This document shows, one piece after another, positions 1 through 64,000 of a stretch of DNA of 64,000 nucleotides. Positions within the stretch are counted from its first letter, which is position 1, and each line of letters opens with the position of its first letter. Origin of the DNA: Escherichia coli (lineage in GTDB: Bacteria; Pseudomonadota; Gammaproteobacteria; Enterobacterales; Enterobacteriaceae); NCBI RefSeq assembly GCF_024502345.1, contig NZ_JALDNN010000001.1. The stretch is one strand, 5' to 3'. The position numbers and the translations under genes were made by a program. Under the pieces are notes generated by a model that worked only from the letters and a program-made list of their open reading frames with translations, searched no databases and had not been told where the DNA came from.

Positions 1-989
1 GCTGGAATATATTTGCTATCAGCATCGCCTAATAGCACTTTAAGCGGGGCATCAATCGAGAATACCAGCGCAGCTACTTGTCCCAGGGTATTCGCAATGG
101 CGTAAATCACCATTAAAGTATTACCCATGTTGTAATACTCGCCCAGCTTCTGAAAGGCGTAATACTGACCGTTAGTCATTAAGTCATCCGGGATATCACG
201 CGAGTCAAACATCATGCCCATCGCCAGTGAGCCCAGAATGGCACAAACCGCAACCATCACCGCCAGGCATAGCATCCCTTTTGGAAATTCTTTTCCTGGG
301 TTGCGCGTTTGATTAACGTAAGGAGAAATCTTCTCTGCTCCGCCAACCGCGAAAACCAGCATTGAAATAGTGGTAATGTAGGTAAAGTCGATATGAGGAA
401 TGAACGTTTCCCAGGTAATGTTTGTGGTCGCAATATGCACTTCAGTAATCGCAGGCGCGGTTACCGCCATCGCCACATACAGGAGCGACATAACAAACAT
501 CGCAATCCCTGCCACAGAACCGACGATTTTCAGCGATTTCATACCGCGTGAAGCAACCCACATAAAGAAGATAAACAGCACCAGCGTTAACCCCTGTAAC
601 GCTACGACTGAATATTCTTTGATTAGCGAACCGTCGCCTTTCATCGCCCAACCGAGCGCAATCAGAATTGCCTGGGGTTTTTGTGCCAGATAGGGAATAT
701 GCACCACCCAGTAGGTCCACGCGGCGAGATAAGCCAGTCCGGGTCCCATCGTGTGTTTAATCCAGGTACTGACCCCGCCCTTCCCATCTTTGAAGGTCGA
801 GCCTAACTGACCAACAATTAGCGCATAAGGTGTGAAATAGAGTGCAAAGATAAACACCCATGAAAAAACAACCACCAGCCCCTGGTTGGCATAGTTATTA
901 ACAACGTTGCCAAAACCCCAGACAGTGATAAAAGACATCAGCGCAATGTTGTACCATCGCAACTGTTTTTCCTGAACATTCCCAGCCAT
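1..989 (-). CDS. ycaM: Putative APC-family amino acid transporter YcaM, N-terminal part (3' end lies beyond window start)
   Basis: Minus-strand frame open from ATG (complement of 987-989) to window edge; translation MAGNVQEKQLRW... is hydrophobic and transporter-like; position upstream of ycaD matches K-12 synteny. Not in ORF track because it is truncated. Confidence 0.8.
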   Translation of the reverse strand, partial: MAGNVQEKQLRWYNIALMSFITVWGFGNVVNNYANQGLVVVFSWVFIFALYFTPYALIVGQLGSTFKDGKGGVSTWIKHTMGPGLAYLAAWTYWVVHIPYLAQKPQAILIALGWAMKGDGSLIKEYSVVALQGLTLVLFIFFMWVASRGMKSLKIVGSVAGIAMFVMSLLYVAMAVTAPAITEVHIATTNITWETFIPHIDFTYITTISMLVFAVGGAEKISPYVNQTRNPGKEFPKGMLCLAVMVAVCAILGSLAMGMMFDSRDIPDDLMTNGQYYAFQKLGEYYNMGNTLMVIYAIANTLGQVAALVFSIDAPLKVLLGDADSKYIP

Positions 990-1148
990 AGACAAATCCT
1001 TCGCCAAAATTAAAGGGGCATCTGTAAAACGAGGGATTATGCGCGGCAAATAAGAAGTGCGGAAATAGCGAAATGCAAAATTATAACCTGCTGCACATTT
1101 TATTTTTAAACGAATAAAATTTGGAATAAAGCAAGTCAGATAGAAGAA

Positions 1149-1190
1149 ACAAAAAAGCAGAGTGTGAAACAGTAAGTTCACACTCTGCTT
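1149..1190 (-). terminator. Rho-independent terminator downstream of ycaD
   Basis: Inverted repeat agcagagtgtgaa...ttcacactctgct; on the minus strand it is followed by a T-run. Confidence 0.6.
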
Positions 1191-1198
1191 GAATTCAT

Positions 1199-2347
1199 TT
1201 ACACGTGAGCAACGGGTTTCGGCGTATGACCGGCGTTGCGCAGCAGCATCAGCAAATAGATAAACGATACGCTGGCGATCATGATAAACAATAAATTATC
1301 GGAGAAATTCTGCATTAGCATAGCGGTAAATGACGGGCCAAGCAGACTTCCCACAGTATAGCTCAACAGTAAGGCCTGGTTCATCGCCACCAGTTGATGA
1401 TGTTCAACTTTCTCGCAAGCCCATGCCATCGCCACCGGATATAGCGTAAAGCCAGCGGCACCGAGGATGAATAACGCTGGGGCCATCGCCGCCTGGCTAA
1501 GCATCGCGATACTGCCGAGAATGACGACAAAGACCTGAACACGCAACACCAGCAGTCGACCAAACTTATCCGCCAGACGTCCAATCGGCCATTGTCCAAG
1601 GATACCCGCACTGACCAGTACCGCCATCCAGAAACCAATGCTGGCATTGCTCACCCCTTTGTGATTGAGGTACAGCGGCATCAGGCCATATAGAGATCCC
1701 AGAACGATTCCTGAGATAATGCAGCCATTCACGCCAAGCCGCGCCTGACGGAGTTTTAGCATTGACGTAATTGACGTCGAATCATGGTTTTCAGCCTGCT
1801 GATTCAGCACACGCGTAAACAACAGCGGTAAGATCCCTGCCAACGTCAAACCTGTAACCCACGGCAATACGGACATCAGCTCGGTTGAAACTTTGCTGAC
1901 CAGTAACTGGCCTAAAAACGTTCCCACGTAATAAACCATCATATACGCAGCAAGCAAACGCCCACGGTTACGTGACGTCCCACTGCACATCAGCGCGCTC
2001 TCAACAACCACCCAAATCATGGCACAGCCGACGCCCGCGACAAAACGCCAAGCCAACCAGCTCCAGAATCCAATCATCAGGCCAAGGCCGGCACAGCCAG
2101 CGGCAAAAATGAAGGAGGCCAGATAATAGCTGCGGTTAAAGCCAATGCGCTTAATGACATACCCTGTCAGCAATGTACCGACAAGGTTGCCGGTAAAATA
2201 GGATGAGCTGACAACGCCTACCTGCCATGTGGACATGTGTTCCTGGGCGAGCCAAAGCGGCACGAGTGTATTTAACACCGCAATCGCCAGAGTCAACAAA
2301 AGCAGGCCAGACAGCAAAAGCATGACAGGCCGGGTATACGTGGACAT
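1199..2347 (-). CDS. ycaD: MFS transporter YcaD
   Basis: 382 aa ORF, multi-pass hydrophobic, [17 protein letters not shown]...; K-12 synteny. Confidence 0.92.
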
Positions 2348-2660
2348 GAATTAAAACCGTGAGGAAGTTCAAATTTCATGCGCATCATGCCACCGCCAAA
2401 AACATTGTCAATGGGTGAAAATACGCGATATCCCAGCGGCGGTATTATCGATTTATATTACTCATTCATAACGCTAATGCTGAAGAGATGATTAGTCTCA
2501 TCTGATTGTTTTTATTGAACTAACACAAATTTCATACGCTTCGTTCAGTCGAAAAATTTCATGGTCACAGCAAACTCATATTTCCCGTCTATGCTTTCAG
2601 AGCAATGCATCGCGTCTGATCGATTTCAGACGTACCACTGACTCTCGAAAGGAGAAGAGG

Positions 2661-3287
2661 ATGACCAAACCGTATGTTCGTCTTGATAAAAATGATGCTG
2701 CCGTTTTGCTTGTTGATCACCAGGCTGGTTTACTTTCCCTTGTACGGGATATCGAACCCGATAAGTTTAAAAATAACGTGCTGGCGCTGGGTGACCTGGC
2801 TAAGTATTTCAACTTACCAACTATTCTTACCACCAGTTTTGAAACCGGTCCTAACGGCCCATTAGTTCCAGAACTGAAAGCACAATTCCCCGATGCACCT
2901 TACATTGCTCGCCCGGGAAATATTAACGCCTGGGATAACGAAGATTTTGTAAAAGCAGTCAAAGCGACAGGTAAAAAACAGTTAATTATTGCCGGTGTGG
3001 TAACCGAAGTTTGCGTGGCATTCCCGGCGCTTTCAGCCATTGAAGAAGGGTTTGACGTCTTTGTCGTGACTGACGCGTCAGGGACCTTTAATGAAATTAC
3101 CCGGCATTCGGCATGGGATCGCATGTCGCAAGCTGGTGCGCAATTGATGACATGGTTCGGCGTGGCGTGCGAGCTGCATCGCGACTGGCGTAATGATATT
3201 GAAGGACTGGCGACGTTGTTCTCTAACCACATTCCTGATTATCGTAATTTGATGACCAGTTATGACACGTTAACGAAGCAGAAATAA
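2661..3287 (+). CDS. ycaC: Isochorismatase-family hydrolase YcaC
   Basis: 208 aa ORF MTKPYVRLDKNDAAVLLVDHQAG...; isochorismatase-like motifs; K-12 synteny. Confidence 0.92.
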   Translation: MTKPYVRLDKNDAAVLLVDHQAGLLSLVRDIEPDKFKNNVLALGDLAKYFNLPTILTTSFETGPNGPLVPELKAQFPDAPYIARPGNINAWDNEDFVKAVKATGKKQLIIAGVVTEVCVAFPALSAIEEGFDVFVVTDASGTFNEITRHSAWDRMSQAGAQLMTWFGVACELHRDWRNDIEGLATLFSNHIPDYRNLMTSYDTLTKQK

Positions 3288-3291
3288 AAGA

Positions 3292-3317
3292 GAACCGGGG
3301 CCGAAACCCCGGTTGTT
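3292..3317. terminator. Bidirectional hairpin terminator between convergent ycaC and dmsC
   Basis: aaccgggg-ccgaaa-ccccggtt perfect stem with flanking A/T on both sides. Confidence 0.6.
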
Positions 3318-3321
3318 ATGA

Positions 3322-4185
3322 TTAGCTTGCGACGGCCATCCCCACGGTCATATGCAAACCATAGAATACGCCGCGACCGATTAATTCCCCTGCCAGAAGC
3401 AGAATGAATGATACAGAAAGTAGCGGAACCGCAGGCTGATAACCTTTTAGCTGTGGTGCAATCCACAAGCACAGGGCAACGGCCAAAAGCACGATCCGCC
3501 AGGACATCAGCGCACCATAGTCCGGCACCAGCGCTGCGGCCTGCTGCACAGAACTATGAATAGTCGCCAGCTCTGCGCCCTGCATCACTGACACCACGCC
3601 ACTCACTACCAGTGCCAGTACAGAAATTGCTGGCAGCAGACGCATCGCCCAGCCATCGACGCCAGCCAGACTCAACAACAGGTAACCCAGTAACGGGCCG
3701 CCCATAAACATCGTCAGGAAGAAGCCCATCGGCGTCCAGATGCTGTACCAGGTCGGAACGGTATCAATGCTGTTATACACACGCACCATCATCCAGACAA
3801 AGACGACGCCAAGAACCATCGTCACCACCAGCCACAGCGTACGCAATGCCGGTGACAGCTTTTTCAGCATTGCCAGCAACCAGCCGATGCCGCCTACGGC
3901 AAAAAAGATCGAACCGCTGGCGATTTCGTTACTGAGTGCTGAAGCCCCTACCCGGTTGAGCGAGTTAAAAGCGCGCATTGGTGAACCAAGATGGAGCATA
4001 GAGGCGATAAAGCCAATGCCCATCAGCACCCATAAACCAAACATGCAGGCGATAACACGCTGCTGGGCTTCTGCTCGCAGGTCGCCTTTGAGCAGCGCCA
4101 AAGCCAGAACGATAAAACCACCTGCTACACATTGCCCGAAGACCGTGAAGATCATCAGCGGCCATTCATGCCATCCACTTCCCAT
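3322..4185 (-). CDS. dmsC: DMSO reductase membrane anchor subunit DmsC
   Basis: ORF-track ORF 3322..4248 trimmed to internal Met (MGSGWHEWPLMIF...) giving 287 aa; start abuts dmsB stop; hydrophobic. Confidence 0.9.
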   Translation of the reverse strand: MGSGWHEWPLMIFTVFGQCVAGGFIVLALALLKGDLRAEAQQRVIACMFGLWVLMGIGFIASMLHLGSPMRAFNSLNRVGASALSNEIASGSIFFAVGGIGWLLAMLKKLSPALRTLWLVVTMVLGVVFVWMMVRVYNSIDTVPTWYSIWTPMGFFLTMFMGGPLLGYLLLSLAGVDGWAMRLLPAISVLALVVSGVVSVMQGAELATIHSSVQQAAALVPDYGALMSWRIVLLAVALCLWIAPQLKGYQPAVPLLSVSFILLLAGELIGRGVFYGLHMTVGMAVAS

Positions 4186-4186
4186 C

Positions 4187-4804
4187 TCACACCTCCTTCG
4201 GGTTTGCCAGATAGCCAGTGGTATCCCCGGTCGGGCGGCTATTGGCATTGGGTTTGATCACAATATTCGGTTTGGTAAAGTGAGCTCGCGGCAACGGCGC
4301 AACGGCCGCCAGATCGCCATGTTTTTTACGCAGCTCGTCGATAGGGCCGAAATCCAGTGCCCGCAGCGGACAAGATTCAACACAGATCGGCTTTTTACCC
4401 TCCGCAACACGGTCATAACAACCATCGCATTTGGTCATATGGCCTTTCGTTTCGTTATATTGCGGTGCGCCATACGGGCAAGCCATATGGCAGTAGCGGC
4501 AGCCAATGCACACATCTTCATCGACCACAACAAAACCATCTTCACGTTTATGCATCGCACCGCTCGGGCAGACTTTAGTACAAGCCGGATCTTCGCAGTG
4601 GTTACATGAAATCGACAGATAGTAGGCAAACACATTCTGGTGCCAGACACCGTTATCTTCCTGCCAGTCGCCGCCAGCATATTCATAAATGCGGCGGAAG
4701 CTGACTTCTGGCGTCAAATCTTTGTAGTCTTTACAGGCCAGCTCGCAGGTTTTGCAACCGGTGCAACGGCTGGAATCAATAAAAAATCCATACTGGGTTG
4801 TCAT
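4187..4804 (-). CDS. dmsB: DMSO reductase iron-sulfur subunit DmsB
   Basis: 205 aa; four ferredoxin-type Cys clusters (CTGCKTCELAC, CNHCEDPAC, CIGCRYCHMACP, CDGCYDR). Confidence 0.95.
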   Translation of the reverse strand: MTTQYGFFIDSSRCTGCKTCELACKDYKDLTPEVSFRRIYEYAGGDWQEDNGVWHQNVFAYYLSISCNHCEDPACTKVCPSGAMHKREDGFVVVDEDVCIGCRYCHMACPYGAPQYNETKGHMTKCDGCYDRVAEGKKPICVESCPLRALDFGPIDELRKKHGDLAAVAPLPRAHFTKPNIVIKPNANSRPTGDTTGYLANPKEV

Positions 4805-4814
4805 CGGTTACTCC

Positions 4815-7259
4815 TTACACCTTTTCAACCTGAACAAGGTTTGTATGTGACGGATTCCCCTTAGCGAGAGGAGACGGACGTTGAGTGGTCAGTACGTTGA
4901 TACAACCGCCCTTATCGACACGTTTTGTATCCGGGTCATACCAGGCACCTTCACCCAGTGCGACCACACCCGGCATCATTCGTGGCGTCACTTTCGCCTC
5001 AATATGAACCTCACCACGATCGTTAAAGATCCTGACTTTATCGCCGTTGTTGATACCGCGTTTTTGCGCATCAAGCGGGTTGATCCACATTTCCTGACGG
5101 CAAGCTGCTTTCAGCACATCAACGTTGCCGTAAGTTGAGTGAACGCGAGATTTATAGTGGAAACCCGTAAGCTGCAGCGGATACTGTTTGTTCAGCGGAT
5201 CCTGATAACTTTCAAAGCCCGGCGTGTAGATCGGCAGTGGATCGATCACATCGCCTTCTGGCAATTCCCAGGTAGCGGCAATGTCAGCCAGCGCCTGCGA
5301 ATAAATCTCAATTTTACCCGATGGCGTGGTCAGTGGATTTGCCTGAGGATCTTCACGGAAAGCTTTATAAGCAACGTGGTGCCCTTGTGGGTCGCGCTTT
5401 TTAAAGATCCCCTGCTTGCGGAACTCTTCAAACGTTGGCAGTTCAGGAATCGCTTCCCGCGACTGGGCATACAGATGCCGCATCCACTCTTCCTGTGTAC
5501 GGCCTTCAGTAAACTGTTGCTCAACGCCAAGACGTTTTGCCAGTTCGCTGGTCATTTCATAGATGGTCTTACATTCAAAGCGCGGTTTAATCACCTGATC
5601 GTTGAAAATCACGTAAGACATATTCCCGCAGGATGCATCCAGTGCAAAGTCCATCTGTTCGGAAGCGGTGCAGTCAGGCAGCAGGATGTCAGCATATTTC
5701 GCCGATGAGGTCATGTGGCAGTCGATAACCACAATCAGCTCGCACTTCTTATCATCCTGAAGGATTTCATGGGTACGGTTGATTTCAGAATGCTGGTTAA
5801 TCAGGCAGTTACCGGCATAGTTCCAGATCATTTTGATCGGCACATCCAGCTTATCTTTCCCGCGTACACCATCACGCAGCGCCGTCATTTCCGGGCCACG
5901 TTCAATGGCATCGGTCCACATAAACATCGAAATGCTGGTCTGGATCGGGTTTTCCAAGGTCGGCATACGGACAAACGGTAAGCTGTATGAACCTTCACGC
6001 GCGCCGCTGTTGCCTCCGTTAATACCAACGTTACCGGTCAGAATCGCCAGCATCGAGATAGCACGGGTTGCGATTTCACCGTTAGCGTGACGCTGCGGGC
6101 CCCATCCCTGGCTGATAAACGCCGGTTTGGTACTGCCGATTTCACGAGCCAGTTTGATGATTTTGTCTGCCGGAACACCGGTGATTTGTGAGGCCCATTC
6201 CGGTGTTTTAGCCACGCCATCTGGCCCTTCACCCAGAATATAAGCTTTATAGTGGCCATTTTTCGGCGCACTGGCTGGCAGGGTTTTCTCATCGTAGCCA
6301 ACGCAATATTTATCGAGGAATGCCTGATCCACCAGGTTTTCAGTGATCATGACGTACGCCAGACCGTTAACCAGTGCGGCATCTGTTCCCGGACGAATAG
6401 GGATCCACTCATCTTCGCGCCCGGCACCGGTGTCGGTATAGCGCGGATCGATGATGATCATGCGGGCATTAGATTTCTGGCGTGCCTGTTCAAGATAGTA
6501 AGTCACCCCACCGCCACTCATTCGCGTTTCGCCAGGGTTATTACCAAACAGCACTACCAGCTTACTGTTTTCGATATCCGACGGGCTGTTGCCATCTGCC
6601 CAGCCGCCGTAGGTATAGTTCAAACCTTCCGCAATTTGCGCGGAGGAGTAGTCGCCGTAATGGTTCAGATAGCCGCCGCAGCAGTTCATCAGCCGCGCGA
6701 CCAGGGTATTTCCCGGCGGCCAGGAGCGGGTCATGGTGCCGCCCAGCGTACCGGTGCCATAGTTCAGATAGATAGACTCGTTGCCGTACTCTTTGATCAG
6801 GCGCTGCATATTGGTCGCGATGATGTCGTAGGCTTCTTCCCAGCTAATGCGCTCGAATTTGCCTTCACCACGCGCCCCGACTCGTTTCATCGGATATTTC
6901 AGGCGGTCCGGATTGTAGACACGGCGACGCATGGAACGCCCACGCAGGCAGGCGCGAACCTGGTGCAGGCCGTCGTAATTGTCATCGCCGGTATTGTCCG
7001 TTTCGACATATTTGATTTCACCGTCCACGACGTGCATACGTAGCGGGCAGCGACTACCACAGTTAACTGTACAGGCGCTCCAGATAACCTTTTCGTCTGA
7101 TTTTGTTGGAATGGCGCTATCGACAGCGTGCGCAATCCGACTAAAAGGTAATGTTAATGCGCTGCTGGCCATTGCCAGGCCGCCGATCGCTGTCGTTTTT
7201 ACCAAACCACGGCGACTCACCTCAGCAGCCAATACCGCATCAGGGATTTTCGTTTTCAT
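4815..7259 (-). CDS. dmsA: DMSO reductase catalytic molybdopterin subunit DmsA
   Basis: 814 aa; N-terminal twin-arginine signal (SRRGLVK); molybdopterin oxidoreductase-like sequence; operon order dmsABC. Confidence 0.95.
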   Translation of the reverse strand: MKTKIPDAVLAAEVSRRGLVKTTAIGGLAMASSALTLPFSRIAHAVDSAIPTKSDEKVIWSACTVNCGSRCPLRMHVVDGEIKYVETDNTGDDNYDGLHQVRACLRGRSMRRRVYNPDRLKYPMKRVGARGEGKFERISWEEAYDIIATNMQRLIKEYGNESIYLNYGTGTLGGTMTRSWPPGNTLVARLMNCCGGYLNHYGDYSSAQIAEGLNYTYGGWADGNSPSDIENSKLVVLFGNNPGETRMSGGGVTYYLEQARQKSNARMIIIDPRYTDTGAGREDEWIPIRPGTDAALVNGLAYVMITENLVDQAFLDKYCVGYDEKTLPASAPKNGHYKAYILGEGPDGVAKTPEWASQITGVPADKIIKLAREIGSTKPAFISQGWGPQRHANGEIATRAISMLAILTGNVGINGGNSGAREGSYSLPFVRMPTLENPIQTSISMFMWTDAIERGPEMTALRDGVRGKDKLDVPIKMIWNYAGNCLINQHSEINRTHEILQDDKKCELIVVIDCHMTSSAKYADILLPDCTASEQMDFALDASCGNMSYVIFNDQVIKPRFECKTIYEMTSELAKRLGVEQQFTEGRTQEEWMRHLYAQSREAIPELPTFEEFRKQGIFKKRDPQGHHVAYKAFREDPQANPLTTPSGKIEIYSQALADIAATWELPEGDVIDPLPIYTPGFESYQDPLNKQYPLQLTGFHYKSRVHSTYGNVDVLKAACRQEMWINPLDAQKRGINNGDKVRIFNDRGEVHIEAKVTPRMMPGVVALGEGAWYDPDTKRVDKGGCINVLTTQRPSPLAKGNPSHTNLVQVEKV

Positions 7260-7452
7260 AATGGCTCACTCAAGCTTGCTCACGATTGATTCCAGTAACA
7301 AACCGTATTGTGTAATTATTTCTATAGCAGCTCGCTATATAGGCTTGTATACATCGAATAATTTGAAAATCAAAGAGATAGGTAGATTTTCACTCGAAAG
7401 TAGTATTACGTGTAAGTGAGGAGTAATTATTGTTCGGTATCAAAGGGAGACA

Positions 7453-7478
7453 AAAAAAGCGCCCGTAGGCGCTTTTTA
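7453..7478 (-). terminator. Rho-independent terminator downstream of serS
   Basis: aagcgcc-cgta-ggcgctt hairpin flanked by A-run/T-run, 20 bp past serS stop. Confidence 0.7.
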
Positions 7479-7497
7479 GATTCAGAAAAATTGGGTA

Positions 7498-8811
<1,314 letters not shown>

Positions 8812-8880
8812 TTAAATGGGAGATGTGGCCACAGCCTGCGACCACAGGGATACAGTAACAACATTACCGCAACGATAACA

Positions 8881-10224
8881 TTAACGGTAGCGTTTTATGG
8901 GGCTATTTTGATCCTGTTCAGCCAGCCAGGCGAGCTTTTCGCCAATCTTGCCTTCAAGGCCCCTGTTTGTCGGGAAATAATAGCGTGTTTGTGCTATTTC
9001 CGGCGGGAAGTAAACCTCACCGGCAGCATAAGCGTTTGCTTCATCATGAGCGTAACGATATTCCTGCCCGTAGCCCATTTCCTTCATTAATTTCGTCGGC
9101 GCATTACGCAAATGAACCGGCACGTCATAATCCGGACGTTCGCGAGCATCCGCCAGCGCAGCTTTAAACGCAGTGTAGACAGCGTTGCTTTTTGGCGCGC
9201 AGGCCAGGTAAACAATCGCCTGAGCAATGGCGCGTTCACCTTCCGCCGGGCCAACGCGAGTAAAGCAATCCCAGGCCGCAATTGCCACCTGCATCGCCCG
9301 TGGGTCGGCATTGCCGACATCTTCGGAAGCAATTGCCAGGCAACGACGCGCGACATATAACGGATCGCCACCGGCGGTAATAATTCGCGCATACCAGTAG
9401 AGCGCCGCATCGGGTGCGCTACCACGTACCGACTTATGCAGTGCGGAAATGAGATCGTAAAAGCGATCGCCTTTGTTATCAAAGCGGGCGCTTCGCTCAC
9501 CGGCGATTTCGGTCAATAATTCAGGCTTCAGGACCCGCTTACCGCTATCATTGACTTCGGCCATATCCGCCATCATTTCCAGCGTATTTAACGCCCGGCG
9601 CGCGTCGCCATTCACCAGTTCAGCAATGGCGCGTCGTGTTTCATCTGGCAGAACAATATCCTGACCACCATAGCCACGGGTTTTGTCTTCCATCGCCTGA
9701 GTTAGTACTTGCTCAATATCCTCTGTACTCAGGGATTTCAACAGATAGACACGGGCACGGGAAAGCAGTGCCGAATTAAGCTCAAACGACGGGTTTTCAG
9801 TGGTTGCGCCAATAAAAGTGATGGTGCCGTCTTCAATATGTGGCAGAAATGCATCCTGCTGGCTTTTGTTGAAACGGTGAACTTCGTCAACAAAAAGAAT
9901 AGTGCGGCGACCTGCATTGCGGTTTTGCCGGGCGCGCTCGATCGCCTCGCGAATCTCTTTCACGCCAGAGGTGACGGCAGAAATACGTTCCACATCAGCG
10001 TTCGCATAGCGGGCAATCACTTCAGCGAGAGTTGTTTTGCCGGTACCCGGTGGCCCCCAGAGGATCATAGAATGCAGATGCCCGGCTTCGATAGCGCGCG
10101 GCAACGGCTTCCCCGCAGCCAGCAAATGTTGCTGGCCGATATACTGTGCTAAATTTTCTGGCCGCATACGCGCGGCCAGAGGTTGAAAAGTATTATCCGA
10201 AAAATCGAGCGACAGATTGCTCAC
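8881..10224 (-). CDS. rarA: Replication-associated recombination protein A (AAA+ ATPase)
   Basis: 447 aa; Walker [12 protein letters not shown]; MgsA/RarA-like. Confidence 0.95.
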
Positions 10225-10234
10225 TCAGGTGCCT

Positions 10235-10846
10235 CTACTTACGTTGATCATCTACCGTGACGCCTTGCGGCGGGGTGAAGGTAAATTTCGCTGCATCCAC
10301 AGCCCCATTTTGCTGGGATTTCAGTTGATAACTGCTGCGCTGATCGTCCTGCTCCACCGCGCTAAACTGATGGATTGTGCCATCACGTCCCACGTTAATG
10401 GTGAACTGCTTCAGATTGCCATTGCTGGCTTTCGGCGTCAGGACAAAGTCATCGCCATTCTGTTTGATATTGTACTGCTGCCAGTCGCTGGACTGGTTGC
10501 GGGCAATCAGCATAAACGGCGTATTACCGGTGGCATCTTTCAGCCAGGTTGCCGTAGCTTGCTCAACGAACGGGTTATAGAACCACAGTGTTTTACCGTC
10601 AGAAACCAGAATGCTTTCATCAGGTTGTGTCATATGCCAGTTGAATAAGTTTGGACGTTTCACCCACAGATCGCCCTGACCTTCCTGCACCGCCGCGCCG
10701 CTACCGTCAGTCACTTTTTGTGTGAAGCTGGCGTGGAAGCTGCTGACTTTATCCAGGCGGCTTTTCAGATCGCTTGCGGCATCAGCCCAAACGCTGCTTG
10801 CTACTAAGCTTGAGAGTAATGCACAGGTGATGGCAATTTTTTTCAT
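10235..10846 (-). CDS. lolA: Outer-membrane lipoprotein carrier protein LolA
   Basis: ORF 10235..10849 [22 protein letters not shown]... (signal peptide); start taken at second Met to give 203 aa. Confidence 0.93.
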
Positions 10847-10958
10847 CATTATTCCTCAAATTACGTCACTCCCGATCGGGAGTTCCCTCTACTCTCTATT
10901 CCAGGCTAATAATCAGCTTGAGGAAAGAAGAAAATACTGAATTTTCAGTTGATAGAGT

Positions 10959-10990
10959 GCCGGATGCGACGCTACCGCGCCTTATCCGGC
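10959..10990. repeat. REP (repetitive extragenic palindrome) unit
   Basis: gccggatgcgacgctaccgcgccttatccggc matches the E. coli REP consensus; lies between ftsK stop and lolA start. Confidence 0.8.
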
Positions 10991-11000
10991 AATGCATTAA

Positions 11001-14000
11001 TTAGTCAAACGGCGGTGGGGCCAGCACTTCACGATTACCGTTGTGCCCCTGTTCGCTGACAATCCCCTGCGCTTCCATCTGTTCGATAATACGCGCTGCA
11101 CGGTTATAACCAATGCGGAACTGACGCTGTACGCCAGAAATTGACGCTTTGCGTTTTTCAGTGACAAACTGCACCGCCTGATCGAACAACGGATCCAGTT
11201 CTTCAGCGCCATCGAAACCGCCCGCGCCACCTTCGCTTTCACTGTCGGAAGTGATGCCATCAACATACTGTGGGCGACCACGCGCTTTCCAGTCCTGCAC
11301 CACGGCATGAACTTCCTGATCGCGAACAAAAGCACCATGGACACGTACCGGCAACGTGGAGTTCGGCCCAGAGTAGAGCATATCCCCCATCCCCAGCAGT
11401 GATTCCGCGCCAGCCTGATCAAGAATGGTACGTGAGTCAATCTTACTGGATACGGTAAAGGCGATACGGGTCGGAATATTCGCTTTAATCAGACCAGTAA
11501 TAACATCAACCGATGGACGCTGAGTTGCCAGTACGAGGTGGATACCCGCGGCACGGGCTTTTTGCGCCAGACGTGCTATCAGCTCTTCCACTTTTTTACC
11601 TACCGTCATCATCAGGTCGGCAAATTCGTCAACCAACACCACAATGTATGGTTCTTTTTTCAGCACCGGATGCTGGGCATCCATACTGTCACCCGGCTTC
11701 CAGTACGGGTCTGGAATCGGACGCATCATGCGATCGGCTTCAGCAATTTTTTCGTTATAACCCGCCAGATTACGCACACCCAGCGCAGACATCAGTTTAT
11801 AACGACGCTCCATCTCGTTAACACACCAGCGCAGCGCGTTGGCGGCATCTTTCATATCAGTAACGACTTCCGTTAACAGATGCGGAATGCCTTCATAAAC
11901 CGAAAGCTCCAGCATTTTCGGGTCGATCATGATGAAACGCACATCTTCTGGCTGTGCTTTATAAAGCATGCTCAGGATCATCGCGTTCACACCGACAGAT
12001 TTACCGGAACCGGTAGTCCCCGCAACCAACAAGTGCGGCATTTTCGCCAGATCGGCAACCACCGGCTCACCGGCGATATCTTTACCCAGCACCACGGTTA
12101 ATGGCGACGGATTATCGCGGAATTTGGCGTTATCCAAAACTTCGCGCAGATAAACGGTTTGTCGTTTTTTATTTGGTAACTCCAGACCTACATAGGGTTT
12201 GCCAGGAATAACTTCAACGACACGCACCGCCACCGTCGAAAGTGAACGGGCAAGGTCCCGTGACAAGTTAGAAATGCGCGCCGCTTTTACGCCAGGAGCC
12301 AGGTTAAGTTCAAAGCGAGTGATAACCGGCCCCGGAGAGTAATTGACGACATCGGCTTTAATACGGAAATCAGCCAGACGCGCTTCCACCAGGCGAGCCA
12401 TTTGTTCAAGCGCAAAGGTATCTACCGGCTCCACTTCGCTCGGCGGCGGTGTCAGCAAATCCAGAGAAGGCAGCGGCGTCGTCGGTTTATGCAACGGACG
12501 GCTGTCGCCATTACGCATCAACAGCGGATGAAGCAGGGTATCCTGCGGCTGTGGCGCAACTGGCTGTTGTGGCTGCTGATACTGCGGCTGCGGCGCAACC
12601 GGTTGTTGCGGCTGTTGATACTGCGGCTGCGGCGCAACTGGTTGTTGCGGCTGCTGATACTGCGGCTGCGGCGCAACCGGCTGTTGCGGCTGCTGATATT
12701 GCTGCTGTGGCGCAACCGGCTGTTGTGGCTGTTGATATTGTGGCTGCGGCGCAACCTGCTGTTGTGGCTGCTGATACTGCGGCTGCGGCGCAACCTGCTG
12801 TTGTGGCTGCTGATACTGCGGCTGCGGCGCAACCGGCTGTTGCGGCTGCTGATATTGCTGCTGTGGCGCAACCGGCTGTTGTGGCTGCTGATACTGCTGC
12901 TGCGGTGCAACCGGTTGTTGCGGCTGCTGTACAGGTTCAACAATTGGCGTAAACAACGGTTCGTGTGGACCATCATCCAGCAACGCTTTCATTGGCGAAA
13001 ATTCAAAATCATCCAGCGAGAACGGATTCGCCCCAGCCGGTTGTTCGCCGGAATAACGTTGTTGTTGAGTTTGCGCAAACTGACGAGCCAGTTCAGCCTC
13101 TGCCGCAGCATCTGCATCTTCTGCGTTTACGGGCACATCATGTTGATACTGTTCGCCATAGCGTTGCTGCTGTGTCTGGGCGAACTGACGTGCCAGTTCA
13201 TCCTGCTGCATCGCATCGATTTCATCATCGTTATACTGATCGCCAGAATCATACTGATTGCGCTGGGCTTCACGGGCTTTCTCTTCCGCCGCACGCTGTG
13301 AGGGCAGCTTAATACCGTAAGACGCCAGTTCACGACGAGTTGGCACGCGGATACGTTTCGGTCGTGGCAACTGCGGGCCAATCCCCTCTTTGACTTGCGG
13401 ACGCGGTCCACCGCTATTTGCCAGACTGAAGACTGGCGCGGCAACGGTTGCGGCAGCCCCCGTCGCCAGTGTCGCTTTTTTCACGCCAGATGCCAGCGGA
13501 GAAACAGCGGCAGCGGCTTCTACTGGAGGTACTGCTGCAACAGAAGGCGCTTTCAACGAAGATTTGATCGGTTCTGGTTCTTTAACCGGTTCTGGAATCG
13601 GTTGATACCAGGCCGCAAGTTGTTCACGTTCACGGGCTCGCTTCTCTTCCACTTCTTCAAAATAGTAAAGCGGCGGACGCGCGGGTTTTGTCTCTTCTAC
13701 AACGGGTTCAGGCTCCACAACAGGCTGCTGTTCAACGGGTTGCGGCTGTTGGTACAACGGCTCCTGAGCGGCTGGCTGCTGATAAGTTTGCTCAGTCTGG
13801 TATGTAGACTGTGGAGCAAAAGTGGATTGCTGCTCTTCGGCTTGCCAGGCGTTACCTGCCACCGGTTGTTCTGGCGCAGGGGCATAATACGGCTGTTGCG
13901 CAGGCTGTTCCGGCGCAGTTGCATAATACGGTTGCTGAACAGGTTGTTCCGCCGCAGGAGCGTAGTAAGGTTGTTGCGCAGGTTGTTCAGCTGCAGGTGC

Positions 14001-15224
14001 ATAATACGGCTGCTGTGGCTGTACTGGTTGTTGCAGCGGCTCATTATATTGCACTGCAGGCTGCGCATATTGTGGCTGCTGTGGGTAACCTTCCGGTGCA
14101 GGAGCAATAACCGGCTCTCCCGTTTGTGGACCCGGTACAGGCTGCCAGGCTACTGTAGGTTGCGAAGGTGGAACATCAACAGAGGCAACAGGCGGCGTCT
14201 GAGTCACAGGTTCAACCGGCGCAGCCCAGCTTTGTGTCGCCGTGGTAGCAGCAGCTGCTACAGCGACAGGTTCGGTAATTGGCGCACCGTTTAATAATGG
14301 ATCGTATTCGTCATATTCTGGCTGCGTTGCACGATTGCCCGAAAATAGGACGTCGTCAGGGTCGGCAGCCACACCGCGTGCAGTGTAGGTAATCTCTTCG
14401 TCATCATCCATCCGCTTACCGGAGAACAACGCAGCGTCTGTTTGCCGCCCCATCGGATTAATGAATTTTTCCGCCAACCGTTTACGACGCGCTAGCGCGC
14501 CGCGAAGAATACGAGCACGGCGTGATTCATGCTGTTTGCCGTGGTTTTCATCTTCATACTCTTCGTCATCTTCATATTCATCTTCATCGACCCAGGTATC
14601 ATCGCGACGGGTACGATTACTGGCGAAGGTGAGAATGTTTAAAATCCAGCCGCCGAGTTTTTCAGCAATGGTCACCCATGACCAACCGGTGAACAGCGTC
14701 AGGCCCGCTGCCCAAACGCAGAGCAGCGCAATAGTTCCCCCGCTACTGTGTAGCAGTGGTTGTAGCGTAGTACTTAGTAAGCTGCCAATGACGCCACCGG
14801 AGGCAAAATACCAGATATCGTCAGCGTTGATTGCCGCCAGACCACAGGAGGTAAGGATGAGCGCCAAAACGCCAATGATGCGTAGCGAAACGGCAAAATA
14901 ATCAATGTATTCGTCGCTGGACTGATGACGCCAGGCAAACCAACAACCGCCGACAATAATGACGGGAATGGTGTAAGCCATCACGCCAAAAATAAAGAAC
15001 AGCGTATCTGCCAGCCACGCACCGGGCATCCCACCTAAATTATGGATAGGTTCATGCCAGGCCGTTTGCGACCAGCTGGGGTCCGAAGGGTTAAAGCTTA
15101 GTAAGGCAGCCATCAACCAGACGGCAAACAGGACAATAAGGATCAGCAACGCTTCCAGAAGGCGACGGCCGCTACTTAACTTTGTCAATGTGACTTCTTT
15201 GTCTTCAGTGTATTCCTGGCTCAA
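11001..15224 (-). CDS. ftsK: DNA translocase FtsK (linker-expanded, predicted 1407 aa)
   Basis: N-terminal membrane domain [31 protein letters not shown]...; C-terminal motor with Walker A GTTGSGKS; long PQ-rich linker with tandem repeats. Confidence 0.95.
12541..12930. repeat. 39-bp tandem repeat, ~10 copies, inside ftsK linker (encodes PQQPVAPQ[PQ]QYQQ units)
   Basis: Directly visible repeating unit ctgcggctgcggcgcaaccggctgttgcggctgctgata with minor variants. Confidence 0.9.
13860..14020. repeat. Second 39-bp tandem repeat block, ~4 copies, inside ftsK linker (encodes [13 protein letters not shown] units)
   Basis: Repeating ggcgcaggggcataatacggctgttgcgcaggctgttcc-like units; protein shows QQPYYAPA x4. 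Confidence 0.85.
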
Positions 15225-15358
15225 GAAAGGCTCTCCAGGTTACAGGCTTTTCCTGCCCGATGCTAAAACGGACAACAGTACCAGGTTACCCCAGTACTGT
15301 TGCTGTATGGATTAACAGGAGTGTAATCAAAATACGCCGATTTTGCACCTGTTCCGTG

Positions 15359-15853
15359 TTAGCGCGTCTTAATAACCAGACGATTACTCTGCTTGACTTC
15401 TTCCATAACAACGTATGTCCGTGTGTCATTGACGCCAGGCAGACGCAGCAGGGTTTCCCCCAGCAACTTACGGTAAGCTGACATATCCGGCACGCGTGTT
15501 TTCAACAGGTAGTCGAAATCACCAGATACTAAATGACACTCCTGAATTTCTTCAAGTTTTTGTACAGCGGTATTGAATTGTTCAAACACATCCGGTGCGC
15601 CACGATTCAGAGTAATCTCAACGAATACCAGAAGTGATGCATCCAGATAATGGGGGTTAAGCAGCGCCGTATAGCCCTGAATAAACCCTTGTCTTTCCAG
15701 CCGACGCACACGCTCAAGGCACGGCGTTGGGGAAAGTCCCACACGTTTAGAAAGCTCGACGTTAGAAATACGCCCATCCTTTTGCAACTCATTAAGAATG
15801 TTACGATCGATACGGTCGAGATCTTTGCCAGGGCGCTTCTTGCTATCTACCAT
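15359..15853 (-). CDS. lrp: Leucine-responsive regulatory protein Lrp
   Basis: ORF 15359..15907 trimmed to MVDSKKRPGKDLDRIDRNILNELQKDGRISN... (164 aa); AsnC/Lrp family. Confidence 0.95.
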   Translation of the reverse strand: MVDSKKRPGKDLDRIDRNILNELQKDGRISNVELSKRVGLSPTPCLERVRRLERQGFIQGYTALLNPHYLDASLLVFVEITLNRGAPDVFEQFNTAVQKLEEIQECHLVSGDFDYLLKTRVPDMSAYRKLLGETLLRLPGVNDTRTYVVMEEVKQSNRLVIKTR

Positions 15854-16301
15854 TATTATTGTCTCTCTGTATTCCTTCCCTACTCCTGTCTGACCCTGAA
15901 ACATCACTGTTCAGAGTCGCTACCCGTCACGATAGACCGAAATCATGAAGATTCACGGCGCGCAATGCCTGGGTCTACGGTGAGAAGACCGTTGCCTTGT
16001 GGCAGCTATCGACATCACGAATGGCGTCTGTCCACGCCATACGTAGATTTCACTAGCACGGTAAACATGGTATTTACATGCATGGTTATGCGCATATAAG
16101 AATACTGTTTTTTTTCTTCCTCGAATGTTTTCGCAAAACACCAGGGGATTGTCAAAGCAAAACATCGATTTTTAGTACAACATGCCAGATATTCATTAAC
16201 AGGGGCGTTTATTCATCATTTAATCGGCTTATAAAGCGGGAAATTTAAGTAGCAGAGGTGATAATGACGGGAGAATTTGACCTGCTTATCGATGCTGCTG
16301 A

Positions 16302-17363
<1,062 letters not shown>

Positions 17364-17391
17364 TTTTACAAATCAGTAACAAAAGTAAAGA

Positions 17392-17430
17392 AGGCGACAC
17401 CATGCGACTATGGGTCGCCTTTATTTTTTC
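17392..17430 (+). terminator. Rho-independent terminator downstream of trxB
   Basis: aggcgac...gtcgcct hairpin followed by ttattttttcc. Confidence 0.65.
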
Positions 17431-17485
17431 CCCGTTGTAACATTGCTCTGCAAATAATTCTGATAACTCACCTGCTAAGCGTGCA

Positions 17486-19252
17486 ATGAATAAATCTCGT
17501 CAAAAAGAGTTAACCCGCTGGTTAAAACAGCAAAGCGTCATCTCCCAACGTTGGCTGAATATTTCTCGTCTGCTGGGCTTTGTAAGCGGCATATTGATCA
17601 TTGCCCAGGCCTGGTTCATGGCGCGAATTCTGCAACATATGATTATGGAGAATATTCCCCGTGAAGCCCTGCTGCTTCCCTTTACGTTACTGGTTCTGAC
17701 CTTTGTACTGCGAGCATGGGTGGTCTGGTTACGCGAACGGGTGGGTTATCACGCCGGGCAGCATATCCGCTTTGCCATCCGCCGTCAGGTTCTCGACCGT
17801 CTGCAACAAGCAGGGCCAGCGTGGATTCAGGGTAAACCTGCGGGGAGCTGGGCGACGCTGGTACTCGAGCAAATTGACGATATGCATGATTACTATGCAC
17901 GCTACCTGCCGCAAATGGCGCTGGCAGTGTCGGTGCCGTTGCTGATTGTGGTGGCGATCTTCCCCTCTAACTGGGCTGCGGCGCTCATTCTGCTGGGCAC
18001 TGCACCGTTAATTCCGTTGTTTATGGCGCTGGTTGGGATGGGGGCTGCCGATGCTAACCGACGTAACTTTCTCGCTCTTGCTCGCTTAAGTGGGCATTTC
18101 CTCGATCGCCTGCGCGGCATGGAAACATTGCGTATTTTTGGTCGTGGTGAAGCTGAAATTGAAAGTATTCGTTCTGCTTCGGAAGATTTCCGCCAACGGA
18201 CAATGGAAGTGCTACGACTGGCGTTTTTATCCTCCGGCATTCTCGAATTTTTTACCTCGCTGTCAATTGCTCTGGTGGCGGTCTACTTTGGTTTTTCCTA
18301 TCTCGGCGAGCTGGATTTTGGTCACTACGATACTGGCGTGACGCTGTCTGCGGGTTTTCTGGCCCTGATCCTTGCGCCAGAGTTTTTCCAGCCATTACGC
18401 GATCTCGGTACGTTTTATCATGCTAAAGCCCAGGCTGTTGGTGCAGCTGACAGTCTGAAAACGTTTATGGAAACCCCGCTCGCCCATCCGCAGCGCGGTG
18501 AGACGGAATTAGCATCGACCGATCCGCTGACCATTGAGGCCGAGGATCTGTTTATCACGTCGCCGGAAGGTAAAACGCTGGCCGGACCGCTGAACTTTAC
18601 TTTGCCAGCAGGCCAACGTGCAGTGTTGGTTGGTCGCAGCGGTTCAGGTAAAAGCTCACTGCTGAACGCGCTTTCTGGTTTTCTCTCATATCAGGGATCA
18701 TTACGAATCAACGGGATAGAATTACGCGATTTATCACCAGAATCATGGCGTAAACATCTCTCCTGGGTTGGGCAAAACCCACAATTACCGGCAGCAACAT
18801 TGCGGGATAACGTACTACTGGCGCGACCTGATGCCAGCGAACAAGAACTACAAGCAGCGCTGGATAACGCCTGGGTCAGCGAGTTTCTACCGCTCCTGCC
18901 ACAAGGCGTTGATACGCCTGTTGGCGACCAGGCTGCCCGCCTTTCCGTGGGGCAGGCGCAGCGCGTAGCGGTGGCCCGTGCGTTACTAAATCCCTGTTCG
19001 CTATTACTGTTGGATGAACCCGCTGCCAGCCTTGATGCTCACAGTGAACAGCGCGTAATGGAGGCGCTGAATGCCGCCTCTCTGCGCCAGACAACGTTAA
19101 TGGTCACCCACCAGTTAGAAGATCTTGCTGACTGGGATGTCATTTGGGTTATGCAGGATGGCCGGATTATTGAGCAAGGACGTTACGCGGAATTAAGTGT
19201 GGCTGGTGGCCCATTCGCCACATTACTGGCCCATCGTCAGGAGGAGATTTAA
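17486..19252 (+). CDS. cydD: ABC transporter CydD (ATP-binding/permease; cytochrome bd assembly, thiol export)
   Basis: 588 aa; N-terminal TM domain plus C-terminal ABC ATPase (GRSGSGKSS, LSVGQAQR). Confidence 0.95.
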   Translation: MNKSRQKELTRWLKQQSVISQRWLNISRLLGFVSGILIIAQAWFMARILQHMIMENIPREALLLPFTLLVLTFVLRAWVVWLRERVGYHAGQHIRFAIRRQVLDRLQQAGPAWIQGKPAGSWATLVLEQIDDMHDYYARYLPQMALAVSVPLLIVVAIFPSNWAAALILLGTAPLIPLFMALVGMGAADANRRNFLALARLSGHFLDRLRGMETLRIFGRGEAEIESIRSASEDFRQRTMEVLRLAFLSSGILEFFTSLSIALVAVYFGFSYLGELDFGHYDTGVTLSAGFLALILAPEFFQPLRDLGTFYHAKAQAVGAADSLKTFMETPLAHPQRGETELASTDPLTIEAEDLFITSPEGKTLAGPLNFTLPAGQRAVLVGRSGSGKSSLLNALSGFLSYQGSLRINGIELRDLSPESWRKHLSWVGQNPQLPAATLRDNVLLARPDASEQELQAALDNAWVSEFLPLLPQGVDTPVGDQAARLSVGQAQRVAVARALLNPCSLLLLDEPAASLDAHSEQRVMEALNAASLRQTTLMVTHQLEDLADWDVIWVMQDGRIIEQGRYAELSVAGGPFATLLAHRQEEI

Positions 19253-20974
19253 ATGCGCGCTTTGCTACCCTATCTGGCACTGTATAAACGTCATAAATGG
19301 ATGTTAAGTCTTGGTATTGTGCTGGCAATTGTGACGCTGCTCGCCAGTATCGGTCTGTTGACACTTTCCGGCTGGTTCCTCTCGGCCTCAGCGGTTGCGG
19401 GGGTTGCCGGACTGTACAGCTTCAACTATATGCTACCCGCTGCGGGCGTGCGTGGTGCAGCAATCACCCGTACTGCCGGGCGTTATTTTGAACGTCTGGT
19501 AAGTCACGACGCGACTTTCCGCGTGTTGCAGCATCTGCGCATTTACACCTTCAGCAAATTGTTGCCCCTCTCCCCTGCCGGACTGGCGCGCTATCGTCAG
19601 GGCGAATTGCTCAACCGCGTGGTGGCGGATGTTGATACGCTCGATCATCTTTACCTGCGCGTTATCTCGCCGCTGGTGGGCGCTTTTGTGGTGATTATGG
19701 TGGTGACAGTCGGGTTAAGTTTCCTTGATTTCACCCTCGCCTTTACGCTGGGCGGCATTATGTTACTGACGCTTTTCCTGATGCCACCGCTGTTTTATCG
19801 TGCGGGAAAAAGCACCGGGCAAAATCTGACTCATCTTCGCGGACAGTATCGCCAACAACTGACGGCCTGGCTGCAAGGGCAAGCTGAGCTGACCATTTTT
19901 GGTGCCAGCGATCGTTATCGCACGCAACTAGAGAATACAGAAATTCAATGGCTGGAAGCGCAACGCCGTCAATCTGAACTGACCGCATTGTCGCAAGCGA
20001 TAATGCTGCTCATTGGCGCGTTAGCGGTGATCCTGATGCTGTGGATGGCGTCTGGCGGCGTTGGCGGCAATGCTCAACCCGGCGCGTTAATTGCCCTGTT
20101 TGTCTTTTGCGCGTTAGCCGCGTTTGAAGCACTGGCACCAGTAACGGGTGCATTTCAGCATCTGGGGCAAGTCATTGCCTCTGCCGTTCGGATCACTGAT
20201 TTAACGGATCAAAAACCGGAGGTCACCTTCCCTGATACCCAAACTCGTGTTGCCGATCGCGTTTCGCTGACATTACGGGATGTTCAGTTCACTTATCCGG
20301 AGCAATCCCAACAGGCACTTAAAGGGATTTCTCTTCAGGTAAACGCCGGGGAACATATTGCGATTCTCGGGCGAACCGGATGCGGCAAATCAACACTGTT
20401 ACAACTGCTGACCCGCGCTTGGGACCCGCAACAGGGCGAGATTTTGCTTAACGATAGCCCCATAGCCAGCCTGAATGAAGCGGCTCTACGACAGACCATC
20501 AGCGTTGTTCCTCAGCGAGTGCATCTGTTTAGCGCCACGCTGCGTGATAATCTGTTACTCGCCTCGCCTGGCAGTAGTGATGAGGCTCTGTCGGAGATCT
20601 TGCGTCGCGTTGGTCTGGAGAAGCTGCTCGAGGATGCAGGTCTCAACAGTTGGTTAGGTGAAGGCGGACGCCAGCTCTCCGGTGGTGAACTGCGCCGTCT
20701 GGCTATCGCCCGTGCGCTGTTACATGATGCGCCACTGGTGTTGCTGGATGAACCTACCGAAGGCTTAGATGCCACAACCGAAAGCCAGATCCTTGAATTG
20801 CTTGCAGAAATGATGCGTGAGAAAACGGTGTTAATGGTCACCCATCGACTTCGCGGACTCTCTCGTTTCCAACAAATAATAGTGATGGACAACGGGCAAA
20901 TTATTGAGCAAGGTACTCACGCAGAACTGCTTGCCAGACAGGGGCGTTATTACCAGTTCAAGCAGGGTTTGTAA
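19253..20974 (+). CDS. cydC: ABC transporter CydC (ATP-binding/permease)
   Basis: 573 aa; ABC motifs GRTGCGKST, LSGGELRR; start ATG overlaps cydD stop (taaatg). Confidence 0.95.
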   Translation: MRALLPYLALYKRHKWMLSLGIVLAIVTLLASIGLLTLSGWFLSASAVAGVAGLYSFNYMLPAAGVRGAAITRTAGRYFERLVSHDATFRVLQHLRIYTFSKLLPLSPAGLARYRQGELLNRVVADVDTLDHLYLRVISPLVGAFVVIMVVTVGLSFLDFTLAFTLGGIMLLTLFLMPPLFYRAGKSTGQNLTHLRGQYRQQLTAWLQGQAELTIFGASDRYRTQLENTEIQWLEAQRRQSELTALSQAIMLLIGALAVILMLWMASGGVGGNAQPGALIALFVFCALAAFEALAPVTGAFQHLGQVIASAVRITDLTDQKPEVTFPDTQTRVADRVSLTLRDVQFTYPEQSQQALKGISLQVNAGEHIAILGRTGCGKSTLLQLLTRAWDPQQGEILLNDSPIASLNEAALRQTISVVPQRVHLFSATLRDNLLLASPGSSDEALSEILRRVGLEKLLEDAGLNSWLGEGGRQLSGGELRRLAIARALLHDAPLVLLDEPTEGLDATTESQILELLAEMMREKTVLMVTHRLRGLSRFQQIIVMDNGQIIEQGTHAELLARQGRYYQFKQGL

Positions 20975-21015
20975 GCTATTATTGAACGATCCGACTTGCG
21001 TGGAGTTTTGCGGTC

Positions 21016-21720
21016 ATGCGCCTGGTTCAGCTTTCTCGCCATTCAATAGCCTTCCCTTCCCCGGAAGGCGCATTACGTGAGCCTAACGGCCTGCTGGCAC
21101 TTGGGGGCGATCTTAGCCCTGCGCGCCTGTTAATGGCTTACCAGCGTGGTATTTTTCCGTGGTTTTCTCCAGGCGACCCCATCCTCTGGTGGTCGCCCGA
21201 TCCCCGCGCGGTGCTATGGCCAGAATCACTGCATATCAGCCGTAGTATGAAGCGATTTCATAAACGCTCGCCCTATCGTGTCACGATGAATTACGCTTTT
21301 GGTCAGGTCATTGAAGGCTGTGCCAGCGATCGCGAAGAAGGAACCTGGATCACGCGTGGCGTGGTCGAAGCCTACCATCGCCTTCACGAACTCGGTCATG
21401 CCCACTCCATTGAAGTCTGGCGTGAAGATGAGCTTGTCGGCGGTATGTACGGCGTGGCCCAGGGAACGCTATTTTGTGGCGAGTCCATGTTCAGCCGGAT
21501 GGAAAATGCGTCTAAAACGGCGCTTCTGGTATTCTGTGAGGAATTTATCGGTCATGGCGGTAAGCTTATCGACTGCCAGGTCCTTAACGATCACACAGCA
21601 TCGCTTGGTGCCTGCGAAATTCCCCGCCGGGATTACCTTAATTATCTCAATCAAATGCGCCTCGGACGATTGCCGATTAATTTCTGGGTACCACGATGCT
21701 TGTTTTCACCACAAGAATGA
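21016..21720 (+). CDS. aat: Leucyl/phenylalanyl-tRNA--protein transferase
   Basis: 234 aa, [35 protein letters not shown]...; K-12 synteny. Confidence 0.93.
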
Positions 21721-22001
21721 ATGTTTTCGGCACATTTCTCCCCAGAGTGTTATAATTGCGGTCGCAGAGTTGGTTACGCTCATTACCCCGCTGCCGATAA
21801 GGAATTTTTCGCGTCAGGTAACGCCCATCGTTTATCTCACCGCTCCCTTATACGTTGCGCTTTTGGTGCGGCTTAGCCGTGTGTTTTCGGAGTAATGTGC
21901 CGAACCTGTTTGTTGCGATTTAGCGCGCAAATCTTTACTTATTTACAGAACTTCGGCATTATCTTGCCGGTTCAAATTACGGTAGTGATACCCCAGAGGA
22001 T

Positions 22002-22223
<222 letters not shown>

Positions 22224-22264
22224 TTGTTTTACCGCCTGATGGGCGAAGAGAAAGAACGAGTAAA

Positions 22265-22292
22265 AGGTCGGTTTAACCGGCCTTTTTATTTT
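22265..22292 (+). terminator. Rho-independent terminator downstream of infA
   Basis: aaggtcgg-ttta-accggcctt hairpin (one G.U pair) followed by tttattttg. Confidence 0.6.
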
Positions 22293-22476
22293 GTGATATG
22301 TATGAAGTACTTTGGAAGTATAAGTCCATAACTTGTCTCGATGTAGATATACTGCACAACTTGTTTACAGTATGAGCAAACAATAATTATCATTAAAATT
22401 CTTCTTGACCGTTTTACTCCAACTCCCTATAGTAGCGCCCCGTTGCCACCCATGAGGTTTGGCAGCAAAACAATTT

Positions 22477-22564
22477 GGTGAGGTGTCCGAGTGGCTGAAG
22501 GAGCACGCCTGGAAAGTGTGTATACGGCAACGTATCGGGGGTTCGAATCCCCCCCTCACCGCCA
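22477..22564 (+). tRNA. serW: tRNA-Ser (anticodon GGA), class II tRNA with long variable arm
   Basis: GGTGAGGTGTCCGAGTGGCTGAAGGAGCACGCCTGGAAAGTGTG...GGTTCGAATCCCCCCCTCACCGCCA: acceptor stem pairs with the 3' end, GGA anticodon in loop, GGTTCGAATCC T-arm, 3' CCA. Confidence 0.95.
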
Positions 22565-22576
22565 TATTTAAAGAAG

Positions 22577-22605
22577 AGCTCGTACGAAAGTACGGGCTTT
22601 TTTTT
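22577..22605 (+). terminator. Rho-independent terminator downstream of serW
   Basis: agctcgtac-gaaa-gtacgggct hairpin followed by T8. Confidence 0.75.
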
Positions 22606-22615
22606 CGCATTTTAT

Positions 22616-22695
22616 CTGCCTGTACGGCAGTGAACATGGTGGGCGGGTGGAGTATGTTACCAGTGAATTTCTAAGCTGCCTGTACGGCAGTGAAC
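22616..22695. repeat. Two perfect 20-bp direct copies of a palindrome-containing motif (ctgcctgtacggcagtgaac), 60 bp apart
   Basis: Exact copies at 22616-22635 and 22676-22695; each contains the inverted repeat ctgcc-tgtac-ggcag. Confidence 0.85.
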
Positions 22696-22844
22696 TCAAA
22701 TACTACACGTTTAGCCCGTTGTTAATAAAGCAAAACCATCTCATTTTCCTGCTGTCACCCTTTTTTATCCTTACCTTTTCCAGCAGCACTAATTATCAAC
22801 AACTTACCTTCACCTCCAAAAATAGGGTTTTCACCGTTCCACCC

Positions 22845-22886
22845 CATAAATAAAAAGTCCGTAACCTCTTTCGAGATTACGGACTT
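22845..22886 (-). terminator. Rho-independent terminator downstream of clpA
   Basis: agtccgtaa...ttacggact hairpin; minus strand has a T-run after the stem. Confidence 0.7.
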
Positions 22887-22909
22887 CACCAACCTACCTG
22901 ACAATCAGA

Positions 22910-25186
22910 TTAATGCGCTGCTTCCGCCTTGTGCTTTTGTGCACTCTGGAATCCGTAAGTCAGCTCATTTTTCTCTTTATCCAGCGCGACGGTGACCTGA
23001 CCGCCGTCCACCAGCGAACCAAACAGCAGTTCGTTGGCAAGCGGTTTTTTCAGGTTGTCCTGGATGACACGCGCCATCGGACGTGCGCCCATTGCCCGGT
23101 CGTAACCTTTCTCGGCCAGCCAGTTACGCGCTTCCTGGCTCACTTCCAGAGAAACACCTTTCTGATCCAGCTGAACCTGCAACTCGACGATGAATTTATC
23201 CACCACCTGATGGATCACGTCAGTTGACAGATGATCGAACCAGATAATGTTGTCGAGACGGTTACGGAATTCCGGTGTAAAGATCTTCTTGATCTCTTCC
23301 ATCGCATCGGTGCTGTTATCCTGGTGGATAAGACCAATGGATTTGCGCTCAGTTTCCCGTACCCCGGCGTTAGTGGTCATCACCAGCACCACGTTACGGA
23401 AGTCCGCTTTGCGTCCGTTGTTATCGGTCAGCGTACCGTTGTCCATCACCTGCAACAGAATATTGAACACGTCCGGATGCGCTTTCTCGATTTCGTCCAG
23501 CAGCAGCACCGCATGTGGATGCTTGATTACCGCATCGGTCAGCAAACCGCCCTGATCAAAACCAACGTATCCCGGAGGCGCACCAATCAGACGGCTGACG
23601 GTATGGCGTTCCATATACTCGGACATATCAAAGCGCAGAAGCTCAATGCCCAACGCTTTCGAAAGCTGTACCGTCACCTCTGTTTTCCCGACCCCGGTAG
23701 GGCCGGCAAACAGGAACGAACCGACAGGTTTATGTTCGTGACCTAAACCTGCACGCGCCATCTTAATGGCTTCAGTCAGCGCCTCAATGGCTTTATCCTG
23801 ACCGAAGACCAGCATTTTCAGGCGATCGCCGAGGTTTTTCAGGGTAGCGCGGTCACTCTGAGAAACACTCTTCTCTGGAATGCGTGCAATACGGGCCACC
23901 ACGGACTCAATATCCGCCACATTTACGGTTTTCTTGCGTTTGCTTACCGGCATCAGGCGTGCGCGAGCGCCCGCTTCGTCGATAACATCAATCGCTTTAT
24001 CCGGCAGATGACGATCGTTAATGTATTTCACCGCCAGCTCTACCGCCGCACGCACCGCTTTTGCGGTATAACGCACGTCGTGGTGCGCTTCATACTTCGG
24101 TTTCAGGCCATTGATGATTTGAACAGTTTCTTCGATCGACGGTTCAGTAATATCAATTTTCTGGAAGCGACGCGCCAGAGCACGGTCTTTCTCGAAAATG
24201 TTGCTGAACTCCTGATAGGTTGTCGAACCAATTACGCGAATTTTACCGCTGGAGAGCAACGGTTTGATTAGGTTAGCCGCATCGACCTGACCACCAGACG
24301 CTGCACCCGCACCGATAATGGTGTGGATCTCATCAATAAACAGGATGCTGTTAGTGTCCTGCTCCAGCTGCTTGAGCAACGCTTTAAAACGTTTTTCAAA
24401 GTCGCCGCGATATTTTGTGCCCGCTAACAGAGAACCGATATCGAGAGAGTAAATTGTACAGTCAGCCATCACTTCCGGCACATCGCCCTGAACAATTCGC
24501 CAGGCAAGACCTTCTGCAATCGCGGTTTTACCGACACCAGATTCCCCCACTAGCAGCGGGTTGTTTTTACGGCGACGGCAGAGAACCTGAATAGCACGCT
24601 CCAGCTCCTTCTCACGACCAATCAGTGGGTCGATTCCGCCCACGCGCGCAAGCTGATTCAGGTTCGTCGTGAAATTCTCCATACGTTCCTCCCCACCAGC
24701 TTGTTCTTCGCTGTTTGGCTGGCTGCCAGGATCAGAAGACTGTGTCGGCTCGTCTTTACGCGTGCCATGAGAGATAAAGTTCACCACATCGAGACGGCTG
24801 ACTTCATGTTTACGCAACAGATATGCCGCCTGCGACTCCTGTTCGCTAAAGATAGCGACCAGAACGTTTGCACCGGTAACCTCATTGCGACCGGAGGACT
24901 GGACATGGAAGACCGCACGTTGCAGTACACGCTGAAAACTCAGCGTCGGCTGTGTGTCGCGCTCCTCTTCACTGGCAGGCAGAACGGGTGTGGTTTGTTC
25001 AATAAAGGCTTCCAGTTCCTGACGGAGCGCAACCAAATCCACAGAACACGCTTCCAGCGCCTCCCGGGCAGATGGGTTACTGAGCAGCGCCAGTAACAAG
25101 TGCTCGACGGTCATAAACTCATGACGGTGCTCGCGCGCTCTGGCGAAAGCCATATTTAAACTGAGTTCCAGTTCTTGATTGAGCAT
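22910..25186 (-). CDS. clpA: ATP-dependent Clp protease ATP-binding subunit ClpA
   Basis: ORF 22910..25201 trimmed to [31 protein letters not shown]... (758 aa); two AAA+ modules ([16 protein letters not shown]). Confidence 0.96.
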
Positions 25187-25216
25187 AGGCACCTCCCCCA
25201 ATTTTTATGCCTGCAT

Positions 25217-25537
25217 TCAGGCTTTTTCTAGCGTACACAGCAATGGATGCTCATTCTCCCTCGCGTACTTGTTCACCATCGCCACTTTGGTTTCTGCAAC
25301 CTCGGCGGTAAAGACTCCGCAAATGGCCTTCCCCTGGTAGTGAACAGCGAGCATCAATTGCGTTGCACGTTCTACATCATAAGAAAAGAATTTTTGTAAC
25401 ACGTCAATAACAAACTCCATCGGAGTGTAATCATCATTGACTAATATCACTTTATACATAGATGGCGGTTTTAGCGCGTCGCGAACTTTTTCTTCCGCCA
25501 GTTGATCAAAGTCCAGCCAGTCGTTCGTTTTACCCAT
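25217..25537 (-). CDS. clpS: ClpA adaptor protein ClpS
   Basis: 106 aa [43 protein letters not shown]...; immediately upstream of clpA. Confidence 0.95.
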
Positions 25538-25859
25538 TGTCAGTTATCATCTTCGGTTACGGTTATCGGCAGAACGCCCTGCCGCTGACAAGAGCTTATT
25601 TGCCTGACCAATCTACTCCACATGATAGATAACTATCATCTATCGTTGGCATCAGCGACATCTGTCACATTCCTGTCAATAGCGTTAACTGCTTCAAATT
25701 TTTGATTCATACCTGCCCCCTGGCCCCTGTCAAATGCTTGACGGCTCGCCCTAATTCTCTAAATTGTATTTCTAGAGTTGGCGAGGTTTTGAACAGCCCC
25801 CTCTCTGACCCCGGTTTATTCCATCTTACTTGTATAAGATTTGCGAAGGATGTCGAAGC

Positions 25860-26084
25860 ATGGAAAAGGGTACTGTTAAGTGGTTCAACAATGCCAAAGG
25901 GTTTGGTTTCATCTGCCCTGAAGGCGGCGGCGAAGATATTTTCGCTCATTATTCCACCATTCAGATGGATGGTTACAGAACGCTAAAAGCTGGACAATCC
26001 GTTCAGTTTGATGTCCACCAGGGGCCAAAAGGCAATCACGCCAGTGTTATTGTGCCCGTCGAAGTAGAAGCGGCAGTCGCATAG
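25860..26084 (+). CDS. cspD: Cold-shock-domain protein CspD
   Basis: ORF 25830..26084 (TTG-extended) trimmed to MEKGTVKWFNNAKGFGFICPEGGGEDIFAHYS... (74 aa); CSD RNP motifs. Confidence 0.95.
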   Translation: MEKGTVKWFNNAKGFGFICPEGGGEDIFAHYSTIQMDGYRTLKAGQSVQFDVHQGPKGNHASVIVPVEVEAAVA

Positions 26085-26116
26085 CTCTTCTGTCTCATTG
26101 TGTACATCCTAAAGGC

Positions 26117-26146
26117 AAAATGCCAGCCCGATCGGCTGGCATTTTT
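26117..26146. terminator. Hairpin terminator between convergent cspD and macB
   Basis: aatgccagcc-cgat-cggctggcatt stem followed by ttttat; A-run on the opposite side. Confidence 0.7.
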
Positions 26147-26156
26147 ATCTCAAAAA

Positions 26157-28103
26157 TTACTCTCGTGCCAGAGCATCTACTGGATCCAGTCGTGCCGCAT
26201 TTCGTGCGGGTAACCATCCAAATAAAATCCCGGTGGCCGTCGAGCAGAGAAACGCCAGCAGCAGTGCCAACGGTGAAAAACCAATCTCCCAGCCGGGTAA
26301 GAAAAGCTGCAAGGTGAAAGCAATTAACAGTGACAGTGTTATTCCCAACGCGCCACCGACCAGGCAAACCAGTACGGCTTCGATCAGGAACTGTTGCAAA
26401 ACATCGCTTGCTCGCGCACCTACAGCCATGCGAATGCCAATTTCCCGCGTCCGCTCGGTCACTGACACCAGCATAATATTCATTACACCAATACCGCCCA
26501 CCACCAGCGAAATCACCGCCACCAGCGTCAGAAACAGTTGTAAAGTACGTGTGGTCTTTTCAACGGTTTTCAAGACGCCGTCCATGTTCCAGGTAAAGAA
26601 ATCCTTCTTACCGTGGCGCAGTGAAAGTAAACGCGTGAGTTGCTGTTCCGCCTCGGCGCTGTCAAATCCTTCTTTCACCCTGACAGTAATGGAGTTAAGC
26701 CACGACTGGCCCATAACTCGCCCGGACATCGTGCTGTAAGGTAGCCAGACACGCAGCACTTTACTGCTACCAAACATCGACTGTTTTTCTTCCGCCACAC
26801 CAATGACTCTGGCGGGCATATTGCCGACCAGAATCACCTCGCCAACCACATCTGCTTTATGGGGGAAAAGCTGGCGGCGAGTATTACTGTCGAGAACCAC
26901 TACCTGCGCACGACCGTTCAGCTGCTCCTGATTAAAGGTGTTTCCTTCACTGAAGGTCATGCCATAGACATTAAAATAATCGCCGCTCACGCCATTGGCA
27001 CTGGCAGCAACATCAACATTGTTGTAACGCAGGCGCAGGTTTTGCGAGACGGCAGGTGTGGCTGAAGCGACCCACGGTTGTTTTTGGATGGCGATTAAGT
27101 CATCGTACTTCAGCGCCTGCTGATATTGCGGATCGTCATCGCCAAAATCTTTCCCGGGGTAGACGTCAATAGTATTCGTACCAATAGAACGAATATCCGC
27201 CAGCACCATTTGTTTGGCGGCGTCACCTACCACGACAATGGAAACCACCGACGCAATACCGATAATAATCCCCAGCATGGTCAGTAAAGTACGCATTTTA
27301 TTCGCTGCCAACGCCCGCCACGCCATCGTCAGCGCCTCGTTAAAACCGCTGACAAACTGCCGCCAGCCAGACACCGTGTTGACAACAGGTTCCGTCCGTC
27401 CAGCAACATTCACTTTTTCAATGGCGGGAGGATTGCGCACAATTTCGCCGTCGCGAATTTCGATCACCCGCTCGGCCTGAGCAGCGACCTGCGGATCGTG
27501 AGTGACGATAATCACCGTATGCCCGCGATCGCGCAGCTGATGCAGGATCGCCATCACCTCTTCGCCTGAATGGCTGTCCAGTGCGCCGGTCGGTTCATCG
27601 GCAAGAATTACCTGACCGCCGTTCATCAATGCCCGCGCGATGCTAACGCGCTGTTGCTGACCACCCGAAAGCTGTGCCGGATAATACTCTGTACGGTCTT
27701 CCAGCCCCAGTCGTTGCAGTAACTCCTGGGCGCGAAGCAGCCGCTGTTTCCGCTCAAGACCGGCATAGACGGCGGGTACTTCAACGTTCTGCTCGGCGGT
27801 TAAATGCGAAAGCAAATGGTAACGCTGGAAAATAAAGCCGAAATGCTCGCGGCGCAGTTGCGCCAGCGCATCGGCGTCCAGTGTGGCAACATCCTGACCG
27901 GCGACGCGATAGGTGCCGCTGGTGGCCTTATCCAGACAGCCGAGAATATTCATCAGGGTCGATTTACCGGAACCCGAAGCGCCAACAATCGCTACCATCT
28001 CACCGGCATAAATATCGAGGGTGATGCCCTTCAGCACCTCAACCTGCTCATCACCGGCAGGATAGCTGCGACGAATATCCTTTAATTCGAGCAAAGGCGT
28101 CAT
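26157..28103 (-). CDS. macB: Macrolide export ABC transporter MacB (ATPase/permease)
   Basis: 648 aa; N-terminal ABC ATPase ([25 protein letters not shown]) plus C-terminal FtsX-like permease. Confidence 0.95.
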
Positions 28104-29215
28104 TGTGCAGCTCCTGGTTTGGCCTCACCAATCACCACTTCATCGCCCGCTTCCAGCCCTTTGACAATCTCAACATCGGTATCGTTACGTGCGCCAATCG
28201 TCACTTCACGCTCGCGTGTTTCACCATTACGCAACAATTTGACTTTATAACGATTATCGCCAACCGGATCGCCTAACGCCGACAGAGGGATCGTCAGCAC
28301 ATTTTTCACATCGGTGAGCTGAATATGCACTTGCGCAGTCATATCCAGCCGCAGCAAACCATTGGGGTTGGGGACTTCAAAACGGGCGTAATAGAAAATA
28401 GCGTCGTTAACCTTTTCCGGCGTCGGTAGTACATCCTTGATTTGCCCCTCGTAGCGCGTCAGTGGATCGCCAAGTACCGTAAACCAGGCTTTTTGCCCCG
28501 GCTTCAGGTGGATTACATCCGCTTCAGAAACCTGCGCTTTTACCAGCATGGTGCTCATATCTGCCAGCGTCAGAATGTTCGGTGCTTGTTGTGCGGCAAT
28601 CACCGTCTGGCCTTGCAGAGTGGTGATTTGCGTGACTTCCCCGGCCATCGGGGCAACGATGCGAGTGTAATCGAGATTGGTTTTAGCCGTATCGAGAGAA
28701 GCCTGATTGCGCTTGATTTGCGCGTCAATGGTGCCAATTTGCGCCTGTTTCACAGCCATCTCCGTCGCGGCGGTGTCGAGATCCTGCTGTGAAACCGCCT
28801 GCGTTTGTGCCAGACGTTGCTGACGGGAATACGTCACCCGCGCCAGTTTCAGCTCCGCTTCCGCCTGCTGCCGCTGCGCGCGTAGCTCCATCAGCGTTGC
28901 TTCGACCTCCTTGATCTGGTTTTCAGCCTGTTCAGGATCAATGACCCCTAAAAGCTGGTCTTTTTTTACTTTATCGCCAATCGCCACCGACAGCGTTTTC
29001 AACTGACCGCTGACCTGCGCGCCCACATCAACCTTACGCAGCGCGTCCAGCTTTCCGGTCGCCAGCACGCTTTGCTGTAAATCACCGGGGCGCACAATCA
29101 GTGTCTGGTAAGTCGGCACGGGTGCGTTAAGAATTCTCCATAACGTAATCAGTCCGGCGATGACTATCACCAGCGCAATAACGTAACGCTTCTTCACGGT
29201 TTTCCGCTTTTTCAT
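28100..29215 (-). CDS. macA: Macrolide export periplasmic adaptor MacA
   Basis: ORF 28100..29242 trimmed to [26 protein letters not shown]...; HlyD-like coiled coil; 4-bp overlap with macB. Confidence 0.93.
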
Positions 29216-29329
29216 AAATATTCTGAATACTCCATATGCCAATCCGGGTCATTAACTTCAACGAAATATCAACAAAACCCTAAAATTTACGTTAGTAATC
29301 ACACTATTGATGTTTGGTTAAGATACGCA

Positions 29330-30322
29330 ATGGTGAAATCGACGTCATGTATAACCATTGATTTCATGAATATGTCGCAGCTAACTGAACGGACCTTTAC
29401 GCCATCTGAATCTCTCAGCAGCCTGTCACTTTTTCTTAGTCTGGCACGTGGACAGTGTCGGCCGGGTAAATTCTGGCATCGCCGTAGTTTTCGCCAGAAA
29501 TTTTTGCTGCGCTCGTTGATTATGCCGCGTTTAAGCGTTGAGTGGATGAACGAACTTTCCCACTGGCCTAATCTCAATGTATTGTTAACGCGCCAGCCGC
29601 GACTGCCTGTACGTCTGCATCGCCCTTACCTTGCGGCGAATCTTAGCCGTAAGCAATTGCTGGAGGCGTTACGTTACCATTATGCGTTACTCCGCGGGTG
29701 TATGTCGGCGGAAGAATTCAGCTTATATTTGAATACCCCCGGGCTGCAACTGGCGAAGCTGGAAGGCAAAAACGGCGAGCAGTTCACGCTTGAGCTGACC
29801 ATGATGATCTCAATGGATAAAGAAGGTGATAGCACAATCCTGTTCCGCAACAGCGAAGATATTCCTCTGGCAGAAATCACGTTTACCCTGTGCGAATATC
29901 AGGGGAAAAGAACGATGTTTATTGGTGGACTGCAAGGCGCAAAATGGGAAATTCCACATCAGGAAATCCAGAATGCGACGAAAGCCTGCCACGGGCTATT
30001 TCCCAAACGCCTCGTGATGGAAGCGGCCTGTCTGTTTGCCCAACGTTTGCAGGTAGAGCAGATTATTGCCGTCAGCAATGAAACGCATATTTACCGCAGC
30101 CTGCGTTATCGCGATAAAGAAGGCAAGATCCATGCCGATTACAACGCTTTCTGGGAATCGGTTGGCGGCGTATGTGATGCTGAACGCCATTACCGCCTTC
30201 CAGCACAGATAGCACGAAAAGAGATTGCCGAAATCGCCAGTAAAAAACGGGCTGAATACCGTCGGCGCTATGAGATGCTCGACGCTATTCAGCCACAAAT
30301 GGCCACGATGTTTCGCGGTTAA
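29330..30322 (+). CDS. ybjX: VirK/DUF535-family protein YbjX
   Basis: 330 aa ORF at the K-12 ybjX position; exact start not verified. Confidence 0.8.
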   Translation: MVKSTSCITIDFMNMSQLTERTFTPSESLSSLSLFLSLARGQCRPGKFWHRRSFRQKFLLRSLIMPRLSVEWMNELSHWPNLNVLLTRQPRLPVRLHRPYLAANLSRKQLLEALRYHYALLRGCMSAEEFSLYLNTPGLQLAKLEGKNGEQFTLELTMMISMDKEGDSTILFRNSEDIPLAEITFTLCEYQGKRTMFIGGLQGAKWEIPHQEIQNATKACHGLFPKRLVMEAACLFAQRLQVEQIIAVSNETHIYRSLRYRDKEGKIHADYNAFWESVGGVCDAERHYRLPAQIARKEIAEIASKKRAEYRRRYEMLDAIQPQMATMFRG

Positions 30323-31977
30323 TCCGCGCGACCGCGCGCCAGCCACAGCACGCGTGAGAACATTTTTTTCAGCAGCGTCGGTACGGAGTCCACACCACGA
30401 CGTCCGGCCTCCATTGCCACTTCAATGGCAAGATCGGGTTTGGAAGAGCGATGGATCGCTTTCGAGATAATTTTGCGCAGATTCATCGGTACATTTTCCG
30501 GGATTTGCGCCACGCGGTGGAACACATCGGAAAATCCCTGGCGATACATAAAATGTTCCATATCCAGCGCCGGTAACGCCGTTAAATGTTCTCGTTCGGC
30601 TTCCCGATCATTATTCAACAGGCTGCGTACCGTAGCGGCATATTTCTTCCCTGCTTCATCGCCATCGACCAGTACATGCCATTCAATCCCCATTCGCCGG
30701 GCAAATTTAACCAGTGGCTTTAGCCCGGACTGGGCAAACTCAATGACCTTGATCCCTTCGGCATCAAAATGATGTCCGCACTGACGCGCCAGTTCATTGA
30801 TAACCCAGGTTTCCGTTTCCCCTTCCACCAGCAACCAGCAGCGAGCAAACAGCGATGACGGACGATTAAAACGAATGTGAAAAGAGATGCGGCGGCTGTC
30901 TTCGGTGCTCAAGCCACTTGGCCCCAGACGCCAGGCGGCAACGCGCGAGGACTCACGTACCAGGCGGCAAACATGTTCCACTGGAGTTAACGAAAGCAGC
31001 TCGCCAGAGTTGGTGGTAGCAATACGTTGTAAAGGCAAAAGATTCAACAGATGCCAGGCAACTGAAAGCATAATGGGGTGTAAACGCGTTTCTGGATCTT
31101 CGATCAGCAACAATGGACGGGCGTCTTTATCCAGTCGCAATGTGCCTTTTGCCTGCAATAAAGTAGCAAACAGGCCGAGCAAAATAACCCGATACGAGCG
31201 CCCTCCAGGTCGGTCAATCATCCGGTTGATGATGTCCAGATAGCGCCAGCTTCGTTGCTCATTGCTGGCCCGCCGCCGCATTAAACGATATCGCGCCTGT
31301 CCAGCCCCCTGCTCAGAGAAATAATGCTCAAGCAACTGCACCATTGCGGAAAGTCCCTGACGAATCTGTCCATCAGAGAGATTTTGCGGATGTGAGGACA
31401 ACTCACGGGCGAGGAAATCGAGCTGGCGCGCGGTGACTTCCACATTGGGGACATTTGGCACCGTGCCGTTACGAATACGGCGCATAAAACGGGCATCACG
31501 CAAGCGCAGCACCGGCATTAAACGCACCAGATGGCGTGCCTGATCGTTAATATCCTCAACATCAATCGGATGTCCGTCTTTATCGAGAAAACTGCGCAGT
31601 GTCATCACGCTGCCGTCTTCCGCACTCTCCCCTTCCAGACGATAAAAAATACGGTGATAGCCATCGGTGCATGGCGTCCAGCACGCTTCCAGCGGCCGAT
31701 AACGGCGAACCCGATGTCGGCCTGGCAGCGATTCGCGGAAGGTCAAAATAATATGCAGATGATGTTCCCGACCGTTGATATCTCCCGGCGGGAACCAGAA
31801 ATCGTCGCGCTCAAAATGGTAGAGATCTGATTCTGGCGATAGCAGCAAGGTTAAGGCGTCCAGCAAGCTGGATTTACCCCACGCGTTCTCCCCAATCAGG
31901 ACGTTGTTTTGTTCCAGCATCAACGACAAACGGTTGATACCGCGAAAACCCACAATTTCAACGCGCTCAAGAATCAT
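30319..31977 (-). CDS. ybjD: OLD-family ATP-dependent nuclease-like protein (ABC-type ATPase plus Toprim)
   Basis: 552 aa; N-terminal Walker A (GENAWGKSSLLDAL); C-terminal Toprim-like acidic motifs (CWLLVEGETE, HVLVDGDEAGKKY). Confidence 0.88.
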   Translation of the reverse strand: MILERVEIVGFRGINRLSLMLEQNNVLIGENAWGKSSLLDALTLLLSPESDLYHFERDDFWFPPGDINGREHHLHIILTFRESLPGRHRVRRYRPLEACWTPCTDGYHRIFYRLEGESAEDGSVMTLRSFLDKDGHPIDVEDINDQARHLVRLMPVLRLRDARFMRRIRNGTVPNVPNVEVTARQLDFLARELSSHPQNLSDGQIRQGLSAMVQLLEHYFSEQGAGQARYRLMRRRASNEQRSWRYLDIINRMIDRPGGRSYRVILLGLFATLLQAKGTLRLDKDARPLLLIEDPETRLHPIMLSVAWHLLNLLPLQRIATTNSGELLSLTPVEHVCRLVRESSRVAAWRLGPSGLSTEDSRRISFHIRFNRPSSLFARCWLLVEGETETWVINELARQCGHHFDAEGIKVIEFAQSGLKPLVKFARRMGIEWHVLVDGDEAGKKYAATVRSLLNNDREAEREHLTALPALDMEHFMYRQGFSDVFHRVAQIPENVPMNLRKIISKAIHRSSKPDLAIEVAMEAGRRGVDSVPTLLKKMFSRVLWLARGRAD

Positions 31978-32402
31978 ATCCCCTCCAGAAATATGTGACT
32001 TATCCTTTACGCTGGCAGTATAACGGGAAAGGCCTTGCTAATACGTGATGACATCACATTTAAGCATGGCAAATGTCTGAAAAATGAGCGAATAATCGCG
32101 TTATACTCCCTCTTGCTGATAAGTCTGCAAAAACAACAAAATCAAATAATTAGCATGATAAATTATTTTTTATTACGCCTAAAGGATTAAATCTTTTGCT
32201 TGCACTACACTGTCAATCAGACAAATGACTATATGGGGCAACCCGCTGTTGCCCTAAATCAAATTTACTGGATTTATTTATCTGGTGAATGACTCGCCTT
32301 CGTTTTTAAAATAGCCGCGCATTATTTCCGTCGTCACTTTTTTACGACGACCCTATAAAACGACCATATTTTTCACAGGGTCAATTTTTAATTGAGGTGG
32401 AT

Positions 32403-33098
32403 ATGTTCAGAAAATTAGCAGCTGAATGTTTTGGTACTTTCTGGCTTGTTTTTGGTGGCTGTGGTAGTGCTGTACTGGCCGCAGGCTTCCCGGAATTAGG
32501 CATTGGTTTTGCCGGCGTGGCGTTGGCGTTCGGTCTGACCGTTCTGACGATGGCCTTTGCTGTTGGTCATATTTCTGGTGGTCATTTTAACCCGGCGGTC
32601 ACTATTGGTTTATGGGCTGGCGGACGTTTTCCGGCAAAAGAAGTCGTTGGCTACGTAATTGCCCAGGTTGTCGGCGGTATTGTTGCAGCGGCGCTGCTGT
32701 ATTTAATTGCCAGTGGTAAAACGGGTTTTGACGCGGCAGCCAGCGGTTTTGCTTCTAACGGTTATGGCGAGCATTCACCAGGCGGTTATTCCATGCTTTC
32801 CGCGCTGGTAGTTGAACTGGTATTGAGTGCAGGTTTCCTGTTGGTGATCCACGGCGCAACCGACAAATTCGCGCCGGCAGGTTTTGCGCCGATCGCTATT
32901 GGTCTGGCCTTAACCCTGATTCACTTAATTAGTATTCCGGTGACTAACACTTCTGTTAACCCGGCGCGCAGCACCGCGGTTGCTATCTTCCAGGGCGGCT
33001 GGGCATTAGAACAACTGTGGTTCTTCTGGGTGGTGCCAATTGTCGGCGGCATTATCGGTGGTCTGATTTACCGGACCCTGCTGGAAAAGCATGATTAA
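32403..33098 (+). CDS. aqpZ: Aquaporin Z
   Basis: ORF 32397..33098 (GTG-extended) trimmed to [25 protein letters not shown]...; two NPA motifs (HFNPAVT, NPARS). Confidence 0.96.
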
Positions 33099-33108
33099 TT
33101 AACGCAGA

Positions 33109-33137
33109 AGGCCTGGCGTAATGTCAGGCCTTTTTTT
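33109..33137 (+). terminator. Rho-independent terminator downstream of aqpZ
   Basis: aggcctg-gcgtaatgt-caggcct hairpin followed by T7. Confidence 0.8.
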
Positions 33138-33194
33138 AAGATGTTGTTATATGTTGATTCATCATCTTGTTGCGCTCCTTTCATGAGCTAAGCC

Positions 33195-33435
33195 ACATAT
33201 TGCCACTGGCGCAAGGAGCGCGCAGGGGGCGGCCAATCGCCGCCGCCCCCTGCCCCCCCGGGCTCTGGCGAACAAAATCGCCGCTGCGCGGTGCCCTCGA
33301 CTTATCCCTTACGGCTACCGGGTCGGGCGCGAGGTAACATCCCTGTAAAACGCGCCCTCAGCCCACATCCATGTGGGCTGCCCCGGCCTTCAGGGAACGC
33401 CTCGGCGATTTTGACGCCACCAACATCGGTGCAGT
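33195..33435. repeat. GC-rich cluster of perfect hairpins (unclassified intergenic structured element)
   Basis: Perfect inverted repeats cagggggcgg-N10-ccgccccctg and cagcccacat-cc-atgtgggctg; smaller ggcga-acaaaa-tcgcc and ggcg-attttga-cgcc; abrupt GC excess relative to flanks. Confidence 0.6.
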
Positions 33436-33592
33436 TTGTAATTAAAGCGCAAGAATATCTTTAAATGAAAACGAATACTCTACTGCTCCTTATGCATAAC
33501 ATTTCCTTTTAATTGCAACTTTACTCGTCCTTCCGCTTTCAGTAGTGTGTCATCGCGCATTTCGACTTCATCTTTGCAAGGACTGGGTTTTC

Positions 33593-34492
33593 ATGTTTTC
33601 TGGGCTGTTAATCATTCTGGTTCCCCTGATTGTGGGTTACCTCATTCCGCTTCGCCAACAAGCTGCGTTAAAAGTTATTAATCAGCTATTAAGCTGGATG
33701 GTTTACCTTATTCTCTTTTTTATGGGTATCAGTCTGGCGTTTCTCGATAACCTCGCCAGTAACCTGTTGGCGATTCTGCATTATTCTGCCGTCAGTATTA
33801 CCGTTATTTTACTGTGTAATATTGCCGCCCTGATGTGGCTGGAGCGAGGCCTGCCGTGGCGCAACCACCATCAGCAAGAAAAACTCCCGTCGCGTATTGC
33901 GATGGCGCTGGAGTCGCTAAAACTGTGCGGCGTAGTAGTGATTGGTTTTGCCATTGGTCTGAGTGGACTGGCTTTCTTACAACACGCGACCGAAGCCAGT
34001 GAATACACGTTAATTTTGCTACTTTTCCTCGTTGGTATTCAGTTGCGCAATAATGGCATGACCTTAAAGCAGATTGTCCTTAATCGCCGGGGAATGATTG
34101 TCGCCGTGGTGGTGGTTGTCAGTTCATTAATTGGTGGTTTAATTAACGCCTTTATTCTTGATCTCCCCATCAATACCGCGCTGGCAATGGCCTCCGGTTT
34201 CGGCTGGTATTCTCTTTCCGGTATTTTATTGACCGAATCTTTTGGTCCGGTAATCGGGAGCGCGGCGTTTTTTAATGATCTGGCCCGTGAACTGATTGCT
34301 ATTATGTTGATCCCTGGGCTGATTCGCCGCAGCCGCTCTACTGCACTGGGCTTATGCGGTGCCACATCAATGGATTTCACCCTGCCCGTTCTTCAACGTA
34401 CTGGCGGGCTGGATATGGTCCCGGCGGCAATTGTTCACGGTTTTATTCTTAGCCTGTTAGTGCCGATCCTCATCGCCTTTTTCTCTGCGTAA
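33593..34492 (+). CDS. lysO: Lysine exporter LysO (YbjE)
   Basis: ORF 33545..34492 trimmed to MFSGLLIILVPLIVGYLIPL... (299 aa); multi-pass membrane protein; K-12 synteny. Confidence 0.9.
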   Translation: MFSGLLIILVPLIVGYLIPLRQQAALKVINQLLSWMVYLILFFMGISLAFLDNLASNLLAILHYSAVSITVILLCNIAALMWLERGLPWRNHHQQEKLPSRIAMALESLKLCGVVVIGFAIGLSGLAFLQHATEASEYTLILLLFLVGIQLRNNGMTLKQIVLNRRGMIVAVVVVVSSLIGGLINAFILDLPINTALAMASGFGWYSLSGILLTESFGPVIGSAAFFNDLARELIAIMLIPGLIRRSRSTALGLCGATSMDFTLPVLQRTGGLDMVPAAIVHGFILSLLVPILIAFFSA

Positions 34493-34635
34493 TACCTCTC
34501 TGGCGGTAGATCCCTGCCGCCAAAATTGCGCTAAATCAATCTCCCTTAAAGTTGCATGAAAAATCCCTTTTATCCCCGCGTTAAGCGTCTTAACCTTAAA
34601 CATGTATATTAAATATAACTTTAAAAGGTGTGATC

Positions 34636-64000: not shown

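Follow-up and report, generated by a model that had tools for sequence, protein, structure and literature searches.

The DNA analysed here, a stretch of 64,000 nucleotides from Escherichia coli (referred to as the window), carries on its minus strand an open reading frame at 11001-15224 that starts with a TTG codon and codes for a protein of 1407 aa. The coding sequence was delimited from the ORF list and from alignment with the K-12 protein. The N-terminus of its product (MSQEY...) matches that of K-12 FtsK, and the two proteins are 99% identical outside two indels. The gene is preceded by lrp and followed by lolA and rarA, in the same order as around K-12 ftsK. The exact 1407-aa protein also sits between lrp and lolA on the contigs carrying an identical protein. 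Precomputed Pfam assignments for this exact protein comprise FtsK_4TM (PF13491), FtsK_alpha (PF17854), FtsK_SpoIIIE (PF01580) and FtsK_gamma (PF09397). By its domain set and by the lrp-ftsK-lolA-rarA synteny alike, the ORF codes for a DNA translocase of the FtsK/SpoIIIE type and is the orthologue of E. coli FtsK. The two lengths put forward in an initial sequence-only reading, i.e. 1407 codons here and 1329 aa in K-12, were both right, FtsK of K-12 MG1655 being a 1329-aa protein encoded at 933224-937213.

The FtsK linker is described as an unstructured segment, rich in proline and glutamine, whose length differs between species and which is dispensable for growth (PMC5357621; PMC3140498). It nevertheless plays a part in divisome interactions and in the normal activity of FtsK (PMC5357621; PMC3870252). 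In the window, residues 179-905, which are essentially linker, contain 15% Pro and 18% Gln, a composition that fits the FtsK-L of E. coli (Bigot et al. 2004; Dubarry et al. 2010, summarised in PMC5357621). The final 129 residues of this linker (residues 766-894) are encoded by a tandem array at 12543-12929, minus strand, referred to below as array B. It consists of 10 units of 39 bp, nine of them full and the last of 36 bp, and occupies nucleotides 2296-2682 of the gene, in frame within the ftsK ORF. Tandem Repeats Finder describes it by a period of 39, 9.9 copies, 90% matches, no indels and a score of 599, which makes it the top-scoring tandem repeat of the whole 64-kb window. All other arrays with a score of at least 60 in the window are also located within ftsK. 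The in-frame repeat of 39 bp and about ten copies that had been proposed for the ftsK linker was thus recovered. Array B stops exactly where the motif opening the conserved C-terminal part of the protein begins.

Unit decomposition showed that the array B unit peptide ends with (Q/P)QY and that two 13-aa variant units are present. At the DNA level, nine different unit sequences are found among the ten positions, and their order in coding orientation is A B C D E F C G H I. The sites that vary among these units comprise eight third-codon and two second-codon positions. Pairwise codon differences between units amount to 131 synonymous versus 37 nonsynonymous ones, the latter all being P/Q exchanges. 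This mostly synonymous variation is partly expected from the codon structure of Gln and Pro alone and is a weak sign of selection on the peptide.

Since array B is free of stop codons in five of the six reading frames, three spurious ORFs from the ORF list lie over it. Two of them are antisense, on the plus strand: one of 299 aa at 12402-13301, made of LLILRLRRN... repeats, and one of 167 aa, rich in alanine, at 12449-12952. The third, at 12518-12976 on the minus strand, is on the same strand as ftsK and out of frame, and its 152 residues are rich in Ser, Arg and Asn. The long spurious antisense ORFs anticipated as a by-product of the repeats were thus found. An antisense RNA gene over array B was also considered and is unsupported, an Rfam scan of the window having matched no RNA family there.

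The window contains a second and different 13-aa repeat, array A, at 13860-14015 on the minus strand, with four units of 39 bp that encode FtsK residues 404-455. It was found by Tandem Repeats Finder at 13864-14012 (period 39, 3.8 copies, 77% matches). In K-12, array A has two units. Alignment with the K-12 protein accordingly shows two gaps, one of 52 aa, or four units, in array B and one of 26 aa, or two units, in array A. The 78-aa excess over K-12 had been equated with six 13-aa units lying at 12541-12930; the arithmetic is right, and the location is not, as the six units are split four plus two between two unrelated arrays. Among 60 sampled complete genomes, array A has four units in 22, three in 16 and two in 21, and its state is unclear in one. 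The four units of the window thus correspond to the commonest state in the sample, and the two units of K-12 lie at its low end. For arrays A and B alike, K-12 has one of the shorter alleles of the species. Compared with the commonest array B allele, of seven units, the window is only three units longer. Among the best 120 public protein matches, a total of 1407 aa is reached in four ways, with differing lengths of arrays A and B. The matches were ranked by similarity to the 1407-aa query and are hence a biased list, from which no conclusion on length compensation between the two arrays is drawn.

Array B is a known VNTR, the MLVA locus CVN001, which is already in use for strain typing. CVN001 is a 39-bp VNTR and belongs to the generic MLVA scheme that Lindstedt et al. 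2007 set up for E. coli (cited in PMC8143711; PMC5217547). A paper of 2025 labels the locus "CNV001 (ftsK)" (PMC11773471). Both of its primers, whose sequences were taken from Table 1 of PMC8143711, have an exact and single match in the window: CVN001-R (GGCGGCGGTGTCAGCAAATC) at 12442-12461 on the plus strand and CVN001-F (AACCGGCTGGGGCGAATCC) at 13024-13042 on the minus strand. They are convergent, flank array B and delimit an amplicon of 601 bp (12442-13042). As the allele number is defined as (product size - 250)/39 (PMC8143711), this amplicon gives (601 - 250)/39 = 9.0. The window therefore carries CVN001 allele 9, which equals ten units by Tandem Repeats Finder counting. In silico PCR on the window and five comparison genomes yielded products of 601, 445, 445, 601, 562 and 523 bp, i.e. 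alleles 9, 5, 5, 9, 8 and 7. Among the comparison genomes, K-12 accounts for a 445-bp product (allele 5.0), the O121:H19 strain 16-9255 for that of 562 bp (allele 8.0) and Res13-Sevr-PER07-33 for that of 523 bp (allele 7.0). The two primer sites, the 39-bp unit with an amplicon that resolves to an integer allele, and the location in ftsK all agree, and nothing different in kind separates CVN001 from array B. Allele 9 exceeds the ranges published for the locus. Alleles 4-8 were reported in Swedish ESBL isolates, where alleles 5 and 6 stand at 40% each according to our reading of a flattened table, and alleles 5-8 were reported in Mexican STEC.

The frequency of array B alleles was surveyed in complete RefSeq E. 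coli genomes by BLAST with the two array flanks only, the span between the flanks in each record being taken as the array length. An earlier 901-bp query that included the array had given ambiguous results, its pieces re-using units of the record and 9-unit alleles appearing as 'partial' matches, and flank-only queries were used instead. The sample consisted of two evenly spaced sets of 60 records, i.e. 120 of 5,426 complete E. coli genomes; it is not a full census, and the collection is biased to clinical and laboratory strains. Seven units were found in 58 of the 120 genomes and six units in 41. Eight units occurred in eight genomes, nine in two, five in one and four in one. In seven genomes the span was off the ladder by +15 bp, and in two it had no assigned unit count. 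None of the 120 sampled genomes carried ten units or more. By the rule of three, alleles of at least ten units make up less than about 2.5% of these complete genomes. The window allele is rare, not unique.

Long alleles do occur elsewhere. The complete genome of ETEC6335 (NZ_CP122588) has an ftsK of 4224 bp that codes for an FtsK of 1407 aa with ten array B units and gives a 601-bp amplicon, and the FtsK of H55, with 1394 aa, represents a 9-unit allele. In the best 120 public protein matches, FtsK lengths run from 1355 to 1461 aa and fall mostly on a 13-aa ladder, with 6 to 13 array B units in many unit orders. The array was to be regarded as ordinary rather than expanded if reference FtsK proteins of 1407 aa with ten units existed. 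That is partly the case, given ETEC6335 and the public proteins, and it leaves the allele uncommon and not unique. Alignment with K-12 and other E. coli and a count of the units, as had been suggested, returned 4 to 9 units in the sample and a longer array in the window than in K-12. The proposed strain variability of the linker is borne out by these counts and by the public proteins, which reach 13 units. Copy number differs among E. coli strains, as expected for a VNTR. Together, the data support the view that array B is an in-frame coding minisatellite that makes the FtsK linker variable between strains and longer here than in K-12.

The order of the units gives indications on how copy number changes. 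Next to the 10-unit order of the window, A B C D E F C G H I, the 6-unit allele of OkiPb01680, one of the closest complete genomes (99.2% identity over 20 kb), reads A B C E P Q. The 8-unit allele of Res13-Sevr-PER07-33 reads A B C E M G T I, and the 9-unit allele of the O121:H19 strain 16-9255 reads A B A B C E P R S. The window differs from the Res13-Sevr-PER07-33 allele by two single-unit insertions and a few point differences. Unit D, located between C and E, is composed of the 5' part of E joined to the 3' part of C. This hybrid marks a one-unit duplication, such as would result if E mispaired with C one unit out of register, and gene conversion or point mutation could also yield it. Block duplications are repeated in other lineages, as seen in public FtsK proteins with the peptide unit orders amamambcbbl, ajbajbajbaad and abanopabanopd. 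The 10-unit alleles of ETEC6335 and of the window differ in peptide unit order (aaaaaabHCd versus aabccabbbd), which indicates that the same size arose independently, a case of size homoplasy. Changes thus proceed by whole units, following the 13-aa ladder, and have left a trace of misalignment in unit D, with a minority of alleles off the ladder by +15 bp. Units would be gained and lost by replication slippage or by unequal exchange between neighbouring units, a mechanism that we infer from the hybrid unit, the order patterns and general knowledge of minisatellites. The single-stranded DNA of array B has a predicted minimum free energy of -91.6 kcal/mol (z = -3.5 against shuffles). Its centroid structure is essentially unstructured despite this z-score, and such folding was not adopted as evidence for hairpin-driven slippage.

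Repeats are found at the corresponding site in other genera. The conserved segment following array B served as query against a single genome of each species, and the upstream region of 80 listed loci, none of them from Salmonella, was translated and submitted to Tandem Repeats Finder. In 24 of these 80 loci an in-frame tandem array lies no more than 700 bp from the conserved (D/E)(S/T)L(I/L)HPxLMR motif, with periods of 6 to 57 bp that are all multiples of 3. Citrobacter werkmanii has 5.1 copies of a 39-bp unit (QQPAQPVAPQQHY, 97% matches), Superficieibacter electus 6.8 copies of 45 bp, Leclercia adecarboxylata 5.6 copies of 36 bp and Enterobacter sp. Bisph1 7.4 copies of 42 bp. Photobacterium piscicola has 8.9 copies of 48 bp and Xenorhabdus ehlersii 20.9 copies of 9 bp, encoding (QQP)n. 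Units are 87-100% similar within an array, and their length depends on the genus (12, 13, 14 or 15 aa, and (QQP)n). The clearest arrays of Enterobacteriaceae have units of 12-15 aa with usually one Tyr per unit. The site is largely poly-Ala in E. albertii and poly-Gln in Proteus. Among the 150 nearest FtsK representatives at 50% clustering (query residues 700-1407), strong peptide tandem repeats were found in only two others, none of the 13-aa PQ type. Coding repeats thus recur at the site upstream of the motif, a hot spot whose units differ with the lineage, and this fits either a tolerated, expansion-prone low-complexity tract or selection for a tunable spacer.

Related loci have been described in the typing literature. 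In Salmonella, ftsK contains a 39-bp repeat known as STTR7 or SENTR2, of which S. Enteritidis has 9.3 copies (PMC2430564); by this published description, gene and period are shared with array B. A repeat indel at ftsK nucleotides 2269-2352 of S. Enteritidis (PMC6137255) adjoins the 5' end of array B and lies in the same region of the gene. Its 84 bp are taken as two units in that study, which implies that a period of 42 bp was used there. The locus CVN004 in tolA (PMC11773471) is likewise an in-frame repeat used for typing. It varies between strains and affects a segment, extended or of low complexity, of a protein of the envelope or of division. It lies in another gene, has another unit length and encodes another peptide, and is likened to array B by description.

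Two rival explanations were considered first. The ten units could be an artefact of assembly, since a repeat of 387 bp exceeds the usual length of short reads and may be mis-assembled from such data. This is highly improbable. At least ten independent contigs, ranging in length from 20 kb to more than 1 Mb, carry the identical 1407-aa protein. They belong to several NCBI assemblies and to one metagenome assembly of ENA, and the ENA contig (L002) has the same order of array B DNA units as the window. Nine distinct units among ten positions also allow the array to be assembled, the 601-bp amplicon falls exactly on the allele ladder, and the complete genome of ETEC6335 independently has ten units. 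The hypermutable look of a repeat within a gene could further suggest phase variation, with array B as a contingency locus by which the expression or the function of FtsK would be turned on or off. Against this, the 39-bp unit is a multiple of 3, the best 120 public FtsK proteins are all full length with intact C-terminal domains and no frameshifted alleles were seen among them, and even the off-ladder proteins and the +15 bp genome spans differ by whole codons. With all examined alleles in frame and the motor domains intact, array B was rejected as a phase-variable locus, a reading whose likelihood is next to nil.

Given the part of the linker in divisome interactions and in FtsK activity, array length could matter. 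Unit number might then act as an adaptive tuning knob: it would determine how far the tether that joins septal anchor and DNA pump can reach, how elastic it is or what interaction valency it has, with lineage-specific selection on length. In favour of this proposal, arrays recur in frame at the same site in 24 of the 80 listed species representatives, all with periods that are multiples of 3, and the Enterobacteriaceae units mostly keep one Tyr in a P/Q context despite their differing lengths. Nonsynonymous variation between units is moreover confined to P/Q exchanges, and the linker is reportedly needed for normal FtsK activity and for divisome interactions. Yet two alleles, of six and seven units, dominate across very different phylogroups and hosts, and low-complexity Q/P tracts are intrinsically expansion-prone, so that recurrence needs no selection. 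That poly-Ala has largely taken the place of the array in E. albertii, and poly-Gln in Proteus, speaks against a strict sequence requirement. In the one allele swap found in the literature, two S. Enteritidis strains exchanged the 84-bp ftsK repeat indel, and the only assay performed showed no phenotype (PMC6137255). Adaptive tuning of unit number is on balance quite unlikely, and it is likewise unlikely that the array has been regenerated repeatedly in Enterobacterales as a tunable spacer. The functional literature consulted on FtsK-L treats the linker whole or in large blocks, and natural variation in unit number is not addressed there.

The best explanation, and a highly probable one, is that of a tolerated minisatellite in a disordered P/Q-rich spacer, of which the window carries an uncommon long CVN001 allele. 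Array B most likely serves as a flexible spacer, with only loose constraint on its exact length. As the 39-bp unit corresponds to 13 codons, a whole-unit change would keep the frame and would only make the tether longer or shorter by 13 residues. Such changes are presumably near-neutral in a spacer that is itself presumably disordered. The resulting alleles would be tolerated and stably inherited within clones, and it is this stability that would make CVN001 usable as an MLVA marker.

As a discovery, array B matters little, since CVN001 has been a routine typing marker since 2007 and its Salmonella counterpart STTR7/SENTR2 is in use too. The consequences are rather practical. For annotation, the length of E. 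coli FtsK is not fixed, the listed public proteins ranging from 1355 to 1461 aa and K-12 lying below them with 1329 aa, so that differences from K-12 are not to be taken for errors; the antisense ORFs over array B should not be annotated as genes. For typing, the existence of two 10-unit alleles with entirely different unit orders means that methods based on fragment size can equate unrelated alleles. For the biology of FtsK, the alleles form a natural series of linker lengths, with 4 to 13 units in array B plus 2 to 5 units in the second array, that is usable for testing the effect of tether length on FtsK. If unit number did set the reach or the Tyr-based valency of this septal DNA pump, natural CVN001 alleles would differ in chromosome segregation.

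Repeat arrays at this position of FtsK are not confined to E. coli. Among 80 species representatives scanned with the conserved segment 3' of the array, 24 carry in-frame tandem arrays directly 5' of the conserved FtsK motif (D/E)(S/T)L(I/L)HPxLMR. In nine of the FtsK loci of comparison genomes (L010, L012, L013, L015, L017, L023, L053, L075 and L084), the arrays are located upstream of the point where the match begins, at a distance of about 100-700 bp. The size of the repeated unit varies (9, 36, 39, 42, 45, 48, 54 or 57 bp), and the copies that make up any one array are closely alike in sequence. Enterobacteriaceae arrays usually have a single tyrosine per unit, set in a proline/glutamine context. 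In the Escherichia albertii type strain NBRC 107761, a poly-alanine run (GCTGCC x 7, positions 2887-2927 of locus L007) is found in place of most of the 13-residue array, of which about two degenerate PQ units are left.

The ftsK linker of the window contains a second VNTR, array A (13860-14015, minus strand), which is independent of the main array B and comprises four 39-bp units whose encoded peptide ends in A/V. Its unit number is polymorphic in E. coli: in a sample of 60 complete genomes, 22 have four units, 16 have three and 21 have two, and a five-unit version is present among public FtsK proteins. No typing-locus name was found for array A. Directly upstream of array B, two copies of a linker motif with a spacing of 35 residues occupy FtsK residues 676-724 (13053-13199, minus strand). 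Since both copies are recognizable among the Enterobacteriaceae examined and one related copy, such as ALRQAFAEQQQARY, is found in Serratia and Xenorhabdus, the duplicated motif is a conserved island amid the otherwise variable linker. An 18-bp repeat of 2.3 copies (14548-14588, minus strand) codes for the acidic tract directly following the membrane domain.

Outside ftsK, a single CRISPR-DR4 repeat was matched at 22668-22695 (minus strand; 50 bits, above the gathering score), adjoining tRNA-Ser(GGA) (22477-22564, plus strand). No array surrounds this match in the window. The lone repeat may be a remnant of a type I-F CRISPR locus, because this region is the site of such a locus in some E. coli strains. 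Three sRNA matches at the Rfam gathering score, STnc130 (7350-7484, plus strand), naRNA4 (50116-50196, minus strand) and RybB (62870-62948, plus strand), look like ordinary features of E. coli.

The length of array B does not always follow the 39-bp ladder. In about 6% of the sampled complete E. coli genomes (records H147, H148, H178, H180, H283, H293 and H307), it deviates from the ladder by +15 bp. An additional QQPQY that shifts the repeat register is found in some of the public FtsK proteins, and such an addition would explain +15-bp lengths. Non-integer alleles are expected from MLVA sizing of these genomes. In two other complete genomes, H190 (NZ_CP034404) and H310 (NZ_CP148366), only one array flank gave the expected alignment, which could reflect a rearrangement, an insertion or a far longer array. 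Arrays of equal length can also differ in composition. Strain ETEC6335 (L004, NZ_CP122588) and the window (12543-12929) both have 10 units and a CVN001 amplicon of 601 bp, with unrelated unit orders (peptide codes aaaaaabHCd and aabccabbbd, respectively). This is size homoplasy: fragment sizing would give the two strains one identical allele call despite their unrelated unit orders.

Follow-up and report, generated by a model that had tools for sequence, protein, structure and literature searches.

A second 39-bp in-frame tandem repeat in the FtsK linker of Escherichia coli, polymorphic in copy number

The ftsK locus and its linker

The window analyzed here, meaning the whole stretch of 64,000 nucleotides taken from an E. 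coli assembly (NCBI RefSeq GCF_024502345.1, contig NZ_JALDNN010000001.1), carries the essential gene ftsK and, within it, two 39-bp tandem arrays:

11001 to 15224, minus strand: ftsK coding sequence, 1407 aa with a TTG start (from the open reading frame list, Pfam, and RefSeq annotation of homologous loci)
12543 to 12929, minus strand: array 1, 39 bp x 9.9 copies of a 13-residue unit at 90% identity (Tandem Repeats Finder, TRF); the MLVA locus CVN001
13860 to 14015, minus strand: array 2, four in-frame 39-bp / 13-aa units in the order A-B-C-D (TRF, unit translation, repeat finding, and shuffle test)
13977 to 14015, minus strand: unit A, 13 residues, 39/39 identity to K-12 and EDL933
13938 to 13976, minus strand: unit B, 13 residues, missing in the 2-unit K-12/O157 allele
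13899 to 13937, minus strand: unit C, 13 residues, missing in the 2-unit allele
13860 to 13898, minus strand: unit D, 13 residues, 39/39 identity to K-12 and EDL933

The initial annotation had placed the repeat in the ftsK linker, and both the gene and the location were borne out. Pfam domains, all well above their cut-offs, identified an N-terminal 4TM domain (PF13491, aa 20-191), the alpha domain (PF17854, 918-1018), FtsK_SpoIIIE (PF01580, 1026-1239), and the gamma domain (PF09397, 1342-1402), such that the protein has the full layout of an FtsK/SpoIIIE translocase, with its N-terminal 4-TM domain followed, after a linker at roughly aa 200-900, by alpha, beta (Walker ATPase), and gamma (winged-helix) domains at aa 918-1402. 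Near-identical genomes carry the same name for this gene in RefSeq, and the order trxB / lrp / ftsK / lolA is annotated in 15 E. coli loci. The window shares this synteny, with ORFs upstream of ftsK at 15359 to 15907 (minus strand) and 16302 to 17363 (plus strand) sitting at the lrp and trxB positions, an assignment made from position and a reading of their translations.

Array 2 lies inside the interval between these domains. Pfam searches found no domain at FtsK aa 192-917 and a PDB search found no chain covering FtsK before residue 874, with 2IUS aligning to aa 896-1407. Both array 2 and the linker as a whole fell on the disordered side of the charge-hydropathy boundary (margin +0.18), whereas the TM and motor domains fell on the folded side, and array 2 has the P/Q low-complexity composition of the linker (25% P, 23% Q, 23% A, and 15% Y). 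These properties are those of FtsKL, described as an unstructured PQ-rich linker that differs in length among species and touches FtsZ, FtsQ, FtsL, and FtsI (PMC5357621; PMC3646729). From composition and these descriptions, we infer that the linker polypeptide is disordered. Array 2 forms part of FtsKL and resembles it in composition, in the absence of domains, and in variability between species.

A second tandem array in the linker

A tandem-repeat scan, which the initial annotation had named as the test that could overturn its claim of a second 39-bp repeat, revealed a clear 39-bp periodicity. TRF reported 13864 to 14012 with a period of 39, 3.8 copies, 77% matches, and a score of 179, together with a second period of 78 bp (82% matches), and an independent repeat search recovered one repeat family (D5) at 13861, 13900, and 13939, spaced 39 bp apart. 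At lag 39, array 2 matched itself at 89 of 117 nucleotides, a value reached in none of 2000 shuffles of the codons of the same linker (mean 53.5, sd 1.9, maximum 64), even though the statistic was the maximum over all in-frame lags from 9 to 120. Array 2 is thus a minisatellite in the descriptive sense: its units are 10 bp or longer, run head-to-tail, and recur more regularly than chance allows.

Translating the minus strand in the ftsK frame gave exactly four 13-codon units, head-to-tail and without gaps, that encode QQPYYAPA(A/P)EQP(A/V) at FtsK residues 404-455. The extent first given for the repeat (13860-14020, about four units) was right to within 5 bp.

Comparison with array 1

We compared array 2 with its neighbor in the same linker, the PQQPVAPQ array, from which it had been described as distinct. 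The two share the gene, the linker, an in-frame period of 39 bp or 13 codons, a PQ(Y)-rich composition, and copy-number polymorphism in E. coli. However, they lie 930 bp apart and their unit sequences are unrelated, with the best in-frame circular identity between consensus units (20/39) no higher than composition predicts (codon-shuffle 21.7 +/- 1.5), and a shared origin was rejected on this basis. Weak array-1-like matches, at 65-77% identity, occur at 13739-13781 and 13991-14033 and reflect composition.

Array 1 is already in use for typing, as CVN001, a 39-bp VNTR in the generic MLVA scheme that Lindstedt et al. 2007 set out for E. coli. The CVN001 primers (from PMC8143711) map in the window at 13024-13042 (minus strand) and 12442-12461 (plus strand) and define a 601-bp amplicon that encloses array 1 alone, so array 2 lies outside it and is not part of CVN001. 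The arrays also differ in their behavior: CVN001 has about 4-10 copies with 90% unit identity and 7 length classes, as compared to 2-4 copies, 79% unit identity, and 3 length classes for array 2, with the length classes counted in the same 16 genomes. Variation in the two arrays does not compensate to keep linker length constant, as their correlation was positive (r = 0.59, n = 16).

Copy-number alleles among E. coli

Comparison of ftsK linkers across E. coli genomes, which the initial annotation had proposed, revealed that array 2 is polymorphic in copy number. Alleles of 4, 3, or 2 units each made up about one third of 5,426 complete genomes, as counted with junction probes, each built to keep other alleles from seeding a 28-mer, and with about 900 genomes holding junction variants that all three probes missed. 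In evenly spaced samples from the same genomes, match spans of 501, 462, and 423 bp, and of 321, 282, and 243 bp, corresponded to 4, 3, and 2 units. The A|D junction probe detected 1664 genomes, 1661 of them exactly; the C|D probe detected 774, with an ST131-type two-mismatch C|D junction in 565, mostly ST131. The B|C/D-hybrid probe had 1380 exact matches, which alone were counted as 3-unit alleles, since this probe cross-matched an O103/O111-type 4-unit allele at about 90% identity in 642 genomes.

The alleles are linked to one another by whole or hybrid units. The 2-unit allele of K-12 and EDL933 is A-D, from which B and C are cleanly removed across an 11-nt identical junction (CCTGCG|CAACA). 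Strains 55989, 536, and CFT073 have A-B-(C/D hybrid), with units C and D merged into one, while CFE299, APEC E12053, and SCU-108 have A'-(B/C hybrid)-D, and additional mosaic alleles were seen in Nissle, E300010, and ZJ3920. At least three of the 3-unit alleles are independent of one another. These mosaic alleles, with hybrid units that differ in their breakpoints, indicate recurrent unequal crossover or replication slippage. The direction of change, whether loss from 4 units or gain from 2, was read from unit identities.

FtsK was intact in all 16 E. coli and 5 other Escherichia alleles (1316-1407 aa), and among the 16 E. coli alleles it ranged from 1326 to 1407 aa, which upholds the earlier suggestion of a linker tolerant of length variation. 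The standard laboratory strain, K-12, manages with two units. A phase-variable contingency locus was rejected, as the 13-codon unit lies inside an essential gene and every allele is in frame, leaving no room for on/off frame switching. It is also very improbable, in our view, that array 2 is hypermutable in the broader contingency-type or VNTR sense, changing fast enough to separate strains or outbreaks. Its polymorphism, its three or more independent 3-unit alleles, and the MLVA use of its sister array in the same gene would fit such a locus, but DNA identity between its units reaches only 74-85%, a level that disfavors slippage, one exact A|D junction and one two-mismatch C|D junction are each common to hundreds of genomes or more, and array 1, with its more similar units, has over twice as many length classes.

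The wide sharing of these junctions (1661 and 565 genomes) suggests that array 2 is stable and, together with just three common size classes, points to a locus informative about lineages rather than about strains or outbreaks. The initial annotation had called it a possible strain-typing locus; the polymorphism stands, and judging from these alleles array 2 can serve as a coarse marker of lineage but is probably unsuited to fine typing, a role in ftsK already taken by CVN001 and, in Salmonella, by its counterpart STTR7/SENTR2. Size class combined with mosaic type could offer an inexpensive in-silico marker of lineage, for which three equally common size classes give a diversity of about 0.67, and short reads should resolve array 2 (about 79% unit identity, 156 bp) more readily than CVN001, with its 390 bp of near-identical units.

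Age of the units and selection

Compared pairwise, units A to D showed 74-85% nucleotide identity against 77-92% residue identity. Codon differences within the array comprised 34 synonymous and 11 non-synonymous changes (pS 0.72, pN 0.061, and pN/pS 0.08), with pS between individual pairs of units ranging from 0.44 to 1.0 and reaching 1.0 for A versus B. By comparison, pS in ftsK was 0.03-0.05 within E. coli and 0.48-0.56 against E. albertii, and linker pS was 0.67-0.73 against Salmonella and Citrobacter. On this yardstick the units are ancient and near synonymous saturation, such that calling array 2 a minisatellite implies neither youth nor hypermutability. About 51% of same-residue codons differ between units, with roughly 57% expected at saturation under E. 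coli codon usage, and selection favoring synonymous divergence of neighboring units was not significant.

These values bear on how the units have stayed alike. That gene conversion or concerted evolution of the DNA, and not selection on the protein, maintains their likeness seems to us close to negligible in probability. The hybrid units show that recombination between units occurs, but units have diverged to or close to saturation at synonymous sites, and orthologous units are 95-100% identical across E. coli lineages (39/39 for A and D in the window, K-12, and EDL933), from which it follows that each unit evolves as an orthologue in its own right, without homogenization.

Within-array pN/pS is low, and between species it was 0.10-0.18 for array 2 as compared to 0.07-0.15 for the rest of the linker, which led us to reject the idea that the array 2 peptide is constrained beyond the flanking linker. 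Taken across these comparisons (0.08-0.18), the unit peptide is not free to drift, and describing it as pure spacer may be too weak. Twenty distinct unit peptides, drawn from E. coli alleles and five other Escherichia representatives, keep Q1, Y4, Y5, E10, and Q11 invariant, with the caveat that positions 1-6 of this profile were partly preset by the search pattern that located the units.

We found array 2, at 2-5 units, in all five other Escherichia representatives sampled (E. albertii, E. whittamii, two Escherichia sp., and one divergent record labelled E. coli). Citrobacter has one QPQYYAP motif, and Salmonella has a degenerate remnant at the array 2 position and no QQPYYAPA array detected there, unlike array 1, which is also present in Salmonella. 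Two Logan assemblies (P0028 and P0030) are single-unit relatives.

The invariant residues raise the possibility that the units act together as multivalent short linear motifs, or stickers, whose Tyr-Tyr and Glu-Gln pairs mediate binding to a divisome partner or self-association of the linker, with copy number tuning the coupling of FtsK to the septum. We regard this as unlikely. It would account for the invariance and for a within-array pN/pS of 0.06-0.18 despite near-saturated synonymous divergence, and it would accord with the reported linker contacts with division proteins (PMC5357621). On the other hand, array 2 is no more constrained than the adjacent non-repeat linker, alleles of 2, 3, and 4 copies coexist at similar frequency, the motif is missing from Salmonella and present just once in Citrobacter, and our literature search found no partner mapped to the array 2 segment. 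The more specific version, in which each unit is a weak candidate site for binding or self-association and the 2-, 3-, and 4-unit alleles differ in how avidly the FtsK tether binds the divisome or itself, is less probable still. If true, E. coli lineages would differ heritably in how septum closure is coupled to chromosome clearance.

Interpretation and significance

We consider it very likely that array 2 is an ordinary coding minisatellite made of old units and serving as a length-tolerant spacer in the disordered, PQ-rich linker of FtsK. FtsKL is the tether that joins the membrane-anchored N-terminal domain to the DNA-pumping motor, with array 2 a segment of it. The units of array 2 would be old duplicates that arose at the base of the genus Escherichia or before it, presumably amplified from a motif that Citrobacter keeps in single copy. 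Copy number would then shift 39 or 78 bp at a time, through replication slippage or unequal crossover that would leave whole or hybrid units, and a unit of 13 codons lets the reading frame survive any gain or loss. Moderate purifying selection, as across the rest of the linker, holds the peptides alike, and DNA homogenization does not.

Several known systems behave similarly. The Salmonella MLVA locus STTR7/SENTR2, a 39-bp ftsK VNTR (PMC2430564), and an 84-bp linker-repeat indel in S. Enteritidis FtsK (PMC6137255) resemble array 2 as strain-variable in-frame repeats in the FtsK linker, although STTR7/SENTR2 is an array of a different motif, of 10 residues (Salmonella fragments P0037 and P0039), and not a QQPYYAPA array. 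Swapping the S. Enteritidis alleles gave no phenotype in an egg-white survival assay (PMC6137255), which would be in line with linker length tolerance. Further afield, the 45-bp tolA VNTR SENTR1 (PMC2430564) and the length-variable, disordered C-terminal linker of FtsZ (10.1101/632075) are, like array 2, low-complexity spacers with natural length variation and VNTR use or potential, a likeness of kind between different proteins with different unit sequences. Previous work on FtsKL (Bigot et al. 2004 and Dubarry et al. 2010, summarized in PMC5357621) treated the linker in bulk, and our literature search found no paper singling out array 2, its copy-number alleles, or an Escherichia-specific origin.

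The variability of array 2 is ordinary behavior for a disordered linker, and its biological weight is small: it confirms at base-pair level that FtsK has a tether prone to repeats and tolerant of changes in length. For annotation, E. coli FtsK should be expected at about 1326-1407 aa owing to two independent arrays, and the natural series from 1 motif in Citrobacter to 2-5 in Escherichia suits tests of linker length or motif valency.

A 39-bp coding minisatellite in the FtsK linker

Screening of the ftsK gene with Tandem Repeats Finder recovered a period of 39 bp at 13864..14012 (3.8 copies, 77% matches) together with a 78-bp super-period (82% matches), and a separate repeat search returned the same segment as family D5. 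The feature, here array 2, is therefore real, and the initial annotation, which had proposed about four tandem units in the linker, read it broadly correctly and almost to the base; the array resolves into exactly four in-frame units. Matches at lag 39 numbered 89/117, against a codon-shuffle null, taken as the maximum across all in-frame lags, of 53.5 +/- 1.9 (maximum 64; 0/2000 shuffles reached the observed value).

Features of ftsK in the window
11001..15224, minus strand: ftsK ORF, 1407 residues (ORF listing)
aa 20-191: N-terminal 4-TM domain of FtsK (Pfam)
14015..13860, minus strand: array 2, QQPYYAPA-type, four contiguous 13-codon units A, B, C and D, FtsK residues 404-455
12543..12929, minus strand: array 1, PQQPVAPQ-type, 39 bp x 9.9, 90% matches (Tandem Repeats Finder)
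aa 918-1402: FtsK alpha, FtsK_SpoIIIE and gamma domains (Pfam)

A Pfam search found no recognised domain between the 4-TM and alpha domains. Directly after the membrane domain lies a small acidic repeat (14547-14588, period 6/9/18 bp) that encodes 14 residues. Long stop-free ORFs in other frames overlap array 2 at 13697..14107 (minus strand, 136 aa) and 13395..14294 (plus strand, 299 aa); their repetitive R/L/N-rich translations suggest that they are incidental to the PQ-coding repeat and not genes.

Copy number across E. coli

Queries of 501 bp and 321 bp spanning array 2 were searched against 5,426 complete E. coli genomes, and each matched 5,425 of them. In a sample of 100 rows drawn at regular intervals through the match ranking, the spans formed three classes 39 bp apart (501/462/423 bp and 321/282/243 bp), corresponding to 4, 3 and 2 units in roughly equal thirds (34/32/32, plus two odd alleles), with no 1-unit or 5-unit allele in that sample. 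Junction-specific probes, whose design keeps other alleles from seeding a match, placed the two-unit A|D junction in 1,664 genomes (1,661 exact), the four-unit C|D junction in 774 (209 of the window type and 565 of an ST131 type sharing the same two mismatches) and the three-unit B|C/D-hybrid junction in 1,380 exactly, with 642 further cross-hits from an O103/O111-type 4-unit allele; other junction variants accounted for about 900 genomes. These counts suggest that each allele is inherited stably by large lineages. A search with 13700-14200 gave 5,455 matching places, 8 of them on records labelled plasmid, and a few genomes had two places, which may be mislabelled replicons or duplications.

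Reading 16 E. coli alleles unit by unit revealed 2-, 3- and 4-unit as well as mosaic forms.

Array-2 alleles of E. coli strains
Window, O121 RM8352: A-B-C-D
K-12 MG1655, O157:H7 EDL933, another O121 strain: A-D, both units 39/39 identical to those of the window
55989 (B1), 536 and CFT073 (B2): A-B plus a unit with C-like start and D-like end
CFE299, APEC E12053, SCU-108: A'-(B/C hybrid)-D
Nissle: 3-unit allele of a third type
E300010: 4-unit mosaic
ZJ3920: A and lead-in lost

The A-D allele is a clean 78-bp loss of B and C over an 11-nt identical junction (CCTGCG|CAACA). The alleles have several independent breakpoints, which suggests that copy number has changed repeatedly, by unequal crossover or slippage.

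Age, constraint and length tolerance

Units within the window share 74-85% nucleotide and 77-92% residue identity, and differ by 34 synonymous and 11 non-synonymous codon changes (pooled pS 0.72, pN 0.061, pN/pS 0.08). Calibrated on the same gene, where pS is 0.03-0.05 within E. coli, 0.48-0.56 between E. coli and E. albertii, and 0.67-0.73 between the E. coli linker and that of Salmonella or Citrobacter, this value indicates that the units are ancient duplicates near saturation that predate the E. coli/E. albertii split. Homogenisation by gene conversion was rejected, because orthologous units are 95-100% identical across lineages whereas paralogous units are not.

Between species, pN/pS was 0.10-0.18 for array 2 and 0.07-0.15 for the surrounding linker, which we treat as equal, and the array-2 value is five- to eight-fold above that of the TM and motor domains (0.02-0.04). 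Array 2 is thus constrained like ordinary linker rather than as a special motif, which weighs against the idea, prompted by the invariant YY and EQ positions, that each unit binds weakly and that its valency matters; none of the measurements made here favours this idea, and we consider it improbable.

Judged by the charge-hydropathy boundary, the array (25% P, 23% Q, 23% A, 15% Y) and the whole linker both group with disordered sequences, and a PDB search found no solved structure covering FtsK before residue 874. The linker, FtsKL, is described in the literature as an unstructured tether that FtsK requires for normal activity and parts of which contact FtsZ, FtsQ, FtsL and FtsI (PMC5357621; PMC3646729); literature searches turned up no partner mapped to the array-2 segment. 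In S. Enteritidis, swapping linker-repeat indel alleles had no phenotypic effect under the assay applied (PMC6137255). Natural FtsK lengths across the 16 alleles span 1326-1407 aa, the window's protein being the longest, and K-12 works with two units, which argues for the tolerance of length change that had been suggested from the sequence. Array 2 is most probably a spacer segment tolerant of length change, in which general linker constraints maintain the residue pattern.

Relation to array 1 and use in typing

The two arrays are distinct, as first proposed: their consensus units agree at 20/39 positions against a composition null of 21.7 +/- 1.5, a likeness no greater than composition predicts, so that a shared origin was rejected. 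Their period of 39 bp (13 codons) is nonetheless exactly common despite the unrelated sequence, which may reflect coincidence or a 13-residue periodicity preference in the PQ linker.

Published primers for CVN001, the 39-bp locus of the generic E. coli MLVA scheme and the most polymorphic one in PMC8143711, match the window perfectly at 13024-13042 (minus strand) and 12442-12461 (plus strand), and the 601-bp amplicon, for which (601-250)/39 = 9.0, holds array 1 only, with array 2 outside it. Since array 1 is CVN001 and its Salmonella counterpart, a homologous 39-bp ftsK repeat, is the MLVA locus STTR7/SENTR2 (PMC2430564), typing by ftsK linker repeats is already established practice, with array 1 and not array 2. 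Array 1 is also the more labile, with seven length classes against three in the same 16 genomes. It has 10 units in the window and 9 in RM8352 (O121, locus L001, the nearest complete genome), in a different unit order, despite a 100% identical array-2 segment and 99.4% identity over the longest ungapped block, which begins about 1.3 kb upstream of ftsK and runs into the start of array 1. Of the two arrays, array 1 is therefore evolving much the faster. The suggested use of array 2 for strain typing stands in part, in that copy number varies and marks lineages, but it probably resolves lineages only, with three common sizes, or a larger number when mosaic unit types are counted as well.

Distribution in other taxa

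Scanning species-representative genomes yielded 80 named loci. Tandem array 2 was present in all Escherichia representatives returned, with 2 units in Escherichia sp. MOD1-EC7003 and Escherichia sp. E1V33, 4 in E. albertii and the divergent 'E. coli' SCPM-O-B-8794, and 5 in E. whittamii. Citrobacter species carry at most one QPQYYAP-type motif at the same place, Salmonella only a degenerate APQYAA/APKYAV stretch, and two further relatives a single QQPYYASAPEQSV unit. Other genera, such as Leclercia and Pseudocitrobacter, have their own unrelated short repeats at this position, so the linker is generally a hot-spot where repeats expand lineage by lineage; the sequences compared point to repeated independent expansion in this part of FtsK. 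Repeats at this position include QPQYEQPQHV-type and EPVYQQPQPY-type units and a VVEETKP duplication (loci L035, Leclercia; L038, Pseudocitrobacter; L027, Citrobacter gillenii).

Elsewhere in the linker, a 47-nt dispersed direct repeat lies at 13053-13099 and 13158-13204, 105 bp apart and with 81% identity, so that a 14-residue motif occurs twice, 35 residues apart. Both copies also occur in Salmonella FtsK fragments (P0037, P0039), so the pair, unlike the arrays, is kept across genera. Most database matches to FtsK aa 330-550 are 120-380-aa fragments, several of which change frame just past array 2 (P0012, P0014, P0015, P0020, P0025, P0035); the pattern suggests artefacts of assembly or gene calling, concentrated around linker repeats in draft assemblies.

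Gene and disordered linker are both well known, and array 2 within them is a coding minisatellite of an ordinary, already known kind whose sister array is a standard typing locus. The new details are modest: the approximately equal split among 2-, 3- and 4-unit alleles, the mosaic alleles, and the expansion, specific to Escherichia, of a motif present once in Citrobacter.

What the first reader, a model, noticed from the sequence alone, without database searches (positions are those of the whole stretch)
30316..30325. Convergent ybjX and ybjD overlap at their stop codons on a TTAA palindrome
ybjX (+) stops with TAA at 30320-30322 and ybjD (-) stops with TAA read from 30321-30319, so the two convergent genes share the palindrome ttaa with no intergenic terminator. 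Transcription of each must run into the other's coding region, suggesting antisense interference or a shared downstream terminator inside the partner gene.
Basis: seen in the sequence. Interest (0 to 1): 0.15.

Follow-up and report, generated by a model that had tools for sequence, protein, structure and literature searches.

The report
Ordinary four-base stop-codon overlap, ybjX/ybjD
Two E. coli genes on opposite strands, ybjX and ybjD, end on the shared four bases TTAA; this is the smallest and commonest way for converging bacterial genes to overlap, it is already annotated, and the resulting overlap of their transcripts is already catalogued, so it is ordinary.

Summary
ybjX (+) stops at TAA 30320-30322 and ybjD (-) stops at TAA read from 30321-30319, so the genes share TTAA (30319-30322). 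RefSeq annotates the same overlap.

It is not unusual. Four bases is the only possible short convergent overlap, and only CTAA, CTAG, TTAA and TTAG allow it. Two of the seven convergent junctions in this window have it. E. coli has 58 convergent overlaps in the literature.

I add two points:
- **Age.** Among 80 Enterobacteriaceae species, 61 of the 62 with a ybjX-family gene beside ybjD keep the exact 4-base overlap. All four tetramers occur.
- **Termination inside the partner.** ybjD is followed by a strong hairpin plus U6 (30296-30242) embedded in ybjX codons 305-323. This is a prediction and is specific to Escherichia. On the ybjX strand, published bicyclomycin data place a strong Rho-dependent termination region about 880 nt into ybjD.

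ExcludonFinder (2025) already lists ybjD-ybjX as a convergent transcript overlap. Antisense interference is untested, and the two terminators are separate rather than shared.

Verdict: real, known and low interest.

The parts
29366..30322 (+). ybjX coding sequence (VirK/YbjX, DUF535). The longest ORF starts at 29330; PGAP starts it at 29366 (Met13).
   Evidence: In Shigella, the transcription start site lies 18 bp downstream of the old ATG, and the gene is activated by PhoP (PMC12562796).
30319..31977 (-). ybjD coding sequence (class 1 OLD-family ATPase/TOPRIM protein, 552 aa).
   Evidence: PMC13261556 describes ybjD as convergent with ybjX.
30319..30322 (.). TTAA: the 4-nt overlap of the two coding sequences. 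ybjX stop is 30320-30322; ybjD stop is the complement of 30319-30321.
   Evidence: The overlap is conserved as TTAA, CTAA, TTAG or CTAG in 61 of the 62 species that have a DUF535 gene beside ybjD.
30314..30328 (.). Small 5-bp inverted repeat CGCGG-TTAAT-CCGCG centred on the junction. It is made of the last codons of both genes. It is specific to E. coli and has no U-tract on either side.
   Evidence: It is absent in Citrobacter, Enterobacter and other junction sequences.
30249..30296 (-). Hairpin of the predicted ybjD intrinsic terminator. It has 9+5+2 bp plus a closing G-C and about -26.6 kcal/mol. It starts 23 nt after the ybjD stop and lies inside ybjX codons R307-Q323.
   Evidence: (z=-3.2). 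Under synonymous recoding, 0 of 3000 sequences were as stable. It is the top-ranked hairpin plus U-run on the antisense strands of 22 coding sequences. The stretch matches at >=99% identity in 5359 of 5424 E. coli genomes, though some alignments stop short of the junction. It is not conserved as a structure outside Escherichia and some Citrobacter.
30242..30247 (-). U6 tract of the predicted ybjD terminator. It is the antisense of the ybjX Lys305-Lys306 codons AAA AAA.
   Evidence: The run is conserved family-wide because the KK motif is conserved.
30323..31204 (+). Inferred ybjX 3' untranslated extension, antisense to the 3' half of ybjD. It ends at the Rho termination region reported at MG1655 917246 (- strand), which maps to about window 31204.
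   Evidence: PMC7815308 Supplementary file 2: -BCM 299 reads upstream and 18 downstream; +BCM 568 and 545; Rho score 15.9; p=7e-53; 800-nt windows. Mapping. ExcludonFinder Table 1. Continuity with ybjX is inferred, not shown.
30523..30872 (+). C-rich, G-poor stretch of the ybjX-sense RNA (C/G 1.5-1.8). It is a plausible Rho loading (rut) region. A second such stretch lies at 30323-30422 (C/G 1.5).
   Evidence: The ybjD-sense RNA downstream of its stop has C/G of about 1.0.
30363..30369 (+). T7 run 41 nt after the ybjX stop. It has no adjacent strong hairpin, so it is not a convincing intrinsic terminator.
   Evidence: best upstream hairpin -11 kcal/mol, poorly formed.

Best explanation
The TTAA is the minimal stop-on-stop overlap of two unrelated genes whose C-termini are each held in place by selection on the protein.

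The arrangement is old, dating at least to the common ancestor of most Enterobacteriaceae. It drifts only among the four tetramers that keep both stops. Those changes are synonymous in the partner's last codon.

Because there is no spacer, each transcript ends inside the other gene, by two different and separate mechanisms:
1. ybjD RNA most likely ends about 55-77 nt past its stop, at an intrinsic terminator (long hairpin plus U6). It is written into ybjX codons 305-323 by codon and residue choice in Escherichia. This step is predicted, not mapped.
2. ybjX RNA has no usable intrinsic terminator. It continues untranslated and C-rich, antisense to ybjD, until Rho stops it several hundred nt downstream, up to about 880 nt. 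Rho dependence of the antisense RNA is shown in published data. Its origin at the ybjX promoter is inferred.

The pair is therefore a convergent transcript overlap. Any regulatory consequence is unproven.
For: - Sequence and annotation.
- Geometry: only four tetramers are possible (PMC2174442).
- Conservation: 61 of 62 abutting gene pairs keep the 4-nt overlap. Tetramer counts are TTAA 34, CTAA 21, TTAG 5, CTAG 3, including two E. coli reference loci.
- Protein-level constraint: YbjD always ends in ...Asp. The YbjX tail after RRRY is 16-17 aa even in Kluyvera distal copies that do not abut ybjD. Losing the ybjX stop would add 149 codons.
- ybjD terminator.
- Rho termination on the ybjX strand: PMC7815308 Supplementary file 2, with a C-rich RNA.
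- Transcript overlap: ExcludonFinder Table 1.
- Precedent: Lillo & Krakauer report that 23 of 116 E. coli genes in convergent overlaps have a Rho-independent terminator inside the partner.
Against: - No Term-seq 3' end was called at the predicted ybjD terminator, or anywhere at MG1655 9177xx-9182xx, in Adams et al.. This may reflect low ybjD expression.
- The hairpin shows no covariation across the family: 66.3% of positions paired against 66.9% in shuffles. RNAalifold finds no consensus structure. Its U-run and 3' arm are partly by-products of the conserved KKRAEYRRR motif.
- The Rho region has only about 800-nt resolution.
- The antisense RNA could start at an unrecognised promoter inside ybjD rather than at PybjX.
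Confidence: 0.75

Rival explanations
1. Functional excludon. PhoP-induced ybjX transcription at low Mg2+ or under antimicrobial-peptide stress produces a long 3' extension antisense to ybjD. This lowers expression of the OLD-family nuclease through polymerase collision or RNase III cleavage of the duplex. The overlap is kept because it enforces this coupling.
For: - ybjD-ybjX is called as a convergent excludon in at least half of 58 RNA-seq sets.
- Abundant Rho-limited RNA lies antisense to the 3' half of ybjD.
- ybjX is directly activated by PhoP (PMC12562796).
- The junction is kept in 61 of 62 species.
Against: - No reciprocal expression data were found.
- ExcludonFinder calls overlap only from coverage.
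- Eighteen of 80 species have lost ybjX and keep ybjD, so ybjD does not depend on the partner.
- Conservation is explained by protein constraint.
- Rho actively limits the antisense RNA, as it does for pervasive non-functional antisense transcription.
Confidence: 0.12
2. The overlap itself is under selection, for compaction or to exclude an intergenic element, rather than being a frozen consequence of two constrained C-termini.
For: The exact 4-nt geometry is kept in 61 of 62 species, although YbjX identity falls to 45-50% and two deep DUF535 clades both abut ybjD in the same way.
Against: - Leaving the state requires a stop loss, a stop gain in a length-conserved tail, or a precise 4-nt duplication. 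A ybjX stop loss would add 149 codons.
- Tail length is the same in copies that do not overlap ybjD.
- Buttiauxella has a 12-nt spacer.
- A 4-nt saving is negligible.
Confidence: 0.08
3. The RNA antisense to ybjD seen in the bicyclomycin experiment comes from an independent promoter inside ybjD, not from ybjX read-through. ybjX itself ends close to its stop, for example at the T7 run at 30363-30369.
For: - The Rho region is 880 nt from the ybjX stop, which is far for a 3' UTR terminator.
- Adams et al. class 51.5% of Rho regions as antisense, many from spurious intragenic promoters.
- A T7 run lies 41 nt after the stop.
Against: - The consensus scan finds no promoter-like site on the + strand in 28900-32500, although this scan is crude.
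- The T7 run has no adjacent stable hairpin.
- ExcludonFinder's criterion requires coverage to continue from a gene past its boundary.
- The C-rich rut-like stretch at 30523-30872 fits Rho loading on a read-through RNA, with release 200-600 nt later.
Confidence: 0.2
4. Annotation artefact: one of the two stop positions is wrong, so there is no real overlap.
For: None. The ybjX start is uncertain (29330 or 29366), but that does not affect the 3' end.
Against: - The Pfam DUF535 match reaches residue 325 of 330.
- YbjD aligns end to end at 80-99% identity in 80 species.
- Both stops sit at homologous positions across genera.
Confidence: 0.02

Closest known systems
Four-nucleotide convergent (tail-to-tail) gene overlaps on CTAA/TTAA/CTAG/TTAG (Lillo & Krakauer 2007, PMC2174442)
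   Same: It is exactly this class. Two stops on opposite strands share their central TA, which is the modal convergent overlap length. The paper also notes that terminators must then lie in the partner's coding sequence. It found 23 of 116 such E. coli genes with a Rho-independent terminator there.
   Different: Nothing essential. This instance is documented here as unusually old: 61 of 62 Enterobacteriaceae species, with all four tetramers used.
Excludons: convergent or divergent genes with overlapping transcripts (concept from Listeria; ExcludonFinder, NAR 2025, PMC12288877)
   Same: ybjD-ybjX is listed in the MG1655 'excludome'. A long RNA antisense to ybjD exists.
   Different: The defining functional outcome, mutually exclusive expression through interference or RNase III, has not been shown for this pair. 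The listing rests on coverage alone.
Bidirectional intrinsic terminators between convergent genes (Ju, Li & Liu 2019; recalled from memory, paper not held in the library)
   Same: A hairpin lies near the junction of convergent genes.
   Different: The hairpin here has a U-tract only on the ybjD-sense strand. On the ybjX-sense strand it is followed by ACAAAUGG. It lies inside a coding sequence, and the ybjX strand uses Rho.
ybjS/amiD junction in the same window (42707-42710, CTAA)
   Same: It has the same 4-nt convergent stop overlap and is also listed by ExcludonFinder as amiD-ybjS.
   Different: The genes are different. I did not study its terminators or conservation.

Membership tests
4-nt convergent stop/stop overlap | Two real protein-coding genes on opposite strands, 3' ends facing | tested here: met
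   Pfam DUF535 (E=4e-102) and DUF2813 plus OLD TOPRIM (E=2e-160); RefSeq annotation.
4-nt convergent stop/stop overlap | Tetramer is one of CTAA, CTAG, TTAA or TTAG, with both stops in frame | tested here: met
   TTAA at 30319-30322. Enumeration of the allowed tetramers.
4-nt convergent stop/stop overlap | Stop positions supported by orthologues and not a mis-call | tested here: met
   61 of the 62 species with an abutting DUF535 gene keep the same junction.
Excludon | Transcripts of the neighbouring opposite-strand genes overlap | tested here: met
   From the literature only: ExcludonFinder Table 1 and the Rho region antisense to ybjD.
Excludon | Expression of one gene represses the other (mutually exclusive expression) | not testable with these tools
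   No expression data for the pair under PhoP-inducing conditions were found.
Excludon | Dependence on RNase III or on transcriptional interference | not testable with these tools
   Needs rnc mutants or polymerase occupancy data.
Intrinsic (Rho-independent) terminator, for ybjD | Stable G+C-containing hairpin followed within 1-2 nt by a U-tract | tested here: met
   Hairpin at 30296-30249 (-26.6 kcal/mol), then G and U6 at 30247-30242. 0 of 3000 synonymous recodings were as stable.
Intrinsic (Rho-independent) terminator, for ybjD | Mapped RNA 3' end at the U-tract | tested here: not met
   No 3' end at MG1655 9177xx-9182xx in the Term-seq tables of PMC7815308. Other datasets could not be searched. 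Absence may reflect low expression.
Intrinsic (Rho-independent) terminator, for ybjD | Structure conserved or covarying in relatives | tested here: not met
   No excess pairing or covariation across 54 sequences. The hairpin is strong only in Escherichia and some Citrobacter.
Bidirectional intrinsic terminator | U-tract after the hairpin on both strands | tested here: not met
   On the + strand the hairpin is followed by ACAAATGG. No + strand terminator-like site is called at the junction.
Rho-dependent terminator, for the ybjX strand | Read-through when Rho is inhibited by bicyclomycin | tested here: met
   From the literature: Rho score 15.9, p=7e-53 at MG1655 917246 on the - strand.
Rho-dependent terminator, for the ybjX strand | Untranslated C-rich, G-poor RNA upstream (rut-like) | tested here: met
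   C/G is 1.5 at 30323-30422 and 1.5-1.8 across 30523-30872.

The most novel reading that the evidence does not exclude
The conserved head-on arrangement could be a working switch. PhoP-activated ybjX transcription, limited by Rho, would silence the class 1 OLD defence nuclease YbjD through an antisense 3' extension of about 0.9 kb. That would tie envelope and Mg2+ stress to the level of a phage-defence protein across Enterobacteriaceae.
Probability: 0.08. Interest if true: 0.45.

Novelty: already known. Interest (0 to 1): 0.12.

Why it matters
It matters little. The overlap class, this specific annotation and this pair's transcript overlap are all on record.

The modest additions are:
- A clean example of how a minimal convergent overlap stays frozen over long evolutionary time while drifting among the four allowed tetramers.
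- An example of how a terminator can be written into a partner's coding sequence by codon choice.
- A concrete, cheap hypothesis, PhoP-driven antisense control of an OLD-family nuclease, for anyone studying ybjD ('oldB').

Tried and rejected
- **Family-wide conserved RNA structure at the ybjD terminator: rejected.** There is no covariation, and pairing equals the shuffled controls.
- **Bidirectional terminator: rejected.** There is no U-tract on the + strand.
- **Intrinsic terminator for ybjX at the T7 run 30363-30369: rejected as unconvincing.** There is no adjacent stable stem.
- **Known RNA family at the locus: none.** Rfam finds nothing at E<=1 in 29000-32300.
- **Mis-annotated stops: rejected**.
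- **Experimental 3' ends.** The TERMITe and SMRT-Cappable-seq supplements hold no ybjD or ybjX entries. No Dar & Sorek supplements are held. Ju et al. 2019 is not held under the PMC id I tried. The Adams Term-seq tables have no 3' end in the junction region.
- **An error of mine, corrected.** My first count of junctions mis-scored 7 loci, because the best tblastn hit was a second, distal DUF535 paralogue. This was corrected by adjacency.
- **A notebook remark I withdraw.** An earlier notebook entry said the Kluyvera distal copies have their own hairpin plus T-run terminator. The hairpin there is followed by an A-run.
Full report
**1. The observation**

The window is E. coli. Positions 29200-32100 match 5424 of 5426 complete genomes, with the best hit at 99.7% to NZ_AP027877.1.

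The sequence reads ...cgc ggt TAA tcc..., with TTAA at 30319-30322.
- The + ORF 29330..30322 ends in TAA at 30320-30322.
- The - ORF 30319..31977 ends in TAA, read from 30321 to 30319.

The + ORF is DUF535/VirK (YbjX). The - ORF is DUF2813 plus OLD-type TOPRIM (YbjD). PGAP annotates the same 4-nt overlap in K-12 and in the closest genome.

The coding sequences overlap by four bases, and the two stop codons share the central two.

**2. Is it unusual?**

No.
- Enumeration shows that convergent overlaps of 1, 2, 3 or 5 nt cannot exist. A 4-nt overlap allows only CTAA, CTAG, TTAA and TTAG.
- Lillo & Krakauer 2007 list the same four tetramers. They report a modal overlap length of 4 bp and 58 convergent overlaps in E. 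coli (PMC2174442).
- The annotation of the closest genome gives seven convergent junctions in this window. Two of them are 4-nt overlaps. The second is ybjS/amiD at 42707-42710, a CTAA.

**3. How old is it?**

I scanned one genome per species with YbjD and obtained 80 Enterobacteriaceae loci. I scored junctions by adjacency, took L053, and inspected the remaining loci by hand.

| Junction state | Species loci |
|---|---|
| DUF535 gene abutting ybjD with the exact 4-nt overlap | 61 |
| 12-nt spacer (Buttiauxella) | 1 |
| No ybjX | 18 |

The 18 without ybjX include Klebsiella, Raoultella, Superficieibacter and some Enterobacter. In these, ybjD is followed co-directionally by macA. Locus L057 still holds about 50 nt of the ybjX 3' end, which shows the loss was by deletion.

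All four permitted tetramers occur. Counting the two E. coli reference loci, they are TTAA 34, CTAA 21, TTAG 5 and CTAG 3.

The changes between tetramers are transitions at tetramer positions 1 and 4. These are synonymous in the partner's last codon, and YbjD always ends in Asp.

YbjX itself diverges to 45-50% identity, while YbjD stays at 80-91%. DUF535 splits into two deep clades, and both clades abut ybjD in the same way.

The YbjX tail after the conserved RRRY is 16-17 residues long. This holds even in the Kluyvera distal paralogues, which do not touch ybjD. Losing the ybjX stop would add 149 codons; losing the ybjD stop would add 9.

I infer that both C-termini are fixed by selection on the proteins. 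The junction is then a frozen state that is hard to leave by mutation. No regulatory selection needs to be invoked.

**4. Where do the transcripts end?**

*ybjD strand.* The RNA downstream of the ybjD stop folds into a long hairpin.
- It spans window 30296-30249, with 9+5+2 bp plus a closing G-C, at about -26.6 kcal/mol.
- It is followed by G and then U6 at 30247-30242.
- It lies inside ybjX codons K305-Q323.

Evidence that it is more than chance:
- The fold of the 121-nt stretch containing it has z=-3.2 against dinucleotide shuffles.
- None of 3000 synonymous recodings of the same peptide is as stable (mean -14.2, sd 3.2). Only 1.1% are as stable when just the variable tail is recoded.
- It ranks first among all hairpin plus U-run sites on the antisense strands of 22 coding sequences (27.4 kb).
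- The stretch matches at >=99% identity in 5359 of 5424 E. coli genomes, although some alignments stop short of the junction.

Its limits:
- It is not a conserved structure across the family. On 54 aligned sequences, pairing is 66.3% against 66.9% in shuffles, with no excess covariation. RNAalifold finds no consensus.
- The U-run and the 3' arm are the antisense of the conserved KKRAEYRRR motif. Only Escherichia and some Citrobacter have a 5' arm that matches.
- Adams et al. called no Term-seq 3' end there.

It therefore remains a good prediction, not a mapped terminator.

*ybjX strand.* There is no convincing intrinsic terminator after the stop. The T7 run at 30363-30369 has no adjacent stable stem. 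The untranslated RNA is C-rich, with C/G 1.5 at 30323-30422 and 1.5-1.8 across 30523-30872.

Adams et al. 2021 (PMC7815308, Supplementary file 2) report a Rho termination region at MG1655 917246 on the - strand, classed as antisense to ybjD.

| Condition | Reads upstream | Reads downstream |
|---|---|---|
| Without bicyclomycin | 299 | 18 |
| With bicyclomycin | 568 | 545 |

The Rho score is 15.9 and p=7e-53, using 800-nt windows. In NC_000913.3, ybjD is 916473..918131 (+) and ybjX is 918128..919120 (-). The site is therefore about 880 nt past the ybjX stop, at about window 31204.

That the RNA comes from ybjX is an inference. Two things support it. ExcludonFinder lists ybjD-ybjX among 165 convergent transcript overlaps seen in at least half of 58 RNA-seq sets (PMC12288877). 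No promoter-like site is called on that strand, although that scan is crude.

**5.

- 'No intergenic terminator' and 'each transcript runs into the other gene' are correct.
- 'Shared terminator' is not. The two strands use different signals at different places, and the hairpin is unidirectional.
- 'Antisense interference' is possible but untested. ybjX is PhoP-activated (PMC12562796). ybjD encodes a class 1 OLD protein with anti-phage phenotypes on induced expression (PMC13261556). A PhoP-driven antisense effect on ybjD is therefore a concrete hypothesis. However, 18 of 80 species keep ybjD without ybjX, and Rho actively curtails the antisense RNA.

**6. Comparison with what is known, and novelty**

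This is a member of the known class of 4-nt convergent overlaps. It is already annotated, and its transcript overlap is already catalogued. It meets the transcript-overlap criterion of an excludon, but the functional criteria could not be tested. It is not a bidirectional terminator.

Rfam finds nothing at the locus. I rate the novelty as 'already known' and the interest as low (0.12).

**7. What led nowhere**

- The supplements of two Term-seq/long-read papers hold no entry for these genes. Two other papers were not available.
- My first junction count was wrong for seven loci that carry tandem paralogues. I corrected it.

Noticed in passing
window 42707-42710: A second 4-nt convergent stop overlap (CTAA) lies between ybjS (+, ends 42710) and amiD (-, starts 42707). 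The pair is also listed by ExcludonFinder as amiD-ybjS.
   Followed up: partly
L003-L082 (ybjX homologues); window 29366-30322: YbjX (DUF535) diverges much faster than its neighbour YbjD: 45-60% against 80-91% identity to E. coli. It splits into two deep clades, and both abut ybjD with the same 4-nt overlap.
   Followed up: partly
L068, L072, L073, L074, L081 (about 1.1-2.1 kb beyond the ybjD stop); L071: Kluyvera and a related genome carry two tandem DUF535 paralogues. The Enterobacter-type copy abuts ybjD and the Escherichia-type copy is distal. K. ascorbata has a single copy with an Escherichia-type body and a Kluyvera-proximal-type tail. This suggests unequal crossover in the conserved KKRAEYRRRY segment that preserves the junction.
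   Followed up: partly
L025, L029-L031, L035, L036, L042, L043, L045, L047, L049-L051, L057, L060, L062, L066, L078: ybjX is absent in Klebsiella, Raoultella, Superficieibacter and some Enterobacter. ybjD is then followed co-directionally by macA after 75-190 nt. L057 keeps about 50 nt of the ybjX 3' end right after the ybjD stop.
   Followed up: partly
window 29330-29366: The longest ybjX ORF starts at 29330 (330 aa), but PGAP starts at 29366 (Met13, 318 aa). A Shigella primer-extension study places the transcription start site 18 bp downstream of the older ATG, which supports the shorter protein.
   Followed up: partly
window about 44600-45900, 51000-54300 and 62250-63000 (approximate, from L085 coordinates): The closest RefSeq genome annotates a truncated pentapeptide-repeat pseudogene and a sulfatase plus PTS IIB/IIC block between artJ and rlmC. 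It also annotates nfsA with an internal stop. The window is not perfectly collinear with that genome: there is a 38-nt offset by ybjS. I did not check whether the nfsA stop is present in the window.
   Followed up: no
window 30249-30296, + strand: The same hairpin, at -26 kcal/mol, also forms in the translated ybjX mRNA just before its last seven codons. Whether it affects ybjX translation or 3' stability is unknown.
   Followed up: no

Follow-up and report, generated by a model that had tools for sequence, protein, structure and literature searches.

TRIP1 and the Replication Risk Sequence (RRS) are two names for one repeat, and its copy between aqpZ and lysO of Escherichia coli, TRIP1a or RRS-lysO, is already known, having been catalogued in 1999 and assigned a function in 2024. 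Specifically, Pham, Wood, Dunbar, Cox and Goodman (2024) described the RRS as a G+C-rich sequence of 222 bp that adjoins lysO and dusC, the sister near dusC lying on the other side of dif, and equated it with the TRIP1 of Rudd 1999 (PMC11194060). In K-12 the family copies measure about 266, 273 and 146 bp (Li et al. 2024, PMC10888264). According to the same survey, TRIP1a has 266 bp and 62-65% G+C and lies 70 bp past the aqpZ stop codon and 158 bp ahead of the start of ybjE (lysO); TRIP1c, near yohI/dusC, has 94% identity; TRIP1b, a 146-bp form after putP from which an internal 125 bp is deleted, has 84%; and TRIP1d lies between alx and sstT (PMC10888264). The RRS carries a G-quadruplex (G4)-forming motif, GGGGGTGCAGGGGGCGGCGG, on its 'sense' strand only, and at both lysO and dusC this strand is the lagging-strand template (PMC11194060). 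In vitro the G4 is a block to Pol I, II and IV, in vivo it slows down Pol III, and in K-12, where the work was done, the RRS triggers post-replication single-stranded gaps with loading of RecA and SSB; no gaps were observed with the G-rich strand on the leading-strand template (PMC11194060). [quoted passage not shown] TRIP1/RRS copies have also been reported to mediate megabase inversions between themselves. In the mechanism proposed from this work, unwinding of the element by the replisome would be followed by rapid folding of the G-rich strand into a G-quadruplex and several hairpins; the fold would block DNA polymerases and leave the lagging strand single-stranded for up to about 2 kb behind the fork, and this stretch would become loaded with SSB and RecA. 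Pham et al. hypothesise that the transient gap would then serve as a swivel, or topological relief valve, near the border of the Ter macrodomain (PMC11194060).

We analyzed a 64,000-nt stretch of E. coli DNA (NZ_JALDNN010000001.1; hereafter the window), in which an earlier note had drawn attention to a GC-rich cluster of hairpins at 33195-33435, between aqpZ and lysO. Judged by its sequence, this cluster is TRIP1a, that is, RRS-lysO. The aqpZ stop codon ends at 33098 and the lysO ATG lies at 33594, and the published distances from these two codons place the element at 33169-33434, in exact agreement with the position given for TRIP1a. So placed, it has the published length of 266 bp and a G+C content of 65.8%, and its folded, G-rich 'sense' strand is the minus strand of the window. 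The window element is identical to K-12 TRIP1a at 264 of 266 bases, only two substitutions (33194 and 33254) separating them, and it shares 94.3% identity with K-12 TRIP1c and 83.5% with K-12 TRIP1b. A profile built from 92 family copies matches the window at 33167-33432. The near-identical core of about 222 bp that the lysO and dusC copies have in common, corresponding to the RRS of Pham et al., lies at 33204-33425 (minus strand), boundaries which we estimated from an alignment of the two copies and did not take from PMC11194060. The segment is accordingly a G+C-rich 222-bp repeat beside lysO with a twin beside dusC, as the RRS is defined. The RefSeq annotation contains nothing in the aqpZ-lysO spacer, nor at the sites of the sister copies, and TRIP1a merits correct annotation. 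The earlier note had allowed that a match to a well-described repeat family would explain the segment without novelty, and this is the case here. We hold it very probable that the segment is TRIP1a/RRS-lysO, a sequence whose G-rich strand folds at replication, blocks polymerases and leaves a gap in the lagging strand. The window copy would be expected to behave like the K-12 copy, and the 'relief valve' role may be its selected function.

The suggestion that the cluster belongs to another E. coli intergenic repeat family, of Box C or RSA type, was right in kind, since TRIP1 is a multi-copy repeat, and wrong as to the family. The K-12 repeats in question are RSA (synonym BEE95; 150/151 bp, 6 copies), Box C (about 56 bp, range 51-59, 33 copies) and IRU (127 bp, 19 copies) (PMC5172473). 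RSA is set apart by length and copy number from a family whose three K-12 members measure about 266, 273 and 146 bp, and Box C is a misfit on both counts for a family with three places in that genome.

The four inverted repeats that the earlier note had listed are all present in the sequence, and the cluster is real, though its outline and some of its parts have to be redrawn. An inverted-repeat scan found the first of them, described as 10 bp around a 10-nt spacer, to be perfect but longer: it is the inner part of a perfect 12-bp stem, GCAGGGGGCGGC/GCCGCCCCCTGC, which pairs 33222-33233 with 33242-33253 around an 8-nt loop. This G+C hairpin (hairpin 1, 33222-33253, minus strand) is helix 10 of the family fold described below and has compensatory changes at 8 of its 10 pairs. 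The second repeat is a perfect 10 bp as noted, at 33359-33368 and 33371-33380; as hairpin A (33359-33380, minus strand) it presents the minus-strand loop AUGGAU (33367-33372) and constitutes helix 5, with 4 of 5 pairs compensatory. The two short repeats, ggcga/tcgcc at 33267-33271/33278-33282 and ggcg/cgcc at 33404-33407/33415-33418, both exist, but it is preferable to see in them the two arms of a single long-range helix. This is helix 1, in which 33273-33280 pairs with 33406-33413, and it closes a central domain (33273-33413, minus strand) that is absent from the 146-bp TRIP1b; its outer pair covaries, being G-C in 32 and C-G in 5 of 40 diverse copies. Hairpin B (33325-33357, minus strand; helices 6 and 7) combines GGGCGCG/CGCGCCC with an inner stem and carries the loop AGGGAU (33339-33344). 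A fifth stem, missed previously, pairs GCGCTCCTT with AAGGAGCGC (33172-33180 with 33213-33221) over 9 bp around a variable, A+T-rich loop of 32 nt, and it moves the start of the element about 28 bp to the left of the start noted before. This stem A (33172-33221, minus strand) is helix 11, and it reads GCGCTCC/GGAGCGC in Escherichia and Klebsiella as opposed to CGTTCAC/GTGAACG in other genera.

The window hairpins are far from what chance would produce. The pattern of the 12-bp hairpin has 1 match in the window and 0 in 100 shuffles, and single-strand folding compared with dinucleotide shuffles gives z = -6.6 and -6.75 for the two strands, with 0 of 200 shuffles folding as well. The G+C fraction is 0.64-0.69 over 33150-33374 and 0.37-0.47 in the flanks. 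Two small open reading frames within the element, of 56 and 57 aa, were set aside because they fall inside a non-coding repeat with RNA-type covariation. The terminator hairpin of aqpZ (AAGGCCTG/CAGGCCTT, with T7 after it) occupies 33108-33132 and lies 36 bp to the left of the element.

Folding and a covariance search had been proposed as a check. A strongly covarying fold was obtained, and the only Rfam match was below threshold. We aligned the minus strands of 40 copies of less than 90% mutual identity. Their consensus fold has 56 pairs in 11 helices and is composed of stem A, hairpin 1, a small CCGC/GCGG hairpin and the central domain with hairpins A and B. In these copies 96.9% of the cells assigned to pairs are paired, compared with 36-46% after a shift of the partners by 1-3 columns, and compensatory changes on both sides occur at 31 of the 56 pairs compared with 5-11 in the shifted controls; the observed covariation score was matched by no shuffle. 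Wobble pairs favour the minus strand (98 G-U, or G-T, cells as against 21 A-C), as does RNAalifold (-81 for the minus strand versus -65 for the plus strand), and some G-U pairs are themselves conserved, columns 43-141 being G-U in 38 of 40 copies and columns 46-138 U-G in 27 of 40. Covariation thus points to the strand on which the G4 has been described. While the stems vary, the terminal loop of hairpin A is ANGGAN in 40 of 40 copies and that of hairpin B in 39 of 40.

The G4-forming motif of the window, GGGGGGGCAGGGGGCGGCGG in place of the K-12 sequence given above, lies at 33240-33259 on the minus strand, where it shares bases with the G-rich arm of the 12-bp stem; a search for it gave a single match in the window and none in shuffled sequence. 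As in the published RRS, the motif is confined to one strand, here with one substitution: position 33254 is C where K-12 has A, a T-to-G change within the motif by which GGGGGT becomes part of seven consecutive G on the minus strand. A strict regular expression for four runs of three or more G is matched by only one other Escherichia copy and not by the window copy, and since it is nearly matchless a G4Hunter-type score was used instead. This score peaks at the window motif, at 2.12. Over 126 family copies, however, the median of the maximum is 1.38 and only 40 reach 1.5, strong potential being concentrated in the Escherichia/Klebsiella/Pseudocitrobacter type; a relaxed G3-G3-G2-G2 pattern is found on the minus strand of 101 of the 126 copies and on the plus strand of 1. 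Strong G4 potential is therefore not family-wide, whereas the hairpins covary everywhere. With respect to replication, 7 of the 8 blocks of 8 kb have a negative GC skew on the plus strand, and the gene order of the window is that of K-12 reversed. The minus strand is accordingly the G-rich one and, as these two features suggest, the lagging-strand template, in agreement with PMC11194060.

The distribution of the family in E. coli was assessed with a megablast query (33150-33470) against 5426 complete genomes. Matches were present in 5425 of them, at a median of 3 and up to 8 places, so that the copy-number check that had been suggested shows the segment to be multi-copy in this species. K-12 has three places even with sensitive blastn (aqpZ-lysO, yohP-dusC and putP-efeU), and they conform to the published set: the yohP-dusC copy (TRIP1c) is full length and 94% identical to the window element, and the putP-efeU copy (TRIP1b) is the 146-bp short form without the central part. 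The alx-sstT copy (TRIP1d) occurs in 1668 of the complete genomes. Where TRIP1d is missing (DH5a, locus L129, 745-900; Nissle, L130), the alx-sstT spacer holds another G-rich palindromic repeat, GGGGAGAGGG..TTAGGGTGAGGGG; it looks like Box C, replaces TRIP1d at this place in K-12 as well, and is unlike the window element. Compared with the TRIP1d-bearing locus (L005, 1440-1830), these alleles have an entire segment exchanged for another, as opposed to a simple insertion. Some sister copies have REP-type repeats nearby (L003, 273-350; L002, 7883-7976), which score 56.5 bits against the Rfam naRNA4 (CssrE) model, whose threshold is 59.5, and which are unrelated to TRIP1.

Orientation is polymorphic as well. 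Of the 5426 genomes, 3319 carry the dusC copy as in K-12 and 1998 carry it in the opposite orientation between the same flanking genes (dusC-yohP loci L042, 1080-1760, and L009, 2960-3640). At aqpZ-lysO, 4027 genomes have the arrangement of the window and about 1400 match in the flanks only. In MLI107, the one flank-only strain checked, the element is inverted (L131, 297-558), and in this lysO allele the junction DNA is different and the terminator hairpin of aqpZ is missing. Similar counts of forward and reverse copies were found by Li et al. (PMC10888264).

Outside E. coli, we surveyed one genome per bacterial species with a pattern derived from the element's right end. It returned 119 loci, and all real ones belong to Enterobacteriaceae, in at least 10 genera (Citrobacter, Escherichia, Klebsiella, Enterobacter, Silvania, Leclercia, Lelliottia, Pseudocitrobacter, Trabulsiella and Huaxiibacter); a Raoultella-labelled MAG is one further source, and a phage collection contained no match to the element. 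Among 101 non-redundant copies, 92 have 260-280 bp and 3 about 145 bp. Copies of E. coli or Klebsiella type also turned up in assemblies labelled Pseudobutyrivibrio, Ensifer, Bacillus and Sporobacter (L016, L110, L111 and L064), three of them on contigs of 432-583 bp with coverage below 1x and the fourth on a 2.9-kb MAG contig; these probably reflect contamination or mis-binning. Many copies are arranged as inverted pairs (in Citrobacter 45 of the 50 that were judged, in Lelliottia 8 of 9), while all judged copies of Escherichia (10) and Klebsiella (9) are solo. In a pair the right ends are turned towards each other, with a conserved spacer of 70-85 bp between them, and the outer ends are similar (AATGC..TTCAGTTAA); the composite measures about 720 bp, as in Citrobacter braakii (L057, 6918-7640; also L023, L025, L026, L029 and L092-L096). 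The two arms differ by compensatory changes, so that each retains a fold of its own. A different arrangement is seen in Leclercia adecarboxylata (L107, 10180-10785), where a full copy is followed by four tandem copies of the right-end 80 bp or so, about 160-200 bp apart.

These distributions bear on where the element came from. It is possible, if on the whole doubtful, that it is, or descends from, a mobile or selfish repeat of the non-autonomous MITE or REPIN kind, whose fold would serve its own spread through single-stranded DNA and whose E. coli copies would be domesticated or tolerated remnants. Dispersal over at least 10 genera, the 13 family places in one K. pneumoniae chromosome, the abundance of loci in single genomes of Citrobacter, Silvania and Lelliottia and the inverted pairs with similar outer ends in Citrobacter and Lelliottia all point that way, as do the truncated forms and tandem fragments and the polymorphism of presence and orientation in E. 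coli. However, the comparison of alx-sstT alleles, which are segment replacements, revealed no target-site duplication or clean empty site, and no transposase turned up in association with the copies; the single wide spacer between copies that we inspected (L033) holds an unrelated ORF of 168 aa between entD-like and fepA-like genes, as read from ORF translations without a homology search. Moreover, each type occupies one fixed locus in E. coli (PMC10888264). A mobile past would in any case concern origin and is compatible with the published replication effect.

A second question is what selection preserves. We regard it as rather unlikely, though worth stating, that selection keeps the complete fold of the G-rich strand together with its two ANGGAN loops, and not the G4, and that the primary role of the element is other than a positioned 'relief valve'. 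The weak conservation of G4 potential set against the ubiquitous covariation of the hairpins is what suggests that the whole fold, and not the G4, may be selected. The 1998 genomes with the dusC element inverted in place, and the roughly 1400 without the window arrangement at lysO, of which the one checked has an inverted copy, count against the replication model in another way, for if their backbone is collinear an in-place inversion puts the G-rich strand on the leading-strand template; on that assumption, the natural inversions are the main tension with the published model. Finally, the many copies in other genera, often in inverted pairs, fit a dispersed repeat better than two positioned valves. 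If selection did act on the whole fold, the family could be a transcribed RNA that binds protein via its GGA loops or, alternatively, a spreading repeat that folds as single-stranded DNA, and the inversions in E. coli and the inverted pairs of Citrobacter would need an explanation outside the lagging-strand G4 model.

A further reading is that the fold is transcribed. On this account the conserved structure would be a non-coding RNA made from the minus strand of the window, for example a CsrA-binding, TwoAYGGAY-like RNA with two ANGGAN loops, and the gap effect in DNA would be additional or incidental; we judge this improbable. In its favour, the compensatory changes support 11 helices, some G-U pairs are conserved, the loops are nearly invariant amid varying stems, and minus-strand UACAGGGAUGU resembles RUACARGGAUGU, which we take to be the CsrA SELEX consensus. 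The best Rfam match of the minus strand is TwoAYGGAY, over its full length and with 30.6-33.1 bits in three E. coli copies (E = 0.013 for the window in a 901-base search). TwoAYGGAY RNAs have been proposed to bind CsrA (PMC4333381), and Li et al. suggest that TRIP1 may be transcribed (PMC10888264). Yet that score is below the gathering score, and the model is not matched in the searched copies of Klebsiella, Citrobacter, Silvania, Leclercia and Enterobacter. A scan of 33000-33650 for consensus promoters and terminators found nothing promoter-like or terminator-like, although this simple scan also missed the aqpZ terminator hairpin on account of its 9-nt loop, and no conserved promoter was seen in the flanks of the E. 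coli copies. The orientation of the element relative to neighbouring genes varies by locus and strain, which further argues against transcription. Neighbouring genes gave no CsrA signal in the CsrA CLIP-seq tables of Potts et al., where ybjE, dusC and sstT have 'No' in each of the four yes/no columns and NS for expression change, in a gene-based table that would miss an unannotated antisense RNA. Folding of single-stranded DNA, as in the replication mechanism that we prefer, accounts for the same covariation.

The remaining proposal, that the segment regulates lysO in cis, as a 5' leader or otherwise, or is an sRNA or a 3' element of aqpZ, takes its appeal from a position 158 bp ahead of the lysO start and just past the aqpZ terminator hairpin, and it is close to refuted: the folded strand is antisense to both genes and the sister copies flank unrelated genes (dusC, putP and alx), which together exclude a lysO leader, the scan of 33000-33650 gave no promoter-like or terminator-like site, no Rfam riboswitch or leader family was matched, the natural variant MLI107 has the element inverted between aqpZ and lysO, and about 1400 genomes lack the window arrangement.

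The comparison with known systems can be drawn as follows. REP/BIME, ERIC/IRU, Box C and RSA are, like the present element, dispersed, intergenic and palindrome-rich repeats, and the inverted doublets of REPINs recall those of Citrobacter; these families nevertheless have other lengths and copy numbers than 266 bp and three K-12 places, and no RAYT-type or other transposase association was seen here. TwoAYGGAY (RF01731), described from gut metagenomes, gamma-Proteobacteria and Clostridiales, shares its topology with the minus strand, namely two hairpins side by side that a long stem encloses, with the loops AUGGAU and AGGGAU in our element, and differs in that the second of these is AGGGAU and not AYGGAY. 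Membership of the Rfam family was rejected, the window copy scoring 30.6 bits and two other E. coli copies 33.1 and 30.9 against a gathering score of 43. A divergent relative exists in the partner arm of Lelliottia (L092-L096), about 100-200 bp to the right of the main copy, and in some Leclercia (L114, 6803-7071); its hairpin, CGCCAUGGAUGGCG, is closer to the TwoAYGGAY consensus hairpin (GCCaUGGAuGGC) than are the E. coli copies. The pilE-associated G-quadruplex of Neisseria gonorrhoeae is, according to the statement in PMC11194060 on which this comparison rests, the only other bacterial G4 known to trigger gaps; it differs in serving pilin antigenic variation and in being short, without the 266-bp multi-helix fold and unrelated in sequence.

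With TRIP1 (Rudd 1999; PMC10888264) the window element shares the TRIP1a locus, the 266-bp length and the G+C content, and it differs from the K-12 copy by the two substitutions. With respect to the RRS (PMC11194060), it is the lysO-proximal copy, with its G4 motif on what would be the lagging-strand template and a G replacing the K-12 T; the function has been shown for K-12. What the present analysis adds is of modest interest: the covariation of the fold, the GGA loops, the uneven G4 potential, the inverted pairs and the natural inversions. Nevertheless, covariation, uneven G4 potential, invariant GGA loops and orientation polymorphism bear on how the RRS works, and these comparative results suggest experiments that would separate the G4 from the remaining fold.
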